Shown here piece by piece: positions 1 to 30,810 of a stretch of DNA of 30,810 bases (within the stretch, counting starts at the first letter, position 1; every line of letters starts with the position of its first letter). A program made the position numbers and the translations under genes. The notes beneath the pieces were generated by a model, which had not been told where the DNA came from, made no database searches, and saw nothing but the letters and a program-made list of their open reading frames with translations. Origin of the DNA: a virus (Duplodnaviria; Caudoviricetes); the IMG/VR virus record IMGVR_UViG_3300011338_000219, positions 1-30,810 of that record; one strand, 5' to 3'.

Positions 1-10
1 TGGTTTTTTT

Positions 11-295
11 TTCGACTATCGAAAAAGAATTGGTGAACACTTCGCTTCAGTTTTTGGATTCACAAGTGATGACGAATCTGAAGGAGGCGATGACGATGAT
101 GGAGGAGGCATTGCAACAAGCGAACTCTCATCAAAGTACGGATGGTTTCACGTCATCGAAGAATTAGCGGATAGGGATATCACTAAATTTGAAGCCATCA
201 CAAATACACAAGCCTCAACCATATTCGCACATCTATCTTACCGGATAGATTATTTCAACTTTCAAAAGCAATTGCTGACTAAAAATAACCATTAA
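11..295 (+). CDS. C-terminal (-1 frame) part of tail assembly chaperone GT-like product, copy 1 (partial gene)
   Basis: After the T9 run (4-12) the frame reads FDYRKRIGEH...KYGWFHVIEELADRDITKFEAIT...KNNH* (TAA 293-295). Differences from copy 2 are largely synonymous or conservative in this frame. Confidence 0.75.
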   Translation, partial: FDYRKRIGEHFASVFGFTSDDESEGGDDDDGGGIATSELSSKYGWFHVIEELADRDITKFEAITNTQASTIFAHLSYRIDYFNFQKQLLTKNNH

Positions 296-297
296 CG

Positions 298-305
298 CTA
301 CTTAA
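298..305 (+). promoter_or_regulatory. CTACTTAA motif, candidate late promoter element
   Basis: The same octamer lies just upstream of ORFs 311, 10472 and 27380 and is conserved in both repeat copies. Confidence 0.45.
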
Positions 306-310
306 TTAAT

Positions 311-781
311 ATGAGCGCATCTTCACTTTATACATACAACGTTGTTATTGGCAAGTTTCAAGAGTTTGCCAATAGCCACGCATTGATAAGACGTTTCACA
401 CACGGGCAAATATCTCAGGCAGATTTGGAAAAGGAAGGCGAATGGCCTTGGATGCACGTCACCCCTACTTCATTTTCATTTGATGCAGGATCATTAACCT
501 ATTCATTTGATGTTTACTTCTCCGATTTGCCACGTGACAAAGAAGAAAAAACTGAATACCAAAGACAATCAATGAGCGAGTGCATTCAATTGGCAGGTGA
601 CTTTGTTAATATGTTGGAGAACGGTAGCATCTTCGATGAATCAGTTGTATTGGGTAAACCAATTTCAGCACAACCTTTCATTGAGGAATTCTCGCACGTC
701 TTAACTGGTGTGCAATTGTCAATTGATATAACTGTTGATTATGAGTGGAACGCTTGTGAGATACCATATATCGGAGATTAA
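311..781 (+). CDS. Putative tail terminator/tail completion protein
   Basis: 156-aa acidic protein heading the tail module. Only 4 aa differ from copy 2 despite many synonymous changes, so it is clearly coding. Function inferred from size and context. Confidence 0.55.
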   Translation: MSASSLYTYNVVIGKFQEFANSHALIRRFTHGQISQADLEKEGEWPWMHVTPTSFSFDAGSLTYSFDVYFSDLPRDKEEKTEYQRQSMSECIQLAGDFVNMLENGSIFDESVVLGKPISAQPFIEEFSHVLTGVQLSIDITVDYEWNACEIPYIGD

Positions 782-984
782 TGAAGAAGCTACAATACAC
801 AACCAATGATCCATCAGCCTCAACCGATTATTTGGCTGCTGACAATACTTGGAAAACAATCCCTGGAGGAGGTGGTGGTAGTGGTATCCCAAAGGGGACA
901 ACATCGGGGACTGATACTTACACCGCAACAATAAGTGGGGTGACTGCTTATAACGATGGCGATGCCTATCTAATTAGATTCTAA
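781..984 (+). CDS. N-terminal part of tail fibre/receptor-binding protein (in frame with 1009-2421, interrupted by one TAA)
   Basis: TAATG-coupled to the upstream gene and contains a Gly linker. Reading through the TAA gives a continuous ...DAYLIRF*IGNTTGCTLNINSLG fibre motif. Confidence 0.7.
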   Translation: MKKLQYTTNDPSASTDYLAADNTWKTIPGGGGGSGIPKGTTSGTDTYTATISGVTAYNDGDAYLIRF

Positions 985-1008
985 ATTGGCAATACAACTG
1001 GATGCACC

Positions 1009-2421
1009 TTGAATATCAATTCACTTGGGACAAAAACTTTGTTTAGAAATAATGATGGTGCGTTGGTTGGTGGGGATATTGTTGATGGTGCGGAAATGTT
1101 CTGCATTTATAACACAACGCTAAACGGATTCCAAGTAATAGGAACTGCACCAAATACACTCCTTGCATATGTGACCAATGTCAATGGCTCAACCATAACC
1201 AAAGGACAACCAGTCTACGCATTTGGTGGAACGGGTGACCGCTTAACGGTTAAACTTGCATCGAATTCAACTGATGCCACTTCAGCGCAGACCGTTGGTC
1301 TTGTGTTGAGTTCGTCAATTGCCAACAATCAAAAAGGTTTAATAATTGTTTATGGTCAATTAGATGGGTTAAATTTATTTCCAACATCAACGTGGGCGGA
1401 TGGAGATGCTGTTTATCTTGGAGCAACGGCGGGAACGGTGACCAAAACAAAACCTTCAGCACCTAATCACCTTGTATATCTTGGATTCGTCACAACGGCC
1501 AACAATGGCAGCGCAGGTCGTATGTACGTGCGTGTTCAGAATGGATATGAATTAGATGAGATACACGATGTTAAGATAGCATCGGTTGCCAATAACGATG
1601 GGTTGTTTTATAATTCAACAAATGGGTTATGGGAAAATAAACAACTCAAAACATTCAATGGCAATTCAATTGTAGGTTCTGGAACTGAATTGGTTTTTAA
1701 TTACGATAGGGCAAGATTTGGTTATGAAGCTTTCACAGATTTTATTTCTCCAGTCACTGCAAATAATGGTGTGGATGGAATGGCATATACTGTTTTTGTT
1801 AGTGGTTTAGCAGCAGCTATTGCACCAAGTGCTGTGCCTTCAGTTCGTGCGTTAAATCAACAAGGATTTATACAACCATCAACGGGTAGTCAATTGACTG
1901 GTCACGCAGGTGTTTATGGTACAACAACGGGTTCTGCCTTTACCGCAATAGGTGGGGGGGTTATAAGTTTTGGCACATCTATATACATACCAACATTAAG
2001 CACATCGATTGAAAGGTATCGTATAGTATTGGGTTTTGGTACATCAGTTCTTAACCAATCAGATCCAAGTGGTATATTTTTTACGTATGATGAGGGTGGT
2101 ATTCAGAATGGAACTTCAGCTTCACCCAATTGGCAATGTGTAACTGCGTTAAGCAACGTGAGAACATTAACCACTACAAGTGTGGCTGCCAATACTACTG
2201 CGTGGCAAAAGTTCACTATTGAAATTAACGCAGCAGGAACATCAGTTCAATTTTTTATAGACAATGTTTTAGTTGCAACGCATACCACGAATATACCAAG
2301 TGGAGTTAGTCAATTAGTTACAACCAAAATTCAGATAGCTAAATCAGTTGGTACAACTGCACGCAGTTTCTTTGCTGATTATTTTGGCTATAAGCAAACA
2401 TACACAACACCTCGCATATGA
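1009..2421 (+). CDS. Tail fibre/receptor-binding protein (main part)
   Basis: Gly/Thr/Asn-rich, with fibre-type motifs (TITKGQPVY, GYELDEIHDV, LFYNSTNGLWEN) and a C-terminal lectin-like beta-sandwich (FFIDNVLVATHTTNIP). The TTG start is probably not the real start. Confidence 0.75.
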   Translation: MNINSLGTKTLFRNNDGALVGGDIVDGAEMFCIYNTTLNGFQVIGTAPNTLLAYVTNVNGSTITKGQPVYAFGGTGDRLTVKLASNSTDATSAQTVGLVLSSSIANNQKGLIIVYGQLDGLNLFPTSTWADGDAVYLGATAGTVTKTKPSAPNHLVYLGFVTTANNGSAGRMYVRVQNGYELDEIHDVKIASVANNDGLFYNSTNGLWENKQLKTFNGNSIVGSGTELVFNYDRARFGYEAFTDFISPVTANNGVDGMAYTVFVSGLAAAIAPSAVPSVRALNQQGFIQPSTGSQLTGHAGVYGTTTGSAFTAIGGGVISFGTSIYIPTLSTSIERYRIVLGFGTSVLNQSDPSGIFFTYDEGGIQNGTSASPNWQCVTALSNVRTLTTTSVAANTTAWQKFTIEINAAGTSVQFFIDNVLVATHTTNIPSGVSQLVTTKIQIAKSVGTTARSFFADYFGYKQTYTTPRI

Positions 2422-2540
2422 TTTTAACTAAGTATAGAATGATTACAGATAACGGCTATATTGAAACACTTGATATGGCAGAGGCTGAAGCTTATGGCAA
2501 TTATATAATAGTTACCGAGGAGGTTGCAGATGGCGAATAA
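2418..2540 (+). CDS. Small 40-aa protein after the fibre gene (possible fibre chaperone or accessory)
   Basis: MILTKYRMITDNGYIETLD...VADGE*. ATGA overlap with the fibre stop; fills the gap to the next gene. Not in the ORF track. Confidence 0.6.
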   Translation: MILTKYRMITDNGYIETLDMAEAEAYGNYIIVTEEVADGE

Positions 2541-3069
2541 TCCACTCACTCAATTGATGAATGAATTCGGGCAAGAGGTTGTTGAGAAGGCAATGCTCAA
2601 CCTTGGGGTGTATAGGACAGTCAATGGAAAGAAAAGGAGAGCGGTGGCATCTGACACCTTACGCAAGTCGTTAGCATTTCGTTATGATAGTAAATACAAG
2701 CGGATTGATTTCTTTGCAAAGGGTGAGGCGGAGAAATATGCTTACTATGTAGAGGAAGGAAGGAAGCCAGGTAAGCGACCTCCAACAGATGCAATCTTGC
2801 AATGGATGAAAATCAAAAAGATTTCACCACGCAATGAGAACGGCTCATTTAAAAAGTTCAAAACTCCAAAGGCACGTGAAAACGCAATGGAGGCAATCGC
2901 ATATAATATCAGTATGTCAATTGGTAGAAGGGGAATCAAACCTTTGTTCTACTATCGGGATGCAGTCAATGAAACGTTGGTTGATTTTAATGACAAATTC
3001 ATTGAGGTTTTGAAAAGCGAAATAACAATAGCAATAGAAGAAAATTTATCAGGCACAATAAAGGTATAA
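2530..3069 (+). CDS. Neck/tail completion protein (HK97 gp10-like)
   Basis: Basic protein with a YVEEGRKPGKRPP...ILQWMK motif typical of gp10-like neck proteins. ATG at 2530 preferred over TTG at 2524. Confidence 0.55.
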   Translation: MANNPLTQLMNEFGQEVVEKAMLNLGVYRTVNGKKRRAVASDTLRKSLAFRYDSKYKRIDFFAKGEAEKYAYYVEEGRKPGKRPPTDAILQWMKIKKISPRNENGSFKKFKTPKARENAMEAIAYNISMSIGRRGIKPLFYYRDAVNETLVDFNDKFIEVLKSEITIAIEENLSGTIKV

Positions 3070-3072
3070 GAT

Positions 3073-4911
3073 ATGGCATATAACACGGCAATAAGAGGTT
3101 TAACGGCGCAAGGCAATACTGAATTGAAAGGGATGGTCTACTCAAATAATGATGTTTCATTTACAATGACATCAACGGAGTTCGCTAATTCTGGATTCAA
3201 ATACATAGTTGAGATAACCGATTTAAATACAACGGAATCGTATAAGTTTTACATCGCACCTAATGCGGTGGGTAGTGGTGTCTTTAATGCAAAGACAATC
3301 TTCAACCAACTGATAAAAACCAATGTAACTATTGATGACACCGATAACATATTATTGCAAATTACTGAACCAATATTGGTAAGCAATAATTTGGTAAATA
3401 GATTTACGATTGATTTATACGAAGGTTATGAAGTGGCAGGTGTGTTTACTGAAGATCCATCAGTAGCGGTTCAATACACATTGATGTGTGTTTATGGAAA
3501 GGGCAAGAGTAATTATTTGGTAATGGGTACGGCATCAACTCCTCCCATTGCACTATCTCAATATTACGACAACACACTTGGATTTAATGCTGAAACGGTT
3601 GCTACTCGAATTGATATTCCTGTGGGATTGCAATCAGAGGTTATCAATTGGCAACGTGTATCAAGGTCAAACGTGAAAGGTGCAAAAGATTCAGCTTATA
3701 AGATAATGAGTTGGATTGCGGATAATGGCACGTACATAAATGAGAATTATGATTACACATCAATAGCCAATTTTAGAATTGCGTTATATGGTTATGATTA
3801 TGATTTCATAACTGATATAATTATACCAATGTCATTTAGTGCAGGTGGTGTATTGCACATTCCCGTAGGTCTTAAAAATTTAGTTGAAGGCAGTTACATA
3901 ACGCAAGAGGATGCCGATGCTACCTTGTTTTGGACAGTATTGGGTGAGGACAATTCCAATAATATAGTGACTGCCAAATACGGATTTTACATTGACGAAG
4001 ATTGCAAACACAATCCAGTTCACTTGTATTGGTTGAACCAAATGGGAGGTTGGGATAGTTACTCTTTCATTAAGAAAAATGAAAGGTCAATTGACGTAGA
4101 AAAGAAACGTTATAAAAGCTATCTTGGAAATTATAATACGGCAAGTGTTGAAACTCCTTTTGATACTAAAAATTATTCACGTGCATTAACCGAGCGTGAG
4201 CCAATCGTAAAGACATTCATTAACTTAACAAGTGATTGGTTAACGGAAAGCGAATTTAAAGCAATGAAAGATTTGTTCTATTCAAAGTCTGTGTGGATGG
4301 TTGATGACAACGTGGATGGATACAACATCTTACCGGTAGTGGTAGAAGATACCAACTACTTAATGAAGCGTGAGCGCAATTCAAGAAAGTACAATCAAAC
4401 GTTGCGCCTTCAATTGGCCAATGATTACGACACTATAAATGAATTGCCTTCAGAGTTTCCAATACCCAGCCCTGCGCCTTGTGAATTTTACAATGTATTT
4501 TTGACTAATGGTGGCAGTTCTACGTTAGTTCTTCAGCCTACTGTTGATAACACTTGTATTATTTATGCCAATGCTGCTACACGTGATAGATACATAAATA
4601 TAAGCGTTAATGATTCTTTAGGTAACACACCAATTGCAGGTCAAACATATTATATAGAAATTAATTATGACTTTATTTGCACACCTCCAATTAAAAGATT
4701 AGGTTCTCTATCATTGGGTAATACTTCAACGGGTGGTGGTGCTATTATTTCATTGGAAGGTTTGCAAACGCCTGGAACTCCGATTATTGCCAACGCTGTT
4801 TGGGGTACACAAATAAGCGCATCGAATACAATGTTTTTAAGATTACCTGCTTTTATTGGAACTGTAACTGGTCAAATAACAATTAAAGTAGGTTTTGGTA
4901 ACTGCCCATAA
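3073..4911 (+). CDS. Virion tail/baseplate structural protein
   Basis: 612 aa, beta-rich, with an LYWLNQMGGWDSYSF motif; lies in the tail module. Confidence 0.6.
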   Translation: MAYNTAIRGLTAQGNTELKGMVYSNNDVSFTMTSTEFANSGFKYIVEITDLNTTESYKFYIAPNAVGSGVFNAKTIFNQLIKTNVTIDDTDNILLQITEPILVSNNLVNRFTIDLYEGYEVAGVFTEDPSVAVQYTLMCVYGKGKSNYLVMGTASTPPIALSQYYDNTLGFNAETVATRIDIPVGLQSEVINWQRVSRSNVKGAKDSAYKIMSWIADNGTYINENYDYTSIANFRIALYGYDYDFITDIIIPMSFSAGGVLHIPVGLKNLVEGSYITQEDADATLFWTVLGEDNSNNIVTAKYGFYIDEDCKHNPVHLYWLNQMGGWDSYSFIKKNERSIDVEKKRYKSYLGNYNTASVETPFDTKNYSRALTEREPIVKTFINLTSDWLTESEFKAMKDLFYSKSVWMVDDNVDGYNILPVVVEDTNYLMKRERNSRKYNQTLRLQLANDYDTINELPSEFPIPSPAPCEFYNVFLTNGGSSTLVLQPTVDNTCIIYANAATRDRYINISVNDSLGNTPIAGQTYYIEINYDFICTPPIKRLGSLSLGNTSTGGGAIISLEGLQTPGTPIIANAVWGTQISASNTMFLRLPAFIGTVTGQITIKVGFGNCP

Positions 4912-4920
4912 AATTAATAT

Positions 4921-7900
4921 ATGCAAACTGCACTAATCTTATATACGCAAGGTGATGAAACACCTTTATTGGTTGACCTATATGAGAACGAAAACATCTC
5001 TTTGAATTGGTCATTCAATGACATCCAAGACCTTGCACCACGTGGTAACTATTCACGTACTTTTCGAATTCCATTCACGCCAACTAATGCGTCTATTTTT
5101 GGGTTCATTCAAGAAAACACTTTTCAGTTCAGCGGCTTTAATCCAAAGCGTAAAATCAACGCATCAATAACCGTTGACACTATACCAATCATTGAGGGAT
5201 ATGTGCAATTTAAAGCGGCATACACAAGCAATGGTGAGGTGTCAGATTTGGAGATAGTGTTTTTTGGAAACACGGTGAATTTCTTTAAAACAATTGGAGA
5301 TGCTGACTTCAAAAATTACATTTCGTCGGAGTTGCAAGATGATTACAACTATCAAATTAAATACGATGTAATCAGTACGTTCAACGGAACTGGAAATATC
5401 TATCTTGGCTTAACGGATAGGGGTGACAATTGGGTAATGAATGTTAGCGATCAAGGCACTCGCAATATTTTAAGTACGTCAATTGATGCAATTCCAAAGG
5501 TTGGTGAACTTACACCATTTGTAAGGTCAAGATACATCTTTGATAAAATCTTTGCGTTAAGCGGATTTGAACTCAATGAAAGCGAAAGCACAACGCTTTT
5601 AAATGAGATAGATAAAATGTGGATTCCGTGGATTGGTGAGAGTGATATTATAGCACAACAAGGCAATCCAGATACTGCACGTTTTTTACTCAATGGAACT
5701 GCGTTAACTTTAACTGAAACTGATTTCACGCAATTAGTTTTAAACGATGGGCCAAATTATTTTGTCGCTGAATTACCAACTTTAAACATTGCCATTGATC
5801 CTGATTCAAATGTTGGTGCAAATAATACTTACACCGTTCCATTTAGTGGGGATTATACAATAAGCGGTGCGATGCAAATTGAAACTGCTTTTGATTTGAT
5901 AAATATGAACCTTGGTTTTTTGGCTGAATATGGAACTGATCAACGACTTTTAATAAATACTGGTGGAGCATATTTTAGAAGGCAAATATTAGTGCCATCA
6001 GGACCAGGTGGTCAATTGGAAGGCGAATGGGTTTATGATATCAACACTCCTAAAAATGTAGAAACTGGAACATCTCCAAGTTTTTTATTGGAAGGTGCAA
6101 CAGTTAAACCAGTATTGTTTGTATCTGAATTACCTTCAAATGTTCAATTGACAATAAACACAATTGAAGTTGGTTCATTGGAAATTAGTAAACCTATATT
6201 TGGTAACGATATTGATTGGTCTGCAAATGCTCCAGTAATGAAGTGCAGCGAGTTTATGTCATCACTTTTTAAGATGTTCAATTTGGTTGTTATTCCCGAT
6301 GACATCAATCCAAAGTTGTTGACATTAAAGCCAATTCAAGAATATCTATCTCAAGGTGTTTCAAAAGATTGGTCGAATAAATTAGATGTGTCAAAAGACA
6401 TTACACTCACATCAACTGCTGACTATCAAGCGCAAGAAAATCTTTGGACATACAAGTCGATGAATGATTACTACAATCAATTATATAACGCACAAGGAGG
6501 CCGTGTATATGGTAGGTTGTTGTTGATTGATCCCGAAAATGACTTTGCAACCAAAGAACAAAAAACTGAAATAATGTTTGGTGCTACTCCATTAAATAAC
6601 ATCAAAGGAAGTCAGTTACCAATACCAAAATTTCAATCAGCAAATGGACAATTTGCAGCACCTGGACCACGCATTTTATATCGTACTGAAGATACACTCG
6701 AATTTAATTTATTTAATGATACAACTGAAGCTGCGGTATCTCACACCGTTGATTTGTTCAGCCATTACACAAGTGTTATTCCAACCATTGCAGATGATGA
6801 TTTAAACTTTGGGCAGGAAACACCTTTGCACTATGTAGATAGTACACCATTCAAAACATTATATCAAAAATATTGGAACGATTATATAGCTGATATATAC
6901 GCACCTGATGCACGTGTGATAGAAGCTTTCTTTGCTTTGGAATTTGCCGACATTTATCAGTTTAAATTCAATGATAAAATATTCATCAAAGATGCTTACT
7001 ATCGCATCCTTGACATTAGTGATTACGTTGTTGGTATGCAAGATAGCGTAAAGGTCAAACTCATTAAGATTGTGAGTGCAACTTCTGATTGTTTGCTTCG
7101 ACCAGGTTCAACAATAAGTATAGATGGTAGTGTGCCATTCCTTGACTTTGAAAATAACCCTGCTCCAGCTACTGAAGCTTGTTGTAATAAATACGGATAC
7201 TATTGGGTGGGTTTAGAATGTTACGCTATTCTTCGAGATAGTAAAGGAAGGGGAGGTAAAACAAAAATGACTTCAGATTTAACTACTGATCTTTCAAATG
7301 TCGAAACAAATCCAGTCAATAAAGCTGCATACATAGCTGACACGAATATAGTTTTTGAACCAAATGAAAGAATCTTTGTCAATGGTCTTAATAATGCCGT
7401 GAATAGTGGCAATGATGGAAGTATAGTTAGTGGTGTTGGAAACATAGTTAATGCAGGCCTTGGAAGTGTGACTGTTTTAGGCTCAACATCAAGGGCAATC
7501 AATCAAGGTGTAACAATTGGTAGCGGTGGAAGTTATGCAGGTGAATACCAAAGCGGTATAATCCAAGTGCGTGGCGCAGGAGATTGGACAAATAACACCA
7601 CACCTATCACACTAACAAATGAAAGAGGCGGTTATATAACCGTTCCTGATGATTCCGTGTGGTATGCAAAGCTTATGCTAACCATTGGGCAAATTAGCGC
7701 AGGGATAGACGGCAATGGAGTTGTTGAATTCAACATTCAATTGGGTGCATCAGCAGGGGTGTTATCCGTGAAAGATGCAATCATTGTGAGTGAAAATCTT
7801 GAAACCATCAGCGGAAACTTTGAACTTGGAGTGGATATCGTAGGCTTGACATTTGCACCTCAATTACTGCTCAAAAATTCAACTTATCCCGAAAACAATA

Positions 7901-7947
7901 TCTTCATCGGAGGTCAAATAATCTATAATCAATACCATTATGAATAA
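4921..7947 (+). CDS. Large tail tip/baseplate hub protein
   Basis: 1008 aa; N-terminal VDLYENENISLNWSFNDIQD...NYSRTFRIP typical of tail-tip proteins; Gly/Asn-rich beta-repeat near the C-terminus. Confidence 0.65.
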   Translation: MQTALILYTQGDETPLLVDLYENENISLNWSFNDIQDLAPRGNYSRTFRIPFTPTNASIFGFIQENTFQFSGFNPKRKINASITVDTIPIIEGYVQFKAAYTSNGEVSDLEIVFFGNTVNFFKTIGDADFKNYISSELQDDYNYQIKYDVISTFNGTGNIYLGLTDRGDNWVMNVSDQGTRNILSTSIDAIPKVGELTPFVRSRYIFDKIFALSGFELNESESTTLLNEIDKMWIPWIGESDIIAQQGNPDTARFLLNGTALTLTETDFTQLVLNDGPNYFVAELPTLNIAIDPDSNVGANNTYTVPFSGDYTISGAMQIETAFDLINMNLGFLAEYGTDQRLLINTGGAYFRRQILVPSGPGGQLEGEWVYDINTPKNVETGTSPSFLLEGATVKPVLFVSELPSNVQLTINTIEVGSLEISKPIFGNDIDWSANAPVMKCSEFMSSLFKMFNLVVIPDDINPKLLTLKPIQEYLSQGVSKDWSNKLDVSKDITLTSTADYQAQENLWTYKSMNDYYNQLYNAQGGRVYGRLLLIDPENDFATKEQKTEIMFGATPLNNIKGSQLPIPKFQSANGQFAAPGPRILYRTEDTLEFNLFNDTTEAAVSHTVDLFSHYTSVIPTIADDDLNFGQETPLHYVDSTPFKTLYQKYWNDYIADIYAPDARVIEAFFALEFADIYQFKFNDKIFIKDAYYRILDISDYVVGMQDSVKVKLIKIVSATSDCLLRPGSTISIDGSVPFLDFENNPAPATEACCNKYGYYWVGLECYAILRDSKGRGGKTKMTSDLTTDLSNVETNPVNKAAYIADTNIVFEPNERIFVNGLNNAVNSGNDGSIVSGVGNIVNAGLGSVTVLGSTSRAINQGVTIGSGGSYAGEYQSGIIQVRGAGDWTNNTTPITLTNERGGYITVPDDSVWYAKLMLTIGQISAGIDGNGVVEFNIQLGASAGVLSVKDAIIVSENLETISGNFELGVDIVGLTFAPQLLLKNSTYPENNIFIGGQIIYNQYHYE

Positions 7948-8122
7948 TCCACAGCAGACATTTAAGAACATTTGCGAGATGCAAAAGATGGGCATCAAGT
8001 CAGATGCGAAAAGCTACCAAAATAAATTACCAAAATGGCTAACTGGTTGTATCAATATGACCATTCTTGCTACTTTACTTTGGGGTACTTATGAATTAAT
8101 TAAAATGATTTTCAATGGCTGA
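7940..8122 (+). CDS. Small membrane protein
   Basis: 60 aa with a C-terminal hydrophobic helix; overlaps both neighbouring genes. Confidence 0.55.
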   Translation: MNNPQQTFKNICEMQKMGIKSDAKSYQNKLPKWLTGCINMTILATLLWGTYELIKMIFNG

Positions 8123-9707
8123 TAATAAGGTAGTTTTAGAATTCGAGATTAAAGGTAACGGAGAGGAAAAGGCGCAATCGGTAAGGGCGCAAATGAAGGC
8201 ACTCCGTGACGAGTTGTTGAGATTAGATGAAGGCACGGCGGAATTTGATAAGGTTCAAAGAAAGCTTGGGGATTTAACGGATAAGGTTGGTGATTTAAGT
8301 AGAGGCGTTAACACATTAGCAGGTGACCCATTAGAGAGATTGAACAACTCCTTCTCAATGATTGGCTCATCTATCTTATCACTTGACTTTGGCGCAGCAC
8401 AACAAGGGTTGCAAGGGGTATCAAGTGCAATCAAAGATTTTAAATTTGGTGACTTAACACAAGCTGCAAAAGGCTTTGGTTCAACGATGTTGGACTTGGG
8501 AAAATCTTTACTCACTAACCCAATCTTTTTAATTGGTGGAATCATTGCTGCGGTTGTGATGAACTTTGATAAGTTGGTAGAGGCAGGTGGATTTGTGGGT
8601 GAAATGTTCGGATTCATCAAACGCACAATTGATAGCGTTATTGGTGGATTAGTGGACTTTATGGATTGGATTGGACTAACTGATAGTAAAGCTTCGGAAC
8701 GTGCTGAAAATCAAAAGAAATTAGATAAGGAAAATGAGGATAGAAGAAAGAAGCAGGAAGAACAAGCGTTAAAAGATGCTGAAAATTTACATAAAGAAAA
8801 GGAACGTTTAGCTAAAGAAGCAGCTGCGAAAGAGGCAGCACGTATTCAAAAGATTAAAGATGACCAAAAGTCACTAACTGAATTCTTAAAAGCTGAACAA
8901 GAGAAAAGGTATCAAGAAACTTTATCAAATGACGAAAGAGATATAAGACAACTTCGTCTTTTGTATTTAGAAAAAGAAAAGTTAGCGCACGGCAACAAAG
9001 AACTGTTGAAGCAATTGGATGCATCTTATCAAGCAGATGTAAAAGCGTTGCAAGAGAAACAAGCGGAAGATGATGTAGTAATAGAATCGAAAGGACTTGA
9101 AAGAAAGCAAGCAACCAATGATCAAATATTAGCAAGTACTCAAACAATGTTGGCAGGCATTACTGCATCAACTCAACAAAGTTCTGAAACTAACACGAAA
9201 ATAAGTGCAGAGGAATTACAAGCACGTTTGCAAATGGCGCAAATGGCTTTAGGTAGTATGAGTGCCTTAGCTGATGCGTTAACTGCAAATGGTGTATTGA
9301 ATGCGAAGCAATCTTTCAAAGTCAATAAAGCTTTACAATTAACGCAAGCGGGAATTGGTGCGGTGCAAGCGGTGCAAAATGTATTGGCTGACCCTACGTT
9401 AATTGGCCCTGCACGTTTCATCGCTGCTGCCTCCGCAGGTGTTATGGGTGCTGCGAATGTGGCAAAGATTGCAGCAATGAAATTCAATCCAGGTACAACA
9501 AATCCTCCCCCATCTACAATGGGTGGCGGTGGTGGTGGTAGTATGTTTGGCGGTGGTTCTACTTCCGCTCCTGCCATTGATTTGTCATTCCTAAACAACC
9601 AACAAACCAAAGCGCAACCGATACAATCTTACGTTTTAGCTACTAATGTAACGAGCGCACAAGATGCACAACAAAAAATCTTAGACCAATCAAAATTAAT
9701 TAAGTAA
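8115..9707 (+). CDS. Tape measure protein (short, 530 aa)
   Basis: Helical/coiled-coil, Ala/Gly-rich, hydrophobic segment LLTNPIFLIGGIIAAVV, K/E-rich stretch, and a C-terminal QSYVLATNVTSAQ tail. Confidence 0.7.
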   Translation: MADNKVVLEFEIKGNGEEKAQSVRAQMKALRDELLRLDEGTAEFDKVQRKLGDLTDKVGDLSRGVNTLAGDPLERLNNSFSMIGSSILSLDFGAAQQGLQGVSSAIKDFKFGDLTQAAKGFGSTMLDLGKSLLTNPIFLIGGIIAAVVMNFDKLVEAGGFVGEMFGFIKRTIDSVIGGLVDFMDWIGLTDSKASERAENQKKLDKENEDRRKKQEEQALKDAENLHKEKERLAKEAAAKEAARIQKIKDDQKSLTEFLKAEQEKRYQETLSNDERDIRQLRLLYLEKEKLAHGNKELLKQLDASYQADVKALQEKQAEDDVVIESKGLERKQATNDQILASTQTMLAGITASTQQSSETNTKISAEELQARLQMAQMALGSMSALADALTANGVLNAKQSFKVNKALQLTQAGIGAVQAVQNVLADPTLIGPARFIAAASAGVMGAANVAKIAAMKFNPGTTNPPPSTMGGGGGGSMFGGGSTSAPAIDLSFLNNQQTKAQPIQSYVLATNVTSAQDAQQKILDQSKLIK

Positions 9708-9708
9708 T

Positions 9709-10305
9709 ATGAAAGAAGAAGAAGTAAAAGTCATTGAGTACACCATTGATGACAGCGGATATTTAGGAGTTCACGCAATGAGCCTTGTCGAGAATCCTGC
9801 AATTGAGGTAGACTTTGTGGCATTGTCCAAAACTCGCAAGGTGCAACAAGCAGCCATTGAGGAAGGTGAAAGAAAAATGGTCTATGGTGCGGTGATGATA
9901 CCGGAGCAATTGATTTACCGAGTTGATTCGATGAAGCGTGAATACTATTGCAAATATTCAAAGGAAACTATTAACAAGATAGCACAAGAATATCTCAAAA
10001 GGAATATGCATCACAACTCAAATCTTGAACACGAAATTCCAGTTGTTGGATGCACGGTAGTTGAGTATTGGATAGTGGAAGGTCAGCACGATAAGAGCCA
10101 AAATTTTGGATTCTCTTTCCCTGAAGGAACGTGGTGCATTGGAATGAAGATAGACAATGATGAGGTGTGGCAATCGATTAAGCAAGGTGACGTAAAAGGC
10201 TTTTCACTTGAGGGATTCTTCACGGAAATTAGTGACGAGTATATGACACAGCAGGAAATCGAAAAGATAATGAAGGAGTTAGAGAATGAATTGAGTGGGT
10301 TGTGA
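9709..10305 (+). CDS. Prohead serine protease, XkdF-like
   Basis: Motifs MVYGAVMIP, SNLEH, WIVEG, PEGTWCIGMKI and VKGFSLEG; precedes the scaffold and capsid genes. Confidence 0.8.
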   Translation: MKEEEVKVIEYTIDDSGYLGVHAMSLVENPAIEVDFVALSKTRKVQQAAIEEGERKMVYGAVMIPEQLIYRVDSMKREYYCKYSKETINKIAQEYLKRNMHHNSNLEHEIPVVGCTVVEYWIVEGQHDKSQNFGFSFPEGTWCIGMKIDNDEVWQSIKQGDVKGFSLEGFFTEISDEYMTQQEIEKIMKELENELSGL

Positions 10306-10345
10306 TTAATTACACCGCGTGCAGGTGTATTGTTTACCCGACAAA

Positions 10346-10375
10346 AAAGCCCTCCACGTTTGGGGGGCTTTCTTG
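10346..10375 (+). terminator. Intrinsic terminator (possibly bidirectional)
   Basis: AAAGCCCTCCA-CGTT-TGGGGGGCTTT stem, with an A-run before and a T-rich tail after. Confidence 0.75.
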
Positions 10376-10439
10376 TGAAACCGAAACAATTAAACAAACT
10401 AAAAAAACACATTACAACGGAACAAAAATAGGTGTTTTG

Positions 10440-10447
10440 CTACTTAA
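10440..10447 (+). promoter_or_regulatory. CTACTTAA motif, candidate late promoter for scaffold/capsid
   Basis: Intergenic, downstream of the terminator; preceded by AAAAATA at about the same spacing as at 281-305. Confidence 0.45.
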
Positions 10448-10471
10448 GTAAAGAAAAAGTAAAACATAGAT

Positions 10472-11059
10472 ATGAACAAAGTAAGTGAAATCGTTTCCAA
10501 ATACGCAGACCGCTTGAAGGCCTTTGGCATTCAACTTTCTGCTGAAGGGGAAATCAAAAAAGAAGACCAAATGGCGATGGCCGTTTTGGCTGTTGGCCCG
10601 GAGGTATTTTCTCCCGATGCTGAATTCTCAGTTGGTAGTGAGTTATTCATTAAGGATGGTGACGGCAATCCCGTTCCTGCACCAGATGGAGAACACACAA
10701 CTGCTGAAGGTAAAATGATTGTGGTTGCAGGTGGTGTGATTACTGAGATCAAAGAACCAGAAGTTGAAGCTCCTGAAGTTGAAATCGAAATCGAAGAAGA
10801 AAAACAAGCTGCTTTCGAAGGTGTATCAAAAGAAGAATTCGAGTCAACAATCAATTCATTGGTTGAGGCTTTTGAAGCGAAGATTGCTGCATTGAATGCA
10901 GAGAAAGAAACTCTTTCTTCTACCATCGAAAAGATGAGCAAGCAACCTGCAGTTGATAGCGTAAAGAAGTCAACAACAGTTGCAAAATCAGAGCCTATCA
11001 ATTTGGCGAAAATGGATTCTAAAAACAGAATCTACTCAATTATAAACAAGTACAAATAA
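10472..11059 (+). CDS. Capsid scaffolding protein
   Basis: Acidic, with a PAPDGEHTTAEG motif and a C-terminal coiled coil; lies between the protease and the major capsid gene. Confidence 0.7.
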   Translation: MNKVSEIVSKYADRLKAFGIQLSAEGEIKKEDQMAMAVLAVGPEVFSPDAEFSVGSELFIKDGDGNPVPAPDGEHTTAEGKMIVVAGGVITEIKEPEVEAPEVEIEIEEEKQAAFEGVSKEEFESTINSLVEAFEAKIAALNAEKETLSSTIEKMSKQPAVDSVKKSTTVAKSEPINLAKMDSKNRIYSIINKYK

Positions 11060-11078
11060 AAAATAAAAAAAAGAAAAA

Positions 11079-12020
11079 ATGGCTGATAGCTTAACTATTA
11101 ACAGTTCAACCTACGCAGGTGAATTAGCGTTGCCTTACATCAACGCAGCAATGTTGTCTGGAGACACTCTTGCTAAAAACTATGTAACTCTTAAGGAAGG
11201 TGTGAAGTTCAAGGCAGTTTTGAAAAGATTGTCTAATGCTGCTTCATTGGTTCAAAGTGGTACTGATTGTGATTTCACACAAGCAGGTTCTTTGAATTTG
11301 GATGAGTCAGTTTTGACGGTTTCAGATTTGAAAGTTAACTTGGAGTTGTGCAAGTCTGAATTTGCTCGTGACTGGGAAGCTGCTCAAACTGGTCGTGGAT
11401 TCATCAATGATGTAGTACCTACAAACTTCGCTGACTTCTTAATTGGATATGCTGCTGGAAAAGTTGCTGAAACTATCGAGTACACAATTTGGCAAGGTAA
11501 CACTGCAGTAGGTAACACTTACCGTTCTTTTGATGGATTTGAGAAATTGATCAATGCCAACGCAGGAACTTATGCTAACTTTACTTGGACTTCTCCAGGT
11601 GGTACAATGTCAGTAAGCACTGTAATTGCTAACTTGAATGCAGTTATTGCCGCACTTCCTCCAGCTTTGATTGGTTCTCCTGAAACAAAGTTGTATATGA
11701 ACCGTGCTACTGCACAATTCTATCGTCAGGCGGTTGCTGCACAAGGTTACTTGCAAATGTTTTCTGCTGCATCTGATTTCAACTTGCAATTCAATGGATA
11801 CGATATCTATGTTTGCCCAGGTATTAGCGCAGGTACTGTAATTGCTGCTCAACCTTCTAACTTATTTGTAGGTGTTGATGCTAACTCTGACTACGCTGAA
11901 GTTAAAGTTGTTGATATGTCAATGACTGATGCCTCTGACAATGTTCGTATGGCTATGAGATTCCGTACTGGAGTACAAGTTGGAGTTTACCAAGACGTAG
12001 TTTTTGGTTCTAACACCTAA
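11079..12020 (+). CDS. Major capsid protein
   Basis: 313 aa with an STYAGELA start, LKVNLELCK and IWQG motifs. Strongly biased codon usage, A-rich leader, and a terminator after it. Confidence 0.85.
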   Translation: MADSLTINSSTYAGELALPYINAAMLSGDTLAKNYVTLKEGVKFKAVLKRLSNAASLVQSGTDCDFTQAGSLNLDESVLTVSDLKVNLELCKSEFARDWEAAQTGRGFINDVVPTNFADFLIGYAAGKVAETIEYTIWQGNTAVGNTYRSFDGFEKLINANAGTYANFTWTSPGGTMSVSTVIANLNAVIAALPPALIGSPETKLYMNRATAQFYRQAVAAQGYLQMFSAASDFNLQFNGYDIYVCPGISAGTVIAAQPSNLFVGVDANSDYAEVKVVDMSMTDASDNVRMAMRFRTGVQVGVYQDVVFGSNT

Positions 12021-12036
12021 TTAATAACCACAAGTA

Positions 12037-12073
12037 AAGGGGAAGGTGGTTAGTTCTGCCTTCCCTTTATTTT
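12037..12073 (+). terminator. Intrinsic terminator after the capsid gene
   Basis: AAGGGGAAGGTGG-TTAGTT-CTGCCTTCCCTTT stem followed by ATTTT. Confidence 0.75.
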
Positions 12074-12097
12074 AACTAATAATAAAAATATAATAAT

Positions 12098-12640
12098 ATG
12101 GCTTGTGAATTAACCGCAGGATTTCTGTTAGATTGTAAAGATACAATCGGTGGAATCAAAGCAATATACTTGCAGCAACATGCTGACTTTTTGACTGGCG
12201 TATCTATTGATGGAAATGAAGAAATTGAAACTTTACCCGCTGCTGATTTATATAAATACATTTGTCCAAAGCACACGGGAAGTTTTACTGAAGAAGTCGC
12301 TTCATCTGTTGAAAATGGTACAATCTTTTATACACAAACGGTAACCGCTACATTCTTCAAATTGTCTGCTGCACGTAGAAAGCAATTAGAGTTGCTTGGC
12401 AAAAATCGTCTTGTTGTTTTTGTTCAAGATAACAACGACAACATTTGGATGATTGGTCGTTTTGATGGTGCTGAAGTAACTGCTGCATCAACCGCTACTG
12501 GAGTTGCAAAAGGTGACCTTAATGGCTACACAATTACCTTTACTGCTGAAGAAAAGAATAAGGCTTATAGATTGGAATCATTCACATCTGTACCATTCGA
12601 CAACTTTGGAAGCATTGACGTAATCGCACCAACTATTTAA
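12098..12640 (+). CDS. Major tail tube protein
   Basis: MACELTAG...CKDTIGGIK start, ENGTIFYTQT and GDLNGYTITFTAEE motifs; 180 aa with high-expression codon bias. Confidence 0.7.
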   Translation: MACELTAGFLLDCKDTIGGIKAIYLQQHADFLTGVSIDGNEEIETLPAADLYKYICPKHTGSFTEEVASSVENGTIFYTQTVTATFFKLSAARRKQLELLGKNRLVVFVQDNNDNIWMIGRFDGAEVTAASTATGVAKGDLNGYTITFTAEEKNKAYRLESFTSVPFDNFGSIDVIAPTI

Positions 12641-12656
12641 TTATCTTTGTAAGTAG

Positions 12657-13061
12657 ATGAATTACTTACAGACAAATACTGCATCTCAAAACCTCCTTCT
12701 CTCTTTAGAGGAGGGGGCTTTGCTTTTACCAACGTTTGAGTATTATTTATTGATACTTCAAAACGAAACAACGTTAGAAAAATTTGCAGTTATTCCAATT
12801 GTAATAAGCACAAATGAAAGAATAACAACGTTGTCAATTAGTACAAATTTTGATGAACCAACTGAAGGTGAAATTTTAATAACTGATGGAGGCCGTTACA
12901 ACTTTGTTATCTATGGTCAAACTACGTGTTGCAACTTTGATCCTACTTCTCCTGATGTGGTTGGAGAGATTAAGCGTGGCTATATTGAATTCAATACGTT
13001 GACGCAATACTTTGACCAACCTTCTTTAACCATCCCAAACGATATAGAATACAATGGCTAA
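12657..13061 (+). CDS. Hypothetical virion protein (possible head closure)
   Basis: 134-aa beta-rich ORF overlapping the portal start; function from context only. Confidence 0.5.
   Translation: MNYLQTNTASQNLLLSLEEGALLLPTFEYYLLILQNETTLEKFAVIPIVISTNERITTLSISTNFDEPTEGEILITDGGRYNFVIYGQTTCCNFDPTSPDVVGEIKRGYIEFNTLTQYFDQPSLTIPNDIEYNG
12692..12727 (+). terminator. Intragenic terminator/attenuator-like hairpin
   Basis: CCTCCTTCTCT-CTTT-AGAGGAGGGGG (11 bp, 2 G-U) followed by CTTTGCTTTT, about 50 nt after the tail tube stop. Confidence 0.5.
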
Positions 13062-15069
13062 TCTAATAGACGAAATAAAACAACGCGTAGGTGCTACGCA
13101 GATAGAGATGGCGAAATACGTCAAGATTGCGCCTACTGAAACTGAAGATAGAAAGGGATGGGTTAGTTATGGTGAAGGTAACTCCTTCCCACAATACTTG
13201 ATTGAACTTTATAACGAATCACCAATTCACGGTGCATTAGTTAACTCGATATCTTATATGATTGCAGGTCGTGAGATGACTGCATCAACACCACAAGCAG
13301 TAAGTGAAATCAAAAGATTGTCACTTGACAAGATTGTCAATCCTACTGCTTTGGATTTGAAGCTTCACGGAGGATTTTATTGGGAGGTTATTTGGTCAAT
13401 GGATAGATCAACCATTGCTCAAGTTAATCACTTGCCATTTGAAAATTGTCGTTTGGCGTGTAGTGATGAAGATGATTCCATAACTGGCATTTGGTACTCA
13501 AGAGATTGGTCAAATATCAGAAAGAAAAAGAATGAGCCAAGGTATATTGCTATGTTCAATGAAGAACACAAAGAGGCACTACCAAAGCAAGTTTTATTTG
13601 TTCACCATATGATGGTCGGAAGCGAATATTATCCGAAGCCTGATTACGTTGGTGCTATCAATGAGATAGAAAAGATGAGGCAGTTAAGTGAGTATCAAGT
13701 GAACTTGATTCTTAACGGATTCTTTCCCTCATTAATTGCATCATTTAACAACGGCATCCCTTCACTTGAAGAACAACACATGATTAAAAATCAGTTGACT
13801 GCATCCATTCAAGGTGCGGAAAATGCTGGTAAAGTCTTGACGTTTTTCAATGAGGAAAGAGATAGAGGTGTTGAGTTTACTCCGTTTCCAGTATCGGATA
13901 TGGATAAGCAATTCACCACGTTGGTAGACCAAGCAGTTGAAAGCATTTTAGTTAGCCATCGTGTAACGTCACCTTTGTTGTTTGGTGTACGTGATGGGGG
14001 TGGATTGGGTTCGAATACCGATGAAATGAAAACTGCATTACGCATCTTTTCACGCCAAGTAATTGAGCCATTTCAAAGACTTATCACAGATGCAACCGAA
14101 ACACTATTAGCATCATTTGGAGTTGTTGCGAATTGTACAATAGTTCAAAATGACTTATTGAATGATGAGGTTGTGAGTGATAGCGGTACAACTACTGCAA
14201 GTGTGGATGTTGCAAGTCAAGCATTGAATGGTGCGCAAATTGCATCACTACTTGAAATCATTGTCCAAACAACTGCGAATGTGTTAACCATACCATCAGC
14301 AAAGGCAATTACAAAGGCAGCATTTCCGATGCTTGGAGATGTAGAAATCAATAACATTTTTGACAACCTATCCAACGTAGTTATTGATCCCACGCAAGTA
14401 GTTCAAAAAAAAAAAGTTAAGTGCGAACACCAAAGCGTTCCTGAAGCAGATGCGCTCAATGCAATAGCTGAAGAGTTAATTCAATTGGGTGAAGAGCCAA
14501 ATGAAGATTGGATTTTAATTGATGAATATGAAGTTGATTACGATGAGGATGATAGTGAGAACGAAGCTATCTCACACATATTTGATGCCGTTGAAATTCA
14601 TCAAGTAAGTACAGGCACAGCCAAGCCAAATGCAACCAGTGAGCAAGACCAAACAATAGACGAGCGCAAGTATTACACACGTTATAAATACAGCGGAAAG
14701 ATAACCGATGTGACAAGACCTTTTTGTACTAAAATGCTACAAGCTGACAAGCTATACCGGAAAGAAGATATCTTGGCAATGGGGAATAAGGCAGTTAATC
14801 CAGGATGGGGACCCAATGGGGCTGATACGTATAGTTGCTGGTTGTACAAAGGCGGGGGCAACTGTGGCCATTGGTGGTCCAAGCAGTTGTACATTAGTGC
14901 AAAAGGATTTGGATTGGATTTGAACAACCCAAATGTCCGCACACAAGCTTGGGCAAAAGCTGAAAAGGCAGGGTATACGGTGCGCAATAATGCGTTAGTT
15001 GAAAAGAAGCCAATTGATATGCCATACAACGGATTTCTACCCACAAATCCACGTTTCGGAAACAAATAA
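13054..15069 (+). CDS. Portal protein with C-terminal Cys/His (MuF/gp7-like) extension
   Basis: Portal motifs WVSYGEGNSFPQYLIELY, YYPKPDY, GAENAGK and HRVTSPLLFG. The C-terminal domain has RPFC...YKGGGNCGHWW. Confidence 0.85.
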   Translation: MANLIDEIKQRVGATQIEMAKYVKIAPTETEDRKGWVSYGEGNSFPQYLIELYNESPIHGALVNSISYMIAGREMTASTPQAVSEIKRLSLDKIVNPTALDLKLHGGFYWEVIWSMDRSTIAQVNHLPFENCRLACSDEDDSITGIWYSRDWSNIRKKKNEPRYIAMFNEEHKEALPKQVLFVHHMMVGSEYYPKPDYVGAINEIEKMRQLSEYQVNLILNGFFPSLIASFNNGIPSLEEQHMIKNQLTASIQGAENAGKVLTFFNEERDRGVEFTPFPVSDMDKQFTTLVDQAVESILVSHRVTSPLLFGVRDGGGLGSNTDEMKTALRIFSRQVIEPFQRLITDATETLLASFGVVANCTIVQNDLLNDEVVSDSGTTTASVDVASQALNGAQIASLLEIIVQTTANVLTIPSAKAITKAAFPMLGDVEINNIFDNLSNVVIDPTQVVQKKKVKCEHQSVPEADALNAIAEELIQLGEEPNEDWILIDEYEVDYDEDDSENEAISHIFDAVEIHQVSTGTAKPNATSEQDQTIDERKYYTRYKYSGKITDVTRPFCTKMLQADKLYRKEDILAMGNKAVNPGWGPNGADTYSCWLYKGGGNCGHWWSKQLYISAKGFGLDLNNPNVRTQAWAKAEKAGYTVRNNALVEKKPIDMPYNGFLPTNPRFGNK

Positions 15070-15080
15070 AATTTAAGAAA

Positions 15081-15656
15081 ATGCCAATACCACAAGAGAT
15101 ATTACTCATAAATGAGGACTACATAAAGAAGTTCACTCCTTTAACGGATGCAGTTGATCCGAATCTTATCAGACCTGCTATTTATTTGGCGCAGGATAAA
15201 TATTTGACCAACTTTTTGGGTACAAATTTGACCGTTAAATTGAAAGCTGATGTTAGTGGTGGCACGTTGACTGGAGATTACGAAACATTGCTCAATGAAT
15301 ACGTGTTAAAGGTTGTGTTGTGGTGGACAATGGTGGAGTTATATCCATCATTATTGTACAAGCACGACAACGGAAACTTGGTGAGCAGACAAAGTGAGGA
15401 CACAACTCCAGTTACAAAGCCCGAAATGGAGTCATTGAAGGAAGCTGCAAGGCAGAACGCACGTTGGTATACGAAAAGAATGGTAGACTATTTGTGTTTT
15501 AATTCAACGTTGTTCCCCGAGTATACCAACAATACAGACAACAACATTTTCCCTGACAGAAATCCTTACGGAAAGAGTAATTTTCTAATCACAAATTCAT
15601 ATAAAGAATGGCGCAACAAGTGGTCAATAAAAGACTTTCTCCCTCCATCGTACTAA
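15081..15656 (+). CDS. Head-tail adaptor-like protein
   Basis: Helical 191-aa protein after the portal (IYLAQDKYLTNFLGTNL...RMVDYLC). Confidence 0.55.
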   Translation: MPIPQEILLINEDYIKKFTPLTDAVDPNLIRPAIYLAQDKYLTNFLGTNLTVKLKADVSGGTLTGDYETLLNEYVLKVVLWWTMVELYPSLLYKHDNGNLVSRQSEDTTPVTKPEMESLKEAARQNARWYTKRMVDYLCFNSTLFPEYTNNTDNNIFPDRNPYGKSNFLITNSYKEWRNKWSIKDFLPPSY

Positions 15657-15715
15657 AGAGGAAGGAATATGAAAAGCTATTGAAACAATATCTCAAAAAG
15701 CAGGAGAAAAGATGA
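15608..15715 (+). CDS. Small basic 35-aa protein
   Basis: MAQQVVNKRL...YEKLLKQYLKKQEKR*; its TGA overlaps the holin ATG (ATGA). Confidence 0.4.
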   Translation: MAQQVVNKRLSPSIVLKRKEYEKLLKQYLKKQEKR

Positions 15716-16119
15716 AGATTAAATTGTGGCTATTGGGAATTGCAACTGTGTTTTTACCAATCAAAGAACTGATGATTACCATTGGTTTTTTGGTGGCTAT
15801 GGATATGGTTGTTGGGTTGTGGAAAGCTATCAAATTAGGTCAGCGAATTAGGTCAAGAAGAATGAGTGATACAATAACTAAAATGCTATTGTATCAAATT
15901 GCAATCGTGAGCGGATTTCTAATTGAAACCTACATAATTGAGCAACTGATACCCATAACAAAGTTGATAGCAACCGTGGTAGCCATCATTGAATTTAAGT
16001 CAATCATTGAAAGTATTGAATCTGTAACTGGAAAAGATTTGTGGAGTAAAATCAAGACCATTATAGGCAGAAAGAGTGAAGATATAACTGATGCAATGAC
16101 CGATGGAAAAGGTAAGTAA
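15712..16119 (+). CDS. Holin
   Basis: Several hydrophobic helices, DMVVGLWKA and IEFKSIIE motifs; immediately before the endolysin. Confidence 0.75.
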   Translation: MKIKLWLLGIATVFLPIKELMITIGFLVAMDMVVGLWKAIKLGQRIRSRRMSDTITKMLLYQIAIVSGFLIETYIIEQLIPITKLIATVVAIIEFKSIIESIESVTGKDLWSKIKTIIGRKSEDITDAMTDGKGK

Positions 16120-16564
16120 ATATGTAAGCTACAAAGAAGTAACGCATAGCAATCAAGCGACTGCGCTACGCATTGGCAATGTTCCAAATGCTGAACAATT
16201 GCATAACTTAAAGCTTGTATGCATCAACATTTTTGATAAGGTGCGTGAGCATTTCGGAAAGCCAATTGGTATCTCATCAGGCTTTAGAAGTCGTGAACTT
16301 AATACACGTATTGGCGGTTCAAAAAGTTCACAACATATGGAGGGCAAAGCTTTGGATATTGATGCAGATATCTTTGGTGGCATAAATAACAAAGAGATAT
16401 TTGATTACATCAGAAATAATTGTACATTTGACCAACTCATTTGGGAATTTGGAAGTGAGAATGCACCTTCTTGGGTTCACGTAAGTTTCAATAAGGATGG
16501 AAATAGAGGTCAGATATTGCGTGCGGTCAAGAGTGGTGGTAGAACAGTATACCAACCATTCTAA
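16103..16564 (+). CDS. Endolysin, peptidase M15A family
   Basis: SSGFRS, SQHMEGKALDI and WVHVS zinc-peptidase motifs. Confidence 0.88.
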   Translation: MEKVSKYVSYKEVTHSNQATALRIGNVPNAEQLHNLKLVCINIFDKVREHFGKPIGISSGFRSRELNTRIGGSKSSQHMEGKALDIDADIFGGINNKEIFDYIRNNCTFDQLIWEFGSENAPSWVHVSFNKDGNRGQILRAVKSGGRTVYQPF

Positions 16565-16569
16565 AATAT

Positions 16570-17565
16570 ATGGCAGAAAGTCAAAAGACAAAAATCGCAA
16601 GAGAATTGCGTGAGCGTTTTCCTGATACACCAACTTTAACATTGGCGAAGAAACTATCTAAAGAACATTTTGAAACATTCTTGGGAGTAGAAGATGCAAG
16701 GAGTGTACTTCGCAGGATTGAAGGGAAAAATGGCACAACTACTCGCAAGGCAATAACTGATAAATCTTTGTACAAATCAGATGACAGGCCTAAAAATCCT
16801 TTCAAGTTACCGAAGTCATATGCTAAAGGTCGCAAGCACATTGATATCAAGGGAAAAAAGATTTTAATCCTATCAGATATCCACATTCCATACCACGACA
16901 TTGATGCCATTTCAGTAGCTATTCAAACTGGATTAGATGAAGGAGTTGATACCGTTGTGCTGAATGGTGACGCACTCGATTGTCATATGATCAGTGACTT
17001 TGTTAAAGACCCAAAGAAGCGAAAATTCAAAGACGAATTGTATGCAATGCGTACTTTCATTTCTGAATTACGACAAACATTTCCAAAAGCAGAAATCATT
17101 TACAAAGAAGGCAACCACGAAGAAAGGTATTGGAGATATATGCGAGTGAAAGCACCTGAACTATTCGACATTGATGCCTTTGATTTTGCTTCGCTTTGCC
17201 ATCTTGATAAGAATAATGTCCAATGGATTGAAGGTAAAAACAAATTAAATGTAGGGGGTCTATCAATATTTCACGGTCACGAATTTGGAAAGCAATTTAT
17301 ACCATCAGTAAACGTAGCACGTGGACTTTTCTTAAAGACAAAAGCAAATGCAATGTGCGGTCATCATCACCAAACGGCAGAGCATACTGAAAGGGATGTT
17401 AACGGCAAGGTAATAACGTGTTGGGGTGTGGGGTGTCTATCTGAGTTGTCACCTGACTACAATCCATATAGTAAATACAATCACGGATTTGCAATTATAA
17501 CAAGGGGCAATGGAAAAGAATTTCACGTTAAAAATTATCGTATTAATCAAGGCAATATCTATTAG
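16570..17565 (+). CDS. Calcineurin-like metallophosphoesterase
   Basis: All five motifs are present: SDIH, NGDALD, GNHE, HGH, GHHH. Confidence 0.88.
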   Translation: MAESQKTKIARELRERFPDTPTLTLAKKLSKEHFETFLGVEDARSVLRRIEGKNGTTTRKAITDKSLYKSDDRPKNPFKLPKSYAKGRKHIDIKGKKILILSDIHIPYHDIDAISVAIQTGLDEGVDTVVLNGDALDCHMISDFVKDPKKRKFKDELYAMRTFISELRQTFPKAEIIYKEGNHEERYWRYMRVKAPELFDIDAFDFASLCHLDKNNVQWIEGKNKLNVGGLSIFHGHEFGKQFIPSVNVARGLFLKTKANAMCGHHHQTAEHTERDVNGKVITCWGVGCLSELSPDYNPYSKYNHGFAIITRGNGKEFHVKNYRINQGNIY

Positions 17566-17821
17566 TATTGGAATTGCCATTGGTGTGTTGATTTGCAGAC
17601 CTGATTCAAGTAGGGTACAAATTGTACCCAACTCAGATACGATTACGAAATATCAAATGCGCATTGATACGCTAACCATTGAACGCACTAAACTCAAAAC
17701 GATATATGAAAAGGACATTGATACTATTTATCTACTTGATAGCGTTGCCATTGATAGCGCATACACAGCTGCAATTCAAAGACTCATTGAACTCGAAAAG
17801 ACTGGATTCTTTAACCATTGA
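17510..17821 (+). CDS. Membrane-anchored coiled-coil protein (spanin candidate)
   Basis: N-terminal transmembrane segment followed by a helical region; at the end of the lysis cassette. Confidence 0.5.
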   Translation: MEKNFTLKIIVLIKAISISIGIAIGVLICRPDSSRVQIVPNSDTITKYQMRIDTLTIERTKLKTIYEKDIDTIYLLDSVAIDSAYTAAIQRLIELEKTGFFNH

Positions 17822-18074
17822 GCGCAGGTTAGTTGTACTTGGGGTGAGGTCATTGGATTACTATGTTGAATTGGATAAGAATAATCGTAGCATAATTCAT
17901 ACATACGCTCAACTAAATGCGTTTAATGTCCGATATATAGAGCAATTAGAGGGGTTAAATGCGGGATTAACTGAGGCATTAAATGAGGAATTAAGGTCAA
18001 AAAAAAAATGGCGCAATGCCACTCTTTTGATTGGAGGTATTTTAATATCTACTTTGGTTGTTGTTCAATTATAA
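17706..18074 (+). CDS. Signal-peptide/coiled-coil/C-terminal TM protein (spanin candidate)
   Basis: MKRTLILFIYLIALPLIA signal-like start (ATG 17706), coiled coil, then KKKWR and a C-terminal TM; overlaps the previous gene by 116 nt. Confidence 0.5.
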   Translation: MKRTLILFIYLIALPLIAHTQLQFKDSLNSKRLDSLTIERRLVVLGVRSLDYYVELDKNNRSIIHTYAQLNAFNVRYIEQLEGLNAGLTEALNEELRSKKKWRNATLLIGGILISTLVVVQL

Positions 18075-18306
18075 CCGTTCCACTTACCTCAACTAATTCA
18101 TTGGTTTTAGCGTCAGTAAAATAGTATCCATCAGTTCCATTTTCATTTGATACTTTACCTGTTGAATGATAAGTTATAATTGTATCACAACTCAAAACCT
18201 TAACTGTAAATTTATTATTTAATCCAGTAGCTTTGCTAAATTGTGCATCCGTACAACTTACAAAAGCAGCGGATAAAATCAAAAATATAATTATAGTTTT
18301 TTTCAT
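18049..18306 (-). CDS. Lipoprotein
   Basis: MKK, hydrophobic stretch and FVS-C lipobox (Cys18). Confidence 0.75.
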   Translation of the reverse strand: MKKTIIIFLILSAAFVSCTDAQFSKATGLNNKFTVKVLSCDTIITYHSTGKVSNENGTDGYYFTDAKTNELVEVSGTVIIEQQPK

Positions 18307-18310
18307 TTCA

Positions 18311-18523
18311 TTACTTTTTATTGTTCATCATTCTTTTTAGATAAATAGCAAAATCTAAAGCTTCTTCGTATGCGTGTTGCATCCATTCACGCTCTGATAG
18401 ATTCGCTTTATCCACAGTTGTGCCATACTTTGCCCTGCCCATCTTCTCTCTTGATATAAGGTCAGTTATTACCTCTTTGTACACATCACTTTGGCAGTTG
18501 TCGAAATCGTGTGTTATATTCAT
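18311..18523 (-). CDS. Conserved phage protein, all-alpha NTP-PPase-like
   Basis: R..MG.AKYGTT.D...WMQHAYEEALDFAIYL pattern with an EExxD acidic motif. Confidence 0.55.
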   Translation of the reverse strand: MNITHDFDNCQSDVYKEVITDLISREKMGRAKYGTTVDKANLSEREWMQHAYEEALDFAIYLKRMMNNKK

Positions 18524-18780
18524 TGCTCTATATTATTTCGGTAGTAATTATTTGTTGCATTTACAATTATTTCTAATTCACGAAAATTGCAATCTTGCAC
18601 CTCTTTATTATTTCCTGCAATCATTCCTTGGCAATAAGCTTCAGTAATTTCATTTTTATACTGCCTTCTGGCGTCTTCTAAATCTCTATCAAAATGCACT
18701 AAATATGCCTTGCCAAAATCATAGTAATGATCTTTCATTGACTTTCTAAATTGGTCAATTAGTTTTTCTATTGAATTCAT
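18520..18780 (-). CDS. Hypothetical protein (probable paralog of 19353-19616)
   Basis: ATGA-coupled; SIEKLI...KNEITEAY...YY pattern. Confidence 0.6.
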   Translation of the reverse strand: MNSIEKLIDQFRKSMKDHYYDFGKAYLVHFDRDLEDARRQYKNEITEAYCQGMIAGNNKEVQDCNFRELEIIVNATNNYYRNNIEQ

Positions 18781-19142
18781 TGCTCAATTATTTTTTTTAA
18801 GTTAGGTGTAAAATAGTTTTCTCCCTTTAATACCTTTCCATCCTCTCGGTAAATGGGTTGGCCGTTGCTATCCAGTTTGCTCATATTACTTGCGTGAACT
18901 TCGTCGAACATTGCTTCAAGTTTGTCATCAATTCCCAAGTCAATTGCGTATCCGAAAAGTAAATACATTTGATCTATAATAGCATCAGAAATCTCAAAGA
19001 TGTCTATTGCATTTTTCATCTCGTCTAATTCCTCTTGTATTAATCTTTCGTGCAATAAGCAATCTTGGCTTGACTTGCAACCTGCAATTGGTAGGTTAAA
19101 TCTTTGGCGAAATTCTCGCACTTGGTCAATTTGTTTTTTCAT
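18777..19142 (-). CDS. MazG-like NTP pyrophosphohydrolase (DR2231/PRA-PH-like)
   Basis: LIQEELDE, DAIID, EVHASNMSKL and YREDGKVLKG motifs. Confidence 0.85.
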   Translation of the reverse strand: MKKQIDQVREFRQRFNLPIAGCKSSQDCLLHERLIQEELDEMKNAIDIFEISDAIIDQMYLLFGYAIDLGIDDKLEAMFDEVHASNMSKLDSNGQPIYREDGKVLKGENYFTPNLKKIIEQ

Positions 19143-19372
19143 TCTAATACTCTTTTTAATACCTCAAATTTTGAACTAAATATTTCTTTTGTGAATTTCC
19201 CCTGCGAATAATCAAATGACCAACATTCGCCATCTTTACTCCATTTTAAGTAGTTGCAAATTCTGCAACATTTAACCCTTCTGTGGTCACTTGGCCTTTG
19301 ATATTTCATCTTGTCCTTTGAGAAAAAGAACAAAGGAAACTTTCGGTTACAACTAAAGCACTTCTTTGTCAT
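19139..19372 (-). CDS. Small zinc-finger protein
   Basis: MTKKCFSC...CCRIC; ATG at 19372 preferred over the longer ORF-track start. Confidence 0.6.
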   Translation of the reverse strand: MTKKCFSCNRKFPLFFFSKDKMKYQRPSDHRRVKCCRICNYLKWSKDGECWSFDYSQGKFTKEIFSSKFEVLKRVLE

Positions 19373-19616
19373 CTTCAAATGTTTCGTTGTAGTATTGTTC
19401 AGATAGTTTAAGCATATCACCATCTGGGTTTAATAGTGTAATTATTGACCCATCATAATGAGCATCTTCAATTTCCTCCTTATGCATTGCTTTTAATTTT
19501 TCAATAATTGGTAAAATTGTATGAATTGTATACCCAGCATTCAGTTGGACATTGTTTAATTTTAATATAATTTCAATTTGCTCAATCAAAAAATCAATAC
19601 TACTTTGTTTACTCAT
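19353..19616 (-). CDS. Hypothetical protein
   Basis: SSIDFLIEQ...KAMHKEEIEDAH...EQYYNETF; tightly packed with its neighbours. Confidence 0.65.
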   Translation of the reverse strand: MSKQSSIDFLIEQIEIILKLNNVQLNAGYTIHTILPIIEKLKAMHKEEIEDAHYDGSIITLLNPDGDMLKLSEQYYNETFEDDKEVL

Positions 19617-19962
19617 TTGTCACCTCCACTTTTTCAGATTCTTCCTTTGCGTTCTGAATCAATTTAGTCAATTCGGGGAGCATCCAGTAACCATAGGTTG
19701 CCATCTCATAGGTAAAGTCATCCAACTGGCGAGTAATATCGGGAAGGATTGCACCATCTACATTCCATAACTCAGTTATTGTCTTGCCGTGTTCACGTTG
19801 GATTGATTCATTGAGCCTTTTCATCAACATCTTTGTTTGATGATTGTAAAACCATTTGACTGTCTCACATTCATCTGCTGCGTAGAGTGAAGCTTGTAAC
19901 CACATTAATAGGTTCAGCACCTTCAACTTTTCGTGGTCATCGTGTGTAATTTTGTTTTTCAT
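19609..19962 (-). CDS. Hypothetical protein
   Basis: 117-aa ORF coupled to its neighbours. Confidence 0.65.
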   Translation of the reverse strand: MKNKITHDDHEKLKVLNLLMWLQASLYAADECETVKWFYNHQTKMLMKRLNESIQREHGKTITELWNVDGAILPDITRQLDDFTYEMATYGYWMLPELTKLIQNAKEESEKVEVTNE

Positions 19963-20111
19963 AACTCGTCTTGGATTTGTTTGCTGATTAGTTGTAGTGC
20001 GTATTTAGCACCTTCCATAAATGCGAAATAAGCTTCTCCGCTCATCTGCTCATCGTTTCCAAATGAGGCATAACTTTCAGCCTTCATTTCAATTAGTTTG
20101 TTTAGTTCCAT
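19959..20111 (-). CDS. Hypothetical 50-aa protein
   Basis: MELNKLIEMKAESYA...FMEGAKYALQLISKQIQDEL*; A-rich leader and ATGA overlap with the next gene. Not in the ORF track. Confidence 0.65.
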   Translation of the reverse strand: MELNKLIEMKAESYASFGNDEQMSGEAYFAFMEGAKYALQLISKQIQDEL

Positions 20112-20132
20112 ATTGTGTTTTTTAGTTGGTTA

Positions 20133-20140
20133 CAAATATA
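20133..20140 (-). promoter_or_regulatory. Bacteroidota sigma-A -7 element (TATATTTG)
   Basis: Matches TAnnTTTG, intergenic, 21 nt upstream of ORF 20111; the -33 element is not clear. Confidence 0.6.
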
Positions 20141-20149
20141 AATAAATTT

Positions 20150-21442
20150 CTACGCAAACGCATACTTTCCGAAATTCTTTTTTAATTCGTAGAACGCCCT
20201 CATCATAATTGCATCTGCAAAGTCGGGTGAAAGTCCGTGCCTCTTTTTCAAATCTTCTTTGTTGGTCACTCGCAACTTGCCATCACCATCCAACTTTTCA
20301 CGTCTTATCATCTCCAGTTCTTTGACAATGGTGTCCTTATGCGTTGATTCAAATGTGATAAGGTTGTTGGTTATCAATTCGCCAAGCTTAAAATAGCAAT
20401 CACTTTTGAGGTTGAGGTAGTTTTCACGGACTGCTTTTGATCCGTTCAAGAATCCTTTGCATTTAAGGTAATCAACTGCACCTCCGCCGATGCCATCTTC
20501 ATCACAAAGGACATTTGAAAGCTTCACACCGTGTGATTTCACCAATTGATTAATTGTGTCAACCACCTCATTAATTGGTTTATGTTTAAGGACAACAAAC
20601 TTTTCAGCGTGTAACCCATTCCACACAACTATAACTGTCCTATCATCTCCCATCCGTGCAATGTCAGCAGTTATGAATTTATCTGCTGATGAATTTGCAG
20701 GAGTGCGGAAACATCGCAGTAAGTCATCGTATTCATAAAGCCTATCCTTTGTCTCATCATAGTCCCAATCGCCTTCTAAAAGTCTTTTTCTATCCACTTC
20801 TGGAAGCAATAAAAGCGATTCTAAATAGACTGGAGATACGTGGGGATTGTCCGTTGGTAAAGCTTGGATGAATTCCCTATCTGACCTTATCAATCCACTA
20901 CGTTTAGCATCAAAGAACTCACGATAGAGCCATCCTTTGTGAGGATTGCAAGTGAGTAACCCCTTTGGTTTGTCGTTAATCAATTTATAGCGCACCCTTG
21001 ACGCCAAGATATTAACGCATTTCTCACTCACCTCCCCTGCTTCATCAACAAAATAATCAGTTAACTCAATTGAACCAAACCTCTGAAACTCGGGATCAGA
21101 TGGGGTATCAGCCAAGTCCATTAATATCGTTTGACTTCCATTAAACCAAGTGATAACGTGGTCTTGTCCATTGTACGTATAGTGTTTTCCTGCGATACGA
21201 TTGTGATGAGCGCAACGTTCAACGACGGTCTGCATAGTGGACAGGCGAAGCTTTTTTAATTCAGCACGGCCAATGAGGCCTCTTGTACCTGGATACTTCA
21301 ACCTCCTTTTTATTTGCCAATCGCATCCGAGGAATGACTTTCCTCCTCCAACACCTCCACCATATAACACCTGCTTAATATCAGAGTCAATGGCGAGAGC
21401 GTTGAGTGCTGCTATTTGCTTTTCGTGAAATTCAATTTTCAT
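20150..21442 (-). CDS. terL: Terminase large subunit
   Basis: Q motif (HEKQ), Walker A GGGVGGGKS, Walker B YFVDEA, LTCNP, and nuclease motifs ITADIARMGDD and SPDFADA. Confidence 0.92.
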   Translation of the reverse strand: MKIEFHEKQIAALNALAIDSDIKQVLYGGGVGGGKSFLGCDWQIKRRLKYPGTRGLIGRAELKKLRLSTMQTVVERCAHHNRIAGKHYTYNGQDHVITWFNGSQTILMDLADTPSDPEFQRFGSIELTDYFVDEAGEVSEKCVNILASRVRYKLINDKPKGLLTCNPHKGWLYREFFDAKRSGLIRSDREFIQALPTDNPHVSPVYLESLLLLPEVDRKRLLEGDWDYDETKDRLYEYDDLLRCFRTPANSSADKFITADIARMGDDRTVIVVWNGLHAEKFVVLKHKPINEVVDTINQLVKSHGVKLSNVLCDEDGIGGGAVDYLKCKGFLNGSKAVRENYLNLKSDCYFKLGELITNNLITFESTHKDTIVKELEMIRREKLDGDGKLRVTNKEDLKKRHGLSPDFADAIMMRAFYELKKNFGKYAFA

Positions 21443-21826
21443 TTAGAAAAGTGTTAGTTGGTTGTCATCATTTGGCAATTCATCGGATAGCATTCGCAGG
21501 ATGGAATCGTATTTGCAATGGTCATTGTTATTGCCAATCAAATAAAGCAATCGGTTAACACTTGCGTTGTATGCCTCATCTTCGGTGGCGTAACCACTCG
21601 AATGGTCAAGCACTGGCTCACTCCATCCTTGATTTTGCCCGATAAAACTTAACCCATACACCCAACGGTTATTCCTATTTTTTGCCCATTTAACTTGAGC
21701 GGTGTATTTACGACTGCATTTGAAGGTCATTAGCTTTTCATTTTCGCAGACACCGTGTTGATTCCATTCAAATACACGTTCACCTTTTTCGATGAATTCT
21801 TCTTGATCAAAATCTTCTTGTGTCAT
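21443..21826 (-). CDS. Hypothetical protein
   Basis: 127-aa ORF ending QLTLF (resembles a beta-clamp-binding motif); abuts terL. Confidence 0.65.
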   Translation of the reverse strand: MTQEDFDQEEFIEKGERVFEWNQHGVCENEKLMTFKCSRKYTAQVKWAKNRNNRWVYGLSFIGQNQGWSEPVLDHSSGYATEDEAYNASVNRLLYLIGNNNDHCKYDSILRMLSDELPNDDNQLTLF

Positions 21827-22596
21827 AACTTGTCCTTTGCCTTTTGTTGTAAGATATGACTGTCCATAATGTCTGCGTATACGAGCCTCGAAAGTTCCGC
21901 CTGATAATCTTCTTTGATTCTATCCTTTGCCATTTTATCAAGTCGCTTGAATTTATAGTCACTCATTTGATTTGCGTCAAGTGTCTTTTTGTATGCCATA
22001 AATTGCCAACGTTTCCACTCATCATCAGACCAAGTGGCATCCGTGTAAGCGCCTAATTCGTACAACTTGCGAAGCTTCATCGGTGCTAACATTAGAACGT
22101 AATCACGTTTGTTCTCTTTCCACAATTGAATATCATCAGTGAACATCTTGAGCCAATTAACTGGAGTGGATTCGTCTAATGATGGTGCAGGAATGGATAG
22201 CTTTTGTTTCTTTTTGTCAATAGCTAAATTCATCTTCATTTTATACTCACTGTATTGCTTCAAGACATCGGATAAAAACGCAACCGACATCAACCCAAAG
22301 CATTCCACGCGTGGCCATTCTTGTCCAACTGCATTCAGTTGGAAGGCAAGTGCTAACTCACCAATCGTAACGTATCTATAATGCCCTTGAATCACTCCAT
22401 ACAATAGATTCGTTTCTTCGTCTGAAGGTAAAGTCTTGATCCCGTATAATACAATTCCATAAGACAAAGTCTGCTTAAAAATTGAGAGTGTGCAGTCGCC
22501 AAGATTGATTTGTTCCTGCGCCTGAAGGAATGCCTTTTCATTAGGCGTCAAGCCATTGCTGTAGGCTTGTCCGTTGTATTCTACCAATTGTGTCAT
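21823..22596 (-). CDS. Hypothetical protein, replication module (helicase-loader position)
   Basis: 257 aa, directly after the initiator-like gene; function from context only. Confidence 0.55.
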   Translation of the reverse strand: MTQLVEYNGQAYSNGLTPNEKAFLQAQEQINLGDCTLSIFKQTLSYGIVLYGIKTLPSDEETNLLYGVIQGHYRYVTIGELALAFQLNAVGQEWPRVECFGLMSVAFLSDVLKQYSEYKMKMNLAIDKKKQKLSIPAPSLDESTPVNWLKMFTDDIQLWKENKRDYVLMLAPMKLRKLYELGAYTDATWSDDEWKRWQFMAYKKTLDANQMSDYKFKRLDKMAKDRIKEDYQAELSRLVYADIMDSHILQQKAKDKL

Positions 22597-22915
22597 TGTG
22601 TTGATTTTTAGTTACAAATTTAGTTAAGTCCCAAGCCGAGCGCATCGCTGCCTTCCAATCTTTCATCTTATTCTTGCCATATTTCCAACCCGTGTTGGTG
22701 TAATGGGAGATAAAAACATCAGCGAAGTTGAGCGCATCTTCAGAGGTTGCGTGTGGCATCTTCTCAAGGAAATGGTCAGCGACTTCTTCAAGAGACGGCA
22801 CAATGAAACGACATTCTTTCGATTTTGTCCTTTGTGACAACTGCATCTCCAGTTGGTTCACTCTCTCTTCGAGTGATGCTATTTTTAAGAACAAAGATTG
22901 GTTGTTGTTTTCCAT
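22541..22915 (-). CDS. Replication initiator-like protein (C-terminal-domain type)
   Basis: PSLEEV...FISHY...GWKYGKNKMKDWKAAMR.W motif seen at the C-termini of phage replisome organisers. Confidence 0.6.
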   Translation of the reverse strand: MENNNQSLFLKIASLEERVNQLEMQLSQRTKSKECRFIVPSLEEVADHFLEKMPHATSEDALNFADVFISHYTNTGWKYGKNKMKDWKAAMRSAWDLTKFVTKNQHNDTIGRIQRTSLQQWLDA

Positions 22916-23381
22916 TTAGTTGTTGTTTTAGTTCGCTGCAATTATAGCCATATTTCTCGAATTTGTCAAAACATTCCTCAGCAACTGACCTATAAGCGGG
23001 ATCAATAGCATACAACTCAACAAATTTCCGAGCGTTGGATATGGCTGAAGCGTGGTCAAGATTAAACAATGAGCCGATATACTGCCAAGTGTGGTTAGTT
23101 GCAAAATAATACAATGCTATGTAGTAACTCCGAGCGTCAGCAATTGGTCTTGTGCGTATCTTTTGCTTTAACTTTTCGAATGGAATACCCAAGACTTCAA
23201 CGCAAATTTCATCTAGCACTTCGGCAACCGTTCTGAATTCACCTGCGTTTTTTATCAACTCATCTAGATTTTCGATGAGTTCAAGATGTTCGGGATGGTC
23301 AAATAAATCTTTTAGATTACTCAAATGCATTGCACTGGTCACCTTCAAATTGTCAATGACTTTCATTAAATCTTTATTCAT
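22788..23381 (-). CDS. DnaA C-terminal (domain IV) HTH-like DNA-binding protein
   Basis: RTRPIADAR...YF.T..T...IGSLFNLDHASAI..ARK resembles the DnaA domain IV pattern (R...AR...IG..F..DH.TV). Confidence 0.7.
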   Translation of the reverse strand: MNKDLMKVIDNLKVTSAMHLSNLKDLFDHPEHLELIENLDELIKNAGEFRTVAEVLDEICVEVLGIPFEKLKQKIRTRPIADARSYYIALYYFATNHTWQYIGSLFNLDHASAISNARKFVELYAIDPAYRSVAEECFDKFEKYGYNCSELKQQLNGKQQPIFVLKNSITRRESEPTGDAVVTKDKIERMSFHCAVS

Positions 23382-23607
23382 TGCAGTAAATTTGAGGTTC
23401 GTGTTCGTTTTCGTTTTCAGCTACTGCCAATTCAATCAATTCGCATTTATCAACGTTGATTAACTTCGATAACTTATCAATGTGATGTATTGACATCGTT
23501 AGCGGATAACTTTCATACTTGCGGCCAGTTGGCCAAGTGACTTCCATCGCTCTCGCAAATTCCTGCGTATTGGCGAAATGGGTTTTAATTAGTGTTCTAA
23601 ATTTCAT
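23374..23607 (-). CDS. Cro/XRE-like HTH protein
   Basis: TQEFARAMEVTWPTGRKYE helix-turn-helix pattern. Confidence 0.55.
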   Translation of the reverse strand: MKFRTLIKTHFANTQEFARAMEVTWPTGRKYESYPLTMSIHHIDKLSKLINVDKCELIELAVAENENEHEPQIYCNE

Positions 23608-23611
23608 ATAA

Positions 23612-23992
23612 TTAAAAGTTTAATGGTTCAATAGTTAAAGTCCGAACAGCCCTAACATAGTAATCATCGTTTTTATCAATGCCGTAGGTGTTGCCATCAC
23701 CAAAGTAGAACACCCATGCGCTGCCGGAACTGTACTCCGACAAAGACCAATACGATTCTTTTTTGAAAAGGTCTTTGTGTTCTGAATCCAAAATTAATTG
23801 TAATTCAGTTATAGTGGGTAATCTCCATCCATCACCCAACTCTTTTATTTTTTCAACTGCCTCATCCCAATTCATTTTACCCAATTCATCAGGATAAATT
23901 TCAAAGTTAAAATCTTTTTTTACTACAAGTTTTTTCTCTTGTGTGATTGGAGTTAACTCATACTTTTGCCCATCAATTGTAATTGTTTTCAT
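23612..23992 (-). CDS. DUF1566/C-type-lectin-fold protein (DGR-target family)
   Basis: MNWDEA, GWRLPTITEL, YWSLSE, AW..YF..G and YVRAVR motifs. Confidence 0.8.
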   Translation of the reverse strand: MKTITIDGQKYELTPITQEKKLVVKKDFNFEIYPDELGKMNWDEAVEKIKELGDGWRLPTITELQLILDSEHKDLFKKESYWSLSEYSSGSAWVFYFGDGNTYGIDKNDDYYVRAVRTLTIEPLNF

Positions 23993-24050
23993 ACTAATTT
24001 TTTTAGATATTCAATAAATTCTTTCGGGTCATCAAAGTTGATAACCCCCC

Positions 24051-24752
24051 TTAAAAAGGGAGGTCATCAGCGTTAGATAATTTACCATCGTGAATTGCGT
24101 CCTTGTACGGATTATCTCCAGTTGTAAGATACACCTCAAATGCTTGAGCCGTAGCGCAAATGATTCCAATCTGTTGATTGATATCTTGACCTTCACCTTT
24201 GTGGAGATCAACGGCTGCCTTCAAAGCTACTGCACGTGCGATATCTGCTTTATCTTCGGGAGATTTGCCAAATGACTTTGCAGCACCTCCACCATTCCAC
24301 GCAGGTTTAGAAGCTTGAAGGAATTTGATGTTCCAAAACTTACCTTTTTGTTCGTACTCGTAGTTCATTTCATCTCCGACCTTCCAACTGGGTACTTGTG
24401 TCTTGGCAAATGCGCCACCGACATCACCATTTTCCATTTGTACCTCAAATTTGTAGAGGTCTTTCCACGTGCCATCATTTTGGATGGACTTGATTTTTGA
24501 TGTTTTCATCTTGTTTTGTTTATTAATTATTGATTGATATTCTTTTTCTAAATCCGTTTCGAAGTCGATATGCATCATTACTCCTTTGTATGCAACTGTA
24601 ATGAGCCTACCTTGACTCAATTCATATTCCTCTCTTTTGCGTTCACGATAGGATAGAGGCTTACCAGTTTCAAACTCCTTCCAATATTGATACAAACATT
24701 GTTTTTGTTCACGTTCTGCATCATTCGCAAACTCATCGTAAAACTGACTCAT
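24051..24752 (-). CDS. Single-stranded DNA-binding protein-like (core probably starts at ATG 24509)
   Basis: Beta-rich OB-like region, Gly-rich linker, and acidic tip NADDLPF like the SSB-Ct. An A-rich leader precedes the internal MKTSK start. Confidence 0.6.
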   Translation of the reverse strand: MSQFYDEFANDAEREQKQCLYQYWKEFETGKPLSYRERKREEYELSQGRLITVAYKGVMMHIDFETDLEKEYQSIINKQNKMKTSKIKSIQNDGTWKDLYKFEVQMENGDVGGAFAKTQVPSWKVGDEMNYEYEQKGKFWNIKFLQASKPAWNGGGAAKSFGKSPEDKADIARAVALKAAVDLHKGEGQDINQQIGIICATAQAFEVYLTTGDNPYKDAIHDGKLSNADDLPF

Positions 24753-24922
24753 CTCTTGTATGTCTTTTCGGTTAACAATGCCTCCATTCTTTCAAATGGT
24801 TTTCGAGGTACACTTTCAGCTATGTGTTGAGCGATTGCATTAAAGTCAAGTTGCTCACTTGGATAACTGGATGACTGCACGCATATAAATTTACGTGGGT
24901 AGGTGCTATCAAATTTCTTCAT
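24749..24922 (-). CDS. Hypothetical 57-aa protein
   Basis: MKKFDSTYPRKFIC...TEKTYKR*; ATGA overlap with the next gene and fills the gap. Not in the ORF track. Confidence 0.6.
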   Translation of the reverse strand: MKKFDSTYPRKFICVQSSSYPSEQLDFNAIAQHIAESVPRKPFERMEALLTEKTYKR

Positions 24923-25139
24923 AACTTATTTGATTATTTATTTTGTTCAACAAATTAACTGATTCGTTAAAGTCCAAAATCCAACTATACATTCCCCTTT
25001 CAATATGCAACTGTAAAAAATGTTTTATTGCTGCTGCTTCTTTTGCATCTAATAGATAGATTCCGCTTCCAATAAGATTTCTTTTTAATTCAAAATCTTC
25101 AAGATCTCTACCATAAATCTCAATCTTTTTGTACTGCAT
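24909..25139 (-). CDS. Hypothetical protein
   Basis: 76-aa ORF tightly packed in the operon. Confidence 0.6.
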   Translation of the reverse strand: MQYKKIEIYGRDLEDFELKRNLIGSGIYLLDAKEAAAIKHFLQLHIERGMYSWILDFNESVNLLNKINNQISYEEI

Positions 25140-25140
25140 C

Positions 25141-25320
25141 TCAAATGTGTTTAGTGATGAACAAAGGTGCTGATTCGATTGGATAGTACTTTGTCATTGT
25201 CCAACAAATGTTTCCAATCATTCGGCACAATGCGATTTCGTTACCTGCAACGTGAACTTCGTTGATTCCTTTTTTAGCTACTGACAATCTGTGTTGTCTT
25301 GAAATGATGTTGTTTTTCAT
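25141..25320 (-). CDS. Hypothetical 59-aa protein, first gene of the leftward operon
   Basis: ATG at 25320 after an A-rich leader and downstream of a promoter; the ORF-track start lies inside that promoter. Confidence 0.6.
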   Translation of the reverse strand: MKNNIISRQHRLSVAKKGINEVHVAGNEIALCRMIGNICWTMTKYYPIESAPLFITKHI

Positions 25321-25350
25321 TTTGTTTGTTTTAATTGTTCGTTTGTTTGG

Positions 25351-25380
25351 CAAATCTATAAATAAATTTTGATTTGTCAA
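25351..25380 (-). promoter_or_regulatory. Bacteroidota sigma-A promoter TTG-N19-TAGATTTG driving the leftward (early) operon
   Basis: CAAATCTA at 25351-25358 and CAA at 25378-25380 on the + strand. Confidence 0.75.
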
Positions 25381-25440
25381 CAAAAAAATTAAAATATTTT
25401 TAGTTTTCCAATGTTTATGCGGGTTTCAGATAGCAATTTT

Positions 25441-25460
25441 TTTTTGATGAATATCAAAAA
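25441..25460. promoter_or_regulatory. Perfect inverted repeat TTTTTGAT-GAAT-ATCAAAAA, candidate operator
   Basis: 8-bp arms in the divergent intergenic region. Confidence 0.35.
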
Positions 25461-25479
25461 TGCGTATTAAATTAGATGC

Positions 25480-25875
25480 GTGAAAGGTAAAATTCTACAT
25501 AGTTTGAAGCCAAGAGCGAAAAAACCATTCGCAGGGGAGGCAGGAGTTCAGGTTGCAATCATTCAATACATCAAAATGCAATATCCAAATGCGTTGTATT
25601 GCGCATCCGCAGGCGGTATGTTCACAAGTATGAAGCAAGCCATTAAGATGAAAGCAACTGGATACGTGAAAGGCTTTCCCGACCTTCAAATATGCGAACC
25701 CAATGGCAAGTACTTTGGCCTTTTTATTGAAGTCAAAACTGAAAAGGGTGTGGTTAGTAAGGAACAGAAGGAATGGATAAAGGAACTGAACCAAAGAGGT
25801 TATTATGCTACTTATGTAAAAGGTCTTGATGAGGCCATTAAAATTATAGATGAATATTTCAAAGGCACAATATGA
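25480..25875 (+). CDS. VRR-NUC (PD-(D/E)xK) nuclease, putative junction resolvase
   Basis: E..VQ, G..KGFPDL, LFIEVK and SKEQKEWI motifs. Confidence 0.85.
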   Translation: MKGKILHSLKPRAKKPFAGEAGVQVAIIQYIKMQYPNALYCASAGGMFTSMKQAIKMKATGYVKGFPDLQICEPNGKYFGLFIEVKTEKGVVSKEQKEWIKELNQRGYYATYVKGLDEAIKIIDEYFKGTI

Positions 25876-26332
25876 GCAGCATCGCAGATTAGCTATTAAT
25901 CTCTGCGGTGGGAATGTCTATGAGGCAGATGACCTTCTGCACGATACGCTACTATGCATCTTTGAAAACAAATCTACTATCAAGAACTCCGAGCATTACA
26001 TCAACCACGCACTTAAGATAGCGCATTGGAGTAATCGCAGTCACTACCACAATACTATCCGTAAGTTTAACCAAATGTCGGATGAACCAACTGAATCACA
26101 ACTGCGTGATTTTGAAAGTGTGGAGGTGTGGCTTGGGGATAGAATAACAAATGAACAGTTGGACATTTTGATTTCAAGACTGCCAATGTTGGAACGTGAG
26201 GTATTTTATTTATATGCCTTAAATGATTTCAGCTATCAGACCTTATCGGATGAAACTGGAATCCCAAAGAAGGCTCTTTATAACTTTGTTAAGTACGCAA
26301 AAAACGAAATAAGAAAAGCTATTGTAATATGA
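25850..26332 (+). CDS. ECF-type sigma-70-like factor
   Basis: Region 2-like EADDLLHDTLL; region 4-like RLPMLEREVF...SYQTLSDETGIP. Confidence 0.75.
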   Translation: MNISKAQYEQHRRLAINLCGGNVYEADDLLHDTLLCIFENKSTIKNSEHYINHALKIAHWSNRSHYHNTIRKFNQMSDEPTESQLRDFESVEVWLGDRITNEQLDILISRLPMLEREVFYLYALNDFSYQTLSDETGIPKKALYNFVKYAKNEIRKAIVI

Positions 26333-26826
26333 TAAACAAAATCATTCAGATGGCCAATGAGAGGATGCATATTTGCATCGAATGCCCGGTATACAATTCA
26401 ACCACTCGCACTTGTGGTATGCCATTGAATAAGTTAAATCCATTTTCCAAACCAGTCACCCTGGATGGTGTCACCTTCAAACCTTGCGGTTGTTTCCTTG
26501 ACCTCAAAACAAAGATGAGTTTTGCGGATTGCCCTGCAGGAAAGTGGCCAAAGATTGTTGATGCTGAACTCGTAGAACAAGCGAAGGCATTGGTTGAGGA
26601 AGTAAAGCGCACAAATGTGTTATCTGATAGCAATCGAAAGCTATTAACGCAATTAGATACTATTATGAAAGGCACTAACACGAAGGTCAGCAGTTGTGTT
26701 CCTTGCGTCAACAAAATCATTGACGAACTCCACAACCAATTAAAACGTGAAGAAGTGCTACTTACTGAAGAAGAACAACCACAACCAAAGAAACGTGGAA
26801 GAAAACCAAGAAAATCTAACCAATGA
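26329..26826 (+). CDS. Cys-rich zinc-binding protein
   Basis: CIEC, CG...CGC, CPAGKW and CVPC motifs; basic tail KKRGRKPRK. Confidence 0.7.
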   Translation: MINKIIQMANERMHICIECPVYNSTTRTCGMPLNKLNPFSKPVTLDGVTFKPCGCFLDLKTKMSFADCPAGKWPKIVDAELVEQAKALVEEVKRTNVLSDSNRKLLTQLDTIMKGTNTKVSSCVPCVNKIIDELHNQLKREEVLLTEEEQPQPKKRGRKPRKSNQ

Positions 26827-27020
26827 TGAACCTGCTTCATTTCTTTTTTACGTGTTATTTACTGACCGCCTTATTACTTATTGGACTGATGGCCGTGATG
26901 ATCCTAAGGCGAACCCTACGTTTTTCAGTTGAGAATATATTGGGTATGTTGTTCACCGCTTTTTGTTGGCCAGTTGTGTTAGCAATGACAATTATTGAAT
27001 TGTTCAAAACTAATGATTAA
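26823..27020 (+). CDS. Small two-TM membrane protein
   Basis: Two hydrophobic segments; ATGA-type overlap with the upstream gene. Confidence 0.55.
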   Translation: MMNLLHFFFTCYLLTALLLIGLMAVMILRRTLRFSVENILGMLFTAFCWPVVLAMTIIELFKTND

Positions 27021-27049
27021 CTTTTAAGGCAACCATTTAACTGAATCAC

Positions 27050-27057
27050 TATCTTTG
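27050..27057 (+). promoter_or_regulatory. Bacteroidota -7 element TATCTTTG
   Basis: TAnnTTTG at the start of the largest non-coding region; -33 element not evident. Confidence 0.5.
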
Positions 27058-27060
27058 TAG

Positions 27061-27312
27061 TGTTCAGAAGCTTTAGGTATTCCCCCTTTCATTTTAGCTC
27101 TGAACAGTTATAATGATTGGGGGATTCTCTTTTATGAATAAACACAAATTACTCTCCATTGCCAATGGGAGATGCAAAAGGCAAACTTGCGACACACCAA
27201 CGCTTGGATCAGGTAAATTCGCTATTCGCGAAATTGTTTGTTTTTCTTGGGGGGCTTTTTCTTTTCTTTCTTTTTCTTTTTTACCTTTTTTTCTTTTTCT
27301 TTCTTTTCTTTT
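27061..27312 (+). other. Structured non-coding region ending in a 58-nt polypyrimidine tract (candidate ncRNA, ori or pac region)
   Basis: Stem 27061-27072/27096-27106, TCCCCC/GGGGGA pairing, a second hairpin near 27153-27172, and 27255-27312 with a single purine. Confidence 0.4.
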
Positions 27313-27367
27313 GAATTATATTCTTAATTAAAATAAATTATTATCTTTACTAAATATTAAAAATAAT

Positions 27368-27375
27368 CTACTTAA
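27368..27375 (+). promoter_or_regulatory. CTACTTAA motif, candidate late promoter
   Basis: 4 nt upstream of the ATG at 27380. Confidence 0.4.
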
Positions 27376-27379
27376 TAAT

Positions 27380-27997
27380 ATGCAAAGAATATCAAAGATT
27401 GAATATGTGCCAATTTGGAAAGTAAAAAACAATCCAAATAATCCTCGTCTTGTCAAAGATGATAAGTTCAAAAAATTGGTCAAATCAATTACAGAGTTTC
27501 CCGATATGTTGGATAAACGCCCAATCATTGTCAATTCAGATATGATTGTATTGGGTGGTAATATGCGTCTCAAAGCTTGCAATGAAGCAGGATTAAAAGA
27601 AGTTCCCATAATAGTTGCAGAAGATTGGACAGAAGAACAACAACGTGCTTTTATTATCAAAGATAATCTTGGCTATGGTGAATGGGATTGGGATATGATT
27701 GCAAATGAATGGGATGAGGAGGAGTTAAATGAATGGGGTTTGGATATATGGCAACCTAATGATGAAATAAATTTAGATGATTTAAGTGATGATTTTAGTT
27801 TGCCTGAAGGTGATAGGCTACCATTTCAACAAATGACATTTAATCTCGCAGATGAACAAGCAATTCAAATAAAAAATGCAATAGAAGAAATTAAAGAAAC
27901 AGAAGAGTTTAAGTATTGCGAAACAATGGGAAATGAAAATTCCAATGGTAATGCTTTATATTTAATTATTATGCAATGGGCAGAGCAAAAGAAATAA
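27380..27997 (+). CDS. ParB/Srx N-terminal domain protein (DNA-modification associated)
   Basis: NPNNPR, RPIIVN..MIVLGGNMRLKAC motif; overlaps the mom-like gene. Confidence 0.8.
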   Translation: MQRISKIEYVPIWKVKNNPNNPRLVKDDKFKKLVKSITEFPDMLDKRPIIVNSDMIVLGGNMRLKACNEAGLKEVPIIVAEDWTEEQQRAFIIKDNLGYGEWDWDMIANEWDEEELNEWGLDIWQPNDEINLDDLSDDFSLPEGDRLPFQQMTFNLADEQAIQIKNAIEEIKETEEFKYCETMGNENSNGNALYLIIMQWAEQKK

Positions 27998-28677
27998 TTA
28001 TTAAAGTTATTCCAGCAAAAATTGCTAATGATTTTGTTTCAAATCATCATTATAGTAAATCATTTGTTCAAAATTCTAAATTACATTTTGGTTGTTTTTT
28101 AGATAATAAATTACACGGAGTTCTTTCATATGGAAATCCACAAGACAAAAGAAAAGTTATTGATTTAGTACAACCGTGCCAATGGAATGAAATGCTTGAA
28201 TTGAATAGAATGGCTTTTGATGATTATCTACCAAAAAATAGTGAAAGCAGATGCATATCAATTACTATTAAAATGATCAAAAAAAATGCACCACATATCA
28301 AATGGATTTTATCTTATTCTAATGCTTGTGTATGTGGAGATGGTACAATTTATAGAGCCAGTGGTTTTTATTTAACTAACATTTTAAAAAATCAATCATT
28401 AAGAGAGATAAATGGTAAATTGGTCGCAAAAAATTATACGAATAAAAAATACTATGACAAATCAAAAGGCATTAATTTATTTGATGGATCAAAAATTGTT
28501 GAGGGATTTCAATTAAGATATATTTATTTAATTGATCAAACTTGTAAAATAACAGTTCCAATTTTACCTTATAGTAAAATAAAAGAAATGAACGCATCTA
28601 TGTATAAAGGAAAAAAAATCCCTGCTAATGGCAAGGATTCTTTGAGCGATGCAGTCGATTCGAACGCTACCTCTTAA
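27976..28677 (+). CDS. Mom-family (GNAT-like) DNA adenine hypermodification enzyme
   Basis: ANDFVSNHHYS, LELNRMAF, PKNSESRCIS, WILSYS and GTIYRASGF motifs match phage Mu Mom-like proteins. Confidence 0.8.
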   Translation: MGRAKEIIIKVIPAKIANDFVSNHHYSKSFVQNSKLHFGCFLDNKLHGVLSYGNPQDKRKVIDLVQPCQWNEMLELNRMAFDDYLPKNSESRCISITIKMIKKNAPHIKWILSYSNACVCGDGTIYRASGFYLTNILKNQSLREINGKLVAKNYTNKKYYDKSKGINLFDGSKIVEGFQLRYIYLIDQTCKITVPILPYSKIKEMNASMYKGKKIPANGKDSLSDAVDSNATS

Positions 28678-28715
28678 CTGGATAGTTAAGTATGCTACCA
28701 TTACACTAACATCGC
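28645..28715 (-). tRNA. Non-canonical tRNA-Gly(TCC)-like RNA
   Basis: GCGATGT TA GTGT AATGGTA GCAT A CTTAAC TATCCA GTTAAG AGGT AGCG TTCGAAT CGACT GCATCGC T. It has a 7-bp acceptor stem, D arm with GG, TTCGAAT loop and U73. The anticodon loop and T-stem are aberrant, and CCA is not encoded (CAA follows). Confidence 0.8.
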
Positions 28716-28719
28716 AATG

Positions 28720-28749
28720 CAAATATAAATAAAAACAATGGAAAAACAA
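28720..28749 (-). promoter_or_regulatory. Bacteroidota sigma-A promoter TTG-N19-TATATTTG for the tRNA-like gene
   Basis: CAAATATA at 28720-28727 and CAA at 28747-28749 on the + strand; ends 4 nt before G1 of the tRNA. Confidence 0.75.
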
Positions 28750-28752
28750 TGG
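28731..28752 (+). repeat. 11-bp tandem duplication AAAAACAATGG x2
   Basis: Read directly; the second copy contains the TerS ATG and the antisense -33 element. Confidence 0.7.
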
Positions 28753-29108
28753 CTAAAGAAGATAATTTAAAGTCTTGGAAAAAAGGTGAGTCAGGCAATC
28801 CCAATGGCAGACCTCGCAAATATGTTTCATTGTTAAAAGAGCAGGGATACAAGTTGAGTGAGATAAATGATACCATCCAGGCAATGATGGCGATGGATAT
28901 GGATGAGTTAAAATCAGTTTGGGATAATCAACACGCAACCGTTTTAGAAAAGACCATTGCCAATGCGATGAGAAAAAGCATTGAGAAAGGATCATTGTAC
29001 TCAATTGAAACTTTATTAAGCAGGGTTTATGGTAATCCTAAACAAATGACGGAGTTAACTGGTGCAAACCAAGAACCATTACAAATAATAATATCTGATA
29101 AATTATGA
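28749..29108 (+). CDS. terS: Terminase small subunit-like protein (DUF5681-type)
   Basis: NLKSWKKGESGNPNGRP N-terminus, LLSRVYGNPKQ, and ELTG...PLQI C-terminus. Confidence 0.65.
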   Translation: MAKEDNLKSWKKGESGNPNGRPRKYVSLLKEQGYKLSEINDTIQAMMAMDMDELKSVWDNQHATVLEKTIANAMRKSIEKGSLYSIETLLSRVYGNPKQMTELTGANQEPLQIIISDKL

Positions 29109-29326
29109 AAGTCATATACGAATTCACAGAGGAAGATAACGAGGAGCTTCAAATGTTCCAACAATCACGTAAGTTATGGGTGGCATTTTGGGAACTGGAG
29201 AATGAGTTACGCAGTTGGGTGAAATACAACTCTCAAAACCTTTCATCAGATGAACTTGAAGGTGTGGATAAATTCCGTACACGCTTTTACGAGATAATAA
29301 ATGAGAATCAAATTAAATTAGATTAA
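29105..29326 (+). CDS. Hypothetical protein
   Basis: 73 aa, ATGA-coupled to terS. Confidence 0.65.
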   Translation: MKVIYEFTEEDNEELQMFQQSRKLWVAFWELENELRSWVKYNSQNLSSDELEGVDKFRTRFYEIINENQIKLD

Positions 29327-29487
29327 TGACAGAGCAAGAAATCAAGCACACCTACACGATGGCTATCCTATTCGGTATGTGGCTCAAAGAATCAGGGCAA
29401 AGAAAAAGACTTTCCAAAATGGATATTGTTGACCTATTTGATGAATGGATAAAGTTAATCACCAAAGATTTGGACAAAGATGAATAA
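29326..29487 (+). CDS. Hypothetical 53-aa protein
   Basis: MTEQEIKHTYTMAILFGMWL...DLDKDE*; TAATG-coupled and overlaps the next start. Not in the ORF track. Confidence 0.6.
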   Translation: MTEQEIKHTYTMAILFGMWLKESGQRKRLSKMDIVDLFDEWIKLITKDLDKDE

Positions 29488-30088
29488 GATAAAAGTATCA
29501 CTTGACTATTCAACCATAACTGTCAAACAATACGTTGACTTCATTTTGAATGAGGGCAATGAAGTAGGTCAAGTGTCCGCTATCCTCAACAAGCCAAAGG
29601 ACTTTGTAAGGCAGTTAGCACCTGATCAATTGCAAAATGCAATCAATGCATTTAAGTCAGTTATTGACGAGCCAAAAGCTAATAAGCAAAATCGATGGAA
29701 GGACTATGGATTTGTACCCGACATCAACGCTATCTCATTTGGTGAGTGGTTAGACCTGGATTCCAATTGTAAGGACTTTCCAAAGAACCTCACAAAGATA
29801 CTTGCCATCCTTTATAGACCAATATCAAATCAGTTAGGCAATAAGTATAGCATTGAACCTTACAACGCATCGCATCTGAAGAACGCTGATGAGTTCAATG
29901 AGATGCCGTTATCAATTGCCAATGGTGCATTGGTTTTTTTTTCGACTATCGAAAAAGAATTGGTGAACACTTCGCTTCAGTTTTTGGATTCACAAGTGAC
30001 GAAGAACTTGACGGAGGCGATGAAGATGATGGAGGAGGCATTGCAACAAGCGAACTTAGTTCAAAATACGGATGGTTTCACGTCATAG
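29480..30088 (+). CDS. Putative tail assembly chaperone (G-like, 0-frame product)
   Basis: Contains the slippery T9 run at 29934-29942 (GALVFF); ISFGEWLDLD and ILAILYRP motifs. Confidence 0.65.
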   Translation: MNKIKVSLDYSTITVKQYVDFILNEGNEVGQVSAILNKPKDFVRQLAPDQLQNAINAFKSVIDEPKANKQNRWKDYGFVPDINAISFGEWLDLDSNCKDFPKNLTKILAILYRPISNQLGNKYSIEPYNASHLKNADEFNEMPLSIANGALVFFSTIEKELVNTSLQFLDSQVTKNLTEAMKMMEEALQQANLVQNTDGFTS

Positions 30089-30225
30089 AGGAGTTGGCAG
30101 ATAGAGATGTGACAAAGTTTGATGCCATCACAAACACACAAGCTTCAACCATATTCGCACATCTATCTTACCGGATAGATTATTTCAACTTTCAAAAGCA
30201 ATTGCTGACTAAAAATAACCATTAA
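29941..30225 (+). CDS. -1 frame extension of the tail assembly chaperone (GT-like fusion, ~248 aa)
   Basis: 94 open codons starting at the T9 run with no ATG; KYGWFHVIEELADRDVTKFDAIT; fills the gap before 30241. Confidence 0.75.
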   Translation, partial: FDYRKRIGEHFASVFGFTSDEELDGGDEDDGGGIATSELSSKYGWFHVIEELADRDVTKFDAITNTQASTIFAHLSYRIDYFNFQKQLLTKNNH

Positions 30226-30240
30226 CGCTACTTAACTAAT

Positions 30241-30711
30241 ATGAGCGCATCTTCACTTTATACATACAATGTAGTCATTGGTAAATTTGAGCAATTTGCC
30301 AATAGCCACGCATTGATAAGACGTTTCACACACGGGCAAATATCTCAGGCAGATTTGGAAAAGGAAGGTGAATGGCCTTGGATGCACGTCACACCAACGT
30401 CATTCTCATTTGATGCAGGATCCTTAACCTACTCATTTGATGTTTACTTTTCCGACTTACCACGGGACAAGGAAGAAAAGACAGAATATCAACGCCAATC
30501 AATGAGTGAGTGTATTCAATTAGCAGGGGACTTCGTTAATATGTTGGAAAATGGAACAATCTTCGATGAATCAGTTGTTTTAGGCAAACCAATTTCAGCA
30601 CAACCTTTTATTGAAGAATTTAGCCACGTATTAACTGGTGTGCAATTGTCAATTGACATCACAGTTGATTATGAGTGGAACGCTTGTGAAATTCCTTATA
30701 TCGGAGAATAA
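30241..30711 (+). CDS. Second allele of 311-781 (putative tail terminator)
   Basis: 152 of 156 aa identical to 311-781. Confidence 0.6.
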   Translation: MSASSLYTYNVVIGKFEQFANSHALIRRFTHGQISQADLEKEGEWPWMHVTPTSFSFDAGSLTYSFDVYFSDLPRDKEEKTEYQRQSMSECIQLAGDFVNMLENGTIFDESVVLGKPISAQPFIEEFSHVLTGVQLSIDITVDYEWNACEIPYIGE

Positions 30712-30810
30712 TGAAGAAGCTGCAATACACAACCAATGATCCATCAGCCTCTACCGATTATTTGGCGGCTGACAATACTTGGAAAACAATCCCAGGCGGA
30801 GGTGGTGGTA
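30711..30810 (+). CDS. 5' part of the tail fibre gene, second allele (truncated by the window end)
   Basis: MKKLQYTTNDPSASTDYLAADNTWKTIPGGGGG, the same protein as from 781. Confidence 0.75.
   Translation, partial: MKKLQYTTNDPSASTDYLAADNTWKTIPGGGGG

Follow-up and report, generated by a model that had tools for sequence, protein, structure and literature searches.

The window, the whole 30,810-nucleotide stretch of viral DNA (Caudoviricetes) analysed here, carries a tRNA-Gly-like gene with a bulged T-stem beside genes for a ParB-like protein and a Mom-family enzyme. These three genes are linked over hundreds of loci, and the RNA has a recurrent fold with a characteristic set of bases kept and lost. 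The RNA is probably a private glycine donor for Mom, chargeable but excluded from the ribosome, and not a component of translation. The features concerned are the following.

27380 to 27997, plus strand: ParB/Srx-like protein of 205 residues (Pfam ParB_N, E 2e-7; PHROG 620)
27976 to 28677, plus strand: mom, a predicted Mom-family GNAT DNA adenine glycyltransferase of 233 residues (Pfam, PHROG and 8bv8 matches)
28611 to 28643, minus strand: predicted intrinsic terminator of the RNA, a hairpin followed by T8, −14.4 kcal/mol, within the last codons of mom
28645 to 28715, minus strand: non-canonical tRNA-Gly-like gene of 71 nt (ARAGORN, Rfam, cloverleaf parser, family model and covariation)
28720 to 28727, minus strand: Bacteroidetes-type −7 promoter element, TATATTTG (sequence, published numbering and motif counts)
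28747 to 28749, minus strand: −33-like TTG, separated from the −7 element by 19 nt (sequence and motif counts)
28749 to 29108, plus strand: DUF5681 protein (PF18932, E 1.1e-9)

The open reading frame at 27976–28677 is assigned to Mom by homology, in agreement with the initial annotation of this DNA. It matched PF25680 (E 9.7e-48; 162.9 bits against a curated cut-off of 27.1), phrog_1384 (E 1.5e-50) and the Mu Mom sequence of 8bv8 (E 2.7e-20), and 8bv8 was also the top Foldseek match (E 5.9e-16) to a predicted structure of moderate quality (pLDDT 62.8). Window Mom therefore shares family and fold with Mu Mom, and the alignment places H25, Y26, R78, S91 and Y126 at Mu positions H58, Y59, R111, S124 and Y159, such that both catalytic residues, R111 and S124, are kept. 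By contrast, D149 and R151, which are important in Mu Mom and of which the former lowers activity when changed to alanine (PMC13219725), align with Asn116 and Cys118. The D149 position is Asp in 123 of the 130 RNA-linked homologues that have a residue there. R151 was rejected as a marker dividing RNA-linked from RNA-less Moms, since it is missing from most homologues, including 6 of 9 RNA-less ones. Mu Mom transfers glycine from Gly-tRNA-Gly to adenine N6, yielding 6-NcmdA and resistance to restriction (Silva et al. 2026, PMC13219725), the donor named in the initial annotation. Mu uses host tRNAs and has neither a tRNA-like gene nor a ParB gene beside mom, whereas the window locus has both; a phage-encoded tRNA is unmentioned in the main text of the Mu Mom paper (PMC13219725).

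The cloverleaf, GCGATGT...GCATCGC-T, runs from 28715 to 28645 on the minus strand and shares the last 33 nt of mom (28645–28677) in antisense. It contains the GlyRS identity bases G1-C72, C2-G71, G3-C70, U73, C35 and C36, with a UCC anticodon at 28682–28680, and its T-stem has 4 bp (AG-CG / CG-A-CT) with a bulged A at 28655. The position, overlap, identity set and T-stem had all been given in the initial annotation and hold. The anticodon arm can be drawn, as had also been proposed, as 5 bp with an 8-nt loop (CUAUCCAG) or as 6 bp with 6 nt; the accompanying statement that A replaces U33 is one of two equal readings, the other being an A inserted between U33 and UCC. The gene does not encode CCA, the 3′ end reading U73-C-A-A; this feature and the terminator at 28643–28611 had been overlooked. 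The window RNA thus does not have the uninterrupted 5-bp T-stem, 7-nt anticodon loop and U33 beside the anticodon that together characterize an elongator tRNA. ARAGORN called the locus, but as tRNA-??? with a four-base anticodon (atcc) and not as the Gly species that had been expected. In an Rfam scan of 27000–29500, the tRNA model RF00005 was the only one to exceed its gathering threshold, which is 29; the element scored 33.4 bits (E 1.4e-4). A family model, of which the window sequence forms part, scored the element at 73 bits as its sole match in the window. In the minimum-energy fold of the lone RNA (z −2.1) the acceptor and anticodon stems form, whereas the complete cloverleaf does not, and the cloverleaf therefore rests on covariation. 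The cloverleaf parser gave a score of at least 43 to 133 of the 137 distinct stretches that lie downstream of Mom, but to 0 of 137 within Mom and 0 of 137 shuffles, a separation that excludes a chance origin of the cloverleaf.

The RNA has its own predicted promoter and terminator. As initially annotated, a host-type promoter, TTG-N19-TATATTTG, stops 4 nt before G1. Published numbering for Bacteroidetes promoters sets the G of the −7 element at −5, and on this basis the predicted transcription start (+1) falls on G1 (28715); the −33 element is described as weak in Flavobacterium (both from the cited part of PMC6847099). The bipartite motif occurs four times over both window strands, compared with 0.095 per shuffled 1.9 kb. 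A sigma-70 scan gave 12 sites against 12.9 expected, that model being uninformative for this host type. Among relatives, TAnnTTTG precedes 38 of 49 distinct antisense elements, and in all 49 it is absent both from the opposite strand and from the flank downstream. A hairpin and T tract follow 37 of the 49 antisense elements versus 0 of 76 sense elements. One candidate RNA run contained no contig over the element, which counts neither for nor against expression; contigs cannot show where transcripts start or end.

Linkage of the RNA with Mom, proposed as a check in the initial annotation, was observed in both search directions. From the Mom side, the sample comprised the best 80 of 569 and the best 80 of 530 confirmed matches plus 4 further loci (∼48–86% identical); 164 loci were fetched, duplicates included, 8 were dropped as too short, and the end of Mom was placed by tblastn. 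The element lay beside Mom in all 156 informative loci of these close relatives, 152 elements being found within 230 nt by the parser and 4 by the covariance model. ARAGORN at its default setting reported a tRNA near Mom in 55 loci of this set, and when relaxed (ps80) it gave 207 distant calls, mostly spurious. From the RNA side, Mom was adjacent in 37 of 37 pattern matches in viral contigs. A second pattern, restricted to the T-arm and acceptor 3′ end, gave a Mom-profile open reading frame within 500 nt in 115 of the first 120 of about 620 estimated matches; of the other five, one had Mom at 1.3 kb and four had none, each of these with at most 255 nt of upstream DNA. Given that an iterated Mom profile inflates E-values, the weaker open reading frames, apart from those of 40 short loci (L402–L441), were submitted to Pfam, which confirmed Mom in 76 of 77. 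Two elements compared with cultured phages by blastn matched only Psychrobacter phage Y8A, in addition to ordinary tRNA-Ala-type hits. The Y8A paper reports no tRNA.

The ParB/Srx-like gene overlaps mom by 22 nt, and a ParB homologue lies upstream of Mom in every one of the 111 loci for which 1.5 kb of upstream sequence was available; its product is a likely partner of the enzyme. There is a precedent in the phage T-dioxygenases, DNA-modifying enzymes that need a co-encoded ParB-like protein (bioRxiv 10.1101/2025.08.14.668559), although these enzymes and their chemistry are unrelated to Mom, for which ParB dependence is a candidate property. On the other side, the DUF5681 gene is likely of the terminase small subunit type: a related gene follows Mom in 51 of 127 loci, and in Y8A the gene in this position is annotated as a terminase small subunit. 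It is the usual downstream neighbour and a putative member, at most, of the Mom-RNA system.

Comparison of sequences shows that the RNA belongs to a conserved family. G1-C72 and C2-G71 are present in each of 165 distinct elements, G3-C70 in 158, U73 in 164, C35 in 163 and C36 in 164. A bulge follows the two outer T-stem pairs in 153 (A in 144, U in 9). Pairing holds in 97.4% of the cells of a 110-sequence alignment, where the bulged model pairs 99.3% of T-stem cells versus 62.4% for an unbulged 5-bp stem; selection of elements by a pairing-based parser inflates such percentages, although the parser was free to pick no bulge. Compensatory change was seen at 18 of 20 pairs, in 734 cells, a value equalled in 0 of 500 shuffles. 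Both bulge conservation and covariation, on which the initial annotation had made its proposal depend, are thus evident. Host tRNA-Gly genes from five prophage-bearing genomes, UCC species among them, were unbulged in 14 of 14 cases.

The family has two informative parallels in the literature. In staphylococci, FmhB, a GNAT-fold transferase, is inhibited by EF-Tu sequestration, and non-proteogenic tRNA-Gly relieves the inhibition (cited part of PMC7826273). The NP1–3 tRNA-Gly species, donors for FmhB, FemA and FemB, also keep glycine identity and bind EF-Tu weakly through the T-stem, a combination with a tRNA-dependent transferase partner to which the phage RNA is likened from its sequence. 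EF-Tu reads T-stem pairs 49-65, 50-64 and 51-63 (PMC3239215), and the same region is altered in both systems by different devices: the choice of A49-U65, U50-A64 and A51-U63 weakens binding by NP1–3, whereas the phage RNA has the bulge, an effect of which receives no mention in the table source, PMC3239215. Moreover, the staphylococcal genes are chromosomal and serve cell-wall peptides, whereas the phage RNA is carried by mobile elements, phages and prophages, with the DNA-modifying Mom as its neighbour in place of a Fem enzyme. The second parallel comes from ssrA islands of Dehalococcoides, whose mom homologue contains a “pseudo-tRNA” resembling tRNA-Gly (McMurdie et al. 2011, PMC3146451). 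There, parB, mom and a conserved 76-bp locus with anticodon DCC agree in gene context with the window, although the locus was described from one genus and one fosmid and sits inside the 5′-most 150 bp of mom. It is probably the 5′-located form of the present family; no function is proposed for it in the cited part of that paper.

Not every Mom has such an RNA. It was absent nearby in 15 of 20 cultured-phage Mom records examined, 21 Mu-like loci, all from a single lineage, gave no element match, and of 80 Mom loci on bacterial and metagenome-assembled contigs 62 had the element and 18 did not, 16 of the latter having at least 2.6 kb of downstream DNA. The Mom family therefore does not require the RNA. 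Nor is a tight pairing of one enzyme with one RNA visible, because orientation types scatter over the Mom tree. Some RNAs lack the bulge: Appa and Pickles13 have an unbulged tRNA-Gly(CCC) with A8 and a G7-A66 mismatch, the T-stem of which predicts almost normal EF-Tu binding (−0.6), and that of BarretLemon is C49-G65, G50-C64, A51-U63, summing to +1.1 kcal/mol, weaker than the staphylococcal +0.6 (all from the PMC3239215 table). Appa and BarretLemon are actinophages, of Microbacterium and Arthrobacter respectively. Melnitz-2 has a weak model match 930 nt upstream of Mom.

The strict linkage to mom would also suit a tRNA-mimic regulator that binds Mom, charged or not, and restrains its toxic activity until late infection or in the lysogen. 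A housekeeping-type promoter would make such an RNA independent of the mom operon, many of the copies are in prophages, and Mu itself confines Mom to late expression (PMC13219725). However, the near-invariant C35 and C36 belong to the set, with G1-C72, C2-G71 and U73, that is read by GlyRS (cited part of PMC9976931), and the anticodon hairpin holds CC in 95 of 98 second-pattern elements, a set unselected on anticodon. Mu Mom, for its part, can use any of the three E. coli tRNA-Gly isoacceptors, presumably reading the acceptor end (PMC13219725). Because this conservation points to selection for charging, a substrate fits better than an inhibitor, and a purely regulatory role is improbable.

Slightly less probable again is a decoy or spare that shields the Gly-tRNA supply from host defences directed at tRNA-Gly (acetylating GNAT toxins, toxSAS or anticodon nucleases) and so helps Mom indirectly. 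TacT recognises U73 and G71, both of which the RNA keeps, and a toxSAS reportedly selects tRNA-Gly (cited part of PMC9976931 for TacT); variable anticodon loops could evade nucleases. Nothing would oblige such a decoy to lie within ∼100 nt of mom, but that is where almost all informative matches of the reverse search are. The decoy and donor readings overlap should the donor and the protected RNA be one and the same.

A supplementary tRNA-Gly(UCC), or a frameshifting tRNA with the four-base anticodon AUCC called by ARAGORN, is very unlikely. GGA is common (121 of 372 Gly codons in 11 phage ORFs), and 16 of 165 elements depart from the canonical form in the bulge alone, but these are the only ones: the anticodon loop is 7 nt long in 86 elements and 8 nt long in 78, variation is seen at positions 33 and 34, the D-loop GG is lost in 62 and the T-loop TTC in 68, and 27 of 106 elements, as well as that of Y8A, have a shortened D-arm. 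Normal tRNA-Gly(UCC) is present in the hosts examined, and a decoding role would leave the Mom linkage unexplained.

Action in cis on mom expression, as antisense RNA in the window and as an mRNA processing signal in sense relatives, appears just as unlikely. The predicted transcript, taken to its terminator, overlies the final 67 nt of mom, and for 45 of the 49 antisense elements and 56 of 78 sense ones the mom stop lies at or past the element start. Against this, the same RNA is found sense (116 of 165 distinct elements) and antisense, at the 3′ end of mom and, in 48 of 120 second-pattern matches, at its 5′ end; orientation is unclustered on the Mom tree (21 changes versus a shuffled mean of 23.1), and glycine identity would be unnecessary. 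The suggestion in the initial annotation that the RNA regulates mom as an antisense is not upheld by these data. Nor is a single inversion behind all antisense copies supported, since starred branches on a quick Mom tree of 87 rows force at least 13 changes. Lastly, a decaying tRNA pseudogene or attachment-site remnant, to which the lost canonical loop features might point, is scarcely credible given the compensatory changes, the conserved promoter and terminator, and full-length copies in either orientation that are unlike host tRNA-Gly.

The preferred reading is consequently that of the dedicated glycyl donor, the core of the initial annotation, which every comparative test named supports. 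Under this model, host RNA polymerase would make an RNA of ∼105 nt from G1 (28715) to the terminator (∼28611), which would be trimmed at the 3′ end and then receive CCA. Host GlyRS would charge it through G1-C72, C2-G71, U73, C35 and C36. Placed after pairs 49-65 and 50-64, the unpaired base would distort the three T-stem pairs on which EF-Tu affinity depends, so that EF-Tu would bind the RNA poorly, and the anticodon, D and T loops may drift as they no longer need to fit the ribosome. Window Mom would then draw on the phage RNA pool, not competing with EF-Tu for host Gly-tRNA, and pass glycine from the RNA to adenine in phage DNA, while the ParB-like protein may load or activate Mom on DNA. 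Continuous recharging is more plausible than the early stockpiling originally envisaged, because a glycyl ester free of EF-Tu would presumably be less protected.

The use of tRNA-borne glycine by Mom has only recently been shown, and raises the question of how Mom competes with EF-Tu; a dedicated, EF-Tu-evading tRNA beside mom would answer that question. Many phage tRNA-Gly genes regarded as “pseudo” or missed would thereby gain a function, and the reach of non-proteinogenic tRNAs would extend beyond cell-wall synthesis into viral DNA modification. Screens of Mom homologues from which the RNA and the ParB partner are omitted may also overlook activity. The broader proposition has perhaps an even chance of being right, namely that these RNAs form a widespread viral class of purpose-built aminoacyl carriers for DNA chemistry, encoded with ParB and Mom, charged by GlyRS, hidden from EF-Tu by the bulge and preferred or required by a Mom subfamily. 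If true, Mom, ParB and the RNA would constitute a three-part modification system, and the bulge, already a candidate device for keeping aminoacyl carriers out of translation, would be a natural design for translation-orthogonal aminoacyl donors. Cultured phages that carry the RNA and grow on harmless hosts, namely Y8A, Appa and BarretLemon, make the system directly testable.

Profile searches of the window, a virus record of 30,810 bases, revealed portal, tape-measure and terminase-like genes. The components examined here are the following:

27380-27997, ParB-like open reading frame, identified by profile searches
27976-28677, Mom open reading frame (Pfam E 9.7e-48; PHROG E 1.5e-50)
28715-28645, minus strand, tRNA-Gly-like cloverleaf, identified with ARAGORN and Rfam

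Phage Mu Mom (PDB 8bv8) matches the window Mom by sequence (E 2.7e-20) and is the top fold match of its structural model. The residue equivalent to Mu D149 is Asn in the window protein (residue 116, 28321-28323), which is rare among relatives, and the activity of the window enzyme itself is therefore less sure than that of the family. This substitution of Asp is a trait of a small sub-lineage comprising the window, locus L001 and close proteins. The cloverleaf was reported by ARAGORN as tRNA-??? (atcc), its Rfam tRNA score was barely over threshold, and CCA is not encoded; all of the features listed in the initial annotation were present in the sequence. Elsewhere in the window, a long T-rich low-complexity tract (27245-27325) lies upstream of the ParB-like gene, and a weak Terminase_3 match below cut-off (20150-21442, minus strand) lies opposite in strand to the structural genes and far from the DUF5681 gene. 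A phage-encoded sigma-70 region 4 protein (25850-26332), upstream of the parB-mom module, could drive its late expression.

The promoter of the window element agrees with the Bacteroidetes consensus, and application of the published promoter numbering (PMC6847099) places +1 at G1. An intrinsic terminator lies downstream, within the final mom codons (28611-28643). Among distinct antisense elements, TAnnTTTG was found 4-12 nt 5' of 38/49 (0/49 in each of two controls), and it preceded 32/78 sense elements. A hairpin followed by a T tract was observed after 37/49 antisense elements versus 0/76 sense elements. The C-terminal mom codons of the window differ from those of relatives L011 and L087 (IPANGKDS versus ISLTERKA) and the antisense terminator hairpin is retained, a pattern that, on sequence comparison, suggests selection on the RNA signal.

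The linkage set comprised 164 loci of close Mom relatives, drawn from contigs of viral or metagenome origin: 4 at first, followed by the top 80 among 569 and the top 80 among 530 confirmed matches. Eight were too short and were dropped, leaving 156, duplicates included. The element was present in all 156 informative loci. A cloverleaf parser, which could select either form of T-stem, bulged or plain, detected it within 230 nt in 152, and a covariance model detected it in the other 4. The parser passed 133/137 distinct regions downstream of Mom, 0/137 inside Mom and 0/137 shuffled regions. In bacterial and MAG contigs, assigned by record title to Firmicutes, Bacteroidetes, Proteobacteria, Acidobacteria and Patescibacteria, a match to the element was obtained at 62/80 Mom loci and was absent at 18/80; two of the 62 lay ~2 kb upstream and lacked the standard bulge. 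Searching from the RNA side, Mom adjoined the element in 37/37 loci of a pattern scan. With a second pattern holding no anticodon information (120 loci of ~620), a Mom-profile open reading frame lay within 500 nt in 115/120, at 1.3 kb in one and was found in none of the remaining four, all of which were short of upstream DNA. A Pfam check of the weaker open reading frames returned Mom for 76/77, the other being another GNAT. A ParB-like gene lay 5' of Mom in 111/111 informative loci. The element is a real, conserved, Mom-linked tRNA-Gly variant.

Two further arrangements were observed. At L326:17-553, a bulged element lies antisense beside a non-Mom GNAT open reading frame, and the near-identical L399 element adjoins Mom. 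Tandem Mom paralogues occur on Firmicutes contigs L215, L226, L233, L247, L248 and L255, and at L334 and L398; at the Firmicutes loci the RNA, where found, lies ~800 nt on, after the second mom copy.

Features were counted over 165 distinct elements. G1-C72 and C2-G71 were invariant, and U73, C35 and C36 were retained in 164, 163 and 164 elements, respectively; the bases kept correspond to the glycine identity elements of bacteria (PMC9976931). U73 may, in addition, protect the ester against D-aminoacyl-tRNA deacylase. A73 replaces it at L278:3743-3815 (a Patescibacteria MAG contig) and L120:3032-3104. One unpaired base (A in 144, U in 9) followed the two outer T-stem pairs in 153/165 elements; in the window this is A28655. 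An alignment test clearly favoured the bulged T-stem, which was 99.3% paired and showed compensatory changes in each of its four pairs; a plain 5-bp stem reached 62.4%. Host tRNA-Gly genes were unbulged (14/14, five genomes). Elements of a Clostridia subgroup have a bulged U and a shortened variable loop. The bulge falls within the segment formed by pairs 49-65, 50-64 and 51-63, the determinants of EF-Tu affinity (PMC3239215); bulges are not covered by the data of that paper. The anticodon loop was 7 nt in 86 elements and 8 nt in 78, the D-loop GG was lost in 62/165, the T-loop TTC was lost in 68/165, and the D-arm was shortened in 27/106 elements located from the RNA pattern. These drifting features are the ones needed on the ribosome.

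The initial annotation had also proposed that the antisense RNA could regulate mom. As a shared function this is not supported, since orientation is mixed (116 sense, 49 antisense), 48/120 elements located from the RNA pattern lie at the mom 5' end, and orientation is scattered in a quickly built tree containing 86 Moms and an outgroup (21 changes versus 23.1 for shuffles). In the nearest relative of the window on this tree (87% identical), the copy is in sense orientation. The behaviour of the RNA is that of an exchangeable cassette.

Among 20 cultured-phage Mom records, no nearby element was found in 15, including Mu, one gave a weak match, and the element was present in 4, each with a ParB gene upstream. 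None was found at the one plasmid Mom locus examined or at 21 Mu-like loci of one lineage. The cultured-phage copies were as follows:

L282:2162-2226 and 2234-2299, Psychrobacter phage Y8A (OQ059336), two tandem copies, D-arm-short, bulged, CCA encoded, unannotated
L493:1848-1922 and L497:1860-1934, Microbacterium phages Pickles13 and Appa, annotated antisense tRNA-Gly(CCC), unbulged
L496:1798-1868, Arthrobacter phage BarretLemon, sense, unannotated, unbulged

The Y8A copies are flanked by mom on one side and the gene for the terminase small subunit on the other; the available text of the Y8A paper reports no tRNA (PMC10434257). In the three actinophages the order is ParB-Mom and then the unbulged variant, which suggests other routes to the same role. 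The tRNA-Gly(CCC) of Appa and Pickles13 has A8 and a G7-A66 mismatch. From the table of PMC3239215, the T-stem sum is +1.1 kcal/mol for BarretLemon and -0.6 for Appa, the latter being near normal and counting against EF-Tu exclusion as universal. In Methylophilales phage Melnitz-2, a weak tRNA-Gly-like match (L489:192-260) lies in an annotated open reading frame, and a Mom-like gene follows ~930 nt downstream.

A conserved tRNA-Gly-like locus inside a mom homologue was described in Dehalococcoides islands (McMurdie et al. 2011, PMC3146451), the available text proposing no role for it. Neither a phage-encoded donor tRNA for Mom nor the T-stem bulge of the Mom-linked RNA was reported in the literature searched, in which subscription papers are few, and term searches of the available text of the Mom paper (PMC13219725) returned neither. 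For the ParB partner there is precedent in a ParB-dependent phage DNA dioxygenase (bioRxiv 2025.08.14.668559); both systems pair a phage DNA-modifying enzyme with ParB. Mom-ParB binding is putative.

Gly-tRNA-Gly is a published Mom donor: Mu Mom moves glycine from Gly-tRNA-Gly to adenine N6, accepting all three tRNA-Gly isoacceptors and rejecting Gly-tRNA-Ala (PMC13219725). In staphylococci, sequestration of Gly-tRNA by EF-Tu inhibits FmhB, and non-proteogenic tRNAs escape (PMC7826273). The Mom-linked RNA would be transcribed, matured, charged and excluded from EF-Tu before glycyl transfer. Fixed charging signals, a kinked EF-Tu contact, free decoding features and a neighbour that consumes Gly-tRNA together match the prediction for such a donor, and, judged from these sequence features, the Mom-linked RNA is probably a dedicated, private source of glycyl groups for Mom.
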